Part shown: positions 1-64,000 of the stretch, one piece after another | Layout: every line of letters starts with the position of its first letter | Position numbering within the stretch: position 1 is the first letter of the stretch | Source: Escherichia coli | Lineage (GTDB): Bacteria; Pseudomonadota; Gammaproteobacteria; Enterobacterales; Enterobacteriaceae | Direction: 5' to 3' (one strand) | DNA length: 64,000 bases | Assembly (NCBI RefSeq): GCF_001677475.2 | Contig: NZ_CP015229.1 | Translations under genes and position numbers: made by a program | Notes under the pieces: generated by a model | Seen by the model: the letters and a program-made list of their open reading frames with translations, nothing else | Databases searched by the model: none | What the model was told of the DNA's origin: nothing

Positions 1-67
1 TTATTGTAAAAGTGGGGGTATTGCATAGCAGGGTCAAGTCTGACATTCCCGAGTAATTTGGTCAACT

Positions 68-94
68 ATTTACTTGACTGATTTAGTCAGGTAT
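68..94 (-). promoter_or_regulatory. IscR type-1-like operator motif in the presumed iscR promoter region (iscR lies beyond the window start)
   Basis: Minus-strand read ATACCTGACTAAATCAGTCAAGTAAAT fits the IscR type-1 consensus ATASYYGACTRWWWYAGTCRRSTAT; located downstream of the trmJ stop. Confidence 0.4.
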
Positions 95-127
95 TTAACC
101 TTCAGTGCCATTTTACTATCGCGGTAT

Positions 128-228
128 TTGTACCCATTGTCGGATGCGGCGTGAACGCTTTATCCGACCTGAGGCTCTGTGCACTGCAGGCCTGATAAGA
201 CGCGTTAAGCGTCGCATCAGGCAACCAC
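128..228. repeat. REP (repetitive extragenic palindromic) units
   Basis: GC-rich imperfect palindromes of the CGGATGCGGCGTGAACGC / GCCTGATGCGACGC type immediately 3' of trmJ. Confidence 0.5.
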
Positions 229-230
229 TA

Positions 231-971
231 TTATTCGGCCTTATTACCTTTATTCTGCTGCTCTATAGAAGCCAGAATCCCGCGCAGGATATTCAATTCC
301 TGGCTTTCCGGGCGCGCACGGGTAAACAGACGGCGCAATTTATTCATCACCTGCCCCGGATGGTTTTCACGAATAAAACCGGTTGCCAGCAGCGTTTGTT
401 CCAGATGACCATAAAAACGCTCCAGATCATCGACCAGCGGATACGGCGTCTCTTCATGCTCGACCTGCTCACCATTTTCCTGAGTTGCCAGCCAGGCCAT
501 GCGCACTTCATAGGCAATAACCTGAACCGCCATCGCCAGATTCAGCGAACTGTATTCCGGGTTAGCGGCAATCGCGACATGATAATGGCATTTCTGCAAC
601 TCTTCATTGGTCAAGCCGACGCGCTCGCGACCAAAAACCAGCGCCACCGGGGTATTTGCCGCTTCAGCGACGCTTTTCAGACCGCATTCGCGCGGGTCGA
701 GCATCGGCCACGGCAGCGTGCGGGAGCGTGCGCTGGTGCCCACCACCAGGCTACAACCGGCTAACGCTTCGTCGAGCGTATCGACGATGTGAGCATTACC
801 AATCACATCGCTGGCCCCTGCTGCCAAGGCAATCGCCTGGGAGTCAGGTTTCACCAGTGGATTAACCAGCCACAGATTGGTTAATCCCATTGTTTTCATG
901 GCACGGGCAACAGAACCCATATTGCCGGTGTGTGACGTCTCCACCAGCACAATTCGAATATTTTGCAGCAT
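231..971 (-). CDS. trmJ: tRNA (cytidine/uridine-2'-O-)-methyltransferase TrmJ (SpoU/TrmH family)
   Basis: 246-aa ORF recognised as TrmJ; position upstream of suhB matches K-12 gene order. Confidence 0.9.
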
Positions 972-1089
972 TGTCTTTCTTCGTCTAAAGATTATTCGCG
1001 CATCTTATCATAAAACGAAGACAGATGCCGATCTCGCTGCTATACTCTGCGCCGTTTTCCCGTTCTTTAACATCCAGTGAGAGAGACCG

Positions 1090-1893
1090 ATGCATCCGAT
1101 GCTGAACATCGCCGTGCGCGCAGCGCGCAAGGCGGGTAATTTAATTGCCAAAAACTATGAAACCCCGGACGCTGTAGAAGCGAGCCAGAAAGGCAGTAAC
1201 GACTTCGTGACCAACGTAGATAAAGCTGCCGAAGCGGTGATTATCGACACGATTCGTAAATCTTACCCACAGCACACCATCATCACCGAAGAAAGCGGTG
1301 AACTTGAAGGTACTGATCAGGATGTTCAATGGGTTATCGATCCACTGGATGGCACTACCAACTTTATCAAACGTCTGCCGCACTTCGCGGTATCTATCGC
1401 CGTTCGTATCAAAGGCCGCACTGAAGTTGCTGTGGTTTACGATCCTATGCGTAACGAACTGTTCACCGCCACTCGCGGTCAGGGCGCACAGCTGAACGGC
1501 TACCGTCTGCGCGGCAGCACCGCTCGCGATCTCGACGGTACTATTCTGGCGACCGGCTTCCCGTTCAAAGCAAAACAGTACGCCACCACCTACATCAACA
1601 TCGTCGGCAAACTGTTCAACGAATGTGCAGACTTCCGTCGTACCGGTTCTGCGGCGCTGGATCTGGCTTACGTTGCTGCGGGTCGCGTTGACGGTTTCTT
1701 TGAAATCGGTCTGCGTCCGTGGGATTTCGCGGCAGGCGAGCTGCTGGTTCGTGAAGCGGGCGGCATCGTCAGCGACTTCACCGGTGGTCATAACTACATG
1801 CTGACCGGTAACATCGTTGCTGGTAACCCGCGCGTTGTTAAAGCCATGCTGGCGAACATGCGTGACGAGTTAAGCGACGCCCTGAAGCGTTAA
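1090..1893 (+). CDS. suhB: Inositol monophosphatase SuhB
   Basis: 267-aa ORF with IMPase motifs (DPLDGT, WDFAAG). Confidence 0.93.
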   Translation: MHPMLNIAVRAARKAGNLIAKNYETPDAVEASQKGSNDFVTNVDKAAEAVIIDTIRKSYPQHTIITEESGELEGTDQDVQWVIDPLDGTTNFIKRLPHFAVSIAVRIKGRTEVAVVYDPMRNELFTATRGQGAQLNGYRLRGSTARDLDGTILATGFPFKAKQYATTYINIVGKLFNECADFRRTGSAALDLAYVAAGRVDGFFEIGLRPWDFAAGELLVREAGGIVSDFTGGHNYMLTGNIVAGNPRVVKAMLANMRDELSDALKR

Positions 1894-2037
1894 TGACTCT
1901 GGCGGGTGATGTCACTCACCCGCCCTCGCCTTTCAGGCGCTATTCCGAAATACTTCCTCACCGCTTTACTTTCTTTCGCCACTCTCCCACCATCTTTCCC
2001 CGATTAATGGATGATAAAGAAGTCGCAAGGAAAGGTT

Positions 2038-2892
2038 ATGGCGCTGCCAGTGAACAAACGCGTTCTCAAAATTCTGTTTATTCTCTTTGTTGTTGCCTTC
2101 TGCATTTATTTAATACCGCGCATCGCCATCAATTTTTTCTATTACCCTGACGACAAAATCTACGGTCCCGAACCCTGGTCGGCGGAATCCGTCGAATTTA
2201 CGGCTAAGGACGGTACTCATCTGCAAGGCTGGTTTATCCCTTCTTCGACGGGCCCTGCTGATAACGCCATTGCTACCATTATTCATGCTCACGGCAATGC
2301 CGGAAATATGTCCGCCCACTGGCCGCTGGTCAGTTGGTTACCCGAACGTAATTTCAATGTTTTTATGTTTGATTATCGTGGATTCGGTAAATCAAAAGGA
2401 AAACCTTCTCAGGCAGGGTTATTAGACGATACGCAAAGTGCCATCAATGTGGCGCGCCATCGCAGTGATGTAAACCCACAACTGCTGGTGCTGTTCGGGC
2501 AGAGTATTGGCGGGGCGAATATTCTTGATGTTATTGGTCAGGGTGATCGTGAAGGCATACGTGCGGTGATCCTCGACTCCACATTTGCCTCTTATGCGAC
2601 CATCGCCAACCAGATGATCCCCGGCAGTGGCTACTTACTTGATGAGAGTTACAGCGGCGAAAATTACATCGCCAGCGTCAGCCCGATCCCGCTTTTACTG
2701 ATTCACGGTAAAGCTGATCACGTTATCCCATGGCAGCACAGCGAAAAGTTGTATAGCCAGGCAAAAGAGCCAAAACGGTTGATCCTAATCCCTGATGGCG
2801 AACACATTGATGCTTTTTCCGATCGTCACGGCGATGTTTATCGCGAACAGATGGTGGATTTTATCCTTAGCGCGTTGAATCCGCAGAACTAA
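2038..2892 (+). CDS. yfhR: Alpha/beta-hydrolase (S9 peptidase-like) membrane-anchored protein YfhR
   Basis: ORF 2011..2892 trimmed to the internal Met (MALPVNKR...) giving 284 aa; N-terminal TM helix and GQSIGG nucleophile elbow. Confidence 0.8.
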   Translation: MALPVNKRVLKILFILFVVAFCIYLIPRIAINFFYYPDDKIYGPEPWSAESVEFTAKDGTHLQGWFIPSSTGPADNAIATIIHAHGNAGNMSAHWPLVSWLPERNFNVFMFDYRGFGKSKGKPSQAGLLDDTQSAINVARHRSDVNPQLLVLFGQSIGGANILDVIGQGDREGIRAVILDSTFASYATIANQMIPGSGYLLDESYSGENYIASVSPIPLLLIHGKADHVIPWQHSEKLYSQAKEPKRLILIPDGEHIDAFSDRHGDVYREQMVDFILSALNPQN

Positions 2893-3082
2893 CCCATGAT
2901 CGCTAGCACGATAATCATTCACAAAACCACCTTAAGACATGCTAATCCACTGGTCAGAACAGTTTAAGATGAGAAAAATTCTGTGACGCTTGCCAACATT
3001 TCTGATGATTAGCATTCCCTTCGCCATTTCCCTGAGCAAACTTTAGCTATTCTTATCAATTATGCTTATGGGAGATCTACAG

Positions 3083-4363
3083 ATGATGCCTACGCTTGCT
3101 CCACCATCTGTCCTTTCGGCTCCCCAGCGCCGCTGCCAGATCTTGCTGACACTCTTTCAGCCGGGGTTGACCGCCACCACGGCAACTTTCAGCGAGCTTA
3201 ATGGTGTGGATGATGATATTGCCAGTCTTGATATCAGCGAAACAGGACGGGAGATCCTGCGCTATCATCAACTCACACTGACTACTGGTTATGACGGTAG
3301 CTACCGGGTTGAAGGTACAGTGCTTAACCAACGTTTGTGTTTATTTCACTGGCTACGACGTGGTTTCCGTCTGTGTCCGTCATTTATTACCAGCCATTTC
3401 ACCCCCGCCCTGAAGAGTGAACTGAAGCGGCGCGGAATTGCGCGTAACTTTTACGACGATACCAATCTACAAGCGTTAGTGAATCTCTGCTCCCGACGGC
3501 TGCAAAAACGCTTTGAAACGCGCGATATTCATTTCCTGTGTCTGTATCTGCAATATTGTTTGCTGCAACACCACGCTGGAATTACGCCTCAGTTTAATCC
3601 GCTCCAACGTCGCTGGGCGGAATCCTGCCTTGAATTTCAGGTAGCGCAGGAAATTGGACGCCACTGGCAGCGTCGGGCGCTCCAGCCTGTACCGCCTGAT
3701 GAGCCACTGTTTATGGCATTACTTTTTTCCATGTTGCGGGTTCCCGATCCACTGCGGGATGCGCATCAGCGGGACAGACAACTGCGTAAGTCTATCAAAC
3801 GTCTGGTAAACCACTTTCGTGAGCTGGGAAATGTTAGTTTTTATGATGAACAGGGGTTATACGATCAGCTTTATACCCACCTCGCCCAGGCGTTAAATCG
3901 CAGTTTGTTTGCCATCGGTATTGATAACACCCTGCCGGAAGAGTTCGCCCGCCTGTATCCACGCCTGGTGCGCACCACCCGCGCGGCGCTGGCCGGATTT
4001 GAAAGTGAATACGGCGTCCATCTTTCTGATGAGGAAAGCGGTCTGGTCGCGGTGATTTTTGGTGCCTGGCTAATGCAGGAAAACGACCTGCATGAGAAAC
4101 AGATTATTCTACTGACCGGGAATGATAGCGAGCGAGAAGCGCAGATTGAGCAGCAGCTACGCGAACTAACGTTACTGCCGCTCAACATTAAACATATGTC
4201 GGTAAAGGCATTTTTGCAGACAGGCGCTCCGCGCGACGCGGCACTGATTATTGCGCCTTATACCATGCCGTTACCGCTCTTTTCACCACCGCTGATCTAT
4301 ACGGACCTGACGCTGACAACACATCAACAGGAGCAGATCCGCAAAATGCTCGAATCAGCATGA
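3083..4363 (+). CDS. csiE: Stationary-phase-inducible protein CsiE
   Basis: ORF 3062..4363 trimmed to MMPTLAPP... (426 aa); recognised as CsiE; 3' end overlaps convergent hcaT. Confidence 0.8.
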   Translation: MMPTLAPPSVLSAPQRRCQILLTLFQPGLTATTATFSELNGVDDDIASLDISETGREILRYHQLTLTTGYDGSYRVEGTVLNQRLCLFHWLRRGFRLCPSFITSHFTPALKSELKRRGIARNFYDDTNLQALVNLCSRRLQKRFETRDIHFLCLYLQYCLLQHHAGITPQFNPLQRRWAESCLEFQVAQEIGRHWQRRALQPVPPDEPLFMALLFSMLRVPDPLRDAHQRDRQLRKSIKRLVNHFRELGNVSFYDEQGLYDQLYTHLAQALNRSLFAIGIDNTLPEEFARLYPRLVRTTRAALAGFESEYGVHLSDEESGLVAVIFGAWLMQENDLHEKQIILLTGNDSEREAQIEQQLRELTLLPLNIKHMSVKAFLQTGAPRDAALIIAPYTMPLPLFSPPLIYTDLTLTTHQQEQIRKMLESA

Positions 4364-5494
4364 GGGAACAACTTTCGGGCGCAAAAACATTGCCGGAAGC
4401 GCCACCAGCGCCATCACCCAGAACACGCCGTGCCCCAGATATTGATACAGGAAACCGGCGAAAACGGTCATGATCGCAATACTGCCGCCCATCGCGACGG
4501 CAGAGTAAACCGCCTGTAAACGGATGACTTCGCTACCCTGGCGAGCGGCAATATAGCGCATGGCGGCCAGGTGGCAGACCGTGAAGGTGCCGCAATGCAG
4601 AATTTGCACCACTATCAACCACGGCAACGCCGTCGTTGCTCCCATAATGCCCCAGCGCACTACGCCGCAAATCGCCGAGATCAACAGCATATCGCGTGCA
4701 CTACAACGGCGGAAAAGTTTATTACTCAGCGCAAAGATAATGACTTCCGCCACTACGCCCAGCGACCACAAATAGCCCACCGCCGAGGCCGAGTAGCCAG
4801 CAGCCTGCCAGTAAATGGCGCTAAAACCGTAATAGGCCGCATGCGCCCCCTGCAATAAACAAACGCAGGCCAGAAAGCGCCAGTTCTGGCGAACCAGCGC
4901 CAACCACGCAGACCAACCGGTGCTCTCCTGCTGGCGGCTTGCCCCTTGTGGCTGAATCGTCGGACGGATGAGAAAGCCGAGCAGCATGGATGCCACGCCC
5001 AACGTTAACAGCGCGAGGATCACCCGATAATCAAACATAGTGACCAGTTTACCCGTCAACGCCGAGCCAATGACAAACGCCACCGAGCCCCACAATCGCA
5101 CTTTGCCGTAATCAAGCGGGAACTGCTTTTGCCACGTATTCGCCAGTGCATCGGTCAACGGTACCAGCGGTGAGAAAAAGAGGTTAAAGCCAATCATCAC
5201 CAGCATCAGCCACGCTACGTGCGCCCCCGCCCAGAATGCGACAGCAAAGAGAAGTGTCAGCAGTGCCAGCACGCGCAAGGCGGAAATCAGGCGAGAAGGA
5301 TCGCTGACGCGGGGCGCGATGAGCAAACTCCCGAGAAAACGGGCAACCAGACCTGCCCCCAATAACAGGCCGATGGTTTCTGGCGTTAAACCAATCCCCT
5401 TAAGCCAGACGCTCCAGAAAGGTAGAAAAATGCCGTAACTAAAAAAGTATGTGAAATAGCCGAGCGCCAACCAGCGCGTGGATTGCAAAACCAT
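4355..5494 (-). CDS. hcaT: MFS transporter HcaT (putative 3-phenylpropionate transporter)
   Basis: 379-aa polytopic membrane ORF recognised as HcaT; adjacent to hcaR. Confidence 0.85.
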   Translation of the reverse strand: MVLQSTRWLALGYFTYFFSYGIFLPFWSVWLKGIGLTPETIGLLLGAGLVARFLGSLLIAPRVSDPSRLISALRVLALLTLLFAVAFWAGAHVAWLMLVMIGFNLFFSPLVPLTDALANTWQKQFPLDYGKVRLWGSVAFVIGSALTGKLVTMFDYRVILALLTLGVASMLLGFLIRPTIQPQGASRQQESTGWSAWLALVRQNWRFLACVCLLQGAHAAYYGFSAIYWQAAGYSASAVGYLWSLGVVAEVIIFALSNKLFRRCSARDMLLISAICGVVRWGIMGATTALPWLIVVQILHCGTFTVCHLAAMRYIAARQGSEVIRLQAVYSAVAMGGSIAIMTVFAGFLYQYLGHGVFWVMALVALPAMFLRPKVVPSC

Positions 5495-5653
5495 GAGTCC
5501 CTCCCGTCAGGAGGCGTTAGTCTGGGGTTAATCGAATGTTGGTGCAAGTTGAAAAATAAGAATATTCGAGCCTGCTTCCCGATGTCTGTAACACCAGTTC
5601 ACAAGCACTAAAAAACTGCGATCCGCGACGCATGTTGCAAAAATAATGCGTAA

Positions 5654-6544
5654 TTATGCCGTTACGCTTGCCAAACGTTCCTGCACAATGGCGATGAAAT
5701 CGCGTAATGCCGGCTTCATCTCCCCTTTCTTCCACGCCATCAGTAAAGCAATGGAAGGCACATTTCCGGCAATGGGACGAAAAACAACCTGCCCGGTATT
5801 AAAATTATTCATATAACCGGGTATCAAAGTGACGCCCAGCCCCATGCCCACCAGATTCATGGTCACCAGAATATTCGTTGCCACCTGGACGACATTTGGC
5901 TGGCTGTTTTCTTGTGCAAACCACGCTTTAACGATCGGCGCAAGCGAACCGGAATACGCTGGATCAGTACTGACGAAATTCACGCCATCCAGTTGAGCGG
6001 CGGTGATCTCTTTTTCATGTGCTAAAGGGTGATCAACCGGTAACACCACCACTAATGGTTCGTCAAAAAGCTCCAGATAATCAATCTCCGGGCTATAAAC
6101 AGGATGGCGCATTAAGCCGACGTCGAGTTCACCACGGCGAATTTTTTCCTCCTGTTGCGTGGTGATTAAACTCACCAGCTCAATCAAGGTGTCTGGCTGT
6201 CTGAGACGAAACATCGGTAATACTTTTGGCAGTAAATTCACTTCCGCCGATGGTACAAAGCCAATGGTTAATTGTCTGTCTTCCTGAACAATTTTCCGCG
6301 CCCGTAATTTGGCATTTTCCGCTTGTTCGAGGATTGCCAGCGCGTCCTGGAGAAAACATTCTCCCGCCGCCGTCAACGCGACTTTGCGCTTATCCCTCAC
6401 CAGTAACGGAACACCGACACAGTTTTCAAGATCGCGGATCTGGCTGCTTAACGAAGGCTGTGAGGTATGCAGTTTTTCCGCCGCACGGGTAAAGTTCAGT
6501 GCCTGCGCCACTGCGACGAAATAGCGTAAATGCCGTAGTTCCAT
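5654..6544 (-). CDS. hcaR: LysR-family activator HcaR
   Basis: ORF trimmed to MELRHLRYFVAVA... (296 aa, canonical LysR HTH start); divergent from hcaE. Confidence 0.85.
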   Translation of the reverse strand: MELRHLRYFVAVAQALNFTRAAEKLHTSQPSLSSQIRDLENCVGVPLLVRDKRKVALTAAGECFLQDALAILEQAENAKLRARKIVQEDRQLTIGFVPSAEVNLLPKVLPMFRLRQPDTLIELVSLITTQQEEKIRRGELDVGLMRHPVYSPEIDYLELFDEPLVVVLPVDHPLAHEKEITAAQLDGVNFVSTDPAYSGSLAPIVKAWFAQENSQPNVVQVATNILVTMNLVGMGLGVTLIPGYMNNFNTGQVVFRPIAGNVPSIALLMAWKKGEMKPALRDFIAIVQERLASVTA

Positions 6545-6643
6545 CACCTTCCCCTTGTTATCGAAAAAACGTCTCAGCTGGTAGAAATTAACTATTTCAC
6601 ATATTAGCAACCAACCAGCAACATCCTTATGGCACAAAAATAG

Positions 6644-8555
<1,912 letters not shown>

Positions 8556-8556
<1 letters not shown>

Positions 8557-8876
8557 TGAATCGAATTTATGCGTGTCCCGTTGCGGATGTGCCGGAGGGT
8601 GAGGCTCTCCGGATCGATACCTCGCCCGTCATCGCCCTGTTCAACGTAGGCGGCGAGTTTTATGCCATTAACGATCGTTGCAGCCATGGTAATGCGTCGA
8701 TGTCAGAAGGGTATCTGGAAGATGACGCCACGGTGGAGTGCCCGCTGCACGCCGCCAGTTTTTGCCTGAAAACGGGGAAAGCGTTATGCCTGCCCGCCAC
8801 CGATCCGCTAACCACTTATCCAGTACACGTTGAAGGTGGTGACATCTTCATCGACTTACCGGAGGCGCAGCCATGA
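8556..8876 (+). CDS. hcaC: Rieske ferredoxin of 3-phenylpropionate dioxygenase
   Basis: 106 aa; [11 protein letters not shown]...CPLH Rieske motif. Confidence 0.9.
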
Positions 8877-9685
8877 GCGATCTGCATAACGAGTCCATCT
8901 TTATTACCGGCGGCGGATCGGGATTAGGCCTGGCGCTGGTCGAGCGATTTATCGAAGAAGGCGCGCAGGTTGCCACGCTGGAACTGTCGGCGGCAAAATT
9001 CGCCAGTCTGCGTCAGCGATTTGGCGAACATATTCTGGCGGTGGAAGGTAACGTGACCTGCTATGCCGATTATCAACGCGCGGTCGATCAGATCCTGACT
9101 CGTTCTGGCAAGCTGGATTGTTTTATCGGCAATGCGGGCATCTGGGATCACAATGCCTCACTAGTTAATACTCCCGCAGAGACGCTCGAAACCGGCTTCC
9201 ACGAGCTGTTTAACGTCAACGTACTCGGTTACCTGCTGGGCGCAAAAGCCTGCGCTCCGGCGTTAATCGCCAGTGAAGGCAGCATGATTTTCACACTGTC
9301 AAATGCCGCCTGGTATCCCGGCGGCGGTGGCCCGCTGTACACCGCCAGTAAACATGCCGCAACCGGACTTATTCGCCAACTGGCTTATGAACTGGCACCG
9401 AAAGTGCGGGTGAATGGCGTCGGCCCGTGTGGTATGGCCAGCGACCTGCGCGGCCCACAGGCGCTCGGGCAAAGTGAAACCTCGATAATGCAGTCTCTGA
9501 CGCCGGAGAAAATTGCTGCCATTTTACCGCTGCAATTTTTCCCGCAACCGGCGGATTTTACGGGTCCGTATGTGATGTTGGCATCGCGGCGCAATAATCG
9601 CGCATTAAGCGGTGTGATGATCAACGCTGATGCGGGTTTAGCGATTCGCGGCATTCGCCACGTAGCGGCTGGGCTGGATCTTTAA
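8873..9685 (+). CDS. hcaB: Cis-dihydrodiol dehydrogenase (SDR family)
   Basis: 270 aa; TGGGSGLG Rossmann motif; overlaps hcaC stop. Confidence 0.9.
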
Positions 9686-10897
<1,212 letters not shown>

Positions 10898-10993
10898 CCA
10901 GGATAATTAGCGAATATCTCAATGCCTGGGGCGTGGCGAGGTGCAAGAGTGTGTATTACGTTTAAATCACATTATCTTGCAAAGGGATTGGTT

Positions 10994-11416
10994 ATGAACT
11001 CACTACGTTATTTTGATTTTGGAGCTGCCCGCCCCGTTTTGTTATTAATTGCCCGTATCGCCGTGGTCTTAATTTTCATTATTTTTGGTTTTCCCAAAAT
11101 GATGGGCTTTGACGGTACGGTCCAATATATGGCCTCGCTGGGCGCGCCGATGCCGATGCTGGCAGCGATTATTGCGGTAGTTATGGAAGTGCCCGCCGCG
11201 ATATTAATCGTGCTTGGCTTTTTCACCCGTCCGCTGGCGGTGCTGTTTATTTTCTACACGCTGGGTACGGCGGTGATTGGTCACCATTACTGGGATATGA
11301 CCGGCGATGCGGTTGGGCCAAATATGATTAATTTCTGGAAGAATGTCAGTATCGCTGGCGCATTCCTGCTGTTGGCAATTACCGGGCCGGGGGCAATTTC
11401 TCTCGATCGGCGTTAG
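10994..11416 (+). CDS. yphA: DoxX-family inner-membrane protein YphA
   Basis: ORF 10922..11416 trimmed to MNSLRYF... (140 aa); strongly hydrophobic. Confidence 0.75.
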
Positions 11417-11419
11417 GAA

Positions 11420-11456
11420 AGATGCCGGATGCGGCGTGAACGCCTGATCCGGCATT
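11420..11456. repeat. REP element
   Basis: GATGCCGGATGCGGCGTGAACGCCTGATCCGGCAT palindrome between convergent yphA and yphB. Confidence 0.5.
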
Positions 11457-11463
11457 TTATAAA

Positions 11464-12336
11464 TTACAGTAACGCAACCCGCAACGACATCTCTGAAGTT
11501 GTTGATTCCCCTGGTGCAAGCGCAATGAGATCACCCCCTTCCGGGCGATGATGGTCATCCGGCGCATGGCTCATCGGTTCCAGACAGAAGAAATCAAACG
11601 CATATCCTTTATCAAACGCCGGGTCGGAAACAAAGATGAAATAACATGGTGCAGGTGGCGTCGTTTCCATGATGATGGCATAACCCTCCTGCGGCTGCTC
11701 GATGCGGGCCTGACCACTCCATCCGGCAAAGCCATTGTTTACCCACTGGCGCGGCAACGGCGCGAGCTGGTTGAAATCCAGCTCCTGCGGTAGCTGCTCG
11801 CAAAACTCACCCGCCAGCCACTGCTCCTGCTCCCGCCAGTAACCGCTCGCCTGCGCCTGAATCCGCGTTTGTGGTGACAACGGAAAATAAGGATGCCAGC
11901 CGGTACCAAATGGTAGCGTCTCTGCCCCTTGATTGGTGACAGAGAGCGTCACCGTCAGCGTATCTGCCGTTAAATGAAACGCCTGACTTACCCGATAGTG
12001 ATAAACACCGCTGCGATGTTCATACACCAGACACAAGCTATCTTCGCTGCGCGAGACACATTGCCACTGCCCCAGCCAGCCGTCGCCGTGCAGATAGTGC
12101 GCATCCCACTCAACATTCGGTTGCAGTTGATACTCACGCCCCTGCCAGACAAAACGATTGCCGCTCACCCGGTTTGCAAACGGCACCAGCGGAAAACAGG
12201 AGGCATCGGTTGCCACACCGCTTTTTTTACCAGGACGTAAGAGCGGCGTCGTATCACGCCAGAAACCTTCGATGACACCGCCCTGGTCAGAGACATCCAG
12301 CTTTAGCGGTCCGTGAGATAAGGTATAGATGGTCAT
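11464..12336 (-). CDS. yphB: Aldose 1-epimerase-family protein YphB
   Basis: 290-aa ORF recognised as YphB (mutarotase-like). Confidence 0.85.
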   Translation of the reverse strand: MTIYTLSHGPLKLDVSDQGGVIEGFWRDTTPLLRPGKKSGVATDASCFPLVPFANRVSGNRFVWQGREYQLQPNVEWDAHYLHGDGWLGQWQCVSRSEDSLCLVYEHRSGVYHYRVSQAFHLTADTLTVTLSVTNQGAETLPFGTGWHPYFPLSPQTRIQAQASGYWREQEQWLAGEFCEQLPQELDFNQLAPLPRQWVNNGFAGWSGQARIEQPQEGYAIIMETTPPAPCYFIFVSDPAFDKGYAFDFFCLEPMSHAPDDHHRPEGGDLIALAPGESTTSEMSLRVALL

Positions 12337-12347
12337 CCGCTAACTCC

Positions 12348-13409
12348 TTAATCCGGGAAGTTAATCACAACTTTCCCGCATTTGCCGCTCGCCATCAGCG
12401 CATAGGCATCACCTGCCTGTTCCAGCGAGAAGCGATGGGTAATGGCGTTACGCGGCCACAGTTTCCAGTCCGTCAGATCATGGGCGCATTTTTCCATATG
12501 GAACAGACTGGTCACCCAGGAGCCGATAATCCGCCGTTGATGGTGCATCAGATCGGCGCTGACCTCGAACTCCACTTTTCCGGTTTCTCCGATGTAAACC
12601 ACCCGTCCCCAGTCAGCGGTGGATCGCAGTGCCAGCAAGCGACCTGCGGCATTACCAGAACAATCGAGCGCAACATCCGCGCCACCGTGGGTGAGTTCGG
12701 CGATAATCTGCGGCAGACCTTCGGTGGTTGCTAAATAGCCGTGATCCATCACCCCTAACTGTTTTGCCATCGCCAGACGTTCCGGCAGCATATCAACGCC
12801 GATGATCCGTTTTGCACCGCGACCTTTCGCCAGCATCATCGCCATCATGCCGACTGGCCCCAGACCGACCACCAGCACGTTATCACTGCCGGAAACTTCG
12901 CCGCGCAAAATTCCTTCATACGCTGTACCAACGCCGCAACTGATAAACGCACCATCTTCGTAGCTCAGCGCATCCGGCAGGAGGATCAGATCTTTTTCTT
13001 CCGCCAGCAAGTATTCGGCATGACCGCCGTCACGCTGCCAGCCGTAAGCCGCTTTTCCTTCGCCAGTACAAGAAATAGGAAAACCGCGACGGCAGTTCGG
13101 GCAAAAACCACAGCCAGAAATGTGATACACCAGCACGCGGTCGCCCTCTTTAAAATGGCGGCAGCCTTGCCCCATCGCCACAATCTGCCCGCACGGTTCA
13201 TGACCGTTGATAAATCCCTGGTATAACGGTTTATCGGGTGCCGCTGCCGTGGCACGGTGTTGATGATAGATATAGTGGACATCACTTCCGCAAATCCCGG
13301 AGGATTTCATTTTGATCAGTACCTGGTTAATCCCCGGCGTCGGCACCGCAACTTCCCGCAGATCGACGGTCGAATTTCCTGGTAAATAAGCTGCCAGCAT
13401 CGTTTTCAT
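12348..13409 (-). CDS. yphC: Zn-dependent alcohol/polyol dehydrogenase (MDR family) YphC
   Basis: ORF trimmed to MKTMLAAY... (353 aa); GHEPCG zinc motif and GLGPVG NAD motif. Confidence 0.85.
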   Translation of the reverse strand: MKTMLAAYLPGNSTVDLREVAVPTPGINQVLIKMKSSGICGSDVHYIYHQHRATAAAPDKPLYQGFINGHEPCGQIVAMGQGCRHFKEGDRVLVYHISGCGFCPNCRRGFPISCTGEGKAAYGWQRDGGHAEYLLAEEKDLILLPDALSYEDGAFISCGVGTAYEGILRGEVSGSDNVLVVGLGPVGMMAMMLAKGRGAKRIIGVDMLPERLAMAKQLGVMDHGYLATTEGLPQIIAELTHGGADVALDCSGNAAGRLLALRSTADWGRVVYIGETGKVEFEVSADLMHHQRRIIGSWVTSLFHMEKCAHDLTDWKLWPRNAITHRFSLEQAGDAYALMASGKCGKVVINFPD

Positions 13410-13474
13410 AAATCCCTCATTAACAATACGATTAATTTTCATCCCTGCCGCACCCGCGCCAGGGGCGTTAAGGT

Positions 13475-14473
13475 TTAGCGTTTCGCTTTACTGCTACGCT
13501 GGGTCAGCAAGATATTCGCCAGCACCGCCACCACGATGATGACGCCGCGCACCACCTGCTGGAAAAAGGAGTTAATCCCTAGCAGCACCAGACCGTTACC
13601 GATTAGCGTAATCACCAACACACCAAGCAATGTACCAAACAGGGAACCGCGACCGCCGGAAAGTGCCGTACCACCGACCACGACCGCGGCGATGACGTCA
13701 AACTCCAGACCGTTTGCGGCACCTGCGTTACCGGAACCGAGGCGCGCCGCCAACAAAATGCCGGTCACCGCTGCTAATAATCCCGAAAGGGTAAAAATAA
13801 GAATGCGTACCCGACGAACGTTAATACCGCACAACTGCGCCGCCGTGGCATTACCGCCAACAGCAAAAACCGAGCGCCCGAAGGCGGTTTTGCGGCTAAT
13901 GAACACAAACAGCGCAAATAACACCATCATGATCAGCGCGGATACCGGCACACCGAGAAATTGTCCCCCCAGCCAGTCCAGCACTTCGTTTTCGTCAATC
14001 GGCACTGGCAAGGCGTTCGTCATAAACAGCCCCATTCCGCGCAGGGCGCTCCATAAACCCAGCGTGGCAACAAAACTTGGCACGTTAAACACGCCGCGCA
14101 GCACCCCGGCGAGCGTTCCCATCAGCGCGCCTAACAGCAACACCAGCAGACAAGCAATCGCCAGCGGAACTTCAAATTGCAGCAAAAATGCCAGGCACAC
14201 CGAGACAAAAGCCACCATCGGTCCAACGCTGACATCAATTTCACCGGAGATAATAATCAGCGTCATCGCCCAGGCGGCGATCCCGATGGTGGCGGCATCG
14301 CGCAGCACGTTCATCTGGTTATTCAATGAGATAAAGCCAGGCGCGTTCAGAGAGAAGACCAGATAAAGAATGGCAATCACCACCAGCAAACCGATCTCAT
14401 TAATATGGCGACTGACAAATTGTTTGAGCGAGACGCTCTTGCCCTGCGGCAATGGTAATGACGAAGCAGACAT
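13475..14473 (-). CDS. yphD: Sugar ABC transporter permease YphD
   Basis: 332-aa polytopic ORF, RbsC-like. Confidence 0.88.
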   Translation of the reverse strand: MSASSLPLPQGKSVSLKQFVSRHINEIGLLVVIAILYLVFSLNAPGFISLNNQMNVLRDAATIGIAAWAMTLIIISGEIDVSVGPMVAFVSVCLAFLLQFEVPLAIACLLVLLLGALMGTLAGVLRGVFNVPSFVATLGLWSALRGMGLFMTNALPVPIDENEVLDWLGGQFLGVPVSALIMMVLFALFVFISRKTAFGRSVFAVGGNATAAQLCGINVRRVRILIFTLSGLLAAVTGILLAARLGSGNAGAANGLEFDVIAAVVVGGTALSGGRGSLFGTLLGVLVITLIGNGLVLLGINSFFQQVVRGVIIVVAVLANILLTQRSSKAKR

Positions 14474-14497
14474 CTTCAGGTTCCTCGGTAAAATTCA

Positions 14498-16009
14498 TCA
14501 GTGCACAGACAGAATGGCGGACATCAGCTCATCCACATTGACCGGCGAGTGAAACTCCTGCGAGAACGTACCGTGCTGTAATAACAGGATGCGGTCACAC
14601 ACCAGCGGCAACTCCTCCACTTCACTGGAGATAAACACCACGCTTTTTCCTTCGGCAGCCAGCTCGCGGACAATACGATAAATCTGCTGTTTGGCTTCGA
14701 TATCGACGCCACGCGTTGGCTCGTCGAGCAACAAAATCTGGCTGGCGGCATAGACCCAACGACCGATCACCACTTTTTGCTGATTGCCGCCAGAAAGCGT
14801 GCCGATGGGCGTTTCGCTACTGGCGGCCTTGACCGTCATCCGCTGCATCACCTCTTCGGTCAGGCGGCGGATGGTGGACCATTGCAGCACGCCGTTGGCG
14901 CTGATTTTTTGCCGATTGGTCAGCACTGTATTTTCGTCAACGCCCAGCCAGGGAATGATCCCCGCTTCTTTGCGGTTTTCTGGCGTATAGCCAATGCCGC
15001 GTTTCAGCATGTCGCCGTAATCGGGGTGCGTGATTTTCTCGCCGTTGATAACAATTTCGCCCTGTTCATACGCTTCCAGCCCAACTATGGCTTTCAACAA
15101 TTCACTGCGCCCTGCCCCCAGCAGGCCAGCAATGCCGAGCACTTCGCCACGACGGAGCGTAAAGCTGATATCCTCCAGCTTGGGCTTATGGCGTAATGCA
15201 CGGACTTCCAGCACGGCCTGATCGACAATTTCCTGAGGGGAAACCGGCGCAATATCAACGTGATCGCGCCCGAGCATCAGCGACACAATATGATGCGTGG
15301 AGGTGTTTTCGAGCATCACATCGCCCGCCACCTGACCATCGCGCATAACGGTGGCACAGGAGGCAATGCGGCGAATTTCTTCCATCCGGTGGCTGACATA
15401 AATCACCGCCACGCCCAGTGCCGACATCTTTTTCACCGCACTGATCACCAGTTCAACTTCTGCACTGGCAAGCGAGCTGGTGGGTTCATCAAGAATGACC
15501 ACGCGCGGCTCGCCCTTCATCACCCGTGCAATTTCCACCAGTTGCTTTTGCGCCGGGCTTAGCGTTGAAACAAGTTGTTCAGGACTAACGTCAACGCCCA
15601 GCGCCTGTAAGCAACGTTGGGCATCCTGCGCCATTTGCAGGTAATCAATCATGCCGTTGCGGCGAGGCCACCGACCGAGGCAGAGGTTTTCCGCCACCGT
15701 TAGTCCCTCCACCAGACTTAACTCCTGATAAACCGCACGAACCCCCAGTTCAGCGGCACGGCGAGTCAACGTAGCTTCGTCACCTTCCAGTCGCGTCTCG
15801 CCAATCCAGATATCACCGCTGTCCGGACGTTCGCTACCGGTAAGCATTCGAATGAGGGTCGATTTGCCCGCGCCGTTTTTACCTAACAGCGCGCGAACTT
15901 CGCCTTTATTGAGCGTAAAGTTAACGTTATCCAGCGCAACGACGCCGGGATAACGCTTATTTCCTGCCACCATTTTTGCTACCGGGACTGCCTCTGTTGC
16001 CGTGAACAT
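14498..16009 (-). CDS. yphE: Sugar ABC transporter ATP-binding protein YphE (duplicated NBD)
   Basis: 503 aa; Walker A GKNGAGKST and signature LSGGNQQK. Confidence 0.9.
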   Translation of the reverse strand: MFTATEAVPVAKMVAGNKRYPGVVALDNVNFTLNKGEVRALLGKNGAGKSTLIRMLTGSERPDSGDIWIGETRLEGDEATLTRRAAELGVRAVYQELSLVEGLTVAENLCLGRWPRRNGMIDYLQMAQDAQRCLQALGVDVSPEQLVSTLSPAQKQLVEIARVMKGEPRVVILDEPTSSLASAEVELVISAVKKMSALGVAVIYVSHRMEEIRRIASCATVMRDGQVAGDVMLENTSTHHIVSLMLGRDHVDIAPVSPQEIVDQAVLEVRALRHKPKLEDISFTLRRGEVLGIAGLLGAGRSELLKAIVGLEAYEQGEIVINGEKITHPDYGDMLKRGIGYTPENRKEAGIIPWLGVDENTVLTNRQKISANGVLQWSTIRRLTEEVMQRMTVKAASSETPIGTLSGGNQQKVVIGRWVYAASQILLLDEPTRGVDIEAKQQIYRIVRELAAEGKSVVFISSEVEELPLVCDRILLLQHGTFSQEFHSPVNVDELMSAILSVH

Positions 16010-16031
16010 AGGAACCTCTGCGAATCAGCTA

Positions 16032-17015
16032 TTAGGGCAGACCATCAACGTGCGTTGCCAGCCACTGTTTACCGTCTTCCGTTTTGGTATAGAGATCGAT
16101 AGGCACCTGAATCACTTTGTCACCGTCGGCTTGTTTATTGATAACCTTCAATGTTTGCGCAAAAACAGCATTGCCCATTTTCTTACCGGAAATATCCACC
16201 ACCGCTTTCAGCACCTGGTTATTTTCCAGTTCCTGAGCAATTTCAGTCGTCATATCCGAACCGAAAACAGCAATTTTTCCGGCCTGATTTTGATTGCGTA
16301 CCGCTTTTACCGCGCCGAGTGTCGCACCGCCCGATTCCCCCATAATGGCGTTGAGATCCGGCGTGGAGATAATCAGTTTTTCACCAACGGAAATCGCTTT
16401 ATCTAAAACAGTCCCTTCCTGATTAGCGACAATTTGCGCGCCGGGAACCCGGGCTTTTAATACTTCTTCAAACCCTTTACGTCGTTGCACACAAACTTCA
16501 AAGGCTTCGCAATTGATGACGGCAATTTTCGGCTGGTCAATTTTGTTGGCAATAAAATAATCGGCGGCAGCGTTACCCAGTTTTTTACCAAATTCCAGCG
16601 GATCGCCGACCAGATACGCCGAGACATATTTATCGACACCCTTTTGATTAATACAGGTGTTGTAGCAAATCACCGGAATACCCGCTTCACTGGCGCGACG
16701 AACGGTACGGCTACTGCCATTTTCAGACACTGCCGATAAAATAATGGCATTGACATTACGCGCCACAAGGGTATCAACAAAGGTACTTTCTTTCGAAATA
16801 TCGCCCTGGGCGTTAGTTTCTATTAACTGAACCTGTACTGAAGAATCTTTTGCTGCATCCTGAACACCCTGACGCACACCGGCATAATATCCCTGAGTAT
16901 CAAGGTATATTGCACCAATGGTCATTTCTTTATCCGCAGCCCTGGCAAATAGTGCGCTACCTAATAGCGTAGCCATTAATAATAGATTACGGGTTGTTCT
17001 CATTTTTTTAGGCAT
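16032..17015 (-). CDS. yphF: Periplasmic sugar-binding protein YphF
   Basis: 327 aa with N-terminal signal peptide; RbsB-like fold. Confidence 0.88.
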   Translation of the reverse strand: MPKKMRTTRNLLLMATLLGSALFARAADKEMTIGAIYLDTQGYYAGVRQGVQDAAKDSSVQVQLIETNAQGDISKESTFVDTLVARNVNAIILSAVSENGSSRTVRRASEAGIPVICYNTCINQKGVDKYVSAYLVGDPLEFGKKLGNAAADYFIANKIDQPKIAVINCEAFEVCVQRRKGFEEVLKARVPGAQIVANQEGTVLDKAISVGEKLIISTPDLNAIMGESGGATLGAVKAVRNQNQAGKIAVFGSDMTTEIAQELENNQVLKAVVDISGKKMGNAVFAQTLKVINKQADGDKVIQVPIDLYTKTEDGKQWLATHVDGLP

Positions 17016-17111
17016 AGTGTCTCCTGTAGGGTTTTTATTAACAACGGCTTATTCTAATTATTTTGTGATGAGCGGCAGCGCGTGCCGCTCAAATATTACA
17101 GTTAATAGGGT

Positions 17112-20100
17112 TTAGTGAACGGAGTTAAAAATAAAAGGCATCACGGTGGTGAATAATGCCGCTTTCGGCCAGGCCGGATTAATCGCCGTCAATTCAGCGC
17201 GAACAGATTCATATTGCGCAATCTCCCCTAATCCCGCTGCCGCCAGCATCGCCACCATCAGGCATTTTTCTTTATGCTGCTGTTGTAAATCGCCATACAG
17301 CGACAATAAATCAGGTTGTGAAACAGCGAAGAAATCCGCTTCGATACTGGTTTTCGCCATCTCTTGCGCCCACTGTTTCATTTCACTAAACAGTTGCTGT
17401 GCAGTTTGCTTTTCACCCAGCAGTCGCAGCGCCATCCCTTGCCAGAAGAGATAATCAACTGGCTGATCGTTGTAATAACTGTGGATATTGATGGTGCGAT
17501 CGCCGGTCGCCGCCAGGCGTAAACAACGCGTCGCTTCAGTTTCATCGCCCTGCGCGTTGGCGCATATTGCCAGCCAGAACCAGATGTCGTTATCAGTTTG
17601 CCCCGGTAAACGGCCTTCGCTTAAATTCTCCGGATAATGCAGCGCGGCATGAAGCAGTTCACTGGCCTGCTGCGGCTCTCTGGCATCAAGATGCTGCCAG
17701 GCGCGTAATAACTGGTTGAGGATAAACTGGCTGGTGACCTTCCCTTCCCCACCTTCCCACGGGTGGAATTTGCGCGTGGCGAGAATGTCCGCCGCTTTGT
17801 TTGCCTGACCGGTGAGATGCCACAAATTGAGCAGTTCTGCGGTCATGTCGTCGCGTTTCAGCGCAATTTCCAGATTATTTTCCAGACGCGCCAGTCGTTT
17901 CTCCGGTGTGGCTCCGCTTAACTTATCCAGCAAATCCCGTTCGAAAAGCAGACGTGCATCCTGCGGCGCAAGCTGATAAGCATTATCAAGATAACGCGCG
18001 GCCAGCTCATAATCGTGTTGCTTATTCCACGCATGGATCGCTAATCCGCGCCAGCCGTCGGCAAACTCCGGCGACATCTCTACGCAACGTTGCCATAAAG
18101 TAATGGCTTTGTTGTAGCTGCGCTTGTTGTAGTAGAAGCAGGCCAGTAAATGACGGGCAAACCAGCACTCTTCAATACTCTCCAGCGCCGCCACTTCTTC
18201 CAGCGTATTCGGGAAACGGACAAACTGTGGGAAGACATCAATGGCTTTTGTGACCAGTTCGCCGCGTTCAGCTTTCGGCAGCAAGCTGGCTTGCAAGTAA
18301 AGCGGCAGCGTGCGCTGGCAGTCCAGTGCGTTCAGCATCTCTGCCGCCAGGGTGGGCATTCCCCAGTTAATCAGTTGCCCGGCGGTCATCAGGGCGTTAA
18401 CGTCGCGTCCCTGACACAGACCGCGCCACTGCGTGAGAGCTGATTCGCTACGACCATCGAACCAGTTCAGCCTCCACAGAGTGGCGTTCAGCGGATAATC
18501 GCGCAGCAGTTTCTCGCGCTGCAAACGCGCGTTGTCCTGACGACCACTTAACACCAGCAGCAGATTATGCAGGCAAAGCACTTCCTGATTGGTTGGGCAG
18601 GCGCGAAGACTTTGTTGGCAAAAATCCAGACCAGCATCGAAGTGACCATTACGCGCCGCCAGTCGTGCCAGACCATAATAGCCGCCTGCTTTACTATTGC
18701 CGCTCCAGACCGCACGCCAGAAATCCTCTTCGGCTTGTTGATATTGTCCCTGACGTTCGTAAGCACTGGCGCGAATCAAACTCGCCTGTCCGCACTGCGG
18801 ATTTTTGTTCAGCGCATGTGCGCGTTTCAGCGCCTGAGTGGCATACGCCACCGCTTGCGGGAAATCTGCGCGGTTATATTCCAGCATCGCCAGCGCCAGA
18901 TTACAGCGATAATCCAGCGGATCCAGCGCCACGCCGCGCAGGTAGTAATCGAACGGTGAACGGCTGGCGTGATGATATTGCTCCAGATGCTGACCGATAA
19001 ACCAGGCTTCATCTGTACTGGTAATGTCTTGTGCTGCCAGTGGCGCTTTGGCGACGTCCGGCAACGGCAACTCTTGCGGCTGATGTTCCTGATAACTCAG
19101 TACAATATTGCCATCCGCATCGGAAAGTTCGATGGTCATTCTGTCCGGATCAATACCGTGCAATACCCCCTGGATGGCGGTCGCTGGCGTCAGGGCAACG
19201 GCATCATCAAGTAACGCTTCGCGCTTGCCTATTTCACGGATCGCCAGTCGGTATCCGTTCAACGGGGAGATGGCATACAGCCCCCACTCAATTCCCCGCT
19301 CGCTACGCTGTAATTTAATTACCGCATCGCGGGAGGCGTTTTGCACCATGCCTAAAGAATGGTAAGGCAGGAAATACTGCTCAAAACCCTTCTCTTCGTA
19401 AGCATCAAGCCAGGTAAAATCGGGCTGGTTATCGGCAAAAATGCCGGTCATCAGCTCGATATACGGACCGTTATTGTCGGTCAGACTCTTATCCCACGCC
19501 TGGCCAAATTCACTGTGTCCCCAGCTCCACTGTTTTTTACCCGGCGCAATGTGGTGGTTGGCAACGTGTAATAAACCGCCATCTTCATCGTGACACCACG
19601 CGCCAACAAAATCGTACTGCGATTTTTCTGCCATATATGAGGTAGGAACAGGCACGTTTTTATAACGCGAAATGTCCACTCCAGCGGAGTAGTCCACTTT
19701 GTAGTAAGTGCCGGTGGCGATGGGGAAAGCGGAGACGGCCCGTTTGCCGTGATCAAAGACCGCCGTTACATCCGGTGGGAACACGCTTTGATGTCCTTCA
19801 CCCCCTTTCACTGCCGGGTTGGCCCACCACAAGAAATGACGCGGCGTGGCGTTGCCGTTATAGACGCGGCTGGCAATTTCCAGTGCCGCCCGGTCAGGGC
19901 GCAAGGTGAAACCTGTCATCACCTGTAAACCGTGCATCGGCTCCGTTTCGCCGACCCACACGGTTTGTGCGCCGTCTTCATGGGCTTCGAGGGTGAAATC
20001 GACGGGCATAAAGGTGGTCGGGCGATGGTGTTGCGGCCAGTTAAACTCAATCCCGCCGGAGATCCACGGCCCCAGCAGCCCCACCAGCGCCGGTTTAATG

Positions 20101-20393
20101 ACTTCATTATGATAGACAAAATCGCGCTGTTTCACTTTATCCCACGCGCGATGCACCCGACCGCCCAGCTCCGGCAGGATCATCACTTTGATGTAGTCGT
20201 TTTCCAGCCACACCGCCTGCCAGGATTTCAGGGTTTTCTGCTCGCTCAGCGTATCGGTCACGCCGTAGGGATAAACCGCGCCGGACGATCCCTGATAAAC
20301 GCGATTTTCCAGGAACATAGGATGTATATCCTGCGGCCCGGTTTCATAGGTCGGGATCTCAACGCGCTCTTGCCACACTTTTACTGGAGTCAT
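17112..20393 (-). CDS. yphG: Large TPR-repeat protein YphG, function unknown
   Basis: ORF 17112..20486 (1124 aa) trimmed to MTPVKVWQ... (1093 aa); multiple TPR-like repeats in the C-terminal two-thirds. Confidence 0.8.
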   Translation of the reverse strand: MTPVKVWQERVEIPTYETGPQDIHPMFLENRVYQGSSGAVYPYGVTDTLSEQKTLKSWQAVWLENDYIKVMILPELGGRVHRAWDKVKQRDFVYHNEVIKPALVGLLGPWISGGIEFNWPQHHRPTTFMPVDFTLEAHEDGAQTVWVGETEPMHGLQVMTGFTLRPDRAALEIASRVYNGNATPRHFLWWANPAVKGGEGHQSVFPPDVTAVFDHGKRAVSAFPIATGTYYKVDYSAGVDISRYKNVPVPTSYMAEKSQYDFVGAWCHDEDGGLLHVANHHIAPGKKQWSWGHSEFGQAWDKSLTDNNGPYIELMTGIFADNQPDFTWLDAYEEKGFEQYFLPYHSLGMVQNASRDAVIKLQRSERGIEWGLYAISPLNGYRLAIREIGKREALLDDAVALTPATAIQGVLHGIDPDRMTIELSDADGNIVLSYQEHQPQELPLPDVAKAPLAAQDITSTDEAWFIGQHLEQYHHASRSPFDYYLRGVALDPLDYRCNLALAMLEYNRADFPQAVAYATQALKRAHALNKNPQCGQASLIRASAYERQGQYQQAEEDFWRAVWSGNSKAGGYYGLARLAARNGHFDAGLDFCQQSLRACPTNQEVLCLHNLLLVLSGRQDNARLQREKLLRDYPLNATLWRLNWFDGRSESALTQWRGLCQGRDVNALMTAGQLINWGMPTLAAEMLNALDCQRTLPLYLQASLLPKAERGELVTKAIDVFPQFVRFPNTLEEVAALESIEECWFARHLLACFYYNKRSYNKAITLWQRCVEMSPEFADGWRGLAIHAWNKQHDYELAARYLDNAYQLAPQDARLLFERDLLDKLSGATPEKRLARLENNLEIALKRDDMTAELLNLWHLTGQANKAADILATRKFHPWEGGEGKVTSQFILNQLLRAWQHLDAREPQQASELLHAALHYPENLSEGRLPGQTDNDIWFWLAICANAQGDETEATRCLRLAATGDRTINIHSYYNDQPVDYLFWQGMALRLLGEKQTAQQLFSEMKQWAQEMAKTSIEADFFAVSQPDLLSLYGDLQQQHKEKCLMVAMLAAAGLGEIAQYESVRAELTAINPAWPKAALFTTVMPFIFNSVH

Positions 20394-20510
20394 GGTGCCC
20401 TCAATATTAACAAGACATACTGAATTAAAAGATTTGTGGCAGTGTATTGAACAATCTGGCAATGTTTTCGCGGAATAATCACGCAATTAACTAAACAAGG
20501 TTTAGTAAAG

Positions 20511-21704
20511 ATGAGAGCCTGCATTAACAATCAACAGATCCGCCACCATAACAAATGCGTGATTCTGGAACTGCTGTACCGGCAAAAGCGCGCCAATAAA
20601 TCAACGCTGGCCCGGCTGGCGCAAATTTCGATTCCGGCGGTCAGTAATATTTTGCAGGAGCTGGAAAACGAAAAACGGGTGGTGAATATCGATGATGAAA
20701 GCCAGACGCGCGGGCATAGTAGCGGTACATGGCTGATTGCGCCGGAAGGTGACTGGACGCTGTGTCTGAACGTGACGCCCACCAGTATTGAGTGTCAGGT
20801 TGCTAATGCTTGTTTAAGTCCGAAAGGTGAATTTGAGTATTTACAGATTGATGCACCGACGCCGCAGGCGCTGCTGTCCGAAATCGAAAAATGCTGGCAT
20901 CGCCACCGTAAATTGTGGCCGGGTCGTACCATCAATCTGGCGCTGGCAATCCACGGTCAGGTTGATCCAGTGACCGGTGTGTCGCAAACCATGCCGCAAG
21001 CGCCGTGGACAACGCCGGTTGAGGTAAAGTATCTGCTGGAAGAGAAGCTCGGCATTCGGGTGATGGTCGATAATGACTGCGTGATGCTGGCGCTGGCGGA
21101 GAAATGGCAAAATAATTCGCAGGGCCGGGATTTCTGCGTGATCAACGTTGATTACGGCATTGGCTCGTCGTTCGTGATTAACGAGCAAATTTATCGCGGC
21201 AGTTTGTATGGTAGCGGACAGATTGGTCACACCATCGTTAACCCGGATGGCGTCGTCTGCGACTGCGGACGTTATGGCTGCCTGGAAACCGTCGCCTCGT
21301 TAAGCGCATTAAAAAAACAGGCGCGGGTATGGCTAAAATCACAACCGGTTAATACTCAGCTTGATCCTGAAAAACTGACTACCGCGCAGTTAATCGCTGC
21401 CTGGCAGAGTGGAGAACCGTGGATCACCAGTTGGGTTGATCGCTCTGCCAACGCCATTGGTTTGAGTCTGTATAACTTCCTCAACATCCTCAATATTAAT
21501 CAGATTTGGTTGTACGGTCGCAGTTGTGCCTTTGGTGAGCACTGGCTTAATACCATTATTCGCCAGACGGGATTTAACCCGTTCGACCGCGACGAAGGAC
21601 CGAGCGTGAAAGCAACGCAAATTGGCTTCGGGCAATTAAGCCGCGCACAACAGGTGCTGGGGATTGGCTATTTGTATGTTGAGACGCAGTTACGACAGAT
21701 TTGA
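20511..21704 (+). CDS. yphH: ROK/NagC-family transcriptional regulator YphH
   Basis: 397 aa; N-terminal HTH plus ROK sugar-kinase-like domain with CxCGxxGC zinc motif; divergent from yphG. Confidence 0.85.
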   Translation: MRACINNQQIRHHNKCVILELLYRQKRANKSTLARLAQISIPAVSNILQELENEKRVVNIDDESQTRGHSSGTWLIAPEGDWTLCLNVTPTSIECQVANACLSPKGEFEYLQIDAPTPQALLSEIEKCWHRHRKLWPGRTINLALAIHGQVDPVTGVSQTMPQAPWTTPVEVKYLLEEKLGIRVMVDNDCVMLALAEKWQNNSQGRDFCVINVDYGIGSSFVINEQIYRGSLYGSGQIGHTIVNPDGVVCDCGRYGCLETVASLSALKKQARVWLKSQPVNTQLDPEKLTTAQLIAAWQSGEPWITSWVDRSANAIGLSLYNFLNILNINQIWLYGRSCAFGEHWLNTIIRQTGFNPFDRDEGPSVKATQIGFGQLSRAQQVLGIGYLYVETQLRQI

Positions 21705-21720
21705 TGGCGCGATAACGTAG

Positions 21721-21749
21721 AAAGGCTTCCCGAAGGAAGCCTTTTTTCA
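21721..21749 (+). terminator. Rho-independent terminator (yphH; shared 3' region with glyA)
   Basis: AAAGGCTTCC-CGAA-GGAAGCCTTTTTTC hairpin plus T-tract. Confidence 0.65.
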
Positions 21750-21767
21750 ACAGATTAACCGTTTCGC

Positions 21768-23021
21768 TTATGCGTAAACCGGGTAACGTGCGCAGATGTC
21801 GAGAACTTTACCTTTGATACGCTCGATAACGGCTTCATCATTGATGCTGTCCAGCACGTCACACATCCAGCCAGCCAGTTCTTTCGCTTCTGCTTCTTTG
21901 AAGCCGCGACGCGTAATCGCCGGAGTACCCACGCGAATACCGGAGGTCACAAACGGGCTCTTCGGATCGTTCGGTACGCTGTTTTTGTTGACGGTGATGT
22001 TAGCACGGCCCAGAGCGGCGTCTGCTTCTTTACCGGTCAGGTTTTTATCAACCAGATCAACCAGGAACAGGTGGTTATCAGTGCCGCCGGAAACCACTTT
22101 GTAGCCGCGTTCCAGGAACACTTCTACCATCGCTTTAGCGTTTTTAGCGACCTGCTGCTGGTAAGTTTTGAACTCAGGCTCCATCGCTTCTTTCAGAGCA
22201 ACCGCTTTACCGGCGATTACGTGCATCAAAGGACCGCCCTGACCACCAGGGAAAACGGCAGAGTTCAGTTTTTTGTACAGCTCTTCGCTACCACCTTTCG
22301 CCAGGATCAGACCGCCGCGCGGACCCGCCAGGGTTTTGTGAGTGGTGGTAGTAACAACGTGAGCATGAGGAACTGGGTTCGGGTAGACGCCAGCAGCAAC
22401 CAGGCCCGCAACGTGCGCCATATCAACGAACAGGTAAGCACCGATGCTGTCAGCGATTTCACGCATTTTCGCCCAGTCCACCACGCCGGAATATGCAGAG
22501 AAGCCACCGATAATCATTTTCGGTTTGTGTTCTTTGGCTTGTTTTTCCAGATCGGCGTAGTCGATATGACCGGTAGCATCGATACCGTAAGGAACGATGT
22601 TGTACAGTTTACCGGAGAAGTTAACCGGAGAACCGTGAGTCAGGTGACCGCCATGCGCCAGGTTCATACCCAGAACGGTATCACCTGGTTCCAGCAGCGC
22701 GGTGTAGACCGCAAAGTTAGCCTGGGAGCCGGAGTGCGGCTGGACGTTAGCGTAGTCAGCGCCGAACAGTTCTTTCGCACGATCGATCGCCAGTTGTTCA
22801 ACGATATCAACATACTCGCAACCGCCGTAGTAGCGTTTGCCCGGATAACCTTCAGCATATTTGTTGGTCAGCTGAGAACCCTGCGCCTGCATTACGCGCG
22901 GGCTGGTGTAGTTTTCGGAGGCGATCAGTTCGATGTGCTCTTCCTGACGTACTTTTTCCTGCTCCATAGCCTGCCACAGTTCGGCATCATAATCGGCAAT
23001 GTTCATTTCACGCTTTAACAT
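21768..23021 (-). CDS. glyA: Serine hydroxymethyltransferase
   Basis: ORF trimmed to [12 protein letters not shown]... (417 aa); PLP motif [16 protein letters not shown]. Confidence 0.95.
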
Positions 23022-23139
23022 CCGCATCTCCTGACTCAGCTAACAATAAAATTTTTGGCCTTTATAGGCGGTCCTGTTGGACAACGGCGAACAGTATAAC
23101 CGAATCATTGTGCGATAACAGGTCTTGACAAAGGAATTT

Positions 23140-23155
23140 ACGCAAACGATTACCT
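23140..23155. promoter_or_regulatory. PurR-box-like operator in glyA upstream region
   Basis: ACGCAAACGATTACCT resembles the PurR box ACGCAAACGTTTTCNT. Confidence 0.4.
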
Positions 23156-23299
23156 TCAGGCTGCGCAAGGCTTTGGAGAATAAAGAGCTTGCAACCGGAA
23201 ACGGATTTCTTTTCAGGTTTGTGATGCAAATTTTTCACTTCATCACATTCTTTCTGAAAAACACCAAAGAACCATTTACATTGCAGGGCGATTTTTTAT

Positions 23300-23332
23300 A
23301 AGATGCATTTGAGATACATCAATTAAGATGCA
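23300..23332. promoter_or_regulatory. Putative NsrR operator at the hmp promoter
   Basis: AT-rich imperfect inverted repeat AAGATGCATTT...AAGATGCA overlapping the hmp -10 region. Confidence 0.4.
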
Positions 23333-23348
23333 AAAAAAGGAAGACCAT

Positions 23349-24539
23349 ATGCTTGACGCTCAAACCATCGCTACAGTAAAAGCCACCATCCCTTTACTGG
23401 TGGAAACGGGGCCAAAGTTAACCGCCCATTTCTACGACCGTATGTTTACTCATAACCCAGAACTCAAAGAAATTTTTAACATGAGTAACCAGCGTAATGG
23501 CGATCAACGTGAAGCCCTGTTTAACGCCATTGCCGCCTACGCCAGTAATATTGAAAACCTGCCTGCGCTGCTGCCAGCCGTAGAAAAAATCGCTCAGAAG
23601 CACACCAGCTTCCAGATCAAACCGGAACAGTACAACATCGTCGGTGAACACCTGTTGGCGACCCTGGACGAAATGTTCAGCCCGGGGCAGGAAGTGCTGG
23701 ACGCGTGGGGTAAAGCCTATGGCGTACTGGCTAATGTATTTATCAATCGCGAGGCGGAAATCTATAACGAAAACGCCAGCAAAGCCGGTGGCTGGGAAGG
23801 TACTCGCGATTTCCGCATTGTGGCTAAAACACCGCGCAGCGCGCTTATCACCAGCTTCGAACTGGAGCCGGTCGACGGTGGCGCAGTGGCAGAATACCGT
23901 CCGGGGCAATATCTCGGCGTCTGGCTGAAGCCGGAAGGTTTCCCGCATCAGGAAATTCGTCAGTACTCTTTAACTCGCAAACCGGATGGCAAAGGCTATC
24001 GTATTGCGGTGAAACGCGAAGAGGGTGGGCAGGTATCCAACTGGCTGCACAATCACGCCAATGTTGGCGATGTCGTGAAACTGGTCGCTCCGGCAGGTGA
24101 TTTCTTTATGGCTGTGGCGGATGACACGCCGGTGACGTTAATCTCTGCTGGTGTCGGCCAGACGCCAATGCTGGCAATGCTCGACACACTGGCAAAAGCA
24201 GGCCACACAGCACAAGTGAACTGGTTCCATGCGGCAGAAAATGGCGATGTTCACGCCTTTGCCGATGAAGTTAAGGAACTGGGGCAGTCACTGCCGCGCT
24301 TTACCGCGCACACCTGGTATCGCCAGCCGAGCGAAGCCGATCGCGCTAAAGGTCAGTTTGATAGCGAAGGTCTGATGGATTTGAGCAAACTGGAAGGTAC
24401 GTTCAGCGATCCGACAATGCAGTTCTATCTCTGCGGCCCGGTTGGCTTCATGCAGTTTGCCGCGAAACAATTAGTGGACCTGGGCGTGAAACAGGAAAAC
24501 ATTCATTACGAATGCTTTGGCCCGCATAAGGTGCTGTGA
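23349..24539 (+). CDS. hmp: Flavohaemoglobin (NO dioxygenase)
   Basis: ORF trimmed to [10 protein letters not shown]... (396 aa); globin domain plus FAD/NAD reductase domain. Confidence 0.93.
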
Positions 24540-24544
24540 TTTGA

Positions 24545-24572
24545 TGTTGCCGGATGGAAACATCCGGCAACC
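24545..24572. terminator. Bidirectional hairpin terminator between convergent hmp and glnB
   Basis: GTTGCCGGATG-GAAA-CATCCGGCAAC perfect inverted repeat. Confidence 0.6.
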
Positions 24573-24583
24573 CTTGACGCGGT

Positions 24584-24958
<375 letters not shown>

Positions 24959-24982
24959 CTAAACGTAACACATAACGCCAAT

Positions 24983-26317
24983 TCATTCCTTGAAATCGTT
25001 TGCATCCAGCTCGTGTCGGGAAAGCAGTTTATAAAATTCTGTCCGGTTGCGCCCCGCCATTCTCGCCGCGTGGGTGACGTTGCCTTTGGTGATTTGCAGC
25101 AGCTTACGCAAATAATTGAGTTCAAACTGATTACGTGCCTCAACAAAGGTTGGCAGCGCCGTATTTTCACCCTCCAGCGCCTGCTCCACCAGCGCATCAC
25201 TAATCACCGGAGATGAGGTCAGCGCCACGCACTGTTCAATCACGTTGACCAACTGGCGCACATTACCCGGCCAGCTCGCGGTCATCAGGCGTTTCATCGC
25301 ATCGGTAGAGAATGCGCGGACAAACGGTTTATGTCGCTCTGCCGCCTGGCGCAACAGGTGATTTGCCAGTAGCGGAATGTCTTCTGTGCGCTCTGCCAGA
25401 GCCGGAATTTTCAGGCTGACAACGTTGAGGCGGTAATAGAGATCTTCACGGAATTCCCCGCGCGCCATCGCTTTTGGCAGGTCGCGGTGAGTGGCGGAAA
25501 TAATCCGCACGTCGATATCAATATCGCGGTTACTGCCCAGCGGGCGCACTTTACGCTCCTGCAACACGCGCAGCAGTTTGACCTGCAACGGTGTGGGCAT
25601 ATCGCCAATCTCATCGAGAAATAGCGTACCGCCTTCCGCCGCCTGGAATAAACCTTCGCGATTGCTGACAGCACCAGTAAACGCGCCACGCGCATGACCA
25701 AACAGCTCCGACTCCAGCAATTGCTCGGGCAATGCGCCACAGTTAATAGCAATAAATGGTTTGCTGTTGCGCGGGCTGGCGTTGTGGATAGCCTGGGCGA
25801 AAATCTCTTTCCCGGTGCCGCTCTGGCCATTAATCAGCACGCTGACGTCTGATTGCGCCACCAGCCGCGCCTGTTCCAGCAAACGCAGCATCAGCGGGCT
25901 GCGGGTGACAATCGCCTCGCGCCAGCGTTCGTCGGTAGCAGGCGCGGATTGTTCCAGCGCATCGTCAATTGCCTGATATAGCGCGTCTTTATCGACAGGC
26001 TTGGTGAGGAAACTAAAAACGCCCTGCTGTGTTGCAGCAACGGCATCGGGGATAGAACCATGCGCAGTAAGAATAATTACTGGCATTCCAGGCTGCACTT
26101 TCTGGATTTCAGCAAACAGCTGCATACCGTCCATTTCATCCATCCGCAGGTCGCTGATGACTAAATCTACTTTTTCGCGATTCAGTACCCGTAATCCTTC
26201 AGCGCCACTCTCCGCCGTGACCACGCTGTAGCCTTCGCTGGTCAGGCGCAGGCCAAGCAGTTTCAGCAATCCCGGATCGTCATCGACCAATAATAAATGC
26301 GCAGGTTTATGGCTCAT
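24983..26317 (-). CDS. glrR: Sigma54-dependent response regulator GlrR (YfhA/QseF)
   Basis: ORF trimmed to [14 protein letters not shown]... (444 aa); receiver domain, AAA+ sigma54-activator domain with GAFTGA, C-terminal HTH. Confidence 0.9.
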
Positions 26318-27020
26318 CAGGAGTGACCTCATCGGTGGATGGCGCGGGCTTTTCACCCTCGTGCGGCGTATCCGGCGAGAAATTTCCAGCCGGTTTGCGG
26401 GTCGAGAGCTGGCGTTCAATATCGGTCAGGTTTTCCAGCTTGCGGGTGGTGAGTTCCAGTTGCTGCTGTAGAACGTGATGTTGCTGGCGCAAAGTATCCA
26501 GCTCGCTGTCGCTGGACTGCTGGAGTTTGCTGTAGCGTTGGCGCTCTTCCGCCAGTTGCAGTTGCAGCGCCTGACCGTCGCGCCAGAGTTGATACAGTGG
26601 GCGAACCTGTGCCGGGATCTCGGTACTTAACACATCAATACGCGCGACCAGCTGGCGGCGCTCATACGGCGTAATTTTGGCATCGGCGAGCAAAATCCCT
26701 TGTTTAAAGGTATTTTGCCAGCTGCCGTCATCATATTGGCGGGCTTGCTGACGCGACTGCGCAGGCATTAAACGATCAGCACAATCCATCGCCCGCAGCC
26801 AGTAAAGCGGATTGGTTTCGGTTGATTTACCTTGCAGCGCCCAGATGTCGCTACATTCAGTTGAAAGATAGTCAGCCAGTTGATAAACCGGAATTTTTTC
26901 TTCTGCTGGCGTATCAATAGCTGGCTTATTGTGACTCTGCACGCAACCCAGCAATGCCAGACATGGCAGCCCTGCCAGCCATAGCCGTCGGGGCAATAAT
27001 CGTTGAAAAATGTGTCGCAT
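26307..27020 (-). CDS. qseG: Outer-membrane lipoprotein GlrP/QseG (YfhG)
   Basis: About 237 aa; signal peptide with lipobox LLGC; lies between glrK and glrR. Confidence 0.8.
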   Translation of the reverse strand: MRHIFQRLLPRRLWLAGLPCLALLGCVQSHNKPAIDTPAEEKIPVYQLADYLSTECSDIWALQGKSTETNPLYWLRAMDCADRLMPAQSRQQARQYDDGSWQNTFKQGILLADAKITPYERRQLVARIDVLSTEIPAQVRPLYQLWRDGQALQLQLAEERQRYSKLQQSSDSELDTLRQQHHVLQQQLELTTRKLENLTDIERQLSTRKPAGNFSPDTPHEGEKPAPSTDEVTPDEP

Positions 27021-27184
27021 ATTCACCAGACTTAAAGCCTATCCCAGTGGGCGTAGTTGTTGCAGACAGTTTGGACATGGACAGCGCGGAGAAACCGGAG
27101 CGTACACGTCGTACGTGAGGATTTCGAGCACTGCCCAGGGCCAAACTGACAAATAAAATAGCCTGATGGGATAGGCTGTTAGCA

Positions 27185-28612
27185 TTATTTCGTGTTTTTC
27201 GACGACGGCAATTCAATGCGGAAGCAAACGTCTTGCCCGCTCTCGTCGACCAGATACAGTTCCCCTTGCATACGGCGAATACAATCCCTGGCAATGCTTA
27301 ATCCCAGACCGCTGCCCTTCACCGCCCCTTTTCGCTGGTGGCTTCCCTGAAAAAAGGGTTCGAAGATCATGGCGCGTTCCTCTTGCGGAATGGGCGTGCC
27401 TGTATTGATGACATCAATATAAACCCGCGCACCATGTAAACTGCTACGAAGGCAAATGTTACCGGATTCAACCCCGTAGTGCACCGCATTGGAGTAAAGA
27501 TTATCCAGTACGCTCATCAGCAGCATTGGCTCCGCCAGGCAAGCTGTTGCTTTGAGATCGACGTCGGTATGCATCATTTTAGCCCGTGCGGGCAGGCTAT
27601 GAGCAGAAACCACTGTCTCCACCAGCGGTGCTAACTCAACATTCTCCAGTTCCACCGCACTGTCCGCCTGTTTACGGTTGTAATCAAGCAGTTGTTCGAT
27701 CAGTTTTTGCAAATTGCGGCTGCTGCTATCAAGAATGCTCACCACCTCTTTTTGCTCTGGCGTAAGCGTCCCGACAACCTGATCAGCCAGTAATTCAGTG
27801 CCCTCGCGCATACTCGCCAGTGGCGTTTTTAATTCATGAGATAAATGTCTTAAAAATTGATGGCGTTGGGATTCCAGCCATGACAGGCGCTCACTTAACC
27901 AAAGAATACGTTGCCCAACCGAGCGTAACTCGCTCGGTCCACTGAACGAAACGCTATTGCCCAGAGAACGCCCTTCCCCCAACCGGTTGATCATCCTCTC
28001 GATATTTTTCACCGGACCAATAATCATCCGCGTGAAAAGCAGTACCATTACCAGACTCACCAGAAATAGCACCAGCGATTGCCAACCAAAATATTGCCCA
28101 CGTTCGGCGATTTCACGCTGAAGTTGCTGCCCACGAGAGAACACCACTGTGCGCGTGGCCTGCACCATTTCGGTATTGGCACTGGCAAAGGCTTCAAGAC
28201 GCGCAGCGGCGGCAGCATCGGGACCACTGTTGTTACACTGAAGTTGAGCCAGATTGTTCAAATCCTGACGCAATGCCTGGTAAAGTTTATCGTCTGGCAG
28301 TACGCCTGCGTGGGCATCGAGCATTTCGCTGTAACGCTTGCGCTGGCTTTGATAAACCTTCGCAAGCGTAGGGTCATCCAGCACGCAATACTGACGGTAG
28401 CTACGCTCCATCTCAAGCGCCGCGTTGGTCATTGCTTCGCTGCGCCGGGCATCGATAAGCGTGGTGCGGTTGACCAGCGCCGCCTGGTCGCTAAGCGCAT
28501 TCAGGCTTTGCCAGGCTTGCCATGCCAGCACCAACAGGGGTAGCAGAATCAGCAAAAATGCCAGCATTACCAGTTGTCGTAATGAGCGGGGAAAAACGGG
28601 CCAGCGTTTCAA
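27185..28612 (-). CDS. glrK: Sensor histidine kinase GlrK (YfhK/QseE)
   Basis: ORF trimmed to a TTG start (LKRWPVF..., 475 aa); HAMP and HisKA (H-box HELKTPL) plus ATPase domain. Confidence 0.85.
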   Translation of the reverse strand: MKRWPVFPRSLRQLVMLAFLLILLPLLVLAWQAWQSLNALSDQAALVNRTTLIDARRSEAMTNAALEMERSYRQYCVLDDPTLAKVYQSQRKRYSEMLDAHAGVLPDDKLYQALRQDLNNLAQLQCNNSGPDAAAAARLEAFASANTEMVQATRTVVFSRGQQLQREIAERGQYFGWQSLVLFLVSLVMVLLFTRMIIGPVKNIERMINRLGEGRSLGNSVSFSGPSELRSVGQRILWLSERLSWLESQRHQFLRHLSHELKTPLASMREGTELLADQVVGTLTPEQKEVVSILDSSSRNLQKLIEQLLDYNRKQADSAVELENVELAPLVETVVSAHSLPARAKMMHTDVDLKATACLAEPMLLMSVLDNLYSNAVHYGVESGNICLRSSLHGARVYIDVINTGTPIPQEERAMIFEPFFQGSHQRKGAVKGSGLGLSIARDCIRRMQGELYLVDESGQDVCFRIELPSSKNTK

Positions 28613-28669
28613 GGTGTTACTCTCGTCAGACGCGAATAGCCTGATGCTAACCGAGGGGAAGTTCAGATA

Positions 28670-28853
28670 CAACAAAGCCGGGAATTACCCGGCTTTGTTA
28701 TGGAATAAGGCGGTGCCTAACTCGACGTTTCGCCCGATGGTTGATATAGCTACGCTGATATCAGAAGTTGGACGGCAGGCACCTTGTTGTGCGTCATTCG
28801 AATTTTATGTAGCACGTCCCGAAGGGGCTGACATAAGTCGGTGAATGAGCCAC
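28670..28853 (-). ncRNA. glmY: GlmY small RNA
   Basis: Minus-strand read AGUGGCUCAUUCACCGACUUAUGUCAGCCCCUUCGGGACGUGC... ending in terminator hairpin GCCGGGUAAUUCCCGGC plus U-tract; recognised as GlmY. Confidence 0.8.
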
Positions 28854-28865
28854 TGCTTACTATTA

Positions 28866-28881
28866 TGCAGTAACTGTGCCA
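28866..28881 (-). promoter_or_regulatory. Sigma54 (-24/-12) promoter of glmY
   Basis: Minus-strand TGGCAC-AGTTA-CTGCA about 12 nt upstream of the GlmY 5' end. Confidence 0.7.
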
Positions 28882-28970
28882 ATAAAGAAAATAGTTTGGT
28901 AACGTACTGATTATACGTTGTTTTGAGGGATTTATGGCTTCTTCGCTATTTGAATGTAAATCAGCCACTG

Positions 28971-28988
28971 TGTCGCTAAAAAGAGACA
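28971..28988. promoter_or_regulatory. GlrR-type binding site 1 (TGTC-N10-GACA)
   Basis: TGTCGCTAAAAAGAGACA. Confidence 0.6.
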
Positions 28989-29033
28989 ACTTAAGATAAA
29001 CTTATTAGATTACAATAAAATCAATCATTTAAG

Positions 29034-29051
29034 TGTCGCCAGAAAGCGACA
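29034..29051. promoter_or_regulatory. GlrR-type binding site 2 (TGTC-N10-GACA)
   Basis: TGTCGCCAGAAAGCGACA. Confidence 0.6.
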
Positions 29052-29066
29052 CGGTAAACCACCCAT

Positions 29067-29084
29067 TGTCGTGATTTACAGACA
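29067..29084. promoter_or_regulatory. GlrR-type binding site 3 (TGTC-N10-GACA)
   Basis: TGTCGTGATTTACAGACA. Confidence 0.6.
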
Positions 29085-29086
29085 CA

Positions 29087-29112
29087 AAAAAGCTCCCTGA
29101 GTTGGGAGCTTA
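29087..29112 (-). terminator. Rho-independent terminator of purL
   Basis: Minus-strand GCUCCCAACUCAGGGAGC followed by UUUUUU. Confidence 0.6.
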
Positions 29113-29117
29113 TAATA

Positions 29118-29165
29118 GCGGTTGGTATTTAATGCCGGATGCGGCGTGAATGCCTCATCCGGGCT
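29118..29165. repeat. REP element
   Basis: GCCGGATGCGGCGTGAATGCCTCATCCGGGC palindrome just 3' of purL. Confidence 0.5.
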
Positions 29166-29187
29166 GCAAAACCAATGGGCTGACGAC

Positions 29188-32100
29188 TTACCCCAACTGC
29201 TTACGTGCATTGCGGAAAATGCGCATCCATGGGCCATCCTCGCCCCAGTTTTCCGGATGCCAGGAGTTGCTGACAGTACGGAAAACACGTTCCGGGTGCG
29301 GCATCATAATGGTGACTCGACCGCTTTCAGTCGTGACCGCCGTAATACCGTTCGGAGAACCGTTCGGGTTAGCCGGGTAGGTTTCAGTGACTTTGCCGAA
29401 GTTATCGACATAGCGCAGTGCCACCAGCCCTTTGCTTTCCAGTGCCGCCAGATGCGCCGCATCACGCACTTCCACGCGCCCTTCACCATGAGAGACAGCA
29501 ATCGGCATTTGCGAGCCCACCATCCCCTGCAACAGCAGCGACGGGCTTTGGGTCACTTCAACCAGGCTGAAACGCGCTTCAAAGCGATCGGAGGTATTGC
29601 GCACAAAACGTGGCCACAACTCACTACCTGGGATCAGTTCACGCAGATTAGACATCATCTGGCAACCGTTACATACCCCCAGCGCCAGCGTTTGCGAACG
29701 GTGGAAGAAGGTTGCAAACTCATCGCGTACACGGTCATTGAACAGGATAGACTTCGCCCAACCTTCACCGGCACCCAGCACATCACCGTAGGAGAAACCA
29801 CCGCACGCGACCAGGGCGTGGAAATCCTCCAGTCCCGTGCGTCCAGTCAGCAGGTCGCTCATATGCACGTCGATAGCATCAAAGCCCGCACGGTGGAAAG
29901 CTGCCGCCATTTCAACATGCGAGTTCACGCCCTGCTCACGCAGTACGGCAACTTTCGGACGTGCGCCAGTGGCAATATACGGTGCTGCCACATCTTCGTT
30001 GATATCGAACGACAGTTTTACATTCAGGCCCGGATCGGCGTCGTTAGATTTCGCCTGATGCTCCTGATCGGCACACTCCGGGTTGTCACGCAGGCGCTGC
30101 ATCTGCCAGGTAGTTTCTGCCCACCAGACACGCAACGTAGTGCGGCTTTCGCTGAATACAGTCTGCCCGTTGGCGGTAATCACAAAACGGTCACCGGAAA
30201 CCGCCTGGCCAACATAATGGACGCAATCAGCAAGCCCATGCTTTGCCAGTACCGCTTCAACTGCTTCACGGTCAGCGGCTCGAACCTGAATCACCGCCCC
30301 CAGTTCTTCGTTAAACAGCGCCGCCAGGCGATCGTCACCCAGTGTGGCGATATTCGCTTCAATGCCGCAATGACCGGCAAACGCCATTTCCGCCAGCGTT
30401 ACCAGCAGGCCGCCATCAGAGCGGTCGTGATACGCCAGCAGCTTACGCTGTGCAACCAGCGCCTGAATCGCGTCATAGAAGCCTTTCAGTTGCGCGACGT
30501 CGCGTACATCTGCCGGTTTGTCGCCAAGCTGACGATAAACCTGCGCCAGCGCCGTTGCGCCCAGCGCGTTATTGCCTTTGCCCAAATCAATCAGCAGCAG
30601 TGCGTTATCTTCGGTAGAAAGCTGCGGCGTGATGGTGTGACGTACATCTTCCACGCGGGCAAATGCGGAAATCACCAGCGACAGCGGCGACGTCATTTCG
30701 CGCTCTTCGTTACCTTCCTGCCAGCGGGTTTTCATCGACATAGAGTCTTTACCCACCGGGATCGTCAGGCCCAGCGCCGGACAAAGCTCTTCGCCCACAG
30801 CTTTAACGGCTTCATACAGGCCCGCATCTTCGCCTGGATGACCTGCCGCTGCCATCCAGTTCGCGGAAAGTTTAATGCGTTTGATATCGCCAATCTGTGT
30901 TGCGGCAATATTGGTTAACGCTTCACCGACCGCCAGACGGGCAGATGCGGCGAAATCCAGCAGCGCAACCGGCGCACGCTCGCCAATTGCCATCGCTTCG
31001 CCGTAGTAGCTATCGAGGCTGGCGGTAGTGACCGCGCAGTTAGCGACCGGCACCTGCCACGGACCAACCATCTGATCGCGCGCCACCATGCCGGTTACGC
31101 TGCGGTCACCGATGGTCACCAGGAAAGTTTTCTCTGCCACAGTCGGCAGATGCAGTACGCGTTTCACCGCGTCAGCAATGGTGATCCCTTCACGGGCCAG
31201 CGCATCGCCCTTCGCTTTCAGCGTTTGTACATCGCGGGTCATTTTCGGCGTTTTACCAAGCAGCACGTCCAGCGGCAGATCGATTGGCTGATTATCAAAA
31301 TGACGATCGTGCAGAGAAAGATGCAGTTCTTCAGTCGCTTCACCAATCACCGCGTAGGGTGCGCGTTCACGCTTACACAGTTCGTCAAACAGCGGTAACT
31401 GATCGGCAGCAACCGCCAGCACGTAGCGTTCCTGGGATTCGTTACACCAGATTTCCAGCGGGCTCATGCCCGGTTCGTCGCTCAGAATATCGCGCAGTTC
31501 GAATTTACCGCCGCGCCCGCCGTCGCTCACCAGTTCCGGCATGGCGTTAGAAAGACCGCCTGCGCCAACGTCGTGGATAAACAGGATTGGGTTGGCATCA
31601 CCAAGCTGCCAGCAACGGTCGATCACTTCCTGGCAGCGACGCTCCATCTCCGGGTTGTCGCGCTGTACGGAAGCAAAGTCGAGGTCCGCATCAGACTGAC
31701 CAGATGCCATGGAAGACGCCGCGCCGCCGCCAAGACCGATGTTCATTGCCGGGCCGCCGAGAACGACCAGCTTCGCACCAACGTTGATCTCGCCTTTTTG
31801 TACGTGATCGGCGCGAATGTTGCCGATCCCACCCGCCAGCATGATCGGTTTGTGATAACCGCGCAGCTCTTCGCCATTGTGGCTGTTCACTTTTTCTTCA
31901 TAAGTACGGAAGTAGCCGTTCAGTGCCGGGCGACCAAATTCGTTGTTAAACGCCGCGCCGCCCAGCGGGCCTTCGGTCATGATGTCCAGCGCGGTGACAA
32001 TGCGCTCAGGCTTACCGAAATCTTCTTCCCACGGCTGTTCAAAGCCCGGAATACGCAAGTTGGATACGGAGAAACCGACCAGACCGGCTTTCGGCTTTGC

Positions 32101-33075
32101 GCCACGCCCGGTGGCACCTTCATCGCGGATTTCACCGCCGGAACCGGTCGCCGCGCCCGGCCACGGAGAAATCGCCGTCGGGTGGTTGTGGGTTTCGACT
32201 TTCATCAGAATATGCGCCGGTTCCTGATGGAAATCGTAGCGGCCCGTTTCGTGGTCAGCAAAGTAGCGGCCCACTTCAGACCCTTCCATGACGGCGGCGT
32301 TATCTTTATAAGCAGAGAGAACGTGATCCGGCGTAGTTTCGAAGGTGTTTTTGATCATCTTGAACAGCGATTTCGGCTGCTGTTCACCGTCGATAATCCA
32401 GTCGGCGTTAAAAATTTTGTGGCGGCAGTGCTCAGAGTTCGCCTGAGCGAACATATACAGCTCAATGTCGTTCGGGTTACGACCAAGCTTTGTGAAAGCA
32501 TCCTGCAGATAGTCGATTTCATCTTCCGCCAATGCCAGGCCAAGGCGCAGGTTAGCGTCGATTAGCGCCTGACGGCCCTGCCCCAGCAAATCTACGCTGG
32601 TGACCGGAGTCGGTTGATGGTGTGCAAACAGCTGCTCTGCATCATCTAAAGCAAAAAAGACCGTTTCCATCATGCGGTCGTGCAGTTCAGCGGTAACCTG
32701 CTGCCATTGTTCATTGGTCAGCGTACCGGCTTCTATATAGTAAGCCACGCCGCGCTCAAGGCGGTTAACCTGTTGCAGCCCGCAGTTATGGGCAATATCG
32801 GTCGCTTTCGAAGACCAGGGAGAGATGGTGCCAGGACGCGGGGTCACCAGCAGGAGTTTGCCTTGCGGGGCGTGGCTGGCGAGTGCCGGGCCATATTTCA
32901 GCAGGCGTTCAAGTTGTGCGTGCTCATCATCGTTTAACGGCGCATTGAGGTCAGCAAAATGGACATACTCGGCGTAAATATTGTGAACCGGGAGCCTGGC
33001 AGCCTGAAAACGTGCCAGCAGTTTGTTGATTCGGAATGCCGACAATGCAGGCGAACCACGCAGAATTTCCATCAT
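29188..33075 (-). CDS. purL: Phosphoribosylformylglycinamidine synthase
   Basis: ORF trimmed to [20 protein letters not shown]... (1295 aa); FGAM synthase with C-terminal glutaminase domain. Confidence 0.95.
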
Positions 33076-33152
33076 AAGTCTCTCGTCTTCTAAGCTTTCG
33101 GTGTACCCAAGGGGGGGGAAACGGGCGTCATTATAAAGAATCTGATGCGCTG

Positions 33153-33168
33153 ACGAAACCGTTTGCGT
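33153..33168. promoter_or_regulatory. PurR box upstream of purL
   Basis: ACGAAACCGTTTGCGT (reverse complement ACGCAAACGGTTTCGT) is a near-perfect 16-bp PurR palindrome. Confidence 0.55.
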
Positions 33169-33333
33169 GGAAATAAAATCACCATCGAGAATTAGCAACG
33201 CGTGCCGCCAATGGCTGTAATAAGTTGCCATCTGGCGCAGGTTTACGCAAAATGCCGCTCATTTATGAGTAAACCTTTCACTATTATTACGTTTTTTCAA
33301 GCTGGGACGCGCACGACACAGAGAATTAACTAA

Positions 33334-35435
<2,102 letters not shown>

Positions 35436-35447
35436 CTATGCTTTACT

Positions 35448-36083
35448 CTATTCCAGTTGCTGGAGTTCACCGCGCGGGGTTACTCGCCAACGATGCTGAC
35501 AGAAATAAAGCAGCGGGTTGTCCTGATTACTGTCGCTATAGCCACTGTACAACCGCAGTGGCGTGCCGATTTTACGCTCCAGTTGCGCGACCTTCTCATG
35601 CCCGAGGCAACGCATCGTCAATACCCAACCACCATAGCCACGCTGAATCTGACTGGCGATAAGATTAACCCGCGGCAGCCAGGGCGTATCGAAATAAACC
35701 GCTTCAACCAGCGGCTGCGGAGAGCCGGTAATCAACCAGATATCAGCATCGGAACTTAACAGGTAGGTGGTTAATCGCTCCTGAACCAGCGGAAAGGCGG
35801 TAACATTGTCACGAAACCAGCGTACGAAATCGGCCTGCAACGCCTGCAAACGCGCTTCATTGTGACCAAAAGTGCATCCCCACAGAAGCAGGCTCATCGG
35901 CCAGCGTGCCGCACGACCTTTTATCAATAACGCAATGGCTATGATCGGCAACAACGGCAGAACAAGTAACGCATTCAGCGGTTGGCGACGCAGTAAATAA
36001 CGCAAAAAACTGCCGAACATATCCTGCTGATGCAATGTTCCATCTAAGTCAAAAAACACCACACGACGCTCGTGAGTTGCCAA
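35448..36083 (-). CDS. pgpC: Phosphatidylglycerophosphatase C (HAD-like)
   Basis: 211 aa; DLDGTL HAD motif I near the N-terminus. Confidence 0.85.
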   Translation of the reverse strand: MATHERRVVFFDLDGTLHQQDMFGSFLRYLLRRQPLNALLVLPLLPIIAIALLIKGRAARWPMSLLLWGCTFGHNEARLQALQADFVRWFRDNVTAFPLVQERLTTYLLSSDADIWLITGSPQPLVEAVYFDTPWLPRVNLIASQIQRGYGGWVLTMRCLGHEKVAQLERKIGTPLRLYSGYSDSNQDNPLLYFCQHRWRVTPRGELQQLE

Positions 36084-36291
36084 ACCATACTCCTCTGGAC
36101 TGAAACATCCTGATTAATTTTCGCTACTACATAGCCTAACAGATAGATCATCACTTTTCCGGCAACAATCGACCGCATCATGGCTAACTGGAATTTTTAA
36201 TTCATGGCAATTAGCGGCAATGGAATATAAAATTCACTCGCGTGTGTCTCATATTGCCTGTTGTCGCCACTATTTCATCGCGAGGAAAGAT

Positions 36292-37140
36292 ATGAACGGC
36301 TTACTTCGTATCCGTCAGCGTTACCAGGGGCTTGCCCAAAGTGATAAAAAACTGGCGGATTATCTGCTGCTACAACCTGATACGGCGCGCCATTTAAGCT
36401 CTCAGCAACTGGCCAACGAAGCCGGAGTCAGTCAGTCCAGCGTCGTGAAGTTCGCGCAAAAACTCGGCTATAAAGGTTTCCCGGCGCTTAAGTTAGCGTT
36501 GAGTGAAGCGCTGGCAAGCCAGCCGGAATCTCCCTCCGTGCCCATTCATAACCAAATCCGCGGTGATGATCCGTTACGGCTGGTCGGCGAAAAACTGATT
36601 AAAGAAAATACTGCCGCTATGTACGCAACGCTAAACGTTAATAGTGAAGAGAAACTGCATGAATGCGTAACAATGTTGCGCTCTGCGCGGCGGATAATTC
36701 TGACCGGTATTGGCGCTTCGGGTCTGGTGGCGCAAAACTTTGCCTGGAAGCTGATGAAGATTGGCTTCAATGCTGCCGCAGTGCGCGATATGCATGCGCT
36801 ACTCGCTACAGTACAGGCGTCGTCCCCTGACGATCTGTTATTAGCCATTTCTTACACCGGTGTACGACGCGAGTTAAACCTGGCGGCAGATGAGATGCTG
36901 CGAGTGGGCGGAAAAGTGCTGGCGATTACCGGCTTTACTCCCAATGCCCTGCAACAGCGCGCTTCTCATTGCCTGTATACCATTGCCGAAGAACAAGCGA
37001 CAAACAGTGCTTCAATCTCTGCTTGTCACGCGCAGGGAATGTTAACGGATTTGCTGTTCATTGCGCTGATTCAGCAGGATCTGGAACTGGCACCAGAACG
37101 TATTCGTCATAGTGAAGCGCTGGTGAAAAAACTGGTCTGA
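36292..37140 (+). CDS. yfhH: RpiR/MurR-family transcriptional regulator (HTH plus SIS domain) YfhH
   Basis: ORF trimmed to MNGLLRIRQRY... (282 aa). Confidence 0.8.
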   Translation: MNGLLRIRQRYQGLAQSDKKLADYLLLQPDTARHLSSQQLANEAGVSQSSVVKFAQKLGYKGFPALKLALSEALASQPESPSVPIHNQIRGDDPLRLVGEKLIKENTAAMYATLNVNSEEKLHECVTMLRSARRIILTGIGASGLVAQNFAWKLMKIGFNAAAVRDMHALLATVQASSPDDLLLAISYTGVRRELNLAADEMLRVGGKVLAITGFTPNALQQRASHCLYTIAEEQATNSASISACHAQGMLTDLLFIALIQQDLELAPERIRHSEALVKKLV

Positions 37141-37159
37141 GTAAAGAATGCGCGTATAA

Positions 37160-37456
<297 letters not shown>

Positions 37457-37649
37457 TATTCTGCTCTGGAAGTAGAGTATTAATTATTTTACAGGAAAGC
37501 CTTAACGCCATTATATTTATTTAATTGATGACATTAGCATAATTATTCACAAAATGAATTTATATAATATCTGCCCAGACATTTATTTATAATTATTAAA
37601 GGCGCGCCTGGCTGGTTAACCTGACGCGCCTTAAGTACGTTTCCTTATG

Positions 37650-37730
37650 TTATAAGAACAGAAGGATCAGCTGTAAAACAGCAATGATGATTTTGATGAC
37701 CCGTTTAATAAGGTATCGGCAATCAGTCAT
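37650..37730 (-). CDS. shoB: Type I toxin ShoB (26-aa hydrophobic peptide)
   Basis: Hand translation of the minus strand: ATG ACT GAT TGC CGA TAC CTT ATT AAA CGG GTC ATC AAA ATC ATC ATT GCT GTT TTA CAG CTG ATC CTT CTG TTC TTA TAA = MTDCRYLIKRVIKIIIAVLQLILLFL*; below the ORF-track length cut-off. Confidence 0.75.
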   Translation of the reverse strand: MTDCRYLIKRVIKIIIAVLQLILLFL

Positions 37731-38052
37731 TCGTTTTTCCTTAAACAAGGAATGCAGCCGTTCAGATTAGCCCTTACATCTCCCCAAAACTGAACGTGCG
37801 AGTTATTGGAATCGAGTGCTGCACTCCACACCAGAGCTTTGACGACACCACTCGTTTCAATGGGGGAATTCAGTGGCATGGTGTAAAGCACAGCAAAATT
37901 GCCAATAACGAAACCGATTTTAATGTACTTATCAAAAAGCGGTCACGTTAATCTTTTCATCAATGTCGATTTCTTCGTAAAGGCTCGCGTTTTTTATGTC
38001 AGAGATTGCAAGTTGCTTGTACAGGTCAACTAAATTGATCCATAATCATTTC

Positions 38053-38128
38053 CGTTGGAATCGTGTGCTGCACAAAATTAAAGTTGTAAAGTGAAAACCC
38101 CCGTTCCTTACCAGTTCGGGGGTTTTAC
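38053..38128 (+). ncRNA. ohsC: Candidate OhsC antisense sRNA (antitoxin of shoB)
   Basis: Plus-strand TTGGAATCGTGTGCTGCAC (38055-38073) matches plus-strand 37806-37824 in the shoB 5' leader at 18 of 19 positions, so a plus-strand transcript would base-pair with the minus-strand shoB mRNA; CATAAT -10-like hexamer at 38041-38046; hairpin at 38094-38126. Boundaries inferred. Confidence 0.45.
38094..38126. terminator. Bidirectional terminator hairpin (acpS operon end and candidate ohsC end)
   Basis: AAAACCCCCG-loop-CGGGGGTTTT with A-tract and T-tract flanks. Confidence 0.6.
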
Positions 38129-38151
38129 TTTATAAAGAGAACGGTATTTTT

Positions 38152-38532
38152 TTAACTTTCAATAATTACCGTGGCACAAGCATAGTGGCGTTCATCTGCC
38201 AGCGTTACATGCATATTTACAACGCCGAGCTTTTCCGCCAGTTTTAATGCCTCACCCCATAGCCGTAGCCGTGGTTTGCCGAGCTCATCATTGAATACTT
38301 CAAATTGATTAAACGCCAGACCATTGCGGATCCCGGTGCCAAACGCTTTTGCCGCCGCTTCTTTCACAGCAAAACGCTTCGCCAGAAAACGCACCGGCTG
38401 GTGGTGCGTTTTCCAGATTGCCCATTCGTTATCGCTTAATACGCGGCGTGCCAGGCGTTCACCGGATCGGGCGATCACCGCTTCTATGCGAGCGATCTCC
38501 ACAATATCCGTACCTAAACCTAATATTGCCAT
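38152..38532 (-). CDS. acpS: Holo-[acyl-carrier-protein] synthase
   Basis: 126 aa, [19 protein letters not shown]... Confidence 0.93.
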
Positions 38533-39263
38533 TAGCCACGCGATTCCAGCATCAGACGCTTCATTTCTGCCACCGCATCTTTCAGTCCGGTCATCACTGC
38601 ACGACCAATAATGGCATGACCGATATTCAGTTCATGCATCTCAGGGATGGCAGCAATAGCTTTCACGTTGTGATAGGTCAGACCGTGACCAGCGTTAACT
38701 TTCAGACCGAGACTAGCGGCAAAGGTCGCGGCTTTGGCGATACGCGCCAGCTCTTGCGCCTGTTCGGCGTCAGTTTTGGCATCAGCATAGCAACCGGTGT
38801 GGATCTCGATAAACGGTGCGCCAACCTCTGCCGCAGCTTTGATCTGCTCTTCATCGGCGTCGATAAACAGAGAAACCTGGATCCCGGCCTCCGCCAGACG
38901 TTTACAGGCATCGCGCATTTTGTCACGCTGCCCTGCGACGTCCAGGCCGCCTTCGGTTGTTACTTCCTGACGCTTTTCCGGTACCAGACAGCAAAAATGT
39001 GGCTTCGTCTCAACGGCGATCGCCAGCATCTCTTCGGTCACCGCCATCTCCAGATTCATGCGGGTATCCAGCGTCTGCCGCAGGATACGCACGTCGCGGT
39101 CGGTAATGTGGCGGCGATCTTCACGTAAATGCACGGTAATGCCGTCCGCTCCCGCCTGCTCAGCAATAAACGCCGCCTGCACCGGATCCGGGTAAGCAGT
39201 ACCGCGTGCGTTACGCAGCGTTGCAATATGGTCAATGTTGACGCCTAACAGTAATTCAGCCAT
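38532..39263 (-). CDS. pdxJ: Pyridoxine 5'-phosphate synthase
   Basis: ORF trimmed to [21 protein letters not shown]... (243 aa). Confidence 0.93.
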
Positions 39264-39274
39264 GACAATCCTCA

Positions 39275-40003
39275 TCATTCATAATGTGTTTTCACCGTTC
39301 GCTTAGGCATAAACTGCCGGAACAGTTCCCTGCTCTTTAATGGTTTACCGCCAAGATACGGCTTAAGCGCCATGCGGGTAAAGCGTTTCGCGGCGCGTAG
39401 TGTGTCTGCGTCAGGAAATTCCCGCGCGTTTAACGCTTTTAACTGCCTTCCGGTGAACGTTTTATTGTCGATAACGACGCTTGCGATAAACCCTTTTTCT
39501 TCGCGATAACGATACGTCATGGTGTCATCTACCGGCTCGCCGCTACCCGCGCAATGGGTAAAATTGACGCCATAGCCCAGATGCCCGAGCAGTGCCAGTT
39601 CAAAGCGGCGCAGCGCGGGTTCTGGCGTACCAGTGGCACCTGCAAGTGACTGAATGCAGTGCAAGTAATCGAAAAAGAGTTCAGAGAAGCGCGTCTCGTA
39701 TTCCAGTACGCGGGAGAGAAGTTCGTTGATGTACAGACCGCTGTAAAGCGTGATACCGCTTAATGGCAGCGCCAGCGAGACAGCTTCAGCACTGCGCAGC
39801 GTTTTGACTTCGCCACGCCCGCCAAAACGTAGCAAGAGAGGGGTGAAAGGCTGTAATGCACCTTTCAGAGTAGAGCGTTTAGAGCGTGCGCCTTTGGCAA
39901 CCAGACGCACGCGACCCGATTCCTCCGTGAAGACGTCCAGCATCAGGCTGGTTTCGCTCCACGGGCGACTATGCAATACGAATGCGCGCTGCCAGCCTTC
40001 CAT
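39275..40003 (-). CDS. recO: DNA repair protein RecO
   Basis: 242 aa from [20 protein letters not shown]... Confidence 0.92.
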
Positions 40004-40134
40004 CATACTCGTCGCCTTTCAAGTTGCAGGTGCCTTGGCTGCACCCGTTCACCCTGGTCACTTACTTTAGTAAGCTCCCAGGGATTCACGGTCTTGCCGC
40101 CTTCCTGCACCTCGAAAGTCATAGAGTATGCTAA

Positions 40135-41747
<1,613 letters not shown>

Positions 41748-41945
41748 TCAGCACACGAAACAGACCTGATATACATGGCTCTGCTAACTGCTTCGCTGCA
41801 GTTTCAGTTTAGCGGTATATGGGGACCAACGCTGTTTCGTGTGCCGTGGCAACCTGGAGGTGCCAACCTTAAACTTCGGGGGAATATTCTATACACAACG
41901 ACGGGGGATGTCGTTAGCCACGGGAGATTTATCTCATAAATAATT

Positions 41946-41977
41946 CACGTTGTCGCCATAACGGCGACAACGTGAAC
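41946..41977. terminator. Perfect inverted repeat (lepB terminator in the rnc upstream region)
   Basis: CACGTTGTCGCC-ATAA-CGGCGACAACGTG, 14-bp arms. Confidence 0.5.
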
Positions 41978-41988
41978 GAAGATGGCTA

Positions 41989-42963
41989 TTAATGGATGCC
42001 GCCAATGCGACTTAAGCGCACACCTGTCGGCCATTCGCCTTCTTGCTTATCGAAGCTCATCCAGATAGCCGTTGCCCGACCGACCAGATTCGCTTCCGGC
42101 ACAAAGCCCCAGTAACGGCTGTCCGCGCTGTTGTCGCGGTTGTCGCCCATCATGAAGTATTGCCCCGGCGGTACAATCCAGGTTGCCAGTTGTTGCCCTG
42201 GCTGCTGGTAATACATCCCCACCTGATCCTGCGCAATCGGCACTGTCAGAATACGATGCGTCACATCACCCAGTGTCTCTTTACGCTCGGAAAGACGAAT
42301 TCCATTTTCTTTGGTTTCGTTTTTCGGCACTTCAAAGAATCCGCTGGTCGCTTCCCCACCATTACGGCGTGAGAAGGTCTGAACGAAATCGCTCGGTTCC
42401 ACGTTTGAGTAGGTGACCGGCAGCGCGTTTTCACACGCCTGGCCGGAACTGCATCCCGGTTGAATCGTCAGCTCTTTTGAGACCGGATCATAAGTGACTT
42501 TATCGCCCGGCAAACCCACCGCGCGCTTGATGTAATCAAGCTTTGGATCTTCCGGATATTTAAAGACCACGATATCGCCGCGTTTCGGATGACCGGTTTC
42601 GATCAGCGTTTTCTGGTAGATAGGATCTTTAATGCCATAAGCAAACTTCTCTACCAGAATAAAATCACCGATTAACAGAGTCGGCATCATCGAACCTGAC
42701 GGGATCTGGAACGGTTCATAAATAAACGAACGCACAATCAATACGATAGCCAGCACCGGAAAAACAGAAGCACCGGTTTCCAGCCAGCCAGGCTTCGGCG
42801 CAACTTTCTTCAGCGTTGCTTTATCCAGTGAGTCACCGGCAGCCGCCTGCGCCGCTGCCTGACGTTCCCGCCGTTTAGGTGCGAAAAAGAATTTATCCAC
42901 GCACCATAAAATGCCCGTCACCAGTGTGGCAATCACCAGAATCAGGGCAAACATATTCGCCAT
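41989..42963 (-). CDS. lepB: Signal peptidase I
   Basis: 324 aa; catalytic SGSMMPTL motif. Confidence 0.95.
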   Translation of the reverse strand: MANMFALILVIATLVTGILWCVDKFFFAPKRRERQAAAQAAAGDSLDKATLKKVAPKPGWLETGASVFPVLAIVLIVRSFIYEPFQIPSGSMMPTLLIGDFILVEKFAYGIKDPIYQKTLIETGHPKRGDIVVFKYPEDPKLDYIKRAVGLPGDKVTYDPVSKELTIQPGCSSGQACENALPVTYSNVEPSDFVQTFSRRNGGEATSGFFEVPKNETKENGIRLSERKETLGDVTHRILTVPIAQDQVGMYYQQPGQQLATWIVPPGQYFMMGDNRDNSADSRYWGFVPEANLVGRATAIWMSFDKQEGEWPTGVRLSRIGGIH

Positions 42964-42978
42964 GCCAACTCCTAAGGG

Positions 42979-44778
<1,800 letters not shown>

Positions 44779-44975
44779 AAAGTATGATTATTGTGCCTTA
44801 ATGCCCGGTTAACCAGGCTTTTAGAAGTCGCTGTTCTGAGCTTAACGTCTGTATTAATAGAAACGCCGCATTCTACACTACAACATTGAGGCGAGGAAAT
44901 GTTCATACCGTATGGATTGTGGTATCTGGAAACGTCCTCGCATTTGTTATGCAAAATGCAACAAAGCCAGTGAAA

Positions 44976-45455
44976 TCACTGGCTCGCGTCTTCCGAAGAT
45001 GTTTCAAATCGCACAAGGCCAGGCGGCAATGCCACGCTTAAGATGATCGGTTGCCATTCAGACCGGGCAGCAAACTTTCGAGAGCAGCCACGTGCAATCA
45101 GGAATCCACCAACGCCACCGAGAATCGCACCGCATAATGCTGCAATATCTGAAGCAAAGAGTAGCTGAAATAGTGAAGCGATGAGGAATAGTCCCACCAA
45201 CGGCGACATATAAACCAGTAATGCGGAGCTAAGCAGGCTGCCTTCGGCGATTCCTAATTCTACTTTTTGCCCCGGCACTAACGGCTCATCACAGGGTACG
45301 ACAATGGTATGCGTGGTTTGCGGGCCAAGTTTATTCAACACGCGGCTACCGCAACCGGCGCGTGAAGCGCAGCTGCTGCATGAGGCTTTAACATCACAAC
45401 TGACCAGCGCCTGCCCGTTTTGCCAGGAGACGACGGTAGCCCACTCTTTGATCAT
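44976..45455 (-). CDS. rseC: SoxR-reducing system protein RseC
   Basis: 159 aa. Confidence 0.9.
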   Translation of the reverse strand: MIKEWATVVSWQNGQALVSCDVKASCSSCASRAGCGSRVLNKLGPQTTHTIVVPCDEPLVPGQKVELGIAEGSLLSSALLVYMSPLVGLFLIASLFQLLFASDIAALCGAILGGVGGFLIARGCSRKFAARSEWQPIILSVALPPGLVRFETSSEDASQ

Positions 45456-46408
45456 TGCGCTGCCCCGAACTTAATATTCTCGGCAATGCGTTTCGCCGTT
45501 TGCGGCGGCAGTTCACCGACAATGGTGATTTCGGCGTTATCACGTACGCTTGTACTGACGGTTCTGCGTCCGGTGCGCAACATCTGATCGGTGCTCGATG
45601 GCGTAGCGCGGTTAACGTTTACCGAGAAGCTGAATAATCCGTCGGAATAGAGACGTGATTCGATAGGCATGTTGTCCATCGTCGGTAGCGGACGTCGACT
45701 ACTGGAAACTTCGCTAAAACCCTGTGGCAACCAGGTTGGCGTCCAGCTGAATTTAGCTTTTTCACCTACAGGAACAGAAAGCAACGGCGGCAAATTTGCC
45801 TTCGCCAGCGTCTGCATACTGCTGCTGATATCCTGATTGACGTTAAAAGCAATCACGCGAAATTGTTCCAGCGTTTCACCATCGCGATCAAGGAGATCAA
45901 CCCTCATCGGTAATTTCGATTCAGTGTCCATCCACACGATGTAGCTGTAGCGTGTACCATCTCGGGCAACCACGCGAATGACTTCGCAAAGACGATCAGC
46001 AATACGCGTGCGCCCGACGGAGATAAAGTCGTAGTAAGGAGAAAGGCGTTTGAAATCGGTATAGATGAGCGATGGCAGAGAATCAACAATGTAATCGCCA
46101 TTAAGCGTGAACGGTTCAAGTCCCGGTTCAAAATAGCTGATTTCATTGCCGCGCTGTACCACTTCCCGGCGCGGGCCATCCATTTGCAACAATTGTGCAA
46201 GAGGACGGTTATCGAGGCGTGCATGTCGATAACGCAGAGACTCAACACCCTGTTTATTGATGCTGATGAATGACAGCTCGTAATTCAGTGACTGACTGGC
46301 CAGGTTCATCTGCTGTAATAACGCCCCGGACGCGGGAGTGGCCGAGGCGTTAGCAGAGAATAACAGGCTACCTGTCACTAATGACATGGCAAACCAAAGT
46401 TGCTTCAT
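45452..46408 (-). CDS. rseB: Sigma-E regulatory protein RseB
   Basis: 318 aa with signal peptide. Confidence 0.92.
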   Translation of the reverse strand: MKQLWFAMSLVTGSLLFSANASATPASGALLQQMNLASQSLNYELSFISINKQGVESLRYRHARLDNRPLAQLLQMDGPRREVVQRGNEISYFEPGLEPFTLNGDYIVDSLPSLIYTDFKRLSPYYDFISVGRTRIADRLCEVIRVVARDGTRYSYIVWMDTESKLPMRVDLLDRDGETLEQFRVIAFNVNQDISSSMQTLAKANLPPLLSVPVGEKAKFSWTPTWLPQGFSEVSSSRRPLPTMDNMPIESRLYSDGLFSFSVNVNRATPSSTDQMLRTGRRTVSTSVRDNAEITIVGELPPQTAKRIAENIKFGAAQ

Positions 46409-47058
46409 TACTGCGATTGCGTTCCTAAAGTTTGAATTCCTGGCACCTGTACAGCGGCTTGCTGGGTTTGCGCCTGCTCAAACTGAAGCTGTTCAGAGTG
46501 GAGTCGGCGTTGCAGTTCGTAATCCTGCAACATTGCATTAATGCGACGACGCTGCTCCTGTACCTGCTGCTGTTGACCATTGTTTGCGGTCGCTTCAGAA
46601 GGTACTCCCAGGCTTACCGGGCTGGCTTTACCCATCATCGGCAGTGTATTAAATACCGGCGTTTCGGGCTGCTGGGACGTTTCAGATTGTCCATTATAGT
46701 GCTGGACGCCAACGATAACTGCAAGCGATACGCATGCGGCTACGCCCATTTGGGTAAGCTGTGCCGCCCACGGACGTACTTTCTGCCAGAATGGCATTTT
46801 CTGCCATTGATGCGGCGCAGGCTGGGCTTCCGGGATCAATGTCGCCGGTTGACGTACTGGCTCTTCTTCAATGGCGGCCATCACGCGTGAAGAGATATCG
46901 AAATGGAGCACCTCGGGAGTATCACCCCGCATTGAATCACGGATTAAGTGATAGCTTTCCCAGGTTTTCTGCATTTCTGGGTTATGAGCCAGTTCGTTAA
47001 GCAGCTCACTATCCAGCGTTTCGCCATCCATTAAAGCGGAAAGTTGTTCTTTCTGCAT
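46408..47058 (-). CDS. rseA: Anti-sigma-E factor RseA
   Basis: ORF trimmed to MQKEQLSALMDGETLD... (216 aa). Confidence 0.92.
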   Translation of the reverse strand: MQKEQLSALMDGETLDSELLNELAHNPEMQKTWESYHLIRDSMRGDTPEVLHFDISSRVMAAIEEEPVRQPATLIPEAQPAPHQWQKMPFWQKVRPWAAQLTQMGVAACVSLAVIVGVQHYNGQSETSQQPETPVFNTLPMMGKASPVSLGVPSEATANNGQQQQVQEQRRRINAMLQDYELQRRLHSEQLQFEQAQTQQAAVQVPGIQTLGTQSQ

Positions 47059-47090
47059 GCCTAATACCCTTATCCAGTATCCCGCTATCG

Positions 47091-47666
47091 TCAACGCCTG
47101 ATAAGCGGTTGAACTTTGTTATCAATAGCTTCCCTCGCTCGGAAGATACGTGAACGCACCGTACCTACCGGACAATCCATGATAGCGGCTATCTCTTCAT
47201 AGCTCAGGCCATCCAGCTCCCGCAAGGTTATTGCCATACGTAAATCTTCCGGGAGGGACTCAATAGTTCGGAAAACTATCTGTCTCAGTTCTTCTGACAA
47301 CATTAAGTTCTCAGGGTTCGAAATTTCTTTCAACGCGCCGCCACTTTCGAAGTTTTCAGCTTCAATGGCATCCACATCACTGGAAGGTGGACGACGCCCC
47401 TGAGCAACCAGGTAATTTTTCGCTGTATTTACAGCAATCCGATACAGCCATGTATAAAAAGCGCTATCTCCCCGGAACGAATCCAGCGCACGATAGGCTT
47501 TAATAAAAGCTTCTTGTACCACATCGGGAACATCACCCGACGGCACATAGCGGGAAACCAGACTCGCCACTTTATGCTGATAGCGCACTACCAGTAAGTT
47601 AAAGGCTTTCTGATCTCCCTTCTGGACCCGTTCAACCAGGACCTGGTCCGTTAACTGCTCGCTCAT
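47091..47666 (-). CDS. rpoE: ECF sigma factor sigma-E
   Basis: ORF trimmed to MSEQLTDQVLVERVQKGDQKAF... (191 aa). Start placed by reading frame; hand counting of the ATG in the printed sequence came out 1 nt lower. Confidence 0.92.
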   Translation of the reverse strand: MSEQLTDQVLVERVQKGDQKAFNLLVVRYQHKVASLVSRYVPSGDVPDVVQEAFIKAYRALDSFRGDSAFYTWLYRIAVNTAKNYLVAQGRRPPSSDVDAIEAENFESGGALKEISNPENLMLSEELRQIVFRTIESLPEDLRMAITLRELDGLSYEEIAAIMDCPVGTVRSRIFRAREAIDNKVQPLIRR

Positions 47667-47748
47667 CCGAGGTAAAGTCTCCCCAAACCAAATTTCCACG
47701 CGCTATCGAAACGCCACTCCATTAGCTGCAATTTGAGCAAGCAAAGGG

Positions 47749-47776
47749 TTAGAGTGTCTCGTTTTTGTAAAGTTCC
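47749..47776 (-). promoter_or_regulatory. Sigma-E-dependent rpoE promoter (P2-like)
   Basis: Minus-strand GGAACTT-N16-TCTAA, matching the sigma-E consensus, about 85 nt upstream of rpoE. Confidence 0.6.
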
Positions 47777-48064
47777 GTAACGCATCTGTTTTTGTTTGTC
47801 ATGCTGTAGACGGATCATTATCTATCATTATAAGTCTACAGAATCTGAACATCGCATTATCTGTGTAGAAATGCCCATTTAACTGCCTGAAGAGTAACCC
47901 AACGGCCTTTTTATTTCACCACCTAATCCTCCACCAGCCAGTAACTTCTCTTTTTCTCGCCGCCCTGAGTCAGCGTGTTTAGCCACTGTAACAAATATTA
48001 AAATAGCAGGTGTTTAATCGCACAACATGATGCTATGCTGACCAAACCGTGTTTAGTAAATTAA

Positions 48065-50418
<2,354 letters not shown>

Positions 50419-50549
50419 GAAAATAAAACCTTGCAGGAAAAACGGCGATAGCACCGGGTGAGAACAATACCCGAGAAGCGATATCCATACAAACAGATGA
50501 AGATTGCAGCCGTAACGTCTATAATCAGCGCCCCACACAGAGGTAGAAC

Positions 50550-51884
50550 ATGACTGTAACGACTTTTTCCGAACTTGAACTCGACGAAAGCCTGCTGGAA
50601 GCCCTCCAGGATAAAGGTTTCACTCGCCCGACCGCCATTCAGGCTGCCGCCATTCCGCCTGCGCTCGATGGCCGTGATGTACTCGGTTCTGCGCCGACAG
50701 GCACCGGTAAAACGGCGGCGTATCTGCTGCCAGCGTTGCAGCACCTGCTCGATTTCCCACGTAAGAAATCCGGTCCGCCGCGTATTTTGATCCTCACCCC
50801 AACTCGCGAGCTGGCGATGCAGGTGGCCGATCATGCCCGCGAACTGGCGAAACATACGCATCTGGATATTGCCACCATCACCGGCGGCGTAGCCTATATG
50901 AACCACGCGGAAGTGTTCAGCGAAAATCAGGACATCGTGGTCGCCACGACCGGACGTCTGCTGCAATACATAAAAGAAGAGAACTTCGATTGCCGCGCGG
51001 TTGAAACGCTGATCCTCGACGAAGCAGACCGTATGCTGGATATGGGCTTCGCTCAGGATATCGAACATATTGCTGGCGAAACGCGCTGGCGTAAACAGAC
51101 CCTGCTCTTTTCCGCAACGCTGGAAGGCGATGCGATTCAGGACTTTGCCGAGCGTCTGCTGGAAGATCCGGTGGAGGTTTCTGCCAATCCGTCCACCCGT
51201 GAGCGCAAAAAAATTCATCAGTGGTATTACCGCGCCGATGACCTGGAACATAAAACCGCATTGCTGGTGCATCTGTTAAAACAGCCGGAAGCGACCCGCT
51301 CAATTGTGTTTGTGCGTAAGCGTGAGCGTGTGCATGAGCTGGCAAACTGGCTGCGCGAAGCGGGTATCAACAACTGCTATCTCGAAGGTGAGATGGTACA
51401 GGGCAAGCGTAACGAAGCGATCAAGCGTTTGACCGAAGGTCGCGTAAACGTACTGGTTGCAACCGATGTTGCCGCGCGCGGTATCGACATTCCTGACGTC
51501 AGCCACGTCTTTAACTTCGATATGCCGCGCAGTGGCGATACTTATTTGCACCGTATCGGACGTACCGCGCGCGCCGGTCGTAAAGGCACCGCAATTTCGC
51601 TGGTAGAAGCCCATGACCATCTGCTGCTGGGCAAAGTTGGTCGCTATATTGAAGAGCCAATTAAAGCTCGTGTAATTGATGAGTTACGCCCGAAAACGCG
51701 TGCGCCAAGCGAAAAGCAGACCGGCAAGCCATCGAAGAAAGTACTGGCTAAACGTGCCGAGAAGAAAAAAGCTAAAGAGAAAGAGAAGCCGCGGGTGAAA
51801 AAACGCCATCGCGACACCAAAAATATTGGTAAGCGCCGTAAACCAAGCGGAACGGGCGTGCCACCGCAAACGACAGAAGAGTAA
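50550..51884 (+). CDS. srmB: DEAD-box RNA helicase SrmB
   Basis: 444 aa; motifs [17 protein letters not shown]. Confidence 0.93.
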
Positions 51885-51888
51885 TTTC

Positions 51889-51912
51889 AATGCCGGGTTT
51901 AAGCCCGGCATT
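51889..51912. terminator. Hairpin terminator between convergent srmB and yfiE
   Basis: ATGCCGGG-TTTAA-GCCCGGCAT followed by TTGTTTTT. Confidence 0.6.
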
Positions 51913-51916
51913 GTTT

Positions 51917-52798
51917 TTATCCCGGCAAAAAACACTCTTCAACACACTGAATAAAAGTGTGCATCGCCGGGCTAACCGCTTTTCCAGCATGGTGTGCGCA
52001 CATTGCTGTAATCGTCTGCGACTGTTCGCCAAAAGGCAATTCGATTAACTCGCCGCTCGCCAATTCTTTTGCTACCGCAAAGCGCGGCAGGTAGCTGACC
52101 CCGATATTCGCCGCGACACAACGCTTGATGCTTTCGATACTTATAAGCTCAATGGTGTTTTCCACCGTGATCCGCCGCTGTCGCAGCGTGCTCTCAAATA
52201 TCTGCCGGAAGACACATTGCGGTTCATTGATAATAAAACTACAGGCGTTATGTATTCCCGGCTCAGTAAAATCGACATCTTTAATTTGCGGTGAAGCCAC
52301 CAGCACCAGTGATTGTTCACCCAACTCTCGTCGGTTCAGAGCATCATCATTCCCTACGCGATAAAAGACGCCAACATCGGCCTCATCATTCAGTAGCGCA
52401 TCACGGATCACGTAACAGTTCAGAGACTGCAACGATAAACGCACTTTTGGTGCGCGTTGCCGAAAACGCTGCAACACCTGCGGCATTCGGTAAGAAAGCA
52501 ACGTTTCGCCTGAAACAACGCGTAGTTCCCCGTCCGGATCCGACTCTTTTTTGGCAGCCTCACGAAGGGTATCCATCACTCTGGTGAGTTCATAAATGTG
52601 CGGCAGCAGCTTTTTTCCTTCGCGGGTAAGGCACATTCGTCGACCAATTTTCTCAAATAACTGGACTGAGAACTCCTGCTCAAGCTGCTGAATATGAAAA
52701 GTCACCGTCGATTGTGTGCAGCACAATTTTTGCGAAGCTCGCAAGAAGGAACCCTCTTCCATCACGGTTTTAAGCGTAATAAAACGGCGCAGATCCAT
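51917..52798 (-). CDS. yfiE: LysR-family transcriptional regulator YfiE
   Basis: ORF trimmed to MDLRRFITLKTVMEEGSF... (293 aa); divergent from eamB. Confidence 0.8.
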   Translation of the reverse strand: MDLRRFITLKTVMEEGSFLRASQKLCCTQSTVTFHIQQLEQEFSVQLFEKIGRRMCLTREGKKLLPHIYELTRVMDTLREAAKKESDPDGELRVVSGETLLSYRMPQVLQRFRQRAPKVRLSLQSLNCYVIRDALLNDEADVGVFYRVGNDDALNRRELGEQSLVLVASPQIKDVDFTEPGIHNACSFIINEPQCVFRQIFESTLRQRRITVENTIELISIESIKRCVAANIGVSYLPRFAVAKELASGELIELPFGEQSQTITAMCAHHAGKAVSPAMHTFIQCVEECFLPG

Positions 52799-52900
52799 AA
52801 CCCCAAACCTATCGAAAATATCGAATTTAGAATGTAAAAACATTCATTTTTTTTAATGTTACGTGTCGGGTACTGTCTACCAAAACAGAGGAGATAACAA

Positions 52901-53488
52901 GTGACACCGACCCTTTTAAGTGCTTTTTGGACTTACACCCTGATTACCGCCATGACGCCAGGACCGAACAATATTCTCGCCCTTAGCTCAGCCACAACGC
53001 ACGGATTTCGTCAGAGTACTCGCGTGCTGGCAGGGATGAGTCTGGGATTTTTAATCGTCATGTTGCTATGCGCGGGAATTTCGTTTTCACTGGCTGTTAT
53101 CGACCCGGCAGCAGTGCATCTGTTGAGTTGGGCGGGGGCGGCATATATTGTCTGGCTGGCGTGGAAAATCGCTACCAGTCCAACAAAGGAAGATGGGCTT
53201 CAGACAAAACCAATCAGTTTTTGGGCCAGCTTTGCTTTGCAGTTTGTGAACGTCAAAATCATTTTGTATGGCATTACAGCACTGTCGACGTTTGTCCTGC
53301 CGCAAACGCAGGCGCTAAGCTGGATAATTGGCGTCAGCGTTTTGCTGGCGATGATTGGGACGTTTGGCAATGTGTGCTGGGCGCTGGCGGGGCACCTGTT
53401 TCAGCGATTGTTTCGCCAGTATGGTCGCCAGTTAAATATCGTGCTCGCGCTGCTGCTGGTCTATTGCGCGGTACGCATTTTCTATTAA
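52901..53488 (+). CDS. eamB: Cysteine/O-acetylserine exporter (RhtB/LysE family)
   Basis: 195-aa membrane protein recognised as EamB/YfiK. Confidence 0.85.
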   Translation: MTPTLLSAFWTYTLITAMTPGPNNILALSSATTHGFRQSTRVLAGMSLGFLIVMLLCAGISFSLAVIDPAAVHLLSWAGAAYIVWLAWKIATSPTKEDGLQTKPISFWASFALQFVNVKIILYGITALSTFVLPQTQALSWIIGVSVLLAMIGTFGNVCWALAGHLFQRLFRQYGRQLNIVLALLLVYCAVRIFY

Positions 53489-53490
53489 TG

Positions 53491-53522
53491 AAAAAAGCGG
53501 AAGAGGTCGCCCTCTTCCGCTT
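53491..53522 (-). terminator. Rho-independent terminator of grcA
   Basis: GCGGAAGAGG-TCGC-CCTCTTCCGC hairpin; U-tract on the minus strand. Confidence 0.65.
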
Positions 53523-53542
53523 AGTAACTTGCTACTTAAGCC

Positions 53543-53926
53543 TTACAGGCTTTCAGTAAAGGTACGAGCGATAACGTCGCGCTGCTGTTCCGGAGTCAGA
53601 GAGTTAAAGCGAACTGCATAACCGGATACACGGATGGTCAGCTGCGGATATTTTTCCGGATGCTTAACTGCATCTTCCAGAGTTTCACGACGCAGAACGT
53701 TTACGTTCAGGTGTTGACCACCTTCAACGCGAACTTCTGGTTTCACTTCTACTGGAACTTCACGGTACTCAATGTCACCCAGTTTGCTTACTGCAACCAC
53801 TTCGTCTTCTGCAAAACCTGCTTTCGCAACGATGCAACGCGCTTCGCCTTTTTCGCTGTCCAGCAGCCAGAAAGAGTTCAGCAGATCGTCGTTAGCGGCT
53901 TTAGTAATCTGGATACCTGTAATCAT
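53543..53926 (-). CDS. grcA: Autonomous glycyl radical cofactor GrcA (YfiD)
   Basis: ORF trimmed to [14 protein letters not shown]... (127 aa); C-terminal glycyl-radical motif RVSGYAV. Confidence 0.92.
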
Positions 53927-54033
53927 GTGATGCCTCCCCGGCAAAATTATTTGATTTGTTCAGCCTGTCGCGGCCAATTGGTAAAACCATTGTTGCTTGA
54001 GTGTATATATACTCCTCAAACACCCTTGAATCT

Positions 54034-54047
54034 TTGATTTAAATCAA
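54034..54047. promoter_or_regulatory. FNR binding site in the grcA promoter
   Basis: TTGAT-TTAA-ATCAA, a perfect match to the FNR consensus TTGAT-N4-ATCAA. Confidence 0.65.
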
Positions 54048-54230
54048 TAAAAACCACACATCAAGTATGGTCGCAAATGGATTTTATTGTTTTACATCAA
54101 CTTATGCAGGTGTGAATTTTTACCAATTTACATTTTTTTGCACTCGTTTAAGTCTAAAAAATGAGCATGATTTTGTTCTGTAGAAAGAAGCAGTTAAGCT
54201 AGGCGGATTGAAGATTCGCGGGAGAGCGAG

Positions 54231-54920
54231 ATGGCAAACGAATTAACCTGGCATGACGTGCTGGCTGAAGAGAAGCAACAACCCTATTTTCTTAATACCC
54301 TACAGACCGTCGCCAGCGAGCGGCAGTCCGGCGTCACTATCTATCCGCCACAAAAGGATGTCTTTAACGCGTTCCGCTTTACAGAGTTGGGTGACGTTAA
54401 AGTGGTGATTCTCGGCCAGGATCCTTATCACGGACCGGGACAGGCGCATGGTCTGGCATTTTCCGTTCGCCCCGGCATTGCGACACCGCCGTCACTGCTG
54501 AATATGTATAAAGAGCTGGAAAATACTATTCCCGGTTTCACCCGCCCTAATCATGGTTATCTTGAAAGCTGGGCGCGTCAGGGCGTTCTGCTACTCAATA
54601 CTGTGTTGACGGTTCGCGCAGGTCAGGCGCATTCCCACGCTAGCCTCGGCTGGGAGACCTTCACCGATACAGTCATCAGCCTGATCAACCAGCATCGCGA
54701 AGGCGTGGTGTTTTTGTTGTGGGGATCACATGCACAGAAGAAAGGGGCGATTATAGATAAGCAACGCCATCATGTACTGAAAGCACCGCATCCGTCACCG
54801 CTTTCGGCGCATCGTGGATTCTTTGGCTGTAACCATTTTGTGCTGGCAAATCAGTGGCTGGAACAACATGGCGAGACGCCGATTGACTGGATGCCAGTAT
54901 TACCGGCAGAGAGTGAGTAA
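54231..54920 (+). CDS. ung: Uracil-DNA glycosylase
   Basis: 229 aa; GQDPYH and HPSPLSA motifs. Confidence 0.95.
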
Positions 54921-54967
54921 ATTTGCGGGAAAACGCCGGATGGCAGAGTTACCACCCGGCTGATTTA

Positions 54968-56005
54968 TCAGGCTTTATTCTGACGCCACCATTCACCAAG
55001 TAAAACGCCGGTTGCGACAGAGATATTTAGCCCGGCAACGTTGCCAGTACCGTCAATCTTCACGCGCAAATCGTTCGGATCGCGTGCGGCATCCGGTAAC
55101 CCTTCATATTCCTGACCCAGCACCAGTACCATTTTCGCTGGCAGACTGGTTTTGAACAGCGGTTTCCCCTGCTCGCTGGAAGTGGTCACTACGGTGTAAC
55201 CTGCCTGACGGAAATCATCCAGCACGTTAACAATGTTGTCGCCAGTAATCGGCTGAACGTGCTCTGCGCCGCCTTCTGCGGTACGGATAGCCGCCCCCGA
55301 CTCCAGCAGTGCCGCATCCTGCACCACAACGCCTTTCACGCCGAAGTGCGCGCAGCTGCGCATCATGCCACCCAGGTTATGCGGGTTAGATTCGTTTTCC
55401 AGCGCCAGTACACAATCCTGCGCGCCTGCCTGGCTTACCCACTGCTGTACGGTTGTGCCGTTACGCTTTTTGATCAGGAAGCAAACACCACCGTGATGTT
55501 CCGTGCCTGACGCTTTTGTCAGTTCCGCTTCATCTACCACATGGTACGCTTTGCGGTTTGCCGCCATCCAGCGCAATGCTTCTTTAAAACGTGGCGTTAC
55601 GCTCTGGATAAACCAGGCGCGAACAATCGCTTCCGGACGGCTCTGGAACAGTGCCTGACATGCATTTTCGCCGTAAACGCGGGTTTCTTCCGCACGCTGA
55701 CGACGCAACACTTCCGGATCAATAAAACTTTTACCACTGATGCCACCGTGATCGGCCTTTTCCGGCGTCTCATCACCCGGCGCGCGGGAAACCGTGCGCC
55801 ACGGCGAATCTTCCCACTTGCGGTCACGGGGCTGACTCTGTTTGTCATCGCGGGCGGGGCGACGGCCACCGTCAGCACGAGATTTTCCTGGACGCCCGCC
55901 CCCTTTCCCGGTACGCGGGTTGTGGGTACGTTTATCAGAATCATCATCACTGCGGACATACATCACTTTGACCTTGCCGCTTTTACCTTTCATTTCATCG
56001 TTCAT
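54968..56005 (-). CDS. yfiF: SpoU/TrmH-family RNA 2'-O-methyltransferase with basic N-terminal extension (YfiF)
   Basis: ORF trimmed to [14 protein letters not shown]... (345 aa); N-terminal Arg/Lys/Gly/Asp-rich low-complexity region followed by a SpoU methylase domain. Confidence 0.8.
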
Positions 56006-56211
56006 GCTTTTCTCCACCAGCGCTGCGCGAAGCGCGCAGATTACCCGAAGTCCGCGCGGTTCGCCATGATTTCGTACCAAAGCCTGCGACTATCATACCT
56101 ATTGAATAAAACAGATTGTTGTCTGGAACAATGTCCCCGATAATATGTAACATATTAGAAACATACCGGCGTCGTTGCCGATAAGTCTCCTTACTCATCC
56201 CGAGGTTAGTT

Positions 56212-56631
56212 ATGAATACCGTTTGTACCCATTGTCAGGCCATCAATCGCATTCCCGACGATCGGATCGAAGATGCGGCAAAATGCGGACGCTGCGGTCA
56301 CGACTTGTTTGACGGAGAGGTGATTAATGCGACCGGTGAAACGCTCGACAAATTGCTGAAAGATGATCTACCAGTGGTGATCGACTTCTGGGCACCGTGG
56401 TGCGGCCCCTGCCGTAATTTCGCACCAATTTTTGAAGATGTCGCGCAAGAGCGTAGCGGTAAAGTGCGCTTTGTGAAAGTGAATACCGAAGCTGAACGTG
56501 AATTGAGCAGTCGCTTTGGAATTCGTAGTATACCGACGATCATGATTTTCAAAAACGGTCAGGTTGTCGACATGCTTAATGGCGCAGTACCGAAAGCGCC
56601 GTTCGACAGCTGGCTGAACGAATCTCTTTAA
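56212..56631 (+). CDS. trxC: Thioredoxin 2
   Basis: 139 aa; N-terminal CxxC...CxxC zinc finger and WCGPC active site. Confidence 0.93.
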
Positions 56632-56638
56632 TCTTACC

Positions 56639-56664
56639 GGGGCGCATCTTGTGCCCCGTTTTCT
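56639..56664 (+). terminator. Rho-independent terminator of trxC
   Basis: GGGGCGCA-TCTT-GTGCCCC followed by GTTTTCT. Confidence 0.6.
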
Positions 56665-56699
56665 CCTCTGCGACAATGGCGTTTTTTCGACGCTCTCTT

Positions 56700-57398
56700 A
56701 TGACCGAAAATGCTGTTCTCCAGTTACGCGCCGAGCGTATTGCGCGCGCAACACGTCCTTTTCTTGCCCGCGGTAATCGCGTTCGTCGCTGCCAACGCTG
56801 CCTTTTACCAGAGAAATTATGTCTCTGTTCGACAATTACCCCAGCACAAGCAAAAAGTCGCTTCTGTTTGCTGATGTTCGACACCGAGCCAATGAAGCCC
56901 AGTAATACCGGGCGTCTGATTGCTGATATTTTGCCTGATACCGTTGCGTTTCAATGGTCGCGTACCGAACCCTCGCTAGATTTGCTGGATCTGGTACAAA
57001 ACCCGGACTATCAGCCAATGGTGGTCTTTCCCGCCTCGTATGCTGATGAGCAACGGGAAGTGATCTTCACACCACCTGCCGGTAAGCCTCCGCTATTTAT
57101 CATGCTCGATGGTACCTGGCCTGAAGCTCGCAAGATGTTTCGTAAAAGTCCGTATCTGGATAATCTTCCCGTCATTTCCATCGATCTTTCCCGGCTTTCT
57201 GCCTATCGCCTGCGTGAAGCCCAGGCTGAAGGCCAATATTGTACTGCCGAGGTAGCCATCGCACTGTTAGATATGGCCGGCGATACTGGGGCGGCGGCAG
57301 GTTTAGGCGAGCACTTCACCCGCTTTAAAACGCGCTATCTGGCAGGAAAAACGCAACATCTGGGTAGCATCACAGCAGAACAGTTAGAAAGCGTTTAA
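56700..57398 (+). CDS. tapT: DTW-domain protein YfiP (tRNA-uridine aminocarboxypropyltransferase TapT)
   Basis: ORF trimmed to MTENAVLQLRAE... (232 aa); CQRCLLPEKLCLC Cys cluster and DGTW motif. Confidence 0.8.
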   Translation: MTENAVLQLRAERIARATRPFLARGNRVRRCQRCLLPEKLCLCSTITPAQAKSRFCLLMFDTEPMKPSNTGRLIADILPDTVAFQWSRTEPSLDLLDLVQNPDYQPMVVFPASYADEQREVIFTPPAGKPPLFIMLDGTWPEARKMFRKSPYLDNLPVISIDLSRLSAYRLREAQAEGQYCTAEVAIALLDMAGDTGAAAGLGEHFTRFKTRYLAGKTQHLGSITAEQLESV

Positions 57399-57429
57399 AA
57401 TCATTCGGTCACTTCTGCGGGAGACCGGT

Positions 57430-60090
57430 ATGAGTCAGCGAGGACTGGAAGCATTACTGCGACCAAAATCGATTGCGGTAATTGGCGCATCGATGAAACC
57501 CAATCGCGCAGGTTACCTGATGATGCGTAACCTGCTGGCGGGAGGCTTTAACGGACCGGTACTCCCGGTGACGCCAGCCTGGAAAGCGGTGTTGGGTGTG
57601 TTGGCCTGGCCGGATATTGCCAGCTTGCCCTTTACACCCGACCTTGCGGTTTTATGTACCAATGCCAGCCGTAATCTTGCTCTTCTGGAAGAGCTCGGCG
57701 AGAAAGGCTGTAAAACCTGCATTATTCTTTCCGCCCCGGCATCGCAACACGAAGATCTCCGCGCCTGCGCCCTGCGCCATAACATGCGCCTGCTAGGACC
57801 AAACAGTCTGGGCTTACTGGCTCCCTGGCAGGGTCTGAATGCCAGCTTTTCGCCTGTGCCGATTAAACGCGGCAAACTGGCGTTTATTTCGCAATCGGCT
57901 GCCGTCTCCAACACCATCCTCGACTGGGCGCAACAGCGTGAGATGGGCTTTTCCTACTTTATTGCGCTCGGCGACAGCCTGGATATCGACGTTGATGAAT
58001 TGCTCGACTATCTGGCGCGCGACAGTAAAACCAGCGCCATCCTGCTCTATCTCGAACAGTTAAGCGACGCGCGACGCTTTGTTTCGGCGGCCCGTAGTGC
58101 CTCTCGCAATAAACCGATTCTGGTGATTAAAAGCGGACGTAGCCCGGCGGCTCAACGTCTGTTGAACACCACGGCAGGAATGGATCCGGCGTGGGATGCA
58201 GCTATTCAGCGTGCCGGTTTGTTGCGGGTACAGGATACTCACGAGCTGTTTTCGGCGGTGGAAACCCTCAGCCATATGCGCCCGCTGCGTGGCGACCGGC
58301 TGATGATTATCAGCAACGGTGCTGCGCCTGCCGCGCTGGCGCTGGATGCCTTATGGTCACGCAATGGCAAGCTGGCAACGCTAAGCGAAGAAACCTGCCA
58401 GAAACTGCGCGATGCACTGCCAGAACATGTGGCAATCTCTAACCCGCTCGATCTACGCGATGACGCCAGCAGTGAGCACTATATTAAAACGCTGGATATT
58501 CTGCTCCACAGCCAGGATTTTGACGCGCTGATGGTTATTCATTCGCCCAGCGCCGCAGCGCCCGCAACAGAAAGTGCGCAAGCATTAATTGAAGCGGTAA
58601 AGCATCATCCCCGCAGCAAGTATGTTTCTCTACTGACGAACTGGTGCGGCGAGCACTCCTCGCAAGAGGCACGACGATTATTCAGTGAAGCCGGGCTGCC
58701 GACCTATCGCACGCCGGAAGGAACCATCACTGCTTTTATGCATATGGTGGAGTACCGGCGTAATCAGAAGCAACTACGCGAAACGCCGGCGTTGCCCAGC
58801 AATCTGACCTCTAATACCGCAGAAGCGCATCTTCTGTTGCAACAGGCGATTGCCGAAGGGGCTACGTCGCTCGATACCCATGAAGTTCAGCCCATCCTGC
58901 AAGCGTATGGCATGAACACGCTCCCCACCTGGATTGCCAGCGATAGCACCGAAGCGGTGCATATTGCCGAACAGATTGGTTATCCGGTGGCGCTGAAATT
59001 GCGTTCGCCGGATATTCCACATAAATCGGAAGTTCAGGGCGTCATGCTCTACCTGCGTACAGCCAATGAAGTCCAGCAAGCGGCAAACGCCATTTTCGAT
59101 CGCGTAAAAATGGCCTGGCCGCAGGCGCGGGTCCACGGCCTGTTGGTGCAAAGTATGGCTAACCGTGCTGGCGCTCAGGAGTTGCGGGTTGTGGTTGAGC
59201 ACGATCCGGTTTTCGGGCCGTTGATCATGCTGGGCGAAGGCGGTGTGGAGTGGCGTCCTGAAGATCAAGCCGTCGTCGCGTTACCACCGCTGAACATGAA
59301 CCTGGCCCGCTATCTGGTTATTCAGGGGATCAAAAGTAAAAAGATTCGTGCGCGCAGTGCGCTACGCCCCTTGGATGTTGCAGGCTTGAGCCAGCTTCTG
59401 GTACAGGTTTCCAACTTGATTGTCGATTGTCCGGAAATTCAACGGCTGGATATTCATCCTTTGCTGGCTTCTGGCAGTGAATTTACCGCGCTGGATGTCA
59501 CGCTGGATATCGCGCCGTTTGAAGGTGATAACGAGAGCCGGCTGGCTGTGCGCCCTTATCCGCATCAGCTGGAAGAATGGGTAGAATTGAAAAACGGTGA
59601 ACGCTGCTTGTTCCGCCCGATTTTGCCAGAAGATGAGCCACAGCTTCAGCAATTCATTTCGCGAGTCACCAAAGAAGATCTTTATTACCGCTACTTTAGC
59701 GAGATCAACGAATTTACCCATGAAGATTTAGCCAACATGACGCAGATCGACTACGATCGGGAAATGGCTTTTGTGGCGGTACGACGTATTGATCAAACGG
59801 AAGAGATCCTCGGCGTCACGCGTGCGATTTCCGATCCTGATAACATCGATGCCGAATTTGCTGTACTGGTTCGCTCGGATCTCAAAGGGTTAGGCTTAGG
59901 TCGACGCTTAATGGAAAAGTTGATTACCTATACGCGAGATCACGGACTACAACGTCTGAATGGTATTACGATGCCAAACAATCGTGGCATGGTGGCGCTA
60001 GCCCGCAAGCTCGGGTTTAACGTTGATATCCAGCTCGAAGAGGGGATCGTTGGGCTTACGCTAAATCTTGCCCAGCGCGAGGAATCATGA
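57430..60090 (+). CDS. patZ: Protein lysine acetyltransferase PatZ/Pka (YfiQ)
   Basis: 886 aa; N-terminal NDP-forming acyl-CoA synthetase-like region fused to a C-terminal GNAT domain. Confidence 0.9.
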   Translation: MSQRGLEALLRPKSIAVIGASMKPNRAGYLMMRNLLAGGFNGPVLPVTPAWKAVLGVLAWPDIASLPFTPDLAVLCTNASRNLALLEELGEKGCKTCIILSAPASQHEDLRACALRHNMRLLGPNSLGLLAPWQGLNASFSPVPIKRGKLAFISQSAAVSNTILDWAQQREMGFSYFIALGDSLDIDVDELLDYLARDSKTSAILLYLEQLSDARRFVSAARSASRNKPILVIKSGRSPAAQRLLNTTAGMDPAWDAAIQRAGLLRVQDTHELFSAVETLSHMRPLRGDRLMIISNGAAPAALALDALWSRNGKLATLSEETCQKLRDALPEHVAISNPLDLRDDASSEHYIKTLDILLHSQDFDALMVIHSPSAAAPATESAQALIEAVKHHPRSKYVSLLTNWCGEHSSQEARRLFSEAGLPTYRTPEGTITAFMHMVEYRRNQKQLRETPALPSNLTSNTAEAHLLLQQAIAEGATSLDTHEVQPILQAYGMNTLPTWIASDSTEAVHIAEQIGYPVALKLRSPDIPHKSEVQGVMLYLRTANEVQQAANAIFDRVKMAWPQARVHGLLVQSMANRAGAQELRVVVEHDPVFGPLIMLGEGGVEWRPEDQAVVALPPLNMNLARYLVIQGIKSKKIRARSALRPLDVAGLSQLLVQVSNLIVDCPEIQRLDIHPLLASGSEFTALDVTLDIAPFEGDNESRLAVRPYPHQLEEWVELKNGERCLFRPILPEDEPQLQQFISRVTKEDLYYRYFSEINEFTHEDLANMTQIDYDREMAFVAVRRIDQTEEILGVTRAISDPDNIDAEFAVLVRSDLKGLGLGRRLMEKLITYTRDHGLQRLNGITMPNNRGMVALARKLGFNVDIQLEEGIVGLTLNLAQREES

Positions 60091-60203
60091 GTAAGGTACT
60101 GGAAATGTTGACCACTTAATCGGGACTGGTGTTATTATTGCCCGCTTATGTCGTCTGCATTGCACAGAGGACCCTTCAATGAACAGAGAAGAAATGCACT
60201 GTG

Positions 60204-61559
60204 ATGTTGTCAAAATTTAAGCGTAATAAACATCAACAACACCTTGCCCAACTACCCAAGATTTCTCAATCAGTTGATGATGTCGATTTCTTTTACGCTC
60301 CCGCCGACTTCCGGGAGACGCTGCTGGAAAAAATAGCCAGCGCGAAGCAGCGCATTTGCATTGTCGCCCTGTATCTCGAACAGGATGACGGTGGCAAAGG
60401 CATTCTGAACGCGTTGTATGAGGCTAAAAGGCAGCGTCCGGAACTGGATGTGCGGGTGCTGGTCGACTGGCATCGTGCACAACGTGGACGCATTGGCGCT
60501 GCGGCATCTAACACTAACGCTGACTGGTACTGCCGCATGGCGCAGGAAAATCCGGGCGTAGATGTTCCGGTTTATGGCGTTCCAATCAATACCCGTGAAG
60601 CTCTTGGTGTTCTGCACTTTAAAGGCTTTATCATCGACGATAGCGTACTTTATAGCGGTGCCAGCCTGAACGATGTTTACCTGCATCAGCACGATAAATA
60701 TCGCTACGACCGTTATCATCTGATCCGTAACCGTAAGATGTCAGACATTATGTTTGAATGGGTTACACAGAATATTATGAATGGCCGCGGCGTTAATCGT
60801 CTGGATGATGTTAATCGGCCAAAAAGCCCGGAAATCAAGAACGATATTCGTCTGTTCCGCCAGGAGCTGCGTGATGCCGCTTATCATTTCCAGGGCGATG
60901 CCGACAACGATCAGCTTTCCGTAACGCCGCTAGTGGGGCTGGGGAAATCGAGTCTGTTGAACAAGACCATTTTCCATCTTATGCCTTGTGCCGAGCAGAA
61001 ACTAACCATCTGCACACCATATTTCAACCTGCCTGCAATCCTTGTGCGCAATATCATCCAGTTGCTGCGCGAAGGGAAAAAGGTCGAAATTATTGTTGGT
61101 GATAAAACCGCGAACGACTTCTACATTCCGGAAGATGAACCTTTCAAGATAATTGGCGCATTGCCTTATCTCTATGAGATCAATCTGCGTCGTTTCCTGA
61201 GCCGTTTGCAGTATTACGTCAATACTGACCAGCTAGTGGTTCGGTTATGGAAAGATGACGACAACACCTATCACCTGAAAGGGATGTGGGTTGATGATAA
61301 GTGGATGTTGATCACCGGTAATAACCTGAACCCGCGCGCCTGGCGTCTGGATCTGGAAAACGCCATTTTGATCCACGATCCGCAACTTGAGCTTGCACCA
61401 CAGCGAGAGAAAGAACTGGAGCTGATCCGCGAGCATACCACCATCGTTAAGCACTATCGCGATCTGCAAAGTATTGCCGATTATCCGGTGAAGGTTCGTA
61501 AACTCATCCGCCGTTTGCGCCGTATCCGCATCGACCGATTAATTAGCCGCATCCTGTAA
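60204..61559 (+). CDS. pssA: CDP-diacylglycerol--serine O-phosphatidyltransferase
   Basis: 451 aa from the ATG at 60204 (track ORF begins at an upstream in-frame GTG); two PLD-type HKD motifs. Confidence 0.92.
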   Translation: MLSKFKRNKHQQHLAQLPKISQSVDDVDFFYAPADFRETLLEKIASAKQRICIVALYLEQDDGGKGILNALYEAKRQRPELDVRVLVDWHRAQRGRIGAAASNTNADWYCRMAQENPGVDVPVYGVPINTREALGVLHFKGFIIDDSVLYSGASLNDVYLHQHDKYRYDRYHLIRNRKMSDIMFEWVTQNIMNGRGVNRLDDVNRPKSPEIKNDIRLFRQELRDAAYHFQGDADNDQLSVTPLVGLGKSSLLNKTIFHLMPCAEQKLTICTPYFNLPAILVRNIIQLLREGKKVEIIVGDKTANDFYIPEDEPFKIIGALPYLYEINLRRFLSRLQYYVNTDQLVVRLWKDDDNTYHLKGMWVDDKWMLITGNNLNPRAWRLDLENAILIHDPQLELAPQREKELELIREHTTIVKHYRDLQSIADYPVKVRKLIRRLRRIRIDRLISRIL

Positions 61560-61563
61560 TCAC

Positions 61564-61592
61564 AACCCCGTCCTGTACGGGGTTTGTTTTTT
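61564..61592 (+). terminator. Rho-independent terminator of pssA
   Basis: AACCCCGTCCTGTACGGGGTT followed by TGTTTTTT. Confidence 0.7.
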
Positions 61593-61604
61593 GGAGGCCA
61601 CGTT

Positions 61605-61928
61605 TTGCGTATTCTTTTTGTCTGTTCGATATTGTTACTTTCTGGATGCAGCCATATGGCTAACGATAGCTGGAGCGGGCAGGATAAAGCTCAACACTTT
61701 ATCGCTTCGGCGATGCTTTCCGCCGCCGGAAATGAATATTCACAGCATCAGGGGATGAGCCGGGATCGCAGTGCCATGTTTGGAATGATGTTCTCTATCA
61801 GTCTGGGGGCGTCAAAAGAGCTTTGGGATAGCCGCCCGGAAGGGAGCGGCTGGAGCTGGAAGGATTTGGCCTGGGATGTCGCCGGTGCAACTACTGGCTA
61901 TACCGTCTGGCAGTTGGCGCATAATTAA
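61605..61928 (+). CDS. yfiM: Lipoprotein YfiM
   Basis: Signal peptide with lipobox LLSGC; start placed at the TTG 7 nt after GGAGG (107 aa). Start uncertain; the track ORF begins at 61584. Confidence 0.7.
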
Positions 61929-63223
61929 AGGCGCATCCCCTTCCCTTTGCGATGTAGCATCAAAGAAACCAGAAACGCCACCACGGCCATCAAGGTCACA
62001 TACCAGAAGAAGGCTGTTTCCATTCCTATTGATTTCAGCGACAACGCTACATACTCTGCTGAGCCACCAAATATAGCATTGGCGACCGCATATGACAGAC
62101 CAACGCCTAATGCGCGAACCTGTGCCGGGAACATCTCATCCTTCAGTATTCCACTGATTGAAGTATAAAAACTCACTATCAGCAGGGCACACATCACCAG
62201 ACCAAAAGCGGCATAAGGCGAGGAAACGTTTTGCAATGCTGAGAGAATAGGAACGGTAAAAATGGCTGCCAGCGAACCGAAACATAACATTGAGGTACGG
62301 CGACCAATCTTATCCGACAGCGCGCCAATGAGTGGTTGAATAAGCATGAACACAAACAATGCGGCAGTCATAATGCCACTCGCCACGTTGGCATGCATTC
62401 CCGCAGTATTTACCAGATACTTCTGCATATAAGTGGTGAAGGTATAGAAACAAAGGGAGCCCGCAGCGGTAAAACCGAGAACCATGATGAATGCACGGCG
62501 ATTGCGCCATAATCCTTTCAGAGATCCAGCTTCTTTTAAAGCGCGTGTTTCTTGTTGTGAAGTTTCATCTAACTGACGACGTAACCACAATGCCACAACC
62601 GCTAACACAGCTCCTAACGCGAAAGGAATACGCCATCCCCACTCTCTGAGTGCAGCGTCTTCCATGGTGTGTTGTAAAACCACGACAACCAGTAGGGCTA
62701 GCAGTTGTCCGCCGATCAACGTCACATACTGAAATGATGCGTAAAAACCTTTGCGCCCTTCAACGGCAACTTCACTCATATAGGTGGCGCTGGTGCCATA
62801 TTCTCCGCCAACGGATAATCCCTGAAATAAACGCGCGAGAAGCAATAATGCCGGAGCCCACGTACCGATTGTTTCATAACCAGGCAAACAGGCGATTACC
62901 AGTGAGCCGAAACACATCATACACACCGATAGCAGCATCGATTTTTTGCGACCATGTTTATCGGCTATGCGGCCAAATAGCCAACCGCCTATTGGGCGCA
63001 TCAGGAATCCCGCAGCAAAAACACCTGCTGTTTGCAGTAGTTGAGTCGTCGTGTTCCCGGAAGGGAAGAAGATGTGGGCGAAGTAGAGTGAACAGAACGA
63101 GTAGACATAGAAATCGAACCACTCGACCAGATTACCTGAAGAGGCCCCCACAATTGCCCAAATGCGGCGACGAGTATCACTACTTGTCAGTTTGCTGTCT
63201 GCCGTTACAGTACTTTCAGCCAT
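61925..63223 (-). CDS. kgtP: Alpha-ketoglutarate:H+ symporter (MFS)
   Basis: ORF trimmed to [16 protein letters not shown]... (432 aa); 12-TM MFS transporter. Confidence 0.92.
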
Positions 63224-63490
63224 GCCATTATGTCTCCTGCCGTAATCCGATGCTTTTGTCGGTCGCTGTTGTTTATTTTTTTTGGTAAAGAAAATGTTAT
63301 ACATTTGTTGCGCATCATTATGCAACCTTAACCATGAATTTAGTTAGCAGGAAAATGGTTATTGAGGATCTTAACGATAGATTTCTGGTAAGGAGGAAGT
63401 ATGGAAGTGGGCAATTTGGGGAAGCCGTATTCGCTGTTGAATCTGGCTTATGTGGGAGTATAAGACGCGCAGCGTCGCATCAGGCATTTT

Positions 63491-63546
63491 TTTCTGCGCC
63501 AATGCAAAAAGGCCCAGTCTTTCGACTGAGCCTTTCGTTTTATTTG
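63491..63546 (-). terminator. Distal rRNA-operon terminator with a 5S 3'-end remnant
   Basis: Minus-strand AACUGCCAGGCAUCAAAUAAAACGAAAGGCUCAGUCGAAAGACUGGGCCUUUUUGCAUU: a copy of the last nucleotides of 5S rRNA plus a T1-like hairpin. Confidence 0.6.
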
Positions 63547-63667
63547 ATGCCTGGCAGTTTATGGCGGGCGTCCTGCCCGCCACCCTCCGGGCCGTTGCTT
63601 CGCAACGTTCAAATCCGCTCCCGGCGGATTTGTCCTACTCAGGAGAGCGTTCACCGACAAACAACAG

Positions 63668-63712
63668 ATAAAACGAAAGGCCCAGTCTTTCGACTGAGCC
63701 TTTCGTTTTATT
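63668..63712 (-). terminator. Proximal rRNA-operon terminator (T1-like)
   Basis: Minus-strand AAAACGAAAGGCUCAGUCGAAAGACUGGGCCUUUCGUUUUAU immediately 3' of the 5S rRNA. Confidence 0.7.
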
Positions 63713-63714
63713 TG

Positions 63715-63834
63715 ATGCCTGGCAGTTCCCTACTCTCGCATGGGGAGACCCCACACTACCATCGGCGCTACGGCGTTTCACTTCTGAGTTCGGCATGGGG
63801 TCAGGTGGGACCACCGCGCTACGGCCGCCAGGCA
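63715..63834 (-). rRNA. rrfG: 5S ribosomal RNA
   Basis: Minus-strand read UGCCUGGCGGCCGUAGCGCGGUGGUCCCACCUGACCCCAUGCCGAACUCAGAAGUGAAACGCCGUAGCGCCGAUGGUAGUGUGGGGUCUCCCCAUGCGAGAGUAGGGAACUGCCAGGCAU is the 120-nt E. coli 5S sequence; operon identity (rrnG) inferred from kgtP adjacency. Confidence 0.9.
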
Positions 63835-63931
63835 AATTCTGTTTTATCAACACGTCATGTTCTGACCTGTCGATTTAATCTGTATCAGGCTGAAAATCTT
63901 CTCTCATCCGCCAAAACAGCTTCGGCGTTGT

Positions 63932-64000
63932 AAGGTTAAGCCTCACGGTTCATTAGTACCGGTTAGCTCAACGCATCGCTGCGCTTACACACCCGGCCTA
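63932..64000 (-). rRNA. rrlG: 23S ribosomal RNA, 3' end (truncated by the window edge)
   Basis: Minus-strand ...UAGGCCGGGUGUGUAAGCGCAGCGAUGCGUUGAGCUAACCGGUACUAAUGAACCGUGAGGCUUAACCUU matches the 23S 3' terminus. Confidence 0.8.

Follow-up and report, generated by a model that had tools for sequence, protein, structure and literature searches.

Tandem IscR Type-1 Operators and a REP Pair Between trmJ and iscR in an Escherichia coli-like Genome

What does the non-coding end of this stretch of enterobacterial DNA contain, and does it connect the tRNA methyltransferase gene trmJ to the regulation of iron–sulfur (Fe-S) cluster supply? The question is raised by positions 1–230 of the window (the whole stretch of DNA analysed here, 64 kb in length), where an IscR-operator-like motif and REP palindromes had been noticed next to trmJ. 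The reading preferred here is that this region represents the known iscR promoter (PiscR), with a REP pair, tandem type-1 operators and IscR autoregulation. A probability of roughly 95% is assigned to this explanation, for which sequence matches, orthology, position and conservation were obtained in the present analysis, and binding and repression were taken from the literature.

The Intergenic Region, Its REP Elements, and the Read-Through Question

The following features delimit the region and its repeats:

231..971, minus strand: trmJ coding sequence (tRNA Cm32/Um32 methyltransferase), from the list of open reading frames and the RefSeq annotation of matching genomes
186..222, minus strand: REP of the Z-type, GCCTGATGCGACGC...GCGTCTTATCAGGCCTGC, with 1 mismatch to the REP pattern and 0 expected by chance
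139..168, plus strand: REP of the Y-type in the opposite orientation, with 0 mismatches to the Y-type pattern
1..29, minus strand: first ~29 nt of the predicted iscR 5' UTR, from alignment to E. coli genomes with an annotated iscR

The trmJ gene ends with a TAA stop codon at 233..231, and its product is identical to K-12 TrmJ in all 246 of 246 amino acids. The first kilobase of the window was matched over at least 80% of its length in 5,423 of 5,426 complete E. coli genomes, always at trmJ. In strains 2012C-4221, TW10828, and K-12, iscR is the next annotated gene, followed by iscS, iscU, and iscA, and alignment to these three genomes placed the iscR ATG 39 nt past window position 1. Read on the minus strand, window 1–230 is the trmJ–iscR intergenic region of an E. 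coli-like genome, and iscR itself probably follows just beyond the window edge, judging from the homologous genomes. The initial annotation had proposed that the window begins inside the iscR promoter and had suggested checking whether the sequence upstream encodes iscR. This is the case in 2012C-4221, TW10828, and K-12, and the assignment to the iscR control region held. The exact starting point has to be revised: because the ATG lies 39 nt past position 1 in the related genomes, the window would start in the iscR 5' UTR, at about +29, and the whole promoter lies within it.

Two further observations concern the surroundings of the locus. The part of the iscR 5' UTR located 4–20 nt beyond position 1 contains a GC hairpin, CCCCGGGCAGGGG, that Enterobacteriaceae have kept. 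Read on the other strand, the hairpin resembles the stem of a terminator, with TTTTTATTGT after it; the tail of TTTTTATTGT corresponds to window 1–7 on the plus strand. Over the first 25 kb (window 1–25000), the best identity among the 5,426 complete E. coli genomes was 98.0%, so that no close relative was found among them, and the gene order in this part is as in E. coli (suhB, yfhR, csiE, hcaT, the hca genes, the yph genes, and glyA). For the first 3.5 kb, the best identity was 99.2%, compared with 93.8% to E. albertii.

The block of REP palindromes described in the initial annotation was confirmed and resolved into the Z-type element at 186–222 and the Y-type element at 139–168, which are separated by a linker of 17 nt. 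Both are imperfect palindromes that are also able to pair with each other, and both are multi-copy. The Y-type pattern occurs three times in the window (0 expected), and the median number of places with the 97-nt REP stretch was at least 40 in an E. coli genome. The same stretch gave sub-threshold matches to the Rfam family naRNA4 (36.8 and 35.3 bits), which we take to be REP-derived. Consensus palindrome, many extragenic copies, and an inverted pair with variable tandem number were all found, and the two inverted REPs form one ordinary BIME unit. The number of such units in the trmJ–iscR spacer differs between genomes, with three in tandem in K-12 and one in the window and in 2012C-4221, and the spacer of TW10828 contains a different GC-rich palindromic element.

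As further observations, the spacer (97–135 and 132–228) appears as a polymorphic landing place for repeats, and the 34 nt between the REP and the first operator carry 7 differences from E. coli, far above the level in the flanking genes. The Z-type REP, whose stem is the first one after the gene, starts only 8 nt after the trmJ stop codon (window 222–233, minus strand). Liang, Rudd and Deutscher reportedly described in 2015 that a REP no more than ~15 nt away from a stop codon may stall ribosomes during termination, with reduced expression of the gene that precedes it.

At the 3' end of the trmJ mRNA, the REP pair would form stable hairpins, and this bears on the proposal, also made in the initial annotation, that read-through from trmJ is tied to Fe-S cluster regulation. 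According to this idea, trmJ transcription would pass the REP hairpins into iscR, and either isc expression or a roadblock formed by the IscR-bound operators would couple the modification of tRNA with Fe-S homeostasis. After trmJ, the minus strand of window 1–230 gave no predicted intrinsic terminator, and the REP hairpins there are not followed by a U tract; the corresponding strand of the trmJ–iscR spacer in K. pneumoniae and S. enterica diarizonae likewise gave none, so some read-through is possible; the gene order suhB–trmJ–iscR is, in addition, conserved in enterics. However, iscR has its own strong and fully autoregulated promoter, and a PiscR-lacZ fusion alone reproduces isc regulation. 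The REP/BIME hairpins are stable (a predicted fold of −52 kcal/mol with z = −2.8 for the 145 nt of RNA in the trmJ 3' region), and elements of the BIME type are known to dampen transcription and to define the 3' ends of mRNAs. The polymorphism of the spacer, with one or three BIME units or another element, also argues against a tuned coupling device. As far as the available parts of the two supplements go, a Term-seq study (PMC7815308) gives a 3' end inside trmJ and none in the spacer, and SMRT-Cappable-seq data mention neither trmJ nor iscR. A literature search on the two genes yielded no report of their co-transcription. Such a coupling is therefore considered improbable, and the link from trmJ read-through to Fe-S regulation is unsupported.

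The trmJ-internal 3' end is an observation of its own. In the portion of the E. coli Term-seq supplement (PMC7815308) that was available, it is a very strong RNA 3' end at K-12 position 2663263(−), 60 nt into the trmJ reading frame. It maps to window position ~911 on the minus strand, and a 29-nt palindrome is located just downstream, at 859–887.

Two Tandem Operators and the Layout of the iscR Promoter

Four features make up the proposed promoter region:

70..94, minus strand: predicted IscR type-1 operator, site A of PiscR, ATACCTGACTAAATCAGTCAAGTAA, with 1 mismatch to the consensus ATASYYGACTRWWWYAGTCRRSTAT
45..69, minus strand: predicted IscR type-1 operator, site B of PiscR, ATAGTTGACCAAATTACTCGGGAAT, with 3 mismatches to the consensus ATASYYGACTRWWWYAGTCRRSTAT
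60..65, minus strand: putative −35 hexamer TTGACC of PiscR, inside site B, from reading of the sequence
37..42, minus strand: putative −10 hexamer CAGACT of PiscR, from reading of the sequence, with a spacer of 17 nt

The motif that had been described as fitting the IscR type-1 consensus is contained in the 27-mer ATACCTGACTAAATCAGTCAAGTAAAT at 94..68 on the minus strand, the first 25 nt of which (94..70) are ATACCTGACTAAATCAGTCAAGTAA. Compared with the 25-bp consensus ATASYYGACTRWWWYAGTCRRSTAT quoted from PMC6599224, it shows a single mismatch, a grade of match for which the chance expectation in 64 kb is about 1e-5. The description was correct, and the motif scan proposed as its check returned a strong match and not a poor score. 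A match of this grade was seen in 0 of 100 shuffles. With the base composition of the window, 9e-6 matches with up to 1 mismatch and 4e-3 with up to 3 mismatches are expected by chance on both strands of the 64 kb, and sites A and B are the only places in the window with up to 5 mismatches. As a positive control, the same type-1 scan was applied to K-12, where it recovered sites at two genes that, like iscR, are repressed by holo-IscR: one just upstream of nfuA (2 mismatches) and one upstream of erpA (5 mismatches).

The single motif of the initial annotation was incomplete, as a second type-1 site lies in tandem at 45–69 and overlaps the −35 hexamer. Site B directly abuts site A on its downstream side and is located 83 nt from the iscR ATG, a distance taken from homologous genomes. 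Independently of the consensus scan, a repeat finder reported sites A and B as a direct repeat with a spacing of 25 nt. Site B corresponds to the published 30-mer iscRB, AAATAGTTGACCATTTTACTCGGGAATGTC, an oligonucleotide used in fluorescence anisotropy binding assays with [2Fe-2S]-IscR (Banerjee et al. 2025, PMC12594620); the oligonucleotide differs by 1 base from the K-12 genome and by 2 from the window. Since site B is iscRB, the motif noted earlier is the adjacent upstream site A, the K-12 orthologue of which is identical in 24 of 25 positions. The match to the consensus with its conserved AT-rich ends, the location at the iscR promoter, and the orthology to a bound site were all found, and, at the level of sequence comparison, the two sites are predicted to be the IscR type-1 operators of PiscR, orthologous to the known E. 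coli sites. The type-1 sites A and B of E. coli PiscR were reportedly described by Schwartz in 2001 and by Giel in 2006 and 2013.

The arrangement was followed across species with a degenerate tandem-site pattern (21 specified bases) in one genome per species, which gave 64 loci, or 65 together with K-12. The 64 loci belong mostly to Enterobacteriaceae and also to Aeromonas, Amphritea, Corallincola, and related marine gammaproteobacteria. An IscR N-terminus (M[RK]L[TS]xKGRYA) was found within 400 nt downstream in 62 of the 65, and one further locus was truncated. Leaving aside the columns that the pattern itself fixes, the conserved stretch begins immediately upstream of site A and includes the −10 hexamer and the first ~25 transcribed bases; farther than ~20 nt upstream of site A, the loci show no conservation.

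These data also bear on the possibility that site A is an AT-rich palindrome that arose by chance, or a hairpin, and binds no protein. Site A is indeed palindromic, and a terminator scan in K. pneumoniae flagged its equivalent on the opposite strand. However, the small number of matches expected by chance (~1e-5 per window), the orthology of site A to a characterised operator, and the retention of the A/B tandem upstream of iscR in 62 of 65 loci leave this explanation a negligible probability, and it is effectively refuted.

Site A of E. coli is said, from the work of Giel and co-workers in 2013, to extend from −65 to −41 and site B from −40 to −16. Sites in these positions place +1 at about window 29, the −35 hexamer at 65..60, and the −10 hexamer at 42..37. 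On the basis of these coordinates and of the parallel in P. aeruginosa, the iscR transcription start site (TSS) is probably located at about window 27–29. The putative −10 hexamer CAGACT is weak, with a 3/6 match to TATAAT, and is invariant or nearly so across Enterobacteriaceae. A sigma-70 promoter scan of the region did not flag PiscR because of this weak hexamer, and the miss was therefore rejected as an argument against the promoter. It was also considered whether the conserved TGCTATGCAA at 21–30 might be an extended −10 element, an assignment at odds with the literature, in which site B covers the −35 hexamer and the spacer. A sigma-54 reading of TGGCAC at 105–110 was ruled out, as there is no GC at the −12 position.

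With this layout, site A (94..70) would lie upstream of the −35 hexamer, and site B (69..45) would cover the −35 hexamer and the spacer. As long as the supply of Fe-S clusters is sufficient, [2Fe-2S]-IscR bound to sites A and B would block RNA polymerase. Scarcity or oxidation of the clusters would deprive IscR of its affinity for type-1 sites and derepress the operon, so that repression of PiscR by IscR would close a negative feedback loop on Fe-S supply. Repression of PiscR that depends on [2Fe-2S]-IscR and type-1 sites, and derepression upon cluster loss or oxidation, have been described (PMC12594620). An arrangement of two sites, one of them over the core promoter, is described in PMC6599224, according to which E. 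coli IscR binds its two PiscR sites independently and there is, in addition, a minor site C that lacks conservation; this site was not located here.

Over the stretch that runs from site A to the window edge at position 1, the window and K-12 agree at 92 of 94 bases, and the same two differences were found in comparison with 2012C-4221. Position 6 of site A (window 89) is T instead of the C of K-12, and position 13 of site B (window 57) is A instead of T. A core of 61 nt (window 40–100) was matched in 5,411 of the 5,426 complete E. coli genomes; none of these was identical, and 5,410 fell into the 95–99% identity band. Among the matches listed, all but one had 2 mismatches, the exception being TW10828 with 1. 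The pair T89 and A57 occurs in 0 of the 5,411 matching genomes, TW10828 having T89 only. Both substitutions lie at degenerate positions of the consensus, Y at position 6 of site A and W at position 13 of site B, which is why sites A (1) and B (3) have the same numbers of mismatches as the K-12 sites.

In the set of 64 other species and K-12, T was found at position 6 of site A in 61 of 65 loci and A at position 13 of site B in 15 of 65. The exact site A of the window is also present in two Citrobacter genomes, and nine other species share its exact site B, among them K. pneumoniae, several Raoultella, and E. albertii. As the positions are degenerate and the states common in other enterics, T89 and A57 are both taken to be neutral, which we infer from comparison of the sequences. 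That the two together might shift the set-point of IscR would be a weaker variant of the idea of a second regulatory input, which is treated in the following section. Given that the operator region is essentially invariant over ~5,400 E. coli genomes yet has two substitutions here, this lineage may be of interest to Fe-S specialists.

A Marbox-Like Block Beside Site A

One further feature adjoins the operators:

93..111, minus strand: marbox-like block ATGGCACTGAAGGTTAAAT, with 19 of 19 positions matching AYNGCACNNWNNRYYAAAY, overlapping site A by 2 nt

The block has the same orientation as iscR, and its centre lies at about −73 from the proposed TSS. For the marbox consensus, we take AYnGCACnnWnnRYYAAAY as given by Martin et al. 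in 1999, which is highly degenerate. Positions 93–111 are the only perfect match to it in the 64 kb, with 0.03 expected. To the ChIP-seq-derived motif gcactaattgctaaa of PMC5684230, 11 of 15 positions match, as counted by eye. At the same offset in the 65 loci (64 other species and K-12), 32 have 0 mismatches and 21 have 1, that is, at most 1 mismatch in 53 of 65. The mean entropy of the marbox columns is 1.35 bits at the N positions versus 0.56 at the constrained positions, and 37 of the 6188 possible choices of five columns have an entropy equal to or higher than that of the N positions. The 20 nt upstream of the block are unconserved, and the block is absent from the non-enteric loci of the set.

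These properties suggested that 93–111 might be a site for an activator of the MarA/SoxS/Rob/RamA type, or for a similar factor, that modulates isc transcription in Enterobacteriaceae. The perfect 19/19 match, unique in 64 kb where 0.03 are expected, speaks for such a role, as does the conservation in enterics with variation concentrated at the N positions. A centre at about −73 is, moreover, a common position for a marbox, and authors working on K. pneumoniae had, independently, suggested that SoxS binds at the corresponding position. However, the consensus is highly degenerate, and the block faces forward, opposite to class I sites so far from the TSS. According to the class I rule, marboxes are in reverse orientation 53–73 bp upstream of the TSS (PMC10268841); consensus and position of the block fit this class, and its orientation does not.

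Functional data speak against a strong SoxS effect. The published induction of isc by paraquat is SoxRS-independent, and PMS raises PiscR-lacZ only 1.5–1.7-fold in a delta-iscR strain, a rise that the authors call minor. In the available parts of ChIP-seq work on MarA (E. coli) and on MarA, SoxS, Rob, and RamA (Salmonella), iscR is not mentioned among the targets, and, likewise within the portions of published work that were accessible, neither binding of a regulator to a marbox at iscR nor regulation through one is reported. A role of 93–111 as an activator site is therefore regarded as doubtful, with a modest chance of being correct. If the block were functional, it would provide a second transcriptional input to the Enterobacteriaceae isc operon beside IscR, so far uncharacterised; this is rated as unlikely. 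As the published data argue against a strong effect of SoxS, the conservation of 93–111 is left unexplained, and a pattern of marbox-like conservation next to site A that existing functional data do not account for may be worth the attention of Fe-S specialists.

Comparison With Known Systems

Both the IscR autoregulatory operators of isc and the REP/BIME elements belong to the textbook picture of E. coli and carry little weight as a discovery: the tandem IscR sites and the REP pair were correctly identified here and represent already known biology. A full-text search of the literature for the operator sequences gave no match. The earlier reading from the sequence alone was right about the identity of the motif, missed the second operator and the promoter layout, and over-reached with the read-through coupling.

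Among known marbox sites and the block at 93–111, the consensus and the position at about −73 are alike, and the block differs by its forward orientation. The REP pair shares with enterobacterial REP/BIME elements the imperfect Y/Z palindromes of ~35 bp, the arrangement as inverted pairs, and the extragenic location just after a stop codon, as well as multiple copies and a tandem number that varies between strains. The Y-type REP of the window has GTCGGAT in place of the more usual GCCGGAT, and is otherwise not distinctive.

In P. aeruginosa, PiscR has, like the window, a pair of neighbouring type-1 sites immediately upstream of the TSS (PMC6599224). The promoter-proximal site (ATAGTTGACC...) carries the −35 hexamer there, as site B does here. 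In contrast, site A of P. aeruginosa is more degenerate, and binding is stepwise or cooperative and not independent (PMC6599224); REP elements are absent from that promoter, and the upstream gene context is different. A close counterpart is PiscR of E. coli K-12, which has the same locus, gene order, and two abutting 25-bp sites, and the same −35 and −10 hexamers. It differs from the window by one substitution per operator (window 89 and 57) and by three BIME units instead of one.

Follow-up and report, generated by a model that had tools for sequence, protein, structure and literature searches.

A DUF5107-TPR protein of the Escherichia coli yph operon as a candidate carbohydrate-active enzyme

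What does YphG do? Among the E. coli genes that still lack an assigned function, yphG is one of the largest, and the yph operon to which it belongs is an orphan sugar operon. We analyzed yphG in a 64,000-nucleotide stretch of E. coli contig NZ_CP015229.1 (the window). An earlier reading of the DNA by itself, hereafter the sequence-only reading, had described YphG as a very large TPR-repeat protein that could serve either as a scaffold or as a carbohydrate-active enzyme with a TPR platform. Here we combine gene-level conservation, domain and structure prediction, and gene neighborhoods across phyla to ask which of these roles fits YphG best.

The yphG gene and its operon

The locus comprises the following features, given as window coordinates and strand:

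11464-12336, minus strand: yphB, aldose 1-epimerase
12348-13442, minus strand: yphC, Zn-dependent polyol/sugar dehydrogenase family
13475-14473, minus strand: yphD, permease (RefSeq; NCBIfam)
14498-16009, minus strand: yphE, ATPase (RefSeq; NCBIfam)
16032-17015, minus strand: yphF, binding protein (RefSeq; NCBIfam allose and MglB binding-protein matches)
17069-17091, minus strand: intercistronic yphG/yphF hairpin (9-bp perfect stem, 5-nt loop, without a U tract)
17112-20393, minus strand: yphG coding sequence, 1093 codons plus TAA stop (open reading frame, translation, RefSeq)
20394-20486, minus strand: 31-codon upstream extension of yphG from a TTG, non-coding, inside the divergent yphH-yphG control region
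20398-20402, minus strand: Shine-Dalgarno sequence GAGGG, 4 nt 5' of the yphG ATG at 20393
20511-21704, plus strand: yphH, divergent ROK-family regulator (NCBIfam NagC/Mlc matches; RefSeq)

The name YphG, already given to the product from its sequence, agrees with the RefSeq yphG annotation and with NCBI, where the exact protein is present as 'DUF5107 domain-containing protein [Escherichia coli]', a name that RefSeq shares; yphG is thus an already annotated and catalogued E. coli gene. The short start at ATG 20393 had been preferred over an in-frame extension to 20486, and that choice proves correct. The extension is TTG-initiated, measures exactly 31 codons as counted before, and would stop 25 bp short of the yphH ATG. 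RefSeq starts yphG at ATG 20393, downstream of the Shine-Dalgarno sequence, and the aligned Met is the start in 48 of 48 close homologues. Furthermore, in Enterobacter and Budvicia stop codons interrupt the upstream extension while TTGAGGG and the ATG are kept. Based on these stop codons and the RefSeq start, we regard the extension as non-coding.

Rather than being embedded in a transporter operon, as the sequence-only reading had it, yphG is the promoter-proximal first gene of yphGFEDCB and is divergent from yphH, whose product appears in the literature as an uncharacterized ROK repressor. The neighborhood (yphH and glyA upstream, yphFEDCB downstream) is identical to that of a K-12-like genome. 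The yphFED genes (13475-17015, minus strand) encode an ABC importer of the CUT2 type, i.e. the monosaccharide class, with NCBIfam matches to AraG, AraH, RbsC and the allose and MglB binding proteins; PDB searches with YphF and YphC returned no liganded close homologue that names a substrate. The hairpin between yphG and yphF folds as RNA at -16 kcal/mol (z -3.6) and is identical in two other E. coli loci.

Could yphG be dispensable and decaying, or the open reading frame mis-called? In line with such a reading, no phenotype or function is reported in the literature, and promoter and terminator scans covering positions 10800-21000 yielded no above-chance signal in the yphH-yphG spacer and no sigma-70 consensus promoter there. 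However, the gene was found in 5422 of 5426 complete E. coli genomes at 90-97% nucleotide identity, annotated as yphG in all of them, and at least 80% of the query was covered, the gene being intact, in 5419 of the 5426. Its dN/dS is 0.067 against the K-12-like allele and 0.06-0.07 across the four alleles or species compared, with values of 0.006-0.03 for the N domain. Full-length orthologues occur in four phyla, the full architecture of about 1090 residues is retained in more than 100 clusters at 50% identity, and the structure is predicted with confidence. Thus, yphG is a real gene under strong purifying selection, and the conservation data refute decay or mis-calling, to which we assign a negligible probability.

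Predicted architecture and conserved residues

The structure of YphG was modeled with AF2 on a diverse 47-sequence alignment, which gave a pLDDT of 93.7 and a pTM of 0.91; on a shallow, Enterobacterales-only alignment, pLDDT fell below 50 in conserved N-domain loops. The protein divides into three parts, listed here with the codons of three conserved residues:

19359-20393, minus strand: N-terminal domain, residues 1-345, DUF5107, with an aldose-1-epimerase (mutarotase) beta-sandwich fold
20025-20027, minus strand: codon of His123 in the N domain
19749-19751, minus strand: codon of His215 in the N domain
19455-19457, minus strand: codon of Glu313 in the N domain
19074-19358, minus strand: second, small beta-sandwich, residues 346-440 (AF2 secondary structure)
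17115-19016, minus strand: TPR-type alpha-solenoid, residues 460-1093, about 30 helices

The sequence-only reading had described a non-repeat N-terminal third followed by TPR-like units across the rest. The N-terminal part is indeed non-repeat, but in the model it amounts to about 40% of the protein and holds two beta domains; the remainder is, as described, an all-helical TPR-type solenoid. The HMM search and N-domain structure prediction proposed at that time yielded a Pfam DUF5107 (PF17128) match with an E-value of 2.6e-55 (residues 39-327, model positions 5-284 of 310) and a mutarotase beta-sandwich, the fold to which the structural matches of the N domain belong. DUF5107 was the sole family match, where a well-characterized enzyme family had been considered as an outcome that would speak against the reading. 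YphG matched neither Aldose_epim in the Pfam search nor catalytic-domain models of established glycoside hydrolase or polysaccharide lyase families. The small sandwich of residues 346-440 is the least conserved part of YphG (mean conservation 0.32).

In the helical part, Pfam TPR models reached significance in two stretches only (TPR_16 at residues 499-560, E 2.9e-6, and 754-813, E 5e-4), the other units being sub-threshold. Ala is conserved at typical TPR packing positions, and the structural matches are the TPR superhelices OGT, SPY, Ski3 and Ctr9. By profile and structural matches, then, YphG is a TPR repeat protein. A closed catalytic (alpha/alpha)6 barrel of the GH15, GH65, GH94 or heparinase-like kind was considered for this region and rejected because the helical part matches open TPR superhelices. 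Conserved polar positions in the solenoid are Q472, Y483, W563, R782, E818 and E880, and its best-conserved stretches include inter-helix loops (e.g. FHPWEGGEG), conserved loops lying at 876-887, 921-937, 973-984 and 1019-1029. For relatives at 18-33% identity, independently predicted AFDB models superpose on YphG from end to end with TM 0.80-0.93.

About 65 N-domain positions are at least 90% conserved. Glu313 is shared by all 126 homologues compared, whose identity reaches down to 27%; His123 and His215 each occur in 124 of them and His122 in 123, and conserved Asp, Glu, Lys, Arg and Asn residues are likewise dense. These N-domain residues probably cluster in one pocket, which the TPR loops would contact. 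When the N-domain profile was aligned locally with a GalM plus YphB profile by hhalign, the result was not significant (E 0.1, probability below 1%); in this non-significant alignment, Glu313 (YIELM) takes the place of the catalytic Glu of GalM (LEpQ), and His122/123 (QHHR) that of the HGG His, in the same order along the chain. His215 is a candidate counterpart of the catalytic-acid His of mutarotases. Since the profile alignment is non-significant, we make no claim of residue equivalence between YphG and GalM.

Gene neighborhoods across phyla

We compared 80 yphG loci from Pseudomonadota, Bacteroidota, Bacillota and Bifidobacterium, counting genes within 4 genes of yphG. An AraC or ROK regulator was present in 55 of the 80 loci (a ROK gene directly adjacent to yphG in 12) and a transporter in 49, the importer type varying between MFS sugar porters (39/80), ABC ATPases (11/80) and GPH/MelB proteins (3/80). 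A large TPR protein in a sugar ABC operon had struck the sequence-only reading as unusual; the pairing with a sugar transporter is instead the most conserved feature of the family. The gene order yphG-F-E-D-C recurs in one Lachnospiraceae locus, and minimal AraC-MFS-YphG modules also occur. A scaffold or accessory subunit dedicated to YphDEF was rejected as a role for YphG because the ABC importer is replaced by an MFS porter or GPH symporter in most lineages.

Galactose-releasing enzymes are frequent neighbors: a GH2 'exo-beta-1,4-galactosidase BT4151/BT4156-like' gene was found in 30 of the 80 loci, GH35 in 8, and GH97 and GH36 alpha-galactosidase types in 9. GalM or YphB was encoded in 11 loci, and in 19 when the search was widened to 7 kb. 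Signal peptides were absent from all 80 YphG orthologues, which places YphG in the cytoplasm; the neighboring GH2 and GH35 genes encode a signal peptide in Bacteroidota and none in Bacillota. More distant relatives, at 27-31% identity, bear Sec signal peptides. Among them are one from a polysaccharide utilization locus (PUL) that also encodes SusC/D, GH16 and sulfatases, one whose gene neighbors that of a CBM9 protein, and a further one that carries a CBM9 domain as a fusion.

Because YphG adjoins sugar importers and galactose-releasing enzymes in many phyla, it is probably a sugar-processing enzyme rather than a transporter scaffold. Of the two roles offered by the sequence-only reading, therefore, the carbohydrate-active one gains from the mutarotase fold, the synteny with galactosidases and importers, and the secreted, PUL-encoded and CBM9-linked relatives, whereas a scaffold for YphDEF does not survive the transporter swaps.

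Proposed function and comparison with known systems

On balance we favor, with modest confidence, the view that YphG is a cytoplasmic carbohydrate-active enzyme of a widespread DUF5107-TPR family, acting on the anomeric center of an imported galacto-type sugar. From fold, conservation and synteny we infer catalysis, residue roles, substrate class and the order of steps as follows. The importer encoded alongside yphG, which is YphDEF in E. coli and an MFS porter or GPH symporter in other lineages, would bring in the sugar, and the sugar would bind in the pocket of the aldose-1-epimerase-fold domain, where Glu313, with His123 and His215, may perform acid/base chemistry at the anomeric center. 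The TPR solenoid would be a fixed structural part (a clamp, a lid or an oligomerization surface) rather than an arm that docks freely. A galacto configuration is the most likely one for the substrate: either a small galactoside would be cleaved or galactose or a relative isomerized or anomerized. The aldose product could pass on to the mutarotase YphB and, in E. coli, also to the dehydrogenase YphC, with expression presumably under local control by YphH. CUT2 ABC and XylE-like sugar porters usually carry monosaccharides; given such monosaccharide-class transporters beside yphG, an isomerase or anomerase fits better than a glycosidase. To our knowledge, no characterized glycoside hydrolase has a free-standing mutarotase fold as its catalytic domain.

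Two other explanations share part of this evidence. YphG could be a large sugar mutarotase or anomerase, for example converting the beta-galactose released by retaining GH2 or GH35 enzymes to the alpha anomer for galactokinase, with a TPR part that only oligomerizes or localizes it. The invariant Glu and His, colinear with the GalM catalytic motifs in the non-significant alignment, the linkage to beta-galactosidases and monosaccharide-class importers, and the minimal AraC-MFS-YphG modules, which require no extra dedicated enzyme, are all consistent with this. However, a separate YphB or GalM is already encoded within 7 kb in the 19 loci noted above, and within the yph operon itself in E. coli; a conserved 630-residue solenoid and the roughly 65 highly conserved N-domain positions go far above what GalM needs; mutarotation would be of no obvious use to the secreted, PUL-encoded relatives; and a significant sequence match to Aldose_epim is lacking. 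We therefore consider a mutarotase unlikely. Rather improbable, in our assessment, is a non-catalytic sugar sensor or scaffold, in which the mutarotase-like domain binds sugar and the TPR part binds a regulator, transporter or enzymes; the scaffold option of the sequence-only reading belongs here. Protein-protein contacts are the usual role of TPR solenoids, the structural matches are OGT, SPY, Ski3 and Ctr9, regulators and transporters are the constant neighbors of YphG, and the family has no known catalytic activity. Yet the types of regulator (ROK or AraC) and transporter (ABC, MFS or GPH) switch between lineages so that no fixed partner is evident, and AraC and ROK regulators possess ligand-binding domains of their own. 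Moreover, the relatives include periplasmic exports encoded in PULs as well as CBM9 fusions, the conservation of the overall shape is rigid, and the invariant Glu/His set together with an N-domain dN/dS as low as 0.006 resembles an active site.

Returning to the favored reading of YphG as an enzyme, we tentatively propose a stronger version, which we regard as a possibility rather than an expectation: that DUF5107-TPR proteins form a new carbohydrate-active enzyme family, in which a TPR-clamped, mutarotase-type sandwich is the catalytic unit that cleaves or isomerizes a galacto-sugar or small galactoside. This would be a cytoplasmic step of galactan or galactoside use common to Enterobacterales, Bacteroidota, Bacillota and bifidobacteria; paralogues that are secreted would act in PULs. 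Searches of the literature for DUF5107/PF17128/IPR033396, yphG, the yph operon and 5CD6/BDI_1685 found no functional study, and none of the NCBIfam models or RefSeq names gives the family a function. The present analysis supplies a testable frame: a putative active site of Glu313, His123 and His215, a cytoplasmic location, and a tie, seen across phyla, to enzymes that release galactose and to importers of galactose or galactosides. Should the family be catalytic, the PULs of gut and marine bacteria would gain a new enzyme family and an orphan E. coli operon a substrate; if YphG is merely a mutarotase or sensor, the result is of local interest for E. coli annotation.

Among the closest known systems is PDB 5cd6 (BDI_1685 of Parabacteroides distasonis), a 580-residue structural-genomics entry named 'TPR-domain containing protein', for which we found no function or publication in the literature. 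It is a true homologue (phmmer E 3e-20 over residues 39-344) that keeps YphG His123, His215, Lys287 and Glu313 in the alignment, and the small sandwich falls inside the 544 residues of its structural match to YphG; however, it is half the length of YphG, without most of the solenoid and the conserved C-terminal loops around Glu880. Aldose 1-epimerases (GalM; Pfam Aldose_epim, e.g. 1l7j, 3mwx and E. coli YphB, 3nre) resemble YphG in residing in sugar-utilization operons that adjoin galactosidases and, by the non-significant alignment, in the order of a His in the first third and a Glu near the C-terminal end of the domain. They differ in that profile similarity is non-significant and YphG has many more invariant residues, joins its domain to another beta-sandwich and to a TPR solenoid of 630 residues, and has a canonical mutarotase in its own operon.

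A mutarotase-like sandwich also occurs in GH2 (domain 5), GH38, GH94, PL4 and PL26, which, like the YphG family, belong to PULs and to settings of carbohydrate degradation. In PL4 catalysis takes place in the sandwich; in most of these hydrolases, phosphorylases and lyases the sandwich has an accessory role beside a catalytic domain of the TIM or (alpha/alpha)6 type, which YphG lacks, and YphG is structurally less similar to these multi-domain enzymes than to free mutarotases. O-GlcNAc transferase and SPINDLY, the top structural matches of the TPR part, likewise join a long TPR superhelix to a sugar-handling domain. In these proteins the TPR selects protein substrates for a C-terminal GT41 catalytic domain, whereas YphG has no GT domain, the opposite domain order and a catabolic context.

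The yphG gene, its start and its alleles

The gene is a long reading frame:

20393 to 17112, minus strand: yphG open reading frame, 1093 codons

The gene order in the window is that of a K-12-like genome (glyA, yphH, yphG-yphF-yphE-yphD-yphC-yphB, yphA and the hca genes), with yphH, which encodes a ROK-family regulator, divergent from the yphG-to-yphB run. Annotated yphG was matched by the window DNA in 5422 of 5426 complete E. coli genomes and was covered to at least 80% in 5419. NCBI lists the identical protein, in a few E. coli records, under the name 'DUF5107 domain-containing protein [Escherichia coli]'. Since both the exact protein and the yphG annotation are on record, this is a catalogued gene and not a new object; yphG is real, correctly delimited and previously annotated, and the object is known. 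The frame stays open upstream to a TTG at 20486, which would add 31 codons. The sequence-only reading had preferred the ATG at 20393, a choice borne out by several observations: this ATG has a GAGGG Shine-Dalgarno sequence 4 nt before it, RefSeq starts there, the aligned start is its Met in 48 of 48 close homologues, and Enterobacter and Budvicia have stop codons in the upstream frame yet keep TTGAGGG and the ATG.

Directly upstream of the Shine-Dalgarno sequence, GTATGTCTTGTTAATATT (20403-20420) is almost unchanged between E. coli and Enterobacter (same position in L001 and L007-L010 of the 80 loci described below), in a spacer that otherwise drifts; it is a candidate for a YphH operator or a promoter element. 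The yphH-yphG spacer gave no sigma-70 consensus promoter. Between yphG and yphF, a minus-strand hairpin (17069-17091; perfect 9-bp stem, 5-nt loop, TGAGCGGCA CGCGC TGCCGCTCA; -16 kcal/mol, z -3.6, without a U tract) recurs unchanged in two other E. coli loci. It could serve in mRNA stabilisation or processing and thereby set the yphG:transporter expression ratio, or act as a protein-binding palindrome. Separately, yphA (10922-11416, plus strand) has 164 codons from its first ATG compared with 140 in the K-12-like RefSeq record (DoxX family), so that its start may be over-called in the ORF list; it weakly matched the NCBIfam HvfX-type Cu-binding maturation protein.

The dN/dS of yphG was 0.067 against the K-12-like allele and ranged from 0.055 to 0.064 when the comparison was with another E. 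coli, E. albertii or an Enterobacter. By this measure yphG is a functional gene, and a decaying gene is excluded. Constraint was exceptional in the N-terminal domain (0.006-0.03). The closest allele among the 5422 genomes had 96.8% identity, compared with 99.5% for glyA, 1.4 kb away. Against the K-12-like genome, identity fell to 90.6% in the 500-bp window from 19113 (dip ~19113-19613, within residues ~260-430), and dS was 0.43 for residues 346-459. Together these values suggest an allele patch that was recombined or is unusually old. A second dip against the same K-12-like genome lies near qseE/qseG (28758-29257; 92.6%, surroundings 96-99%).

Architecture and conserved residues of YphG

Pfam placed DUF5107 at residues 39-327 (E 2.6e-55) and only two significant TPR stretches (499-560 and 754-813); NCBIfam gave weak TPR-type matches only. 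In a first AlphaFold run, made with an alignment of closely related sequences, the conserved N-domain loops came out unmodelled; the model used here had 47 diverse homologues in its alignment and reached pLDDT 93.7 and pTM 0.91. It divides YphG as follows:

Residues 1-345: beta-rich domain (N domain)
Residues 346-440: small second beta-sandwich
Residues 460-1092: helical part, about 30 helices, TPR-type solenoid

The non-repeat N-terminal part described earlier was thus recovered, as two beta domains, at ~40% of the protein rather than a third, and the TPR-like units claimed for the remainder appear as the solenoid. Structural matches of the helical part were open TPR superhelices (OGT, SPINDLY, Ski3, Ctr9). 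A closed (alpha/alpha)6 barrel was rejected, as no such barrel was matched. Independent AFDB models of relatives at 18-33% identity superposed over their full length (TM 0.80-0.93), which shows that the placement of the domains relative to one another is conserved.

The family comprises 1154 representatives at E <= 1e-30, and the full 1090-residue architecture is retained in more than 100 clusters (50% identity), down to ~28% identity. Two distant relatives carry extra C-terminal domains: an endonuclease/exonuclease/phosphatase-family domain in P0199 (1399 aa, E 4.9e-19) and a CBM9-like domain in P0258 (1417 aa, E 5e-8). By region, mean conservation came to 0.61 (N domain), 0.32 (second sandwich) and 0.40 (solenoid). 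Key N-domain residues were present in:

Glu313: 126 of 126 aligned sequences
His123: 124 of 126
His215: 124 of 126
His122: 123 of 126

Many other polar residues were at least 90% conserved in this set, among them E64, D85, K86, K100, E116, R124, N179, N192, K287, D306, N322, Q323, D325 and E333. In the solenoid, polar positions (Q472, Y483, W563, R782, E818, E880) are also conserved, and an FHPWEGGEG loop strongly so. A profile-profile alignment of YphG with GalM (galactose mutarotase) and YphB was colinear and statistically non-significant (E 0.1); in it, QHHR faces the GalM HGG histidine and YIELM the catalytic LEpQ glutamate, and catalytic roles for these YphG residues are hypothetical.

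Genomic context across phyla

We collected 80 loci whose YphG orthologues share 39% identity or more, from Enterobacterales, Aeromonas, Photobacterium, many Bacteroidota (soil, gut, marine), Bacillota (Lachnospiraceae, Paenibacillus, Bacillus and others) and Bifidobacterium, clustered the neighbouring ORFs and annotated cluster representatives.

Genes within four genes of a YphG orthologue (80 loci)
AraC-type regulator: 42
ROK regulator: 13
XylE-like MFS sugar porter: 39
CUT2 ABC ATPase: 11
GH2 close to Bacteroides exo-beta-1,4-galactosidases BT4151/BT4156: 30
GH35: 8
GH97 or GH36 alpha-galactosidase types: 9
GalM or YphB-type mutarotase: 11 (19 within 7 kb)

The MFS porter often directly adjoins yphG, GPH symporters occur in three loci (one a MelB equivalog), and marine Flavobacteriia loci additionally hold sulfatases and an SGNH-type gene. 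The Aeromonas and Serratia loci have a ROK gene divergent from an operon of YphG, MFS porter and aldose epimerase. A Lachnospiraceae MAG (L046) has the E. coli order of YphG, CUT2 binding protein, ATPase, permease and Zn-dehydrogenase, as in L007-L011 (Enterobacterales), which suggests that the cassette is ancient or was transferred horizontally. A neighbouring sugar importer is the rule, and its type is interchangeable.

All 80 orthologues begin M-x-x-VKVW, without a signal peptide; the products of the adjacent GH2 and GH35 genes carry a signal or lipoprotein peptide in Bacteroidota but not in Bacillota. YphG is therefore cytoplasmic and would act on the importer's cargo. Sec signal peptides occur in ~22 of 126 homologues, the more distant relatives (27-31% identity). 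One distant relative lies in a polysaccharide-utilisation locus (PUL) with SusC/D, GH16 and sulfatases, and another is followed by a CBM9 protein gene. Exported, PUL-encoded and CBM-linked members would be expected of a carbohydrate-active enzyme family, not of a cytoplasmic regulator partner.

Candidate functions of YphG

The best-supported conclusion places YphG in the mutarotase structural superfamily, as an enzyme or, at the least, a catalytic-type module that binds sugar, built on a rigid TPR frame. Its target would be the anomeric centre of a galacto-configured sugar brought in by the importer, and its aldose product would pass to YphB and, in E. coli, to the Zn-dehydrogenase YphC. Two chemistries are candidates: a monosaccharide that is isomerised or anomerised would better fit the monosaccharide-class importers and, in Bacteroidota, the periplasmic exo-galactosidases; cleavage of a small galactoside would better fit the GPH importers, the presence of separate mutarotases in the same operons, the very large conserved surface and the paralogues that are secreted or linked to CBM9. 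The enzyme neighbours invite speculation about natural substrates, such as galactobioses, galactosylglycerol (from galactolipids), galactinol and pectic Gal-Rha stubs. That YphG is a plain oversized mutarotase is improbable, and a non-catalytic sensor or scaffold is less probable still. Of the two roles proposed in the sequence-only reading, the carbohydrate enzyme is likely and a scaffold specific for the ABC importer YphDEF is not, as the interchangeable importer type counts against it.

No paper found in a literature search on YphG, DUF5107, 5cd6 (the PDB entry of the Parabacteroides distasonis homologue BDI_1685) and the yph operon assigns a function; the 2026 copies of RefSeq and NCBIfam still keep the name 'DUF5107 domain-containing protein', and YphH is described solely as an uncharacterised ROK repressor. 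The evidence now puts the question of YphG function within direct experimental reach.

Follow-up and report, generated by a model that had tools for sequence, protein, structure and literature searches.

The genes glyA and hmp stand back to back in this stretch of Escherichia coli DNA, and the question they raise is how one short spacer serves both: which proteins would occupy it, and whether its two promoters are controlled separately, in opposition or through a shared input. glyA, which encodes serine hydroxymethyltransferase, occupies 21768-23021 on the minus strand (417 amino acids plus stop; ORF list, NCBIfam NF000586 at 678 bits and the homologous RefSeq locus), and hmp, named hmpA in RefSeq and encoding the NO-inducible flavohaemoglobin, occupies 23349-24539 on the plus strand (396 amino acids plus stop; NCBIfam NF009805 at 629 bits). 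glyA begins with the minus-strand codon 23021-23019 and hmp with the plus-strand ATG at 23349, and therefore the spacer between the divergent start codons, as read from the sequence and the ORF list, is exactly 23022-23348, or 327 bp; the initial annotation had placed a divergent glyA-hmp control region of this length here, and its coordinates are exact and both of its gene identities hold by NCBIfam and RefSeq. The spacer has a G+C content of 39% and occurs as a single copy at at least 95% identity in 5425 of 5426 complete E. coli genomes; in one E. coli RefSeq genome the gene order is yphH, glyA, hmpA, glnB, glrR, qseG, qseE/glrK and purL. Our analysis leads us to conclude that the region is almost certainly the canonical glyA-hmp divergent control DNA of E. 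coli, made up of two back-to-back sigma-70 promoters, each with its own repressor operator. Since each element matches a published E. coli site exactly, the region is, as judged by sequence, already known, and nothing in its identity appears to be new.

On the glyA side, the initial annotation had described a PurR-like half-palindrome; the assignment to PurR stands, whereas the word "half" does not, as the element is a complete 16-bp operator. This box, ACGCAAACGATTACCT at 23140-23155 (AGGTAATCGTTTGCGT on the glyA strand, the minus strand), matches the 16-bp imperfect palindrome ACGNAAACGTTTGCNT with the central CG present. It lies upstream of the predicted glyA -35 hexamer, ending 9 nt from it, and is 119 nt away from the glyA ATG. 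It is the same 16 nt as the PurR operator of glyA in E. coli K-12, with the same neighbouring -35, and so is the same element in another strain with no difference between them; the K-12 operator is the one reportedly described by Steiert in 1990 and 1992. A matrix built from the 27 other ChIP-chip motifs of Cho 2011 (PMC3159470, Table 1), with glyA left out, was run over both strands of the window, by which we mean the whole 64-kb stretch of DNA analysed here. With this glyA-left-out matrix the score of the box is 21.6 out of a possible 25.5 bits (p 2.8e-8), the second highest in the window; about 0.0036 matches that good are expected per window, and 1.8e-5 per spacer under a 39% G+C null. The matrix scan, which the initial annotation had named as the check on its reading, thus sets the box above the window background: the ranking runs from the purL operator (22.9 bits) through the glyA box (21.6 bits) to a third-best site at 12.5 bits. 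The top-scoring purL element, ACGAAACCGTTTGCGT at 33153-33168, lies about 100 nt upstream of purL, equals the purL motif of Cho 2011 and serves as the internal positive control of the scan.

The evidence for PurR also extends to published occupancy and to evolutionary retention. ACGCAAACGATTACCT is the exact reverse complement of AGGTAATCGTTTGCGT, the glyA motif of the ChIP-chip study, in which the log2 ratio at glyA was 2.08 with adenine and 1.13 without (Cho 2011, PMC3159470, Table 1 for the motif); an arm of the AGGTAA type is frequent among the genuine PurR sites of the same table. Outside the purine and pyrimidine pathways, the glyA site is the sole PurR site with confirmed evidence (PMC3548332). 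For comparison among species, a genome scan for Hmp gave 80 Enterobacteriaceae loci, 78 of them with enough upstream DNA, and an alignment of 79 distinct spacers. The divergent glyA-hmp layout is present in all 78 loci, with spacers of 272-346 bp, and 75 of the 78 orthologous spacers retain a PurR match scoring 15 bits or more, at a constant distance of 94-120 nt from the glyA ATG. The left half of the box, ACGCAAACG, is identical in 78 of the 79 distinct spacers (identity 1.00). Since the spacer is conserved overall, we used retention of matrix score in orthologous spacers as the test. Conservation as a stand-alone test was set aside for its weak discrimination: the mean over the whole spacer is 0.74, and the PurR box and the NsrR 23-mer described below fall only in the top 12.5% and the top 31%, respectively, of windows of the same length. 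Elsewhere in the window, a weak PurR-like box of 12.3 bits (TTGAAATCGTTTGCAT, 24990-25005) lies 68-83 nt upstream of the start of glnB (24584-24922, minus strand), a published target of PurR that went undetected in the ChIP-chip study.

On the hmp side, the element in question is an NsrR operator of 11-1-11 form, AAGATGCATTT-G-AGATACATCAA, at 23300-23322, assigned by matrix score, by identity to a ChIP-seq-supported site and by conservation. The symmetrised 23-mer matrix was made from 25 of the 11-1-11 sites of Mehta 2015 (PMC5320621, Table 4), omitting the hmp site and one duplicate. Scored with it, the 23-mer AAGATGCATTTGAGATACATCAA reaches 17.8 bits, the top score in the window, where about 0.027 matches at that level are expected (1.9e-3 per spacer), and the leave-one-out scores of the remaining table entries (8.1-31.7 bits) bracket this value. 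Read on the opposite strand, 23300-23322 is letter for letter the published hmp site TTGATGTATCTCAAATGCATCTT, which carries a ChIP-seq peak, and an NsrR peak between glyA and hmp was found in strain CFT073 (Mehta 2015, PMC5320621). The same work reports two AAGATGCA half-sites upstream of hmp, 44 and 19 nt from its ATG (PMC5320621), positions that coincide with 23300-23310 and 23325-23335. The element is thus the E. coli hmp operator of Mehta 2015, with the same 23 nt, the same half-site positions and no difference. The two operators sit at the places where the initial annotation had quoted its motifs, ACGCAAACGATTACCT being located at 23140-23155 and its 33-nt string AAGATGCATTTGAGATACATCAATTAAGATGCA at 23300-23332. 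The E. coli hmp NsrR operator is reportedly also described by Bodenmiller and Spiro in 2006 and by Partridge in 2009.

The two arms of this operator differ greatly in quality. The left arm AAGATGCATTT is a perfect half-site, scoring 15.88 of 15.9 bits and ranking first among about 128,000 positions, whereas the right arm AGATACATCAA reaches no more than 2.3 bits, which taken alone is at chance level; it is degenerate by comparison with ytfE, the best NsrR site (AAGATGCATTTAAAATGCATCTT). The whole resembles the 11-1-11 form AAGATGCATTT-N-AAATGCATCTT, but its symmetry is weak, with agreement at 7 of 11 positions, and a repeat search detected no inverted repeat at seed 6 in the hmp element, only a direct one. 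Because the E. coli palindrome matches at only 7 of 11 positions and no inverted repeat was detected, the operator call rests on the matrix and not on symmetry. The initial annotation had seen an AT-rich imperfect inverted repeat overlapping the hmp -10 region; the site itself is real, top of the window by the matrix scan that the annotation had proposed and equal to the published operator, while the description as an inverted repeat fits poorly in E. coli. The overlap with the -10 is borne out by our promoter scan and by the hexamers of Shimada 2014: the first base of the operator, 23300, falls within the predicted -10 (23297-23304), and the operator extends over the predicted transcription start.

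None of the 78 orthologous spacers lacks an NsrR site of at least 17.8 bits; the sites lie 40-61 nt ahead of the hmp ATG and have a median score of 26.8 bits, in agreement with the conservation upstream of hmp in Rodionov 2005. The E. coli score is the lowest among the 78 spacers, tied with three other Escherichia loci; the homologous site exceeds that of E. coli in 75 of the 78 other Enterobacteriaceae spacers (median 26.8 versus 17.8 bits). Identity to the base in the window, over the 79 distinct spacers, is 0.96 for the left arm and 0.76 for the right arm, against 0.66 for the rest of the spacer. In other genera the site takes the form AAGATGCATTT-A-AAATACATC(A/T)T, and most Enterobacteriaceae carry AAGATGCATTT-A-AAATACATCTT. 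A variant architecture was seen in the columns aligned to 23300-23322 of one distant orthologous spacer (L064, assigned by matching its alignment row to its printed NsrR site), where a local duplication, AAGATGCATTAAAAGATGCATATTAAATGCATCAT, places two copies of the left arm before a good right arm.

The right arm is weak because it doubles as an FNR box, TTGAGATACATCAA (TTGAG-N4-ATCAA) at 23309-23322, which is nested in it and differs from TTGAT-N4-ATCAA by one mismatch; FNR had no part in the reading of the AT-rich repeat by the initial annotation. The box lies downstream of the -10, as does the known FNR site on the hmp promoter, a position consistent with repression by promoter occlusion; that site, attributed to Poole 1996 and Cruz-Ramos 2002, is said to be centred at +5.5. 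By itself the pattern is weak evidence, with 5 matches in the window against 2.27 expected, a marginal excess, although three of the five lie at promoters that we take to be FNR-regulated, namely hmp and two matches upstream of grcA/yfiD. The latter two, TTGATTTAAATCAA (perfect) at 54034-54047 and TTGTTTTACATCAA at 54087-54100, are 53 bp apart, upstream of a grcA/yfiD ATG at 53926 on the minus strand, and are presumably the tandem yfiD FNR sites. An FNR box with at most one mismatch is present in only 10 of the 78 orthologous spacers, those of Escherichia and some Citrobacter, so that the box is not generally conserved; the limited conservation of the FNR site agrees with Rodionov 2005. The box is best seen as a lineage-specific overlay that would have been added to an older operator, and its poor conservation would be no evidence against a functional site in E. 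coli.

A further NsrR-like half-site, AAGATGCAAAA at 23325-23335 on the plus strand, is putative. It represents the second copy of the direct repeat TAAGATGCA, found by the repeat search at 23299-23307 and 23324-23332 with a spacing of 25 nt, and it corresponds to a possible NsrR motif in Mehta 2015 (PMC5320621). With 7.7 bits, a score for which about 1.5 matches are expected per spacer, and an identity of 0.45, it occurs in Escherichia only. We rejected this third AAGATGCA copy as a significant NsrR site, as its matrix score is at chance level and half-sites of at least 7 bits lie downstream in 23 of 79 spacers. Scores of the right arm and of the downstream half-site are negatively related (Spearman -0.32, p 0.005), a figure that ignores phylogeny and is not trustworthy. 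One can picture, tentatively and with rather little confidence, that Escherichia remodelled an ancestral near-perfect palindrome, AAGATGCATTT-A-AAATACATCTT, turning its right arm into an FNR box while the extra TAAGATGCA half-site would compensate as a second NsrR anchor. The trade-off and the overlap are partly in the literature, in Rodionov 2005 for the conservation of the FNR site and in Mehta 2015 (PMC5320621) for the second motif. What is mildly fresh is the comparative point that Escherichia appears to have accepted a poorer NsrR site in exchange for an FNR overlay, which illustrates on a small scale how a composite operator evolves.

Between the two promoters lie two tandem candidate MetR sites, 22 nt apart: GGATTTCTTTTCA at 23203-23215, site 2 on the glyA side, with two mismatches to TGAA-N5-TTCA and an identity of 0.96, and TGCAAATTTTTCA at 23225-23237, site 1 on the hmp side, with one mismatch and an identity of 0.87. 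In the most distant orthologue the columns of site 1 read ATGAAGAAAATTCAT, a perfect ATGAA-N5-TTCAT. Site 1 came from a pattern search and site 2 from reading the sequence, and the pattern is unenriched in the window (22 found against 27.5 expected); the placement of both sites, and their probable role as an element shared by glyA and hmp at 23203-23237, is therefore one that we infer from conservation and the literature. These candidates resemble the tandem sites of the glyA-hmp literature in being two conserved TGAA-N5-TTCA-like sites, 22 nt apart, between the promoters. Work by Lorenz and Stauffer in 1995 and 1996 and by Membrillo-Hernandez in 1998 is said to have described these sites in the glyA-hmp region. 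The presence of two tandem MetR sites between the divergent genes has been reported, with MetR plus homocysteine activating glyA and repressing hmp (PMC5002191), and comparative genomics places both genes in the MetR regulon of Enterobacteriales (PMC4239095). The suggestion of opposed purine and nitrosative-stress inputs on the two genes goes too far: PurR and NsrR are independent, at their own promoters about 160 bp apart, and it is MetR that is reported to act on both genes.

The promoters frame these operators. That of glyA, predicted by a consensus scan at 23104-23131 on the minus strand, consists of a -35 TTGTCA (23131-23126), a 16-nt spacer and a -10 AATGAT (23109-23104), with conservation of 0.98 for the -35 hexamer and 0.71 for the -10; transcription would start at about 23096-23097. 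That of hmp, a sigma-70 promoter at 23275-23304 on the plus strand, has a -35 TTTACA at 23275-23280 and a -10 at 23297-23304 that can be read as TATAAG or TAAGAT: the consensus scan gives TTTACA-18-TAAGAT with the -10 at 23299-23304, and Shimada 2014 gives TTTACA-16-TATAAG. Over the 79 distinct spacers the hmp -35 is invariant (1.00), the -10 region scores 0.99 and TATAAGATGCATT is nearly invariant. Positions given relative to the promoters, like the transcription starts of both genes, are predicted ones.

Taken together, these elements suggest how the region would work. PurR, with hypoxanthine or guanine as corepressor, would bind 23140-23155 near the glyA -35 and lower glyA transcription, so that its control of glyA would couple the supply of one-carbon units and glycine to purine sufficiency. 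NsrR with an intact iron-sulfur cluster would sit on 23300-23322, occluding the hmp -10 and the predicted start and so blocking RNA polymerase; nitric oxide would damage the cluster, NsrR would leave the DNA and hmp would be switched on. Release of NsrR by reaction of NO with its iron-sulfur cluster is described in PMC6950321 and PMC5320621. In Escherichia, divergence of the NsrR right arm to the FNR box at 23309-23322 would add anaerobic repression of hmp, and the tandem MetR sites at 23203-23237 would serve both genes, MetR with homocysteine activating glyA and repressing hmp. Protein occupancy at both operators would follow from published ChIP data on E. coli K-12 and CFT073, whose sequences are identical to those here, and the direction of each regulatory effect is taken from the literature.

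The contribution of FNR and of MetR to the control of hmp invites other readings of the same DNA. If 23300-23322 were mainly an FNR operator, oxygen and NO would be sensed through the iron-sulfur cluster of FNR and the resemblance to an NsrR site would be secondary. TTGAGATACATCAA is indeed a single mismatch from the FNR consensus, the scan that found it also recovers both grcA/yfiD boxes, which makes the pattern informative in this window, and repression of hmp by FNR has been published (Poole 1996 and Cruz-Ramos 2002, both cited in PMC2884951, which also reports regulation of hmp by FNR and MetR). However, the FNR consensus at up to one mismatch is found in 10 of 78 spacers and the NsrR site in 78 of 78, the same point being made in Rodionov 2005, and the left arm is a perfect NsrR half-site under an NsrR ChIP-seq peak. 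We consider an operator mainly for FNR very unlikely, and the FNR overlay is best seen as already part of the main explanation. NO might alternatively control hmp chiefly through MetR, nitrosation depleting homocysteine and thereby changing MetR binding at 23203-23237, with NsrR in a minor role. The conserved tandem sites lie at a plausible place for this, about 75-105 nt upstream of the hmp start, hmp belongs to the Enterobacteriales MetR regulon by comparative genomics (PMC4239095), and the mechanism itself was proposed by Membrillo-Hernandez 1998, as cited in PMC2884951 and PMC6950321. Later work nevertheless describes NsrR as a major mechanism and as strongly repressing hmp (PMC6950321 and the Fig. 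8 legend of PMC2884951), the title of Pullan 2007, as listed in PMC2884951, speaks of unaltered methionine biosynthesis under NO in chemostats, and the literature already contains results of the kind expected if NO induction survives deletion of metR and is lost on deletion of nsrR. Control chiefly through MetR is very improbable.

A more basic doubt is whether these motifs are chance matches in an AT-rich spacer, with no regulatory role. At 39% G+C such matches arise easily, as the third half-site (7.7 bits) and the right arm taken alone (2.3 bits), both at chance level, illustrate, and the MetR pattern is no more frequent in the window than expected. Against chance, however, the two operators would be expected only 1.8e-5 (PurR, 21.6 bits) and 1.9e-3 (NsrR, 17.8 bits) times per spacer, they are kept at the same relative position across genera in 75 of 78 and 78 of 78 spacers, and both coincide with published ChIP peaks. 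Matrix scores, expectations and site retention already refute the idea of chance, to which we give next to no credence, and no result of the analysis speaks against the reading of two repressor operators, one at each promoter.

As understood here, the region links one-carbon and purine metabolism (glyA) to nitric-oxide defence (hmp) through the shared MetR/homocysteine input, a link documented by publications of the 1990s and 2000s. The value of the exercise lies in calibration: a reading of the raw sequence recognised two real operators, matrices with the site in question left out recovered both cleanly, and the same scans also picked up, elsewhere in the window, the PurR operator of purL and the boxes in front of grcA.

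Other kinds of element were also considered. A permissive Rfam scan of 22900-23500 returned only a meaningless mir-67 match (17.4 bits against a gathering score of 53), and an RNA element in the spacer was rejected. A small gene was set aside on the evidence of ORFs and spacer length, the spacer containing only mechanical ORFs of 42-58 amino acids with TTG or GTG starts and varying in length from 272 to 346 bp among genera. A search by gene name in the tables of Adams 2021, which list 3' ends only, retrieved no 3' end for the spacer. Above the gathering score, Rfam matches in the window are GlmY sRNA (28707-28854, minus strand), ohsC (38054-38131, plus), rncO (41663-41877, minus), AsrC, the antisense of rseC (44660-45491, plus), and 5S rRNA (63717-63832, minus), as expected in this chromosomal region of E. 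coli.

The remaining observations concern leaders and conserved blocks within the spacer. The glyA 5' leader with its Shine-Dalgarno sequence (AGGAG on the glyA strand; 23022-23045, minus strand) has an identity of 0.98 over the 79 distinct spacers, and conservation well beyond AGGAG hints at an extra constraint on the mRNA. The hmp Shine-Dalgarno sequence, read as AAGGAAG at 23338-23344 on the plus strand, lies 5-11 nt before the ATG (identity 0.78). Shimada 2014 lists a constitutive promoter in the glyA direction, TTGATG-16-TATAAA; this string is found at 23295-23322 on the minus strand, over the hmp promoter and NsrR site and about 270 nt upstream of glyA, and so differs from the main glyA promoter near 23104-23131. 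In the interval from the PurR box to the MetR sites there is a conserved block, CAAGGCTTTGG at 23166-23176, with an identity of about 0.8-1.0. Within the spacer between the hmp -35 and -10, a block CAGGG(G/T)TA is conserved at 23283-23291 and in the same columns of orthologous spacers. In most genera its opposite strand is TACCCCT or TAACCCT, similar to a NarL/NarP heptamer, and in this E. coli a degenerate TCGCCCT; NarP control of hmp in enterobacteria was predicted by Rodionov 2005.

Follow-up and report, generated by a model that had tools for sequence, protein, structure and literature searches.

The small RNA GlmY stands at the top of the GlmY/GlmZ/RapZ cascade, which balances glucosamine-6-phosphate and hence cell-envelope synthesis, and it also feeds virulence regulation in EHEC. 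Its best-described representative is that of Escherichia coli K-12, whose promoter architecture was worked out by Göpel et al. in 2011 (PMC3045617; reviewed in PMC4152352), with the overlapping promoters and the GlrR and IHF sites also described by Reichenbach et al. in 2009, as cited in PMC3045617. The response regulator GlrR binds three TGTC-N10-GACA motifs (activator sites, ABS) more than 100 bp upstream of K-12 glmY and activates a sigma-54 promoter. The published evidence includes EMSA gel shifts with GlrR and mutational experiments; the promoter cannot do without ABS2 or ABS3, whereas ABS1 is dispensable (PMC3045617). IHF, with sites on both sides of ABS3, is required by the sigma-54 promoter; together, the ABS, sigma-54, and IHF elements yield about four- to five-fold activation (PMC3045617). 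A sigma-70 promoter uses the same start base, and its characterized −10 box, the hexamer CATAAT, overlaps the −12 element; rpoN and the activator are required once this box is mutated, and the wild-type promoter retains sigma-70 activity (PMC3045617). QseG is an essential cofactor of the kinase (PMC6075780). K-12 GlmY occurs as a 184-nt primary and a 148-nt processed form, and a mechanism has been described in which the processed form acts as a decoy for RapZ (PMC4152352); RapZ has a role in sensing GlcN6P (PMC7073468).

We describe here the corresponding locus in a 64,000-nucleotide stretch of E. coli DNA (NCBI RefSeq assembly GCF_001677475.2, contig NZ_CP015229.1; hereafter the window). The region is the well-studied E. 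coli glmY gene with its complete published control region and is thus already known. A locus with identical functional elements was established experimentally years ago, and the present one opens no new question. Its use is as an example: a complete noncoding control module can be recovered by a reader of sequence alone, and glmY and its enhancer go unmarked in E. coli genomes annotated routinely with PGAP.

Sequence analysis

The minus strand of 28400–29300 was read directly, and the whole window was scanned against Rfam. The presence, position, integrity, and conservation of the elements, and the identity of the neighboring genes, were taken from the sequence here. For the comparison with relatives, species-representative genomes were scanned with a pattern anchored in the RNA only, which gave 120 glmY loci from about 40 genera of Enterobacterales; upstream features were counted on the 117 to 119 loci with 300 nt of upstream sequence, unless another number is given.

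The GlmY RNA

The covariance-model scan proposed in the earlier note matched the minus strand at 28854–28707 to Rfam GlmY_tke1 (RF00128) with 147.1 bits against a gathering score of 33 (E = 8e-33), and the alignment covers the full model (positions 1 to 163 of 163). The K-12 ncRNA glmY (b4441, 184 nt) aligned to window positions 28854–28671 on the minus strand with a single substitution. The features of the RNA are as follows.

28671–28854, minus strand: glmY primary transcript, 184 nt, with stem-loop 1, central stem-loop 2, and terminator (K-12 b4441 alignment; fold z = −5.5)
28707–28854, minus strand: the part of GlmY under Rfam GlmY_tke1, 148 nt (147.1 bits, E = 8e-33)
28671–28699, minus strand: intrinsic terminator hairpin of glmY, with a 12-bp stem, a 5-nt loop, and a U-rich tail lying partly within the stem (MFE and centroid structures)

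The folding energy of the 184-nt RNA was −64.2 kcal/mol, compared with −44.2 ± 3.6 in shuffled sequences (z = −5.5), and none of 200 shuffles folded as well. Two stem-loop domains and the 12-bp terminator hairpin (28699–28671) make up the predicted fold. The hairpin was not picked up by a simple terminator scan of 28500–29300, because its T-run is interrupted. The sole substitution relative to K-12 is at +54 (U here, A in K-12), which in the predicted fold falls inside an unpaired five-base interior loop of stem-loop 1, a stretch that is variable in the Rfam consensus. When 119 distinct GlmY sequences were aligned, compensatory double changes were seen at five pairs of stem-loops 1 and 2 (UA/AU, UA/AU, AU/CG, UA/CG, and AU/CG); many other stem columns were fixed in advance by the search pattern, and their invariance is uninformative.

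With a full-model score, two stem-loops followed by a terminator, and a place upstream of glrK/qseE, the RNA is a member of the GlmY family, in agreement with the structured, terminated minus-strand sRNA that had been read between glrK and purL. The segment covered by the Rfam model has the same length as the published 3′-processed active form, and we infer that these 148 nt correspond to processed GlmY. By analogy with K-12 GlmY, from which it differs by 1 nt, the RNA is predicted to act as a RapZ-binding decoy that protects GlmZ and carries no glmS-pairing sequence.

Further RNA features of the window also scored above their Rfam gathering scores.

38054–38131, plus strand: ohsC antitoxin sRNA (95 bits)
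41663–41877, minus strand: rncO leader of the rnc operon (259 bits)
44660–45491, plus strand: AsrC, antisense to rseC (507 bits)
63717–63832, minus strand: 5S rRNA at the end of the window

Promoter core

Two overlapping promoter elements precede the RNA; positions are relative to the K-12 start (+1).

28866–28881, minus strand: sigma-54 promoter core TGGCACAGTTACTGCA, −27 to −12 (consensus scan; GG-N10-GC in 119/119 loci)
28862–28867, minus strand: CATAAT hexamer, the sigma-70 −10 box named in PMC3045617, −13 to −8, overlapping the −12 element

The sigma-54 element had been called textbook; it does lie directly upstream of the RNA, at −27 to −12, and it carries one mismatch to TGGCAC-N5-TTGCA. 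Matches to this 16-mer are no more frequent in the window than expected (2 sites against 2.46 at up to one mismatch, 42 against 43 at up to two), so the bare motif is uninformative without positional context. As a bare motif the core is not above chance, and its weight comes from its position and conservation: GG-N10-GC was found at the expected position in all 119 related loci and the 16-mer, at up to two mismatches, in 118. Chimaeribacter californicus (L056) is the sole locus with more than two mismatches (TGGCATACATTGTGCT), and its GG-N10-GC is intact.

A YATAAT −10 box was found in 55 of 117 loci, a partial distribution that fits the published split between sigma-54-only and dual-promoter species (PMC3045617). 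In the window, a generic sigma-70 promoter scan of 28500–29300 found no promoter; the published one goes undetected because its −35 region (TTTCTT as read from the sequence, a poor match) is too poor for the rule. The window has G at −2 where K-12 has C. The same 71 nt over −42 to +29, with G at −2, are 100% identical in 2,761 of 5,425 complete E. coli genomes, about half, and a lineage-specific promoter change was accordingly rejected as a reading of this base.

Enhancer and IHF sites

The control region upstream of the core contains the following sites.

28900–28912, minus strand: proximal IHF consensus AATCAGTACGTTA, −58 to −46, between ABS3 and the promoter (exact match to WATCARNNNNTTR; same position in related loci)
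28971–28988, no strand assigned: GlrR/QseF site ABS3, TGTCTCTTTTTAGCGACA, −134 to −117 (exact pattern, identical to K-12)
29019–29031, plus strand: distal IHF consensus AATCAATCATTTA, −177 to −165, between ABS2 and ABS3 (exact consensus match)
29034–29051, no strand assigned: GlrR/QseF site ABS2, TGTCGCTTTCTGGCGACA, −197 to −180 (exact pattern, identical to K-12)
29067–29084, no strand assigned: GlrR/QseF site ABS1, TGTCTGTAAATCACGACA, −230 to −213 (exact pattern, identical to K-12)

These are the only three exact TGTC-N10-GACA sites in 64 kb, where about 0.75 are expected per window. The earlier note had described three evenly arranged palindromes 100 to 220 bp further upstream. All three are present and exact at the coordinates given; their start-to-start spacing is uneven (33 bp from ABS1 to ABS2, 63 bp from ABS2 to ABS3), and the distances are corrected to 117 to 230 bp from +1, equal to 90 to 203 bp from the sigma-54 element. 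The extent assigned to the module, 28670–29084, holds, its two limits being the glmY terminator and the far end of the distal ABS.

Three sites at up to one mismatch each were found in 101 of 119 related loci. Among these 101, ABS1 and ABS2 are 33 bp apart in 72 and 31 to 32 bp apart in the remainder, and ABS2 and ABS3 are 63 bp apart in 96. The N10 spacers differ freely among loci. Upstream of glmY there are 9.5 ABS per kb, compared with 0.27 per kb in the rest of the loci. The exact IHF consensus has only six matches in the whole window, two of which flank ABS3, and the distal one sits at the most frequent IHF position among related loci (n = 35). The spacer between ABS2 and ABS3 has several substitutions relative to K-12 and retains the IHF consensus.

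A sigma-54 core in its proper position, activator sites more than 100 bp away, and an IHF site between them give the sequence of a sigma-54 enhancer-dependent promoter. Dependence on rpoN and an AAA+ activator is predicted for it from the identical K-12 promoter, and binding of GlrR-P at ABS1 to ABS3 from the K-12 sites of identical sequence. The three sites with conserved geometry, together with the cognate GlrR encoded in the window, place glmY among GlrR/QseF regulon targets.

Gene neighborhood

Gene order is purL-glmY-glrK-qseG-glrR-glnB, all on the minus strand.

29090–29111, minus strand: purL terminator hairpin, the upstream boundary of the control region (terminator scan)
27185–28612, minus strand: glrK/qseE, sensor kinase gene, 475 aa, TTG start (ORF and aligned E. 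coli records)
26307–27020, minus strand: qseG, lipoprotein gene (NF007997, 358 bits, cutoff 234)
24983–26317, minus strand: glrR/qseF, gene of the sigma-54 enhancer-binding response regulator that recognizes ABS1 to ABS3 (NF011695, 982 bits, cutoff 763)

The glrK start lies 242 bp downstream of the glmY +1 (28854 to 28612). The glrK product has generic histidine-kinase matches only in NCBIfam, and its name is the one that RefSeq gives to the gene in the aligned E. coli records. GlrR has the Pfam domains Response_reg, Sigma54_activat, and AAA_lid_14 and a weak HTH_8 (E = 0.026), and its gene is 2.5 kb from the three palindromes. The genes rpoN, ihfA/B, rapZ, and glmZ are outside the window.

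The complete sRNA control module adjoining its two-component system that had been claimed is borne out by Rfam, the K-12 annotation, the neighboring genes, and the literature; the overlapping sigma-70 promoter, IHF, and 3′ processing had been left out. The evidence supports the view that this earlier reading was incomplete rather than wrong. It had also stated that the module is absent from ORF-based descriptions, which is true of the PGAP-annotated E. coli records (L001 = NZ_CP021726.1, H19 to H23), where no feature lies under glmY, and not of the MG1655 reference, which annotates the gene as b4441. The absence of glmY from PGAP records reflects incomplete annotation and not a difference in biology.

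Among related loci, glrK is downstream of glmY on the same strand in 98 of 102, and purL is at most 900 bp upstream in 86 of 101. For about 15% (L003, L009, L030, L034, L035, L066, L084, and others), the fetched stretch contained no purL or had it more than 900 bp upstream of glmY; an insertion of additional DNA may have separated purL from the enhancer in Photorhabdus, Yersinia, Hafnia, and certain others. One record, L113 (NZ_SZPQ01000010.1, titled Martelella alba), bears an alphaproteobacterial genus name yet has a typical enterobacterial glmY locus; it is probably mislabeled or its taxon misassigned.

The spacer between glmY and glrK (28613–28670) is the expected place of an independent sigma-70 promoter of qseEGF, with a start at about 28637. 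In K-12, this operon has its own sigma-70 promoter directly downstream of glmY, starting 25 bp before the start codon, and read-through makes no contribution (PMC6075780). A by-eye −10 candidate, TAGCAT, lies at about 28649–28644, and its −35 region would overlap the glmY terminator tail. On the other side, the purL-glmY spacer has an 18-bp insertion relative to K-12 at 29138–29155, within a REP-like palindrome (GCCGGATG...CATCCGGC); the insertion is shared with E. coli Combat11I9, is located upstream of the purL terminator, and is not part of the glmY control region.

Proposed mechanism and alternative readings

The locus is almost certainly best explained as glmY with its complete published control region, working through the following cascade, and none of the results speaks against this. 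Assisted by QseG, the kinase GlrK (QseE) would phosphorylate GlrR (QseF), and GlrR-P would bind the three TGTC-N10-GACA sites at −134, −197, and −230. IHF at the sites flanking ABS3 would bend the DNA so that the GlrR oligomer touches sigma-54 RNA polymerase at −24/−12, and ATP hydrolysis would open the promoter. Basal expression would come from the weak sigma-70 promoter, with CATAAT over the −12 element and the same start base. The 184-nt transcript would stop at the intrinsic terminator (28671) and be trimmed to about 148 nt. Processed GlmY, a mimic of GlmZ, would sequester the RNase E adaptor RapZ, GlmZ would be spared, and translation of glmS would be activated. Binding, dependence on rpoN, glrR, and IHF, processing, and the role as RapZ decoy are carried over from the K-12 literature, where the elements are identical. 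Owing to the overlapping sigma-70 promoter, full dependence on rpoN and glrR is not expected in Escherichia, which weakens the proposal of the earlier note that expression independent of rpoN and glrR would speak against the module.

It is very unlikely that the substitutions in the ABS2-ABS3 spacer and around the distal IHF site shift the balance between sigma-54 and sigma-70 away from that of K-12, making this locus a natural intermediate in the proposed transition from one to the other; nothing in the sequence argues for such a shift.

In another reading, the sigma-54/GlrR module would be a conserved relic, and the overlapping sigma-70 promoter would account for essentially all glmY expression here, a change that glmZ has undergone in Escherichia and Klebsiella. 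The CATAAT box is present, and the literature sees Escherichia in transition to sigma-70 and notes that an rpoN mutant still expresses glmY substantially (PMC3045617, PMC4152352). Yet the three ABS, GG-N10-GC, and the two IHF consensus sites are all intact, each identical or equivalent to its counterpart in K-12, where they give the about four- to five-fold activation (PMC3045617); the intact glrK-qseG-glrR operon adjoins, the −35 region (TTTCTT) is poor, and the sigma-70 scan returned no promoter. We consider this reading very improbable.

That the palindromes are a chance cluster, or sites of a regulator other than GlrR, can be put aside almost entirely: each specifies only 8 bases, and a review mentions a putative QseB site in the same promoter (PMC4152352), but 1,000 first-order Markov simulations placed two sites within 150 bp twice and three never (0/1,000), the sites keep their position and 33/63-bp spacing from genus to genus despite variable N10 spacers, and published GlrR EMSA and mutational data exist (PMC3045617). 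There is next to no chance that the region encodes a small protein instead of or besides the RNA, such as the listed 79-aa minus-strand ORF with a TTG start (28750–28989), which runs across the promoter into the 5′ part of GlmY, as this ORF starts upstream of the transcription start, stop codons interrupt all three frames of GlmY +1 to +150 in the window, no frame is open in more than 28 of the 120 relatives, and base pairs rather than codons are conserved. This ORF was rejected as a small-protein gene, with no conserved reading frame through GlmY.

Comparison with known systems

The reading of the locus as glmY under GlrR, sigma-54, and sigma-70 control can be set against other described promoters. 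The glmY/glmZ sigma-54 promoters of Yersinia, Salmonella, and other Enterobacterales have three ABS, two IHF sites, and the core in the same geometry as the window; those of the Yersinia type are strictly sigma-54 dependent and, unlike the window, lack the overlapping sigma-70 −10 box (PMC3045617). For Proteus mirabilis, cotranscription of glmY with qseEGF is reported (PMC8745638), whereas K-12 qseEGF uses its own sigma-70 promoter (PMC6075780).

The other QseF-activated sigma-54 promoter of E. coli, rpoE P2, shares activator and sigma factor with glmY and overlaps the sigma-70 promoter rpoE P3, comparable to the overlap at glmY (PMC6075780, PMC6358824); its target is a sigma factor gene, whereas that of the glmY promoter is an sRNA. 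The upstream region of rpoE is in the window and contained only relaxed TGT-N12-ACA motifs and no sigma-54 core at up to two mismatches. Such relaxed motifs number 18 in the window, four of them in or near the rpoE-nadB intergenic region (pattern scan).

47976–47993, strand not given: relaxed TGT-N12-ACA motif near rpoE-nadB
48050–48067, strand not given: relaxed TGT-N12-ACA motif near rpoE-nadB
48240–48257, strand not given: relaxed TGT-N12-ACA motif near rpoE-nadB
48378–48395, strand not given: relaxed TGT-N12-ACA motif near rpoE-nadB

The window thus probably holds both known QseF targets, rpoE P2 being without a located core.

The 600-bp glmY region was found in 5,425 of 5,426 complete E. 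coli genomes at 90 to 99% identity. Over the 10 kb at 24000–34000, the best identity to any of the 5,426 genomes was 98.0%, with all genomes in a 95 to 99% band, and the window looks like the product of an Escherichia lineage with sparse coverage in the complete genomes.

The closest described system remains glmY of E. coli K-12 (formerly sroF/tke1), which has the same gene order, +1, and 184-nt length. The differences between the two loci are the bases at +54 and −2, several substitutions in the spacers between the ABS, and the 18-bp purL-proximal insertion, and none touches a defined element: the two loci share an identical sigma-54 core, CATAAT −10 box, and ABS1 to ABS3 and have their IHF consensus sites at the same positions.

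Follow-up and report, generated by a model that had tools for sequence, protein, structure and literature searches.

The 258-bp region that separates the divergent genes purL and mltF of Escherichia coli carries a 16-bp motif resembling the operator of the purine repressor PurR. Its position raises the question of whether the repressor acts on purL only or also on mltF, which encodes a lytic transglycosylase, as proposed in the original prediction for this locus. We examined the motif in a 64-kb window (the whole stretch of DNA analysed, 64,000 nucleotides). The window belongs to the E. coli chromosome: 601 bp around the motif align with 5425 of 5426 complete genomes of this species at 95-100% identity, and the genes annotated beneath the alignment are purL and mltF. 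Alignment of the window with MG1655 revealed two differences over ~290 bp, and the MG1655 RefSeq annotation gives 33076-33333 as the exact bounds of the intergenic region.

The purL coding sequence occupies 29188-33075 on the minus strand, with its ATG at 33075 (1295 aa, protein start MMEILRG), and mltF occupies 33334-34890 on the plus strand, with a TTG start (518 aa); RefSeq MG1655 agrees with both. We also considered a 1347-aa open reading frame from 33231 as the purL start and ruled it out: RefSeq and all tblastn alignments begin at MMEILRG. The TTG start of mltF is conserved across Enterobacterales (26 of 28 aligned sequences) and its Shine-Dalgarno sequence is weak, which together suggest deliberately low translation of this lytic transglycosylase. 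We found no Rfam match within 32900-33500 at E-values up to 1 and no conserved RNA structure in the mltF leader, where RNAalifold gave zero pairs and the minimum free energy of the E. coli sequence had a z of +0.37. In the rest of the window, matches at the Rfam gathering score lie at 28707-28854, 38054-38131, 41663-41877, 44660-45491 and 63717-63832. They correspond, in this order, to the GlmY sRNA (just 3' of purL), OhsC, the rncO leader, the AsrC antisense RNA and a 5S rRNA, which is the content expected of this E. coli region.

The PurR box between purL and mltF

The motif, ACGAAACCGTTTGCGT on the plus strand, lies at 33153-33168 and occurs only once in the 64-kb window. On the purL (minus) strand it reads ACGCAAACGGTTTCGT and extends from about -31 to -46 relative to the purL transcription start. 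On one side 77 nt separate it from the purL ATG and on the other 165 nt from the mltF start, in agreement with the predicted placement of a 16-bp box within the divergent region and ~80 bp upstream of purL. Compared with the consensus ACGCAAACGTTTGCGT, the box has 14 matches and 2 mismatches over 16 positions on either strand, and the central CG is present. We scored it with a symmetrised weight matrix derived from the 27 other sites in Table 1 of Cho et al. 2011, its own site being left out, and obtained 20.5 bits. In 200 shuffles of the 64-kb window, the best score per shuffle averaged 13.1 bits (sd 1.9) and reached a maximum of 19.2, and the motif match is therefore far beyond chance. The 258-bp intergenic region contains no second PurR box, the next best score being 2.7 bits.

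The site had been described as a near-perfect PurR palindrome. Its assignment to PurR is borne out by the 14/16 agreement, by the score and by the identity of the box with a site of Cho et al. 2011, but the palindrome was overstated. Only 6 of the 8 pairs are self-complementary, and symmetry of at least 6/8 is seen in 293 of the 63,985 16-mers of the window, so that about one is expected per intergenic region of this size. We thus rejected palindromic symmetry as evidence for the site; the motif match is the significant part. Judged by symmetry alone, the motif could pass for a functionless chance match. This explanation can be dismissed, given a score above the maximum of the shuffles, the invariance of the box across a bacterial order, its fixed register with the purL -10 element, and the published in vivo occupancy by PurR (PMC3159470).

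It has been previously reported by Cho et al. 2011 (NAR 39:6456, PMC3159470) that ACGAAACCGTTTGCGT is the ChIP-chip PurR motif of the purL transcription unit (their Table 1), and the same study counts purL among the previously characterised PurR-binding promoters. The purL peak, which corresponds to ~33000-33225 in window coordinates, was seen only with added adenine (PMC3159470), and through its identity with this site the box has corepressor-dependent occupancy. The box is thus an already known purL operator of the PurR regulon, present in the ChIP-chip literature.

We followed the box through a comparative set of 80 loci, collected with the first 400 PurL residues as query and one genome per species, from Enterobacterales, Vibrionales, Aeromonadales, Alteromonadales, Pasteurellales and others. 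With a strong box defined as one of at least 16.9 bits upstream of purL, strong boxes were found in 34 Enterobacterales, 12 Vibrionaceae and 4 Pasteurellaceae loci. The 34 Enterobacterales boxes are invariant or differ at one position, nearly all of them reading ACGCAAACGGTTTCGT, with a reduced insect symbiont as the sole exception in the order. Of 5425 E. coli genomes, 5397 agree at every base of the 60 bp that comprise the purL -10 element, the box and an adjoining A+T-rich block. The neighbourhood follows a different pattern. In 69 of the 80 gammaproteobacterial loci, in several orders, mltF lies next to purL on its upstream side and is divergently transcribed, yet 23 loci (Shewanella, Pseudoalteromonas, Aeromonas and others) have the divergent pair and lack the box, while in Pasteurellaceae the box lies 64 nt from the purL start though mltF is not adjacent. 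These results demonstrate that the box tracks purL, and that the pairing of the two genes is independent of it.

The purL promoter and its repression

Read on the purL strand, the promoter region has the order GATTTTATTTCC, ACGCAAACGGTTTCGT, CAGCGCATCAGATTCTT, TATAAT, GACGCCC and G. The TATAAT hexamer (33130-33135, minus strand) can be read directly from the DNA, coincides with the published sigma-70 -10 element and is invariant across Enterobacterales. The -35 position is TTTCGT (33153-33158, minus strand), a poor match to TTGACA; it is situated wholly within the PurR box, 17 bp upstream of the -10 element in 28 of 28 taxa. In the supplement of Mendoza-Vargas et al. 2009 (PMC2760140), the purL transcript of MG1655 starts at -46 from the ATG and has the sigma-70 -10 sequence 'TTTATAAT'. 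The leader in the window has one extra G relative to MG1655, and transfer by alignment therefore places the start at about 33122 on the minus strand, within 1 nt.

The resulting 5' leader (33076-33121, minus strand) contains a C8 run together with the Shine-Dalgarno region. The run, G8 on the plus strand at 33111-33118 and located at about +4 to +11 of the transcript, is G7 in MG1655 and in E. albertii, and the G-rich block that adjoins it is conserved across Enterobacterales. Together with the GC-rich discriminator GACGCCC, the G8 run and its G-rich block might have a role in the control of purL by the stringent response or the initiating nucleotide.

Alignment of 28 Enterobacterales intergenic sequences resolved a series of conserved islands, namely the purL start and ribosome-binding region, the G-rich block, the purL -10 element (33130-33135), the box (33153-33167), GTTGC (33224-33228), GCAAAATGC (33247-33255) and the mltF start region. 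The G-rich island lies just downstream of the purL -10 element, over the start site and the first leader bases. Distances were taken on the ungapped sequences of these 28 regions. The interval between the purL -10 element and the box is 17 bp in all 28, and the distance from the purL ATG to the -10 element varies between genera from 47 to 101 nt.

Next to the box on its upstream side is the A+T-rich block ATTTTATTTCC (purL strand; 33169-33179, minus strand), at -57 to -47 from the purL start. It is conserved as GAAATAAAAT in 10 of 12 Enterobacteriaceae-like sequences, among which the bases adjoining it diverge. The block sits where a distal UP-element subsite would be expected, and it is possibly such a subsite of the purL promoter. 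The same bases on the plus strand, GGAAATAAAAT, double as the -10 element of a promoter-like sequence directed towards mltF (P1, below), and they are conserved solely in Enterobacteriaceae proper.

PurR is a dimeric LacI-family repressor that lacks the LacI tetramerisation domain and acts through occlusion or as a roadblock; neither DNA looping nor activation is known for this protein. Derepression of purL on loss of PurR was reportedly the subject of E. coli genetics by Meng et al. and by He et al. in 1990. The box covers the purL -35 position and starts 17 bp upstream of TATAAT, a placement suited to blocking RNA polymerase, and from it we infer repression by occlusion of the -35 contacts. 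When hypoxanthine or guanine is plentiful, a PurR dimer with its corepressor would occupy 33153-33168, and with the six promoter-proximal bases of the box serving as the purL -35 position, the bound repressor would exclude RNA polymerase and keep purL, the gene for FGAM synthetase, repressed. When purines are scarce, PurR would dissociate and purL would be transcribed from about 33122. This agrees with the mechanism given in a review (PMC10912719), in which the corepressors are hypoxanthine and guanine and RNA polymerase is blocked by a PurR dimer bound to the palindromic PUR box. In RNA-seq of a purR deletion of Yersinia pestis, where purL has the same box, purL transcripts rose by a log2 of 1.90 at 26 C and 2.83 at 37 C (3.7- to 7-fold).

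Promoter candidates of mltF and the reach of PurR

Among the supplementary data of Kim 2012, Conway 2014, Mendoza-Vargas 2009 and Yan 2018 we found no start site for mltF (yfhD), and our assignment of an mltF promoter is a prediction from consensus matching and phylogenetic footprinting. A promoter scan returned two promoter-like sequences on the plus strand, each agreeing with the sigma-70 consensus at 9 of 12 positions. The one nearer to mltF, P2 (33225-33253, plus strand), has the form TTGCCA-17-CAAAAT with a predicted start near 33260, and it has no overlap with the box. Its elements GTTGC and GCAAAATGC are invariant or nearly so across Enterobacterales, the spacer between them is 17 bp wherever the anchors are unambiguous, and the distance from its -10 element to the TTG start is 77-85. 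With both hexamers and the 17-bp spacer conserved throughout the order, P2 is the best candidate for the mltF promoter. The -35 element of P2 begins 56 bp beyond the box, the centre of which falls near -100 of this promoter. For a repressor known for occlusion and roadblock, such a position is not expected to have a direct effect on P2. mltF would thus have its own sigma-70 promoter, back to back with that of purL, and would be transcribed from it without direct PurR control.

The second sequence, P1 (CTGACG-18-TAAAAT; 33150-33179, plus strand), overlaps the box and is weakly conserved; a transcript from it would start near 33186. It is the sole route by which PurR could directly occlude mltF transcription. 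If mltF of E. coli were at least partly transcribed from P1, the box would cover the -35 element and spacer of that promoter, and PurR would repress both genes from one operator. The consensus score of P1, which equals that of P2, and the conservation of its TAAAAT block in Enterobacteriaceae proper speak for this explanation, as does a Tractor_DB analysis (PMC2329645) that includes yfhD in its computed PurR regulon. However, E. albertii, Citrobacter and Enterobacter already have a degraded -35 element, CCGACG, at P1, and outside Enterobacteriaceae the -10 element of P1 is lost, whereas P2 is invariant across the order. The A+T-rich block, moreover, can equally well be a UP-like element belonging to purL, at -57 to -47. 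Cho et al. 2011 assigned their peak to purL only, even though uncertain divergent pairs receive both names, separated by a slash, in the same study (yfgO/yfgC, ppiA/tsgA and others; PMC3159470).

Indirect transcriptome evidence points in the same direction. In a motif-scan table for Y. pestis 201, purL and mltF are both entered with the same box (ACGCAAACGGTTTC). Nevertheless, mltF was not differentially expressed in the purR deletion: it appears in neither of the two complete differential-expression tables, which reach down to a log2 of 0.43, and the locus tags adjoining purL are likewise missing from both. For E. coli, the passage of Sastry 2019 that describes the PurR-1 iModulon names add, ydhC and cvpA as members from outside the pathway, and mltF is not named in that passage. 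In this literature, then, we saw no response of mltF to purR or purines, and of the two candidate promoters P1 alone overlaps the box, the conserved P2 lying clear of it. Repression of both genes from the one operator is, in our view, quite unlikely.

The spacing of the two promoters led to a further explanation. The interval between the box and the mltF -35 element (33169-33224) keeps a length of 54-57 bp in the 28 Enterobacterales, with its sequence mostly unconserved, unlike the purL leader, the length of which varies by more than 50 nt. Such a constant 54-57 bp could reflect some coupling of the two promoters. Switching of purL, 137 bp away, might alter local negative supercoiling or crowd RNA polymerase and so have a modest effect on mltF, and the arrangement might be kept for that effect; the divergent order of the two genes in 69 of the 80 loci would be in keeping with this. 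The Y. pestis data argue otherwise, since a 3.7- to 7-fold rise of purL left mltF below a threshold that admits changes of a log2 of ~0.43. A simpler explanation of the fixed spacing is likely: with ~60 bp of upstream contacts for each of the two promoters, their contact zones would almost adjoin, with only ~17 free bases left between them. Finally, the synteny persists in lineages that lack the box, so the pairing is maintained by something other than PurR. We regard indirect coupling as very unlikely, and even less probable than repression through P1.

The 56 bp also contain a marbox-like sequence, GCGGCACGCGTTGCTAATT (33190-33208, minus strand), with 3 mismatches and ~60 bp upstream of the predicted mltF start. 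A scan of the window with the degenerate Mar/Sox/Rob consensus gave 128 matches against 134 expected and was not above chance, so the sequence is at most a hint of Rob control. In the literature, yfhD, which is mltF, has been reported to be Rob-regulated (Bennik 2000, in the form in which PMC6331797 cites it) and is placed in a Rob-associated module in an older analysis of the E. coli regulatory network (PMC544888).

Taken together, promoter geometry, the single box, the phylogenetic pattern and the transcriptome evidence from Y. pestis and from the iModulon passage disfavour PurR control of mltF, and the predicted influence of the repressor on an mltF promoter is not supported. We consider it highly probable that the purL promoter has this motif as its only PurR operator, that the operator works by occluding the -35 contacts, and that mltF is not directly controlled by PurR. 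That the PurR status of the cell reaches mltF at all, whether by occlusion of P1 as a minor, E. coli-specific promoter or by coupling of the rigidly spaced promoters, seems improbable to us. If it did, either route would tie the turnover of peptidoglycan by a lytic transglycosylase to purine supply, and could help to explain why purL and mltF are paired across several gammaproteobacterial orders.

Comparison with other PurR operators and assignments

The suggestion that PurR might control mltF is not new: a computed assignment preceded it. Table 2 of the Tractor_DB analysis (PMC2329645) gives yfhD a score of 0.42, which is also the score of purL, and the equal values suggest that one site between the genes was assigned to both flanking neighbours. 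This is the same idea as that of the original prediction, namely that a common upstream region implies common control; it is a computational prediction, for which we found no experimental support. The negative outcome for mltF means that sharing an intergenic region with purL does not place this gene under PurR, and at least one computed regulon, which assigns the site automatically to both sides, is probably in error on this point. Beyond correct annotation the importance of this result is small, as the locus represents a textbook example of a repressor and its operator in the purine regulon of E. coli. The comparison does provide a map of both promoters, with the UP-like block, the -35 position inside the operator, the -10 element and the start of purL, and the -35 element, -10 element and TTG start of mltF. 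It also brings out the unusually rigid spacing between the two.

A similar arrangement is found elsewhere in the window. A strong PurR box, ACGCAAACGATTACCT, lies at 23140-23155 in the divergent region of glyA and hmp. Its opposite strand corresponds to the glyA entry in Table 1 of Cho et al. 2011 (PMC3159470). The box differs from the purL box in its target gene and resembles it in lying in a region common to two divergent genes, of which only the one related to one-carbon or purine metabolism is a recognised PurR target. A weaker PurR-like box, ATGCAAACGATTTCAA (13.5 bits; 24990-25005, minus strand), lies where glrR ends (3'), and the glnB ATG (24921) follows 68 nt downstream. Binding of PurR at glnB is known in vitro, as Cho et al. 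2011 (PMC3159470) remark, but was missed by their ChIP.

The geometry of the purL operator in Vibrionaceae (L040 and L053-L079 of the comparative set) differs from that in Enterobacterales. In these loci the box is ~36 nt upstream of the purL TATAAT and just upstream of a -35 element, TTACAT, and not on it. An element similar to GTGTTACRTCAC is also conserved there, between the box and the -35 element, and an A-tract precedes the box.

In E. coli itself, the purL box is one of the PUR boxes, alongside those of purF, purMN, purHD, purEK and purT. It shares with them the 16-bp motif, the central CG and the overlap with the -35 element of a purine biosynthesis promoter, as well as in vivo occupancy that depends on adenine or hypoxanthine and derepression of the target in purR mutants. 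The purL box departs from the PUR consensus by a G at position 10 and a T at position 13 (purL strand), both of which are themselves conserved throughout Enterobacterales, and in all else it does not differ substantively from the other boxes.

Follow-up and report, generated by a model that had tools for sequence, protein, structure and literature searches.

A second common allelic form of the shoB-ohsC type I toxin-antitoxin module in Escherichia coli

In the 64,000-nucleotide stretch of Escherichia coli DNA analysed here (the window), the ORF list places yfhL (ending at 37456, plus strand) and acpS (38152-38532, minus strand) on either side of a 695-bp gap (37457-38151). A reading made from the sequence alone had proposed that this gap conceals a type I toxin-antitoxin locus, shoB/ohsC, whose antisense RNA would recognize the leader of the toxin mRNA through a 19-nt repeat. 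Is this proposal correct, and how do the two RNAs match each other across the species? The gap locus is the known shoB-ohsC type I toxin-antitoxin system. The proposal is borne out by peptide identity, a match to the Rfam family RF02495, synteny and the promoter hexamers, and amounts to a correct rediscovery of a system that was already known; only the word “hidden” was overstated, given that the locus is present in RefSeq, in Rfam, in EcoCyc-style annotation and in published full-text papers. As toxin genes and antisense RNAs of this kind are often missed by ORF-based tracks, their recovery from raw sequence is a useful sanity check. Taken as a whole, the gap is almost certainly the E. coli shoB-ohsC module in the second of two common allelic forms, under the control of OhsC. 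The identity of every part, the complementarity, the co-variation across alleles and the predicted folds are established in the following.

Identity and setting of the locus

The toxin gene of the window (Table 1) begins with an ATG at 37730, ends with a stop codon at 37652-37650 and encodes a small hydrophobic toxin of 26 aa, MTDCRYLIKRVIKIIIAVLQLILLFL. The minus-strand peptide that the sequence-only reading had matched to the E. coli ShoB toxin is thus present at 37730-37650; it is identical to ShoB of K-12 (b4687) and corresponds to the RefSeq protein WP_000128776.1, which is named ShoB there. Because an NCBIfam HMM scan of the 26-aa peptide yielded zero family matches, the name ShoB is assigned by identity to the K-12 protein.

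Table 1. Features of the shoB-ohsC locus in the window, with mRNA positions counted from the predicted 5' end of the primary shoB transcript
Feature	Position	Strand	Basis
shoB CDS, 26 codons + TAA	37650..37730	-	ORF list, translation, identity to K-12 b4687, RefSeq
Predicted primary shoB mRNA, ~318 nt	37593..37910	-	Promoter, terminator hairpin, published ~320 nt (PMC5397157)
shoB promoter: -35 GTGACC 37946-37941, -10 TAAAAT 37922-37917	37917..37946	-	Promoter scan; PMC11264685 Table 2
5' arm of primary mRNA, nt 2-35	37876..37909	-	MFE fold; predicted to pair with nt 74-109, burying the OhsC site
OhsC target site, mRNA nt 87-105, window-type allele	37806..37824	-	Repeat, co-variation, cognate co-fold
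Anti-SD UUCCUU, mRNA nt 159-164	37747..37752	-	Hairpin partner of the SD
shoB Shine-Dalgarno (SD) AAGGAA, mRNA nt 169-174	37737..37742	-	Read from sequence
shoB intrinsic terminator hairpin, mRNA nt 279-312, then UUUAAUAA	37599..37632	-	Inverted repeat I2, fold
ohsC promoter: -35 TTGTAC 38017-38022, -10 CATAAT 38041-38046	38017..38046	+	Promoter scan; PMC11264685 Table 2
OhsC sRNA, ~80 nt	38054..38133	+	Rfam RF02495; K-12 b4608 coordinates transferred by alignment
OhsC 5' pairing segment GUUGGAAUCGUGUGCUGCAC, window-type allele	38054..38073	+	Repeat, energies, folds

In K-12 MG1655, shoB (b4687) and ohsC (b4608) are annotated between yfhL and acpS in the same relative positions and orientations, and the layout with divergent, non-overlapping genes between these neighbours is the same in MG1655 and in strain 2012C-4221. 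The 695-bp gap was matched in 5,425 of 5,426 complete E. coli genomes, on the chromosome in every case, and all records listed carry the RefSeq label “type I toxin-antitoxin system toxin ShoB” under the match. The window shares with the K-12 locus (ryfB/ryfC; RF02495) the ShoB peptide, the yfhL-acpS position, the divergent orientation, the -10 boxes, the SD, the OhsC terminator and the length and position of the 19-nt pairing. It differs in the -35 box of ohsC, which reads TTGTAA in K-12 and TTGTAC in the window, in one extra G in the OhsC spacer and, above all, in the pairing bases themselves, to which we return below.

The plus-strand sRNA of the original proposal is backed by an Rfam scan of 36500-39000, in which RF02495 (ohsC_RNA) matched 38054-38131 (+) over the full length of the model (1-77 of 77) with 95.4 bits (E=1.5e-15), far over the gathering score of 50 bits. 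The sRNA lies at the predicted place, but its size is ~80 nt (38054-38133), within the ~60-80 nt expected of OhsC, and not the ~75 nt given in that proposal. Two further Rfam matches of ~22 bits, Thr_leader and mir-5, fall far under the gathering score and are merely the OhsC terminator hairpin. The ohsC promoter, which had been deduced from the letters of the window, has hexamers equal to the published ones (PMC11264685 Table 2); among the 2,212 genomes surveyed in that work, TTGTAC is the 33% variant of the ohsC -35 box.

On the other strand, both ends of the shoB mRNA were estimated, to within a few nucleotides, on the basis of the promoter, whose hexamers are spaced GTGACC-18-TAAAAT, and the terminator. 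Of the minus-strand RNA of ~300 nt with a long leader that had been expected, the leader stands (the 5' UTR measures ~180 nt), and the length is refined to a predicted primary transcript of ~318 nt. This fits the published sizes (PMC5397157): shoB gives rise to one RNA of ~320 nt and another of ~280 nt that begins 41 nt further downstream, and only the shorter, processed RNA gives lacZ-fusion activity (PMC5397157, PMC5066626). The shoB SD is 100% conserved (PMC11264685) and, like the promoter hexamers, is spaced as expected. A simple terminator scan of the gap returned zero sites, since its rules do not cover the loops or stems of either terminator; folding and inverted repeats show both.

Overproduced ShoB is toxic in K-12, and OhsC represses ShoB synthesis (Fozo 2008, as cited in PMC3919570 and PMC5397157); excess shoB expression is further described, again with reference to Fozo 2008, as leading to a growth stop and membrane depolarization (PMC5397157). 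From this K-12 literature we carry over to the window the toxicity of ShoB, its repression by OhsC, the processing of the mRNA 5' end and the cleavage by RNase III; by the same analogy, the window-type allele would behave like the K-12 allele.

A predicted 19-nt interaction in two allele classes

The repeat on which the sequence-only reading had built its case was found where it had been placed: 37806-37824 in the leader (TTGGAATCGAGTGCTGCAC) and 38055-38073 in OhsC (TTGGAATCGTGTGCTGCAC) form a direct repeat with 18 matches in 19 positions. Shuffling the 695-bp gap 300 times with its dinucleotides preserved gave at most 17 matches in any 19-nt window and never 18 (0/300), so the repeat cannot be put down to chance. 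The logic that a direct repeat in the DNA makes a plus-strand sRNA complementary to a minus-strand leader was also right, and the co-variation in the population supports the pairing. The duplex of the window pairs at 18 of 19 positions with one central U·U and, in addition, a terminal G·U. For K-12, a 19-nt pairing of the OhsC 5' end with the shoB 5' UTR has been predicted (PMC3919570, citing Fozo 2008), and in vivo RNase III was found to cut where shoB and OhsC form their duplex (PMC6212723).

Duplex prediction on the two 19-nt segments, which had been put forward as a check, indicated strong cognate pairing of -34.2 kcal/mol for the window. This is ~7 kcal/mol weaker than the predicted K-12 duplex (-41.4 kcal/mol); swapped alleles are predicted to reach -20 to -25 kcal/mol. 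In co-folds with the mRNA starting at +42, OhsC nt 1-20 are predicted to occupy nt 87-106 of the cognate mRNA, with ensemble binding of -16.6 (window) and -21.5 kcal/mol (K-12), and swapped alleles yield -1.5 and -8.5 kcal/mol. Binding of OhsC to the full-length mRNA was poor in silico and, for the window allele, off the cognate site, which would fit the processed RNA being both the active and the targeted form. OhsC itself, with its pairing segment at nt 1-20 and its terminator hairpin at nt 33-80, has a predicted fold of -24.5 kcal/mol (z=-3.8) in which nt 1-9 are free and a small hairpin (nt 10-20) precedes the terminator hairpin; in this model, the block that varies between alleles would overlap the single-stranded OhsC toehold.

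The gap is ~10% diverged from K-12, and very unevenly so. Divergence is 37% in the leader pairing site and 35% in the OhsC pairing site, 20% in the inter-promoter region, 1.2% in the shoB CDS, 1.3% in what remains of the proximal 5' UTR and 0.8-3.4% in the neighbouring genes. Both pairing sites, the most diverged parts, are changed at the same positions. K-12 has TTGAGGGTGCATGCTGCAC in leader and OhsC alike, where the window has TTGGAATCGAGTGCTGCAC in the leader and TTGGAATCGTGTGCTGCAC in OhsC; in the core block, seven of eight bases are changed in both partners, K-12 reading AGGGTGCA and the window GAATCGAG (leader) and GAATCGTG (OhsC). A search for a templated origin of the window-type block found its 9- and 10-mers nowhere else in the 64-kb window in either orientation, except for a chance 10-mer at 44649. 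Nor is the window-type block the reverse complement of the K-12 block.

We compared the two sites in 81 metagenomic contigs, four Escherichia species representatives and several complete genomes. Both sites were readable in 87 loci and of full length in 86, and all of the latter (86/86) pair at no fewer than 18 of 19 positions when G·U is counted. The K-12 type (35 loci) pairs at 19/19. A K-12 leader combined with OhsC A11G (18 loci, one of which also has A at OhsC +1) gives one G·U wobble, and a single locus with leader GGATGCG and OhsC GGGTGCG (L007) has G-C at that position and G·U at another. The window type (32 loci) has the identical central U·U throughout. A low-coverage contig (L016) accounts for one more locus, with a 1-nt deletion in the leader site. 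Mixed allele combinations were absent among the 87 readable loci. The GGATGCG leader also occurs in E. albertii.

For complete genomes, each query of 80 nt was built from two 40-nt pieces, one around either site; given the 28-nt word of megablast, each half matches its cognate allele only. Window-type halves were present in 1,696 of the 5,426 complete E. coli genomes and both halves in 1,670, which puts the window-type allele at ~31%. K-12-type halves were present in 3,706 genomes and both in 3,407, a shortfall largely explained by OhsC sub-variants that break the 28-nt word. In LF82, O157:H7 and ATCC 25922, which have the majority window-type form, the pairing blocks are exactly those of the window and differences are confined to the OhsC spacer. 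A K-12 leader together with a window-type OhsC was found in one of the 5,426 genomes (strain Z1323CEC0015), and the opposite combination, window-type leader with K-12-type OhsC, in none of them. With only 249 bp between the two sites, few chimeras are to be expected from linkage alone. The one natural chimera (L095) keeps shoB intact, and full cognate pairing may therefore not be strictly essential.

A 2024 survey of 2,212 genomes described the pairing region as highly variable and left open whether the pairing suffices (PMC11264685). According to our comparison, the region falls into two discrete, internally complementary allele classes, which answers the question of the survey at the level of sequence. 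Comparative evidence of this kind argues strongly for the 19-nt interaction as the selected function. The co-varying block and the fixed U·U can be called new only to the extent that the literature accessible to us leaves the point open.

Could the U·U mismatch instead mark a decaying remnant, in which control by OhsC has been lost or the pair has become non-functional in the window strain? That pairing reaches 18/19 and not 19/19, and that the duplex is predicted to be less stable than that of K-12 by ~7 kcal/mol, would point in this direction. However, the same mismatch is fixed in 32 of 32 window-type loci examined, and the allele persists in about 31% of complete genomes, its ORF, promoters, SD and terminators all being intact. 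The ShoB sequence is unchanged, and cognate binding at the right site is still predicted, at the -16.6 kcal/mol given above. We regard decay as very unlikely and prefer to see in the window a common allelic form that OhsC controls.

Predicted folds of the shoB mRNA and proposed routes to repression

The primary shoB mRNA (318 nt) has a predicted MFE of -109.9 kcal/mol (z=-5.7), and the K-12 transcript is predicted to have the same architecture (z=-5.0). In a long 5' hairpin, nt 2-14 pair with nt 98-109 and nt 16-35 with nt 74-94, so that the OhsC site at nt 87-105 is buried; the 5' arm of this hairpin lies mostly within the ~41 nt reported as removed by processing (PMC5066626, PMC5397157). Over 29 distinct haplotypes, 97% of the cells of the primary-mRNA fold pair, and most pairs are invariant. 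Covariation comes from related sequences and from two pairs only, 9:102 (GC in 10 haplotypes, GU in 10, AU in nine) and 11:101 (GC in 19, AU in 10). At its base, the 5' hairpin thus varies in step with the allelic form of the target block. Terminator helix 12 shows one-sided GC/GU/AU changes between alleles. In the SD hairpin (helix 6), five of six pairs never vary and 99.4% of the cells are paired across the same 29 haplotypes.

Once the 41 nt are removed, the target is predicted to be unpaired with a mean probability of 0.32, up from 0.17, and the site is still mostly paired in the +42 fold. The SD/anti-SD hairpin is predicted in both the +1 and the +42 mRNA with a probability of at least 0.96. 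A buried target and a buried ribosome-binding site (RBS) in the predicted primary mRNA would fit the published 5' processing and would place shoB-ohsC with the tisB, dinQ and zorO class of divergent type I systems, whose primary transcripts are inert. In the +42 form, opening of the SD is not predicted (hairpin P = 0.99), and folding alone consequently does not account for the activation of translation.

We propose the following course of events. Transcription of shoB leftwards from the sigma-70 promoter at 37946-37917 would give a primary mRNA of ~318 nt with a 180-nt leader, whose first ~35 nt would pair with nt 74-109 and hide the antitoxin site at nt 87-105; with the SD held in a separate conserved hairpin, this primary transcript would be translationally inert. 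Cutting ~41 nt from its 5' end, as reported for K-12, would expose the site and yield the translatable form. Rightward transcription of ohsC from 38054 would produce an RNA of ~80 nt with a strong terminator hairpin at its end, and the first 19-20 nt of OhsC would base-pair with the leader at the site freed by processing, 76 nt upstream of the AUG. This pairing would repress ShoB synthesis indirectly, most likely through occlusion of a standby region or through refolding of the anti-SD/SD, and the resulting OhsC-mRNA duplex would become a substrate of RNase III. ShoB in excess would insert into the inner membrane and depolarize it.

It is the way in which OhsC pairing blocks translation, by standby occlusion or by dinQ-like refolding, that we infer here; the predicted folds are compatible with both models. 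For shoB, earlier work has put forward three mechanisms: occlusion of a standby site, an element similar to Sok/mok, and a four-element switch of the dinQ kind (PMC4147584, PMC5397157, PMC5066626).

With standby loading, as in tisB/IstR-1, the SD would stay closed, ribosomes would load at nt 87-105 of the processed mRNA, and OhsC would block this loading. A nearly invariant SD/anti-SD hairpin, predicted with P=0.96-0.99 in both mRNA forms, an OhsC site 76 nt upstream of the AUG and the gain in unpaired probability of that site on processing (0.17 to 0.32) all speak for such a route, which has been raised for shoB by analogy (PMC5397157, PMC4147584); the predicted +42 fold, in which the site is largely paired, speaks against it. 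tisB/istR-1 is like shoB-ohsC in its divergent non-overlapping genes and in the ~20-nt pairing of the sRNA 5' end far upstream of a sequestered RBS, and its primary transcript is likewise inert and activated by 5' processing (PMC7708055, PMC4147584). It differs in having unrelated sequences and an unrelated peptide and in its LexA control; moreover, the standby site and pseudoknot of tisB are demonstrated, whereas the element of shoB is putative. On balance we take standby occlusion to be quite possible, if somewhat short of probable.

In the alternative modelled on dinQ/agrB, nt 84-93 of the processed mRNA (GGAGUGCAGC) would pair with nt 153-162 (GCUGCAUUCC), the segment that holds the anti-SD, and thereby free the SD; OhsC would reverse this refolding. 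The leader of dinQ has four elements, of which element 1 pairs with element 2, the antitoxin site, and processing at ~+42/+44 lets elements 2 and 3 pair, opening the SD; a comparable complementary set exists in shoB, in which four dinQ-like elements have been proposed (PMC5066626). The duplex 84-93:153-162 would comprise 10 bp, including one G·U, between segments that do not vary within E. coli. A fold constrained to contain this duplex lies only 3.3 kcal/mol above the MFE, and the E. albertii change U159C improves the duplex (to G-C) while breaking pair 159:174 of the SD hairpin. A GCUGCA-like core complementary to nt 84-94 is, in addition, common to OhsC, the 5' arm and nt 153-162. Against these points, the equilibrium probability of the duplex in the +42 form is only 0.002, and double-sided covariation is absent, the segments being invariant. 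The switch of dinQ is backed by SHAPE and mutants, whereas that of shoB is a prediction with low equilibrium occupancy. Refolding may be the route, with much the same probability as standby occlusion.

A third route would follow hok/mok/Sok, with OhsC blocking a leader ORF of 54 codons and hence the coupled translation of ShoB. Such a frame exists at 37891-37727: it has a GTG at 37891 and an in-frame ATG at 37879, contains the OhsC site, and closes with a TGA sharing bases with the ATG of shoB (ATGA). The overlap is real, the frame is open in most haplotypes, and “another translational element, like Sok” has been named as a possibility (PMC4147584). The hok/mok/Sok systems of plasmid R1 and of chromosomal copies also resemble shoB in their small membrane toxin and in an indirect antisense block upstream of the toxin RBS, but Sok and its target overlap in cis, and Sok works by way of the mok leader ORF. 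Unlike mok, the shoB frame lacks a Shine-Dalgarno sequence before either GTG 37891 or ATG 37879, and both starts lie inside the ~41 nt whose removal yields the sole translatable mRNA (PMC5066626). Beyond the pairing block, five synonymous changes stand against nine non-synonymous ones, which indicates no constraint at the protein level, and a few contigs have indels that break the frame. With no SD, no synonymous bias and start codons that are lost in the active mRNA, we reject a mok-like leader ORF as extremely improbable, and retain standby occlusion and refolding as the routes by which OhsC would act.

Possible specificity between alleles

The zorO/orzO system of O157:H7 is divergent like shoB-ohsC and pairs via the 18-nt 5' end of its sRNA. 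An OrzO-OhsC chimera, that is an OhsC body with a foreign 5' seed, represses (PMC3919570), and the paralogous zor/orz pairs are told apart by few seed bases. There, a single genome carries the specificity variants as tandem paralogues, whereas those of shoB-ohsC are alleles of one locus across strains. We tentatively suggest, at less than even confidence, that E. coli keeps two non-cross-reacting “lock-and-key” alleles of shoB-ohsC, in which an 8-nt block of the OhsC toehold has been replaced together with the target block of the mRNA, and with which the base of the 5' hairpin of the mRNA co-varies.

The locus as such is textbook material for E. coli, and the added value lies in resolving its pairing region into two allele classes. 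The species provides natural reagents for tests of OhsC repression in its two alleles, in the intermediate with a G·U pair and in the one chimera that occurs naturally, and the allelic pairing block suggests a simple cross-repression experiment. If the lock-and-key proposal is true, OhsC of one class would fail to silence shoB of the other class. Recombinants could then be penalized, which may explain the single chimera in 5,426 genomes, and the locus would represent a natural specificity switch in a trans-acting sRNA-target pair.

Allelic divergence in the control elements

Between the shoB and ohsC promoters, which face away from each other, the sequence differs from K-12 at about 20% of positions; divergence in the flanking genes is far lower. 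Two CpxR sites, CB1 and CB2, have been placed between these promoters, and CB2 is reported to be highly variable (PMC11264685). It may be, therefore, that the allele classes are not regulated alike. In the shoB terminator, the alleles differ in both arms, at positions that pair with each other: 283:308, for instance, is UG, CG or UA, and 287:304 is UA or UG. The stem is retained despite 14% divergence of its 57-bp segment from K-12.

Features of the shoB/ohsC gap in the window
Feature	Position	Strand	Remark
shoB terminator	37599–37632		compared with K-12
Leader ORF, 54 codons	37727–37891	minus	TGA overlaps shoB ATG (ATGA)
Region between divergent shoB and ohsC promoters	37911–38053		
OhsC terminator hairpin	38086–38135	both	near-palindromic

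The OhsC terminator hairpin starts 19 nt beyond the stop codon of acpS, which lies on the opposite strand, and Rfam has a weak reverse-strand ohsC match (25 bits) at this place. The hairpin is probably a bidirectional terminator, common to ohsC and the era-recO-pdxJ-acpS transcription unit; an acpS transcript reading through it would be antisense to OhsC.

Coding content of the gap

The OhsC site falls inside the leader ORF. This ORF is not preceded by a Shine–Dalgarno sequence, no coding constraint was found in it, and its start codons are lost through the reported 5′ processing. The ShoB peptide of the window is identical to that of K-12. In the commonest window-type genomes, those of B2 strains (LF82, for example), ShoB carries I22L (WP_000128777.1; 258–338 in the LF82 locus, L093); the same applies to metagenome haplotypes of the L005 type. 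The exact gap haplotype of the window was found in none of the 5,426 complete genomes, the best match reaching 99.1%.

Natural disruptions and a natural chimera

In strain CP52E (NZ_CP075731.1, locus 753–1699), an IS1 element has taken the place of shoB and of the greater part of the gap, so that just the ohsC end survives (antitoxin-only); NZ_CP082835.1 and NZ_CP145662.1 also carry IS1 insertions within the gap. In strain FCI29 (L094, NZ_CM172720.1), the OhsC target in the leader contains a 1-base insertion (TTGGAATCGAGCTGCTGCAC), which is either a real variant disrupting the pairing or an assembly error. A single one of the 5,426 complete genomes, E. coli strain Z1323CEC0015 (L095, NZ_CP148423.1, locus 358–860), is a natural chimera: its shoB leader site is of the K-12 type and its OhsC of the window type. 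The duplex of this chimera is predicted to reach only about −21 kcal/mol, and its shoB is intact. Nature here provides a test of the need for cognate pairing.

Follow-up and report, generated by a model that had tools for sequence, protein, structure and literature searches.

The divergent yfiE and eamB genes of Escherichia coli form a co-inherited cassette whose conserved control region fits an activator-dependent promoter

Introduction

LysR-type regulators that sense an exported amino acid and activate the gene of a LysE-superfamily exporter are known from Corynebacterium glutamicum (LysG-LysE) and from E. coli (ArgP-ArgO). The lysG and lysE genes are divergent, and argP is not adjacent to argO. 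LysR-type activators normally occupy their DNA even when inducer is lacking. A further member of the superfamily, CysB, is the master regulator of cysteine biosynthesis and senses both N-acetylserine and O-acetylserine. A summary of work on Pantoea ananatis describes CefR-CefA as a cysteine efflux pump that cysteine induces, together with a neighboring regulator (Takumi and Nonaka 2016, summarised in PMC9231021).

In E. coli K-12, a ChIP-exo peak of YfiE was reported "between yfiE and eamB" with a signal-to-noise ratio of 12.5, and control of the exporter by YfiE was proposed (Gao et al. 2021, PMC8464067). A first-pass annotation of the DNA studied here, in which the LysR protein senses the substrate of the exporter and activates the divergent gene, arrived at the same interpretation as this published proposal for K-12. 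The yfiE-eamB pair is an annotated E. coli pair in an ordinary arrangement, and a regulatory link between its genes was put forward before (PMC8464067). Here, we describe the pair and its control region in a 64,000-nt stretch of E. coli DNA (the window), to which all coordinates refer, and weigh the ways in which YfiE may act on it.

Results

Layout of the locus and identity of its proteins

The first-pass annotation described a LysR-family regulator and a LysE/RhtB-family cysteine/O-acetylserine exporter placed head-to-head across a gap of roughly 100 bp. Both identities were borne out by the ORFs, Pfam, NCBIfam model NF007653 and RefSeq, and the gap measured 102 bp. RefSeq names the two genes yfiE and eamB and the genes flanking them srmB and grcA. 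The locus has the following parts:

51917-52798, minus strand: yfiE coding sequence, 293 aa plus stop (ORF list, Pfam, RefSeq annotation)
52799-52900: shared divergent control region, 102 bp (sequence and alignment)
52901-53488, plus strand: eamB (yfiK) coding sequence, 195 aa plus stop, GTG start (ORF list, PF01810, NF007653)
51888-51913: hairpin between the convergent srmB and yfiE genes, a terminator for srmB with its T-run on the plus strand (terminator scan, folding)
53495-53522: hairpin between the convergent eamB and grcA genes, a terminator for grcA with its T-run on the minus strand (terminator scan, folding)

The hairpin at 51888-51913 folded at -21.3 kcal/mol on the plus strand (z = -5.9) and at -18.7 kcal/mol on the minus strand (z = -4.7), and it has no U-run on the yfiE side. 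Corresponding values for the hairpin at 53495-53522, which has no U-run on the eamB side, were -21.2 and -22.2 kcal/mol (z about -5.3). An Rfam search of 51500-54300 gave no match at E = 1 or below. Among 5426 complete E. coli genomes, the yfiE-eamB stretch was present in 5419 at a coverage of at least 80%, with a best identity of 98.7%.

The YfiE protein (293 aa) consists of a Pfam HTH_1 domain (PF00126) at residues 3-62, scoring 62.2 bits against a cut-off of 26.6, and a LysR_substrate effector-binding domain (PF03466) at residues 87-288, scoring 151.6 bits. It aligned over its full length to solved LysR-type regulators, with 5y2v as the best match (88 bits); the closest solved relative is a cyanobacterial Rubisco-operon regulator. 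The solved structures did not include one of YfiE, and no effector could be derived from homology. YfiE is not a member of the ArgP/LysG subfamily, the characterised group of LysR regulators that control exporters, scoring 60.4 bits with model NF002964 (cut-off 197), and it fell below the cut-off of all 25 best-scoring NCBIfam LysR models listed, the best being NF040786 at 136 versus 250 bits. A longer yfiE ORF of 308 aa, which would add 15 codons from an ATG at 52843, was rejected. Since the intergenic length ranges from 102 to 113 bp in non-multiples of 3, the extra codons are not conserved; the ATG at 52843 is a by-product of the conserved ACATTC block, and the RefSeq start gives 293 aa.

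EamB matched the LysE domain PF01810 with residues 14-194, which cover positions 1-190 of the 193 in the profile (54.6 bits; cut-off 25.6). The whole protein, residues 1-195 of 195, scored 410.3 bits with the NCBIfam equivalog NF007653 "cysteine/O-acetylserine transporter" (cut-off 193). A Kyte-Doolittle scan, a crude measure run with a 19-residue window and a threshold of 1.6, gave four strong peaks versus a family expectation of about six transmembrane helices. Read by eye from the alignment, the start codon of eamB is GTG in 30 of 36 homologous loci, ATG in the three loci from Aeromonas and the one from Providencia, and TTG in a single locus from Serratia. Industrial cysteine production uses EamB.

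Co-inheritance of yfiE and eamB

In a survey of genome loci encoding a YfiE homologue with at least 63% identity, all 38 had an eamB homologue, or its remnant, next to it in divergent orientation. Wherever both start codons could be placed, which was the case in 35 loci other than the window, the gap was 102-113 bp. Four further genera, found from the EamB side, had the same divergent layout and the same range of gap lengths. The genes that flank the pair are unrelated in about a dozen genera and represent at least 8 genomic contexts, including those of Yersinia, Klebsiella, Aeromonas, Serratia, Rahnella, Dickeya, Kosakonia and Obesumbacterium; the genome scan for YfiE homologues returned no Pantoea locus. 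The yfiE and eamB genes travel as a cassette, and its spread from Escherichia to Aeromonas means that selection keeps the regulator-exporter unit and not its genomic context.

Conserved elements of the control region

An alignment of 36 control regions (the window and 35 other loci) contained no insertions or deletions between 52805 and 52885, and variation in gap length was confined to the sequence next to the yfiE start codon. The elements of the region were as follows:

52811-52825: block 1, ATCGAAAATATCGAA, which holds the T-N11-A box TCGAAAATATCGA (52812-52824); candidate YfiE recognition site
52836-52854: block 2, AAAAACATTC (the AAAACATTC block) and then a T-tract; candidate activation site overlapping the eamB -35 position
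52830-52860: inverted repeats, the overlapping dyads GAATGT-N4-ACATTC (52830-52845) and AACATT-N10-AATGTT (52839-52860)
52871-52876, plus strand: predicted eamB -10 hexamer, TACTGT
52890-52893, plus strand: eamB ribosome-binding site, GGAG, 7 nt before the GTG

Five positions of block 1 (A52811, T52812, C52813, T52821 and A52824) and seven of block 2 (A52840, A52842, T52843, T52844, T52848, T52850 and T52851) were invariant in all 36 sequences. When weight matrices of the blocks were run over the 64-kb window, both blocks were unique: block 1 scored 23.0 bits versus 14.1 for the next best site, and block 2 scored 27.7 versus 9.8 bits. Two direct copies of TATCGAA, 9 bp apart, were also found in the area of block 1, whose centre is at about -65 relative to the predicted start of eamB transcription. 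The spacing of the elements was held to the nucleotide: AAACATTC begins exactly 63 nt before the start codon of eamB, as it does in Salmonella, Dickeya, Kosakonia and Obesumbacterium, and the distances of 90, 63 and 30 nt to that codon were repeated in the 4 extra genera.

A search of 52799-52900 for a T-N11-A LysR box had been suggested in the first-pass annotation. As a raw count this search was uninformative, with 10 boxes found and 10.0 expected from composition; in the whole window there were 3692 such 13-mers against 3668 expected. A count equal to chance means that a T-N11-A search cannot discriminate unless conservation is considered. When it was, one box of the ten stood out, TCGAAAATATCGA at 52812-52824, which is dyad-symmetric (5 of 6 pairs) with T and A ends invariant in 36 of 36 sequences; the other nine were not conserved.

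The overlapping dyads at 52830-52860 are probably half-sites for a multimeric regulator. In-register complementarity over the 36 sequences was 73% and 69%; sliding the registers gave no more than 45% and 50%. RNA structure with covariation in the two inverted repeats had come into consideration because of a C>T/G>A change that looked compensatory (the window against locus L006, and L032 against L034). The counts of double-change cells were 2, a value reached in 332 of 500 shuffles, and 0, and hence showed no excess. We discarded this reading: the dyads belong to the consensus and are not a covarying RNA structure.

Promoter and translation signals of eamB

A consensus sigma-70 promoter scan of the gap (52799-52900) found no full promoter, and it gave no confident placement of a yfiE promoter. 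The predicted eamB -10 hexamer is conserved: T52871, A52872 and T52876, which are the key positions of a -10, were invariant in 36 of 36 sequences, and in four further genera a TAnnnT begins exactly 30 nt before the start codon of eamB. The sequence 17 bp upstream of the hexamer is TTTTTT, which leaves no usable -35, and there is no TG extension. From the position of the hexamer, transcription of eamB would start near 52883. In the ribosome-binding site, G52891 was invariant and neighbouring positions were at least 90% conserved. The lack of a sigma-70 consensus promoter, together with TTTTTT at -35, suggests that eamB depends on an activator, and the geometry of the control region, as far as it can be predicted, fits that of an activator-dependent LysR-type promoter.

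Published binding of YfiE

The peak at yfiE/eamB is the strongest of four YfiE ChIP-exo sites, the other three of which lie elsewhere (PMC8464067). In glucose M9 it did not carry the mark "bound by RNAP," unlike the other three sites (PMC8464067), as is expected for an uninduced activator-dependent promoter. The published peak coordinates, which are apparently in an older version of the K-12 sequence, were converted before comparison and corresponded to about 52779-52812 of the window. In this placement the peak sits on the start codon of yfiE and adjoins block 1 but does not extend across that block. Together with the co-inheritance of both genes and the conserved control region, this peak supports the first-pass view that YfiE acts on the intergenic region.

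According to a preprint, CRISPRi of yfiE changed more than 300 genes, and dhaK, dhaL and gldA went up (10.64898/2025.12.20.695731). A change in eamB is reported neither in the ChIP-exo paper (PMC8464067) nor in the preprint, and a literature search under b2577, b2578 or a newer gene name found nothing relevant. When the block weight matrices were applied to other YfiE sites (dhaK/dhaR and tnaB/mdtL), no convincing full-length match was obtained. A 22-nt pattern with 15 specified bases, AACATTCATT-N7-ATGTT, occurred once in the window, where 0.01 copies were expected; 27 bp separate it from the published yfiE/eamB peak. The same pattern was present in the K-12 dhaK-dhaR gap at K-12 positions 1250968-1250989, where it overlaps another published YfiE peak, and so is common to two of the four published sites.

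Discussion

On balance, we consider it probable that yfiE and eamB are a self-contained two-gene cassette in which a LysE/RhtB-family exporter is under the control of its LysR-type neighbor, YfiE. As we picture it, YfiE, which by analogy with its family would be a tetramer, occupies the 102-bp shared region. Its distal contact would be the T-N11-A box TCGAAAATATCGA (52812-52824), about -65 from the predicted eamB start, and its proximal contact the region of the AAAACATTC block, the T-tract and the AATGTT dyad (52836-52860), about -45 to -25. The eamB promoter, which is expected to be silent unless activated by YfiE given its conserved -10 without a -35, would stay so until YfiE, having bound a small-molecule co-inducer, shifts its position at the proximal site and brings in RNA polymerase. 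Autoregulation is probable as well, with YfiE holding down its own transcription, since the same sites lie 15-60 bp from the yfiE start codon. The co-inducer, which is the weakest step of the model, would most likely be something that EamB exports, or a near relative of it in metabolism (cysteine, O-acetylserine or a derivative). The recurrence of AACATTCATT-N7-ATGTT at dhaK-dhaR speaks for the model; the placement of the published peak beside the conserved blocks, and the failure of the block matrices to match other YfiE sites convincingly, speak against it. Other inputs to eamB exist, as its expression was down 2.4-fold upon deletion of SdiA (PMC11311028).

The first-pass annotation had noted that the effector of YfiE cannot be read from sequence, and this is true: homology gives no ligand, and the neighbors of the cassette in other genera are mutually unrelated and offer no clue. 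It is possible, and we hold it as a tentative alternative, that YfiE controls eamB but that the signal and the physiological substrate are neither cysteine nor O-acetylserine but another amino-acid-like or reactive metabolite, the exporter label reflecting a side activity upon overexpression. EamB was discovered via overexpression in a producer strain, and reviews call its physiological substrate unclear. When overproduced, K-12 YfiK does export O-acetylserine and cysteine and confers resistance to azaserine, but deletion of yfiK had no phenotype (PMC10821248). [quoted passage not shown] The YfiE sites at dhaK/dhaR and beside tnaB/mdtL and the shifts in dha and gldA expression upon yfiE knock-down likewise favor a different signal, as do the resemblance of YfiE to CysB, which is confined to the DNA-binding domain, and the lack of a sulfur-metabolism gene linked to the cassette in any genus examined. 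Against it stand the export and azaserine resistance seen with overproduced YfiK, the altered H2S dynamics in LB of eamB mutants and the example of P. ananatis, known here by description only, in which a cysteine-inducible pump has an adjacent regulator.

We regard it as unlikely that YfiE serves here as a repressor or a pure autoregulator, keeping eamB and/or yfiE off until an inducer releases it, with no activation step. The rise of dhaK, dhaL and gldA upon CRISPRi of yfiE is repressor behavior, at least at the dha locus, and the converted ChIP-exo peak over the yfiE start codon is in a position suited to autorepression. YfiE was also bound at yfiE/eamB in glucose M9 with no flagged RNA polymerase signal; occupancy without inducer is, however, normal for LysR-type activators. 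Moreover, repression is unlikely to be needed at an eamB promoter whose -10 is conserved but which has TTTTTT at the -35 position and lacks a TG extension, and the two conserved blocks, centred at about -65 and -35 and constant in their spacing, are arranged as in LysR-type activation.

A further idea, that one type of YfiE operator (AACATTCATT-N7-ATGTT) would operate at both eamB and dhaK-dhaR, so that the exporter would be induced as dihydroxyacetone kinase is repressed, is in our estimation a long shot. The pattern shared by two YfiE sites and the rise of dhaK and dhaL upon knock-down make such a dual-target reading compatible with the evidence, but at yfiE/eamB the pattern stands apart from the published peak. 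If it were true, a reactive carbonyl or a carbonyl-thiol adduct (e.g., a cysteine-derived thiazolidine) could take the place of free cysteine or O-acetylserine as signal or substrate; this link of the YfiE signal to carbonyl-thiol adducts is pure speculation.

That the adjacency is incidental, with YfiE mainly regulating distant genes (dhaKLM and others) and the blocks serving another chromosomally encoded factor, has very little chance of being right. In its favor, more than 300 genes changed upon yfiE CRISPRi, three of the four ChIP-exo sites are elsewhere and the local peak is off-center from the conserved blocks. Against it, no other YfiE peak is as strong as the local one, and yfiE and eamB stayed together in all 38 + 4 loci and at least 8 unrelated contexts out to Aeromonas, with nucleotide-exact block spacing; the simplest reader of a site that moves with a cassette is the DNA-binding protein which that cassette encodes. 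For control of eamB by YfiE, the intervals 52811-52825 and 52836-52860 and the -10 at 52871-52876 are exact targets for footprinting, reporter mutagenesis and biosensor design.

Among known systems, the closest is the pair of K-12 itself, yfiE (b2577) and eamB (yfiK, b2578), which is at the same locus as in the window, with srmB, grcA and ung as neighbors. Between the window and K-12, YfiE and EamB are 97.3% and 97.4% identical in amino acid sequence, yfiE and eamB are 95.5% and 92.9% identical in nucleotides, and the 102-bp gap is 96% identical, so that the window carries only an allelic variant. K-12 has a 176-bp, REP-containing insertion between srmB and yfiE that the window does not. CysB belongs to the same superfamily as YfiE, and its ligand comes from a pathway whose intermediates EamB can export. 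The two proteins, however, align only in the DNA-binding region (residues 21-144, 33 bits), and YfiE scored 74 bits with the CysB-family NCBIfam model (cut-off 402); a match of this extent is no basis for transferring the ligand of CysB to YfiE. CefR-CefA (PAJ_3027/PAJ_3026), compared here by its summarized description only, resembles yfiE-eamB in that a regulator gene lies beside that of a cysteine efflux pump induced by the compound it exports, and this described behavior is what the first-pass annotation proposed for YfiE and EamB. YfiE is not an orthologue of ArgP or LysG (NF002964, 60.4 bits versus 197). Nevertheless, yfiE-eamB is like LysG-LysE and ArgP-ArgO in combining a LysR-type regulator with a LysE-superfamily exporter, its genes are divergent as are lysG and lysE, and the eamB promoter looks activator-dependent.

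The yfiE-eamB locus

The ORFs, domains and annotation bore out the gene names and coordinates of the first-pass annotation, and the gap that it had put at roughly 100 bp was measured at 102 bp.

Features of the locus
Ends 51917, ATG at 52798, minus strand: yfiE, 293 aa; LysR-type helix-turn-helix at residues 3-62 and LysR substrate-binding domain at residues 87-288
52799-52900: yfiE-eamB gap, 102 bp
52901-53488, plus strand: eamB (also called yfiK), 195 aa, GTG start; LysE-type translocator

The eamB product matched the NCBIfam cysteine/O-acetylserine transporter equivalog over its whole length, scoring 410 bits (cut-off, 193). When all complete E. coli genomes were searched by megablast with 51700-53700, 5419 of 5426 carried the stretch, and its annotation, yfiE and eamB with srmB and grcA on either side, is the same as in K-12. 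The locus is thus the known yfiE-eamB. Mechanical ORF calling began yfiE 15 codons earlier (308 aa), at an in-frame ATG at 52843 (52841-52843). This start was rejected, as the extension is not conserved and its ATG belongs to a conserved piece of DNA: it reverse-complements the CAT of the conserved ACATTC block, so the regulatory site produces it incidentally and translation does not begin there. Each convergent gene pair is separated by one strong hairpin, at 51888-51913 (srmB/yfiE) and 53495-53522 (eamB/grcA), both of about -19 to -22 kcal/mol (z of about -5 to -6). The U-run falls on the side of srmB or grcA, the highly expressed neighbours, so that yfiE and eamB have no canonical intrinsic terminator of their own.

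Co-inheritance of yfiE and eamB

A scan for YfiE homologues, using one genome per species, returned 40 loci. An eamB homologue or remnant lay divergent and immediately upstream in all 38 loci whose YfiE homologue was at least 63% identical, and the two distant matches (38 and 27% identity) had no eamB partner. The gap measured 102-113 bp in the 35 loci that permitted placement of both start codons. Likewise, a divergent LysR-type gene was found 102-113 bp upstream of the EamB-homologue start in Salmonella, Dickeya, Kosakonia, and Obesumbacterium. The genes srmB, grcA, and ung were found beside the pair only in Escherichia, Citrobacter, Cedecea, two further Enterobacteriaceae, and Salmonella. 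Flanks differed in Yersinia, Klebsiella, Kluyvera, Aeromonas, Serratia, Rahnella, Providencia, and others, and by Pfam were mutually unrelated (MFS transporter, acyl-CoA dehydrogenase, RNase T-like exonuclease, NUDIX, Old Yellow Enzyme-type oxidoreductase, GNAT acetyltransferase, IS110 transposase). Since the pair is kept while its flanks change, the constant unit is a two-gene cassette, and this constancy argues strongly, if indirectly, that yfiE and eamB are functionally linked.

Additional family members occurred near some cassettes. In Yersinia vastinensis (locus L016, 3880-4506, plus strand) a second LysE-family gene (208 aa) follows the end of the yfiE homologue by ~850 nt on the same strand, so that LysE-type exporter genes lie on both sides of the regulator gene. 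In Aeromonas tecta, the far side of eamB holds a second LysR-type gene (L025, 416-1345, plus strand).

Anatomy of the control region

The 36 aligned intergenic sequences had a mean column identity of 70% and sharply conserved islands. No indels occurred between 52805 and 52885, and length variation was confined to the stretch between the yfiE start codon and island 1.

Conserved elements of the gap
52811-52825: island 1, ATCGAAAnnnTnGAA; A, T, C, T52821, and A52824 invariant
52836-52854: island 2, AAAACATTC followed by a T-tract; A52840, A52842, T52843, T52844, T52848, T52850, and T52851 invariant
52871-52876: -10-like TACTGT; first T, second A, and last T invariant
52890-52893: GGAG, followed by the eamB start codon

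The first T, second A, and last T are the bases that matter most in a sigma-70 -10 hexamer. In the four genera reached through EamB (Salmonella to Obesumbacterium), AAACATTC and TAnnnT kept the window's distances to the start codon, beginning 63 and 30 nt upstream of it, respectively. Weight matrices scored 23.0 bits at island 1 and 27.7 bits at island 2, compared to 14.1 and 9.8 bits, respectively, for the best match elsewhere in the 64-kb window. A consensus promoter scan found none in the gap; with TTTTTT 17 base pairs upstream of the -10 and no TG extension, the eamB promoter looks dependent on an activator. Transcription would start at ~52883, ~7 nt past the -10. Relative to this putative start, island 1 is centered at about -65 and an AACATT-N10-AATGTT dyad at about -34, a spacing typical of the recognition and activation sites bound by LysR-type activators. 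RNA structure in the inverted repeats was considered and rejected: two sequence pairs hinted at compensatory change, but a formal count revealed no covariation beyond that of shuffles, indicating protein-type dyads. An Rfam search gave no match.

The first-pass annotation had proposed a search for a T-N11-A LysR box. The raw count did not discriminate, with 3692 such 13-mers in the window (3668 expected) and 10 in the gap (10.0 expected). When conservation was considered, one box stood out: TCGAAAATATCGA (52812-52824), in which both T-N11-A ends were invariant in 36 of 36 sequences and five of six dyad pairs were matched.

YfiE binding sites

ChIP-exo of tagged YfiE in glucose minimal medium gave four sites (Gao et al., 2021; PMC8464067), with published peak coordinates that seem to refer to an older K-12 sequence version. 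Upon conversion, the peak in the dhaK-dhaR gap fell exactly on the palindrome ATGTTTCATAGTGAAACAT, as its center. The same conversion put the local peak at ~52779-52812, over the yfiE start codon and merely abutting island 1. This offset from the islands is our main reason for caution about the bases touched by YfiE. A 22-nt pattern from island 2, AACATTCATT-N7-ATGTT (52839-52860), has a single match in the window, where 0.01 would be expected, and another in the K-12 dhaK-dhaR gap (1250968-1250989, minus strand), overlapping the YfiE peak; in that region (NC_000913.3 1250954-1250989; 2455-2490 of locus L004), bases adjoining ATGTTTCATAGTGAAACAT complete the pattern. Its presence in both places favors island 2 as part of a candidate YfiE operator. 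CRISPRi of yfiE alters the expression of over 300 genes and raises that of dhaK, dhaL, and gldA (2025 preprint, 10.64898/2025.12.20.695731); the shared pattern and the rise of dhaK and dhaL hint that dhaK-dhaR is a second direct YfiE target.

Damaged copies and allelic variation

The cassette may be damaged in some lineages, although draft sequencing errors are possible. The yfiE gene is frameshifted in the type-strain draft of E. albertii NBRC 107761 (L039, 254-1131) and twice in Symbiopectobacterium 'North America' (L043, 3001-3865), where eamB is full length in a single unbroken reading frame. In Providencia alcalifaciens (L038) a frameshift interrupts eamB and the match to yfiE ends at residue 242, and in P. 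burhodogranariea (L041) the cassette is reduced to a remnant.

Nucleotide identity to K-12 was 95.5% for yfiE and 92.9% for eamB, compared to 98.5% for srmB and 98.2% for grcA, and the differences were mainly synonymous (30:8 and 37:5 codons, respectively). Of the 5431 records from complete E. coli genomes that matched the 2-kb stretch, 1778 were only 90-95% identical to it. The pattern points to purifying selection on a cassette that either has old allelic lineages or has recombined. The query matched at a median of two places per genome; we suspect the second to be pflB, whose 3′ end is homologous to grcA. The srmB-yfiE spacer is 32 nt in the window (51885-51916) and 208 nt in K-12 (NC_000913.3 2714231-2714438; L003), where the extra sequence holds two inverted REP-like elements, GCCTGATGCGCTACGCTTATCAGGCCTAC and GTAGGCCGGATAAGGCGTTCACGCCGCATCCGGCA. 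In other Escherichia loci the srmB-to-yfiE match distance was 38, 214, or 390 nt, which marks the spacer as a variable REP insertion site.

Proposed regulation of eamB by YfiE

The first-pass interpretation, that YfiE controls the exporter, had already been proposed from ChIP-exo binding (Gao et al., 2021; PMC8464067), and it is a reasonable one. The YfiE-eamB link itself is well supported by co-inheritance and the published peak, and we hold it with considerable confidence; the remainder is only partly supported. The explanation that we favor overall, with somewhat more confidence than doubt, is that YfiE occupies the shared control region, would activate the weak eamB promoter when bound to a co-inducer, and would restrain its own expression.

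The function of EamB is known from overexpression (O-acetylserine and cysteine export, azaserine resistance), and its deletion is without phenotype (PMC10821248). Reviewers call its physiological substrate unclear (PMC9231021), a multicopy cysteine-resistance screen in E. coli yielded ydeD and yhaM and not the yfiE-eamB locus (PMC5423876), and none of the publications found by literature search names a YfiE effector. A signal or substrate other than cysteine/O-acetylserine is a tentative possibility, compatible with the favored model. Activation of eamB by YfiE is what we infer from promoter anatomy. The data of PMC8464067 on YfiE are binding data only, and the yfiE/eamB site is the sole one of the four without an RNA polymerase-bound flag; eamB goes unmentioned in the CRISPRi preprint and is 2.4-fold lower upon loss of SdiA (PMC11311028). 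A purely repressive role for YfiE appears improbable next to the activator-dependent look of the promoter. That the genes adjoin by accident, against the constancy of the cassette, is scarcely credible.

Comparison with known systems

No solved structure of YfiE was found in a structure search, and its best solved relative was a cyanobacterial Rubisco-operon regulator. YfiE fell below the curated cut-off for all of the best 25 NCBIfam LysR models listed, and alignment with CysB was limited to the DNA-binding domain. It lies outside the ArgP/LysG subfamily (60 bits; cut-off, 197), yet in its way of working YfiE-EamB may be likened to LysG-LysE and ArgP-ArgO. In Pantoea ananatis, CefR-CefA is described in a review as an efflux pump that cysteine induces, with its regulator next to it (PMC9231021); compared by description only, it and YfiE-EamB each have a regulator adjoining an exporter.
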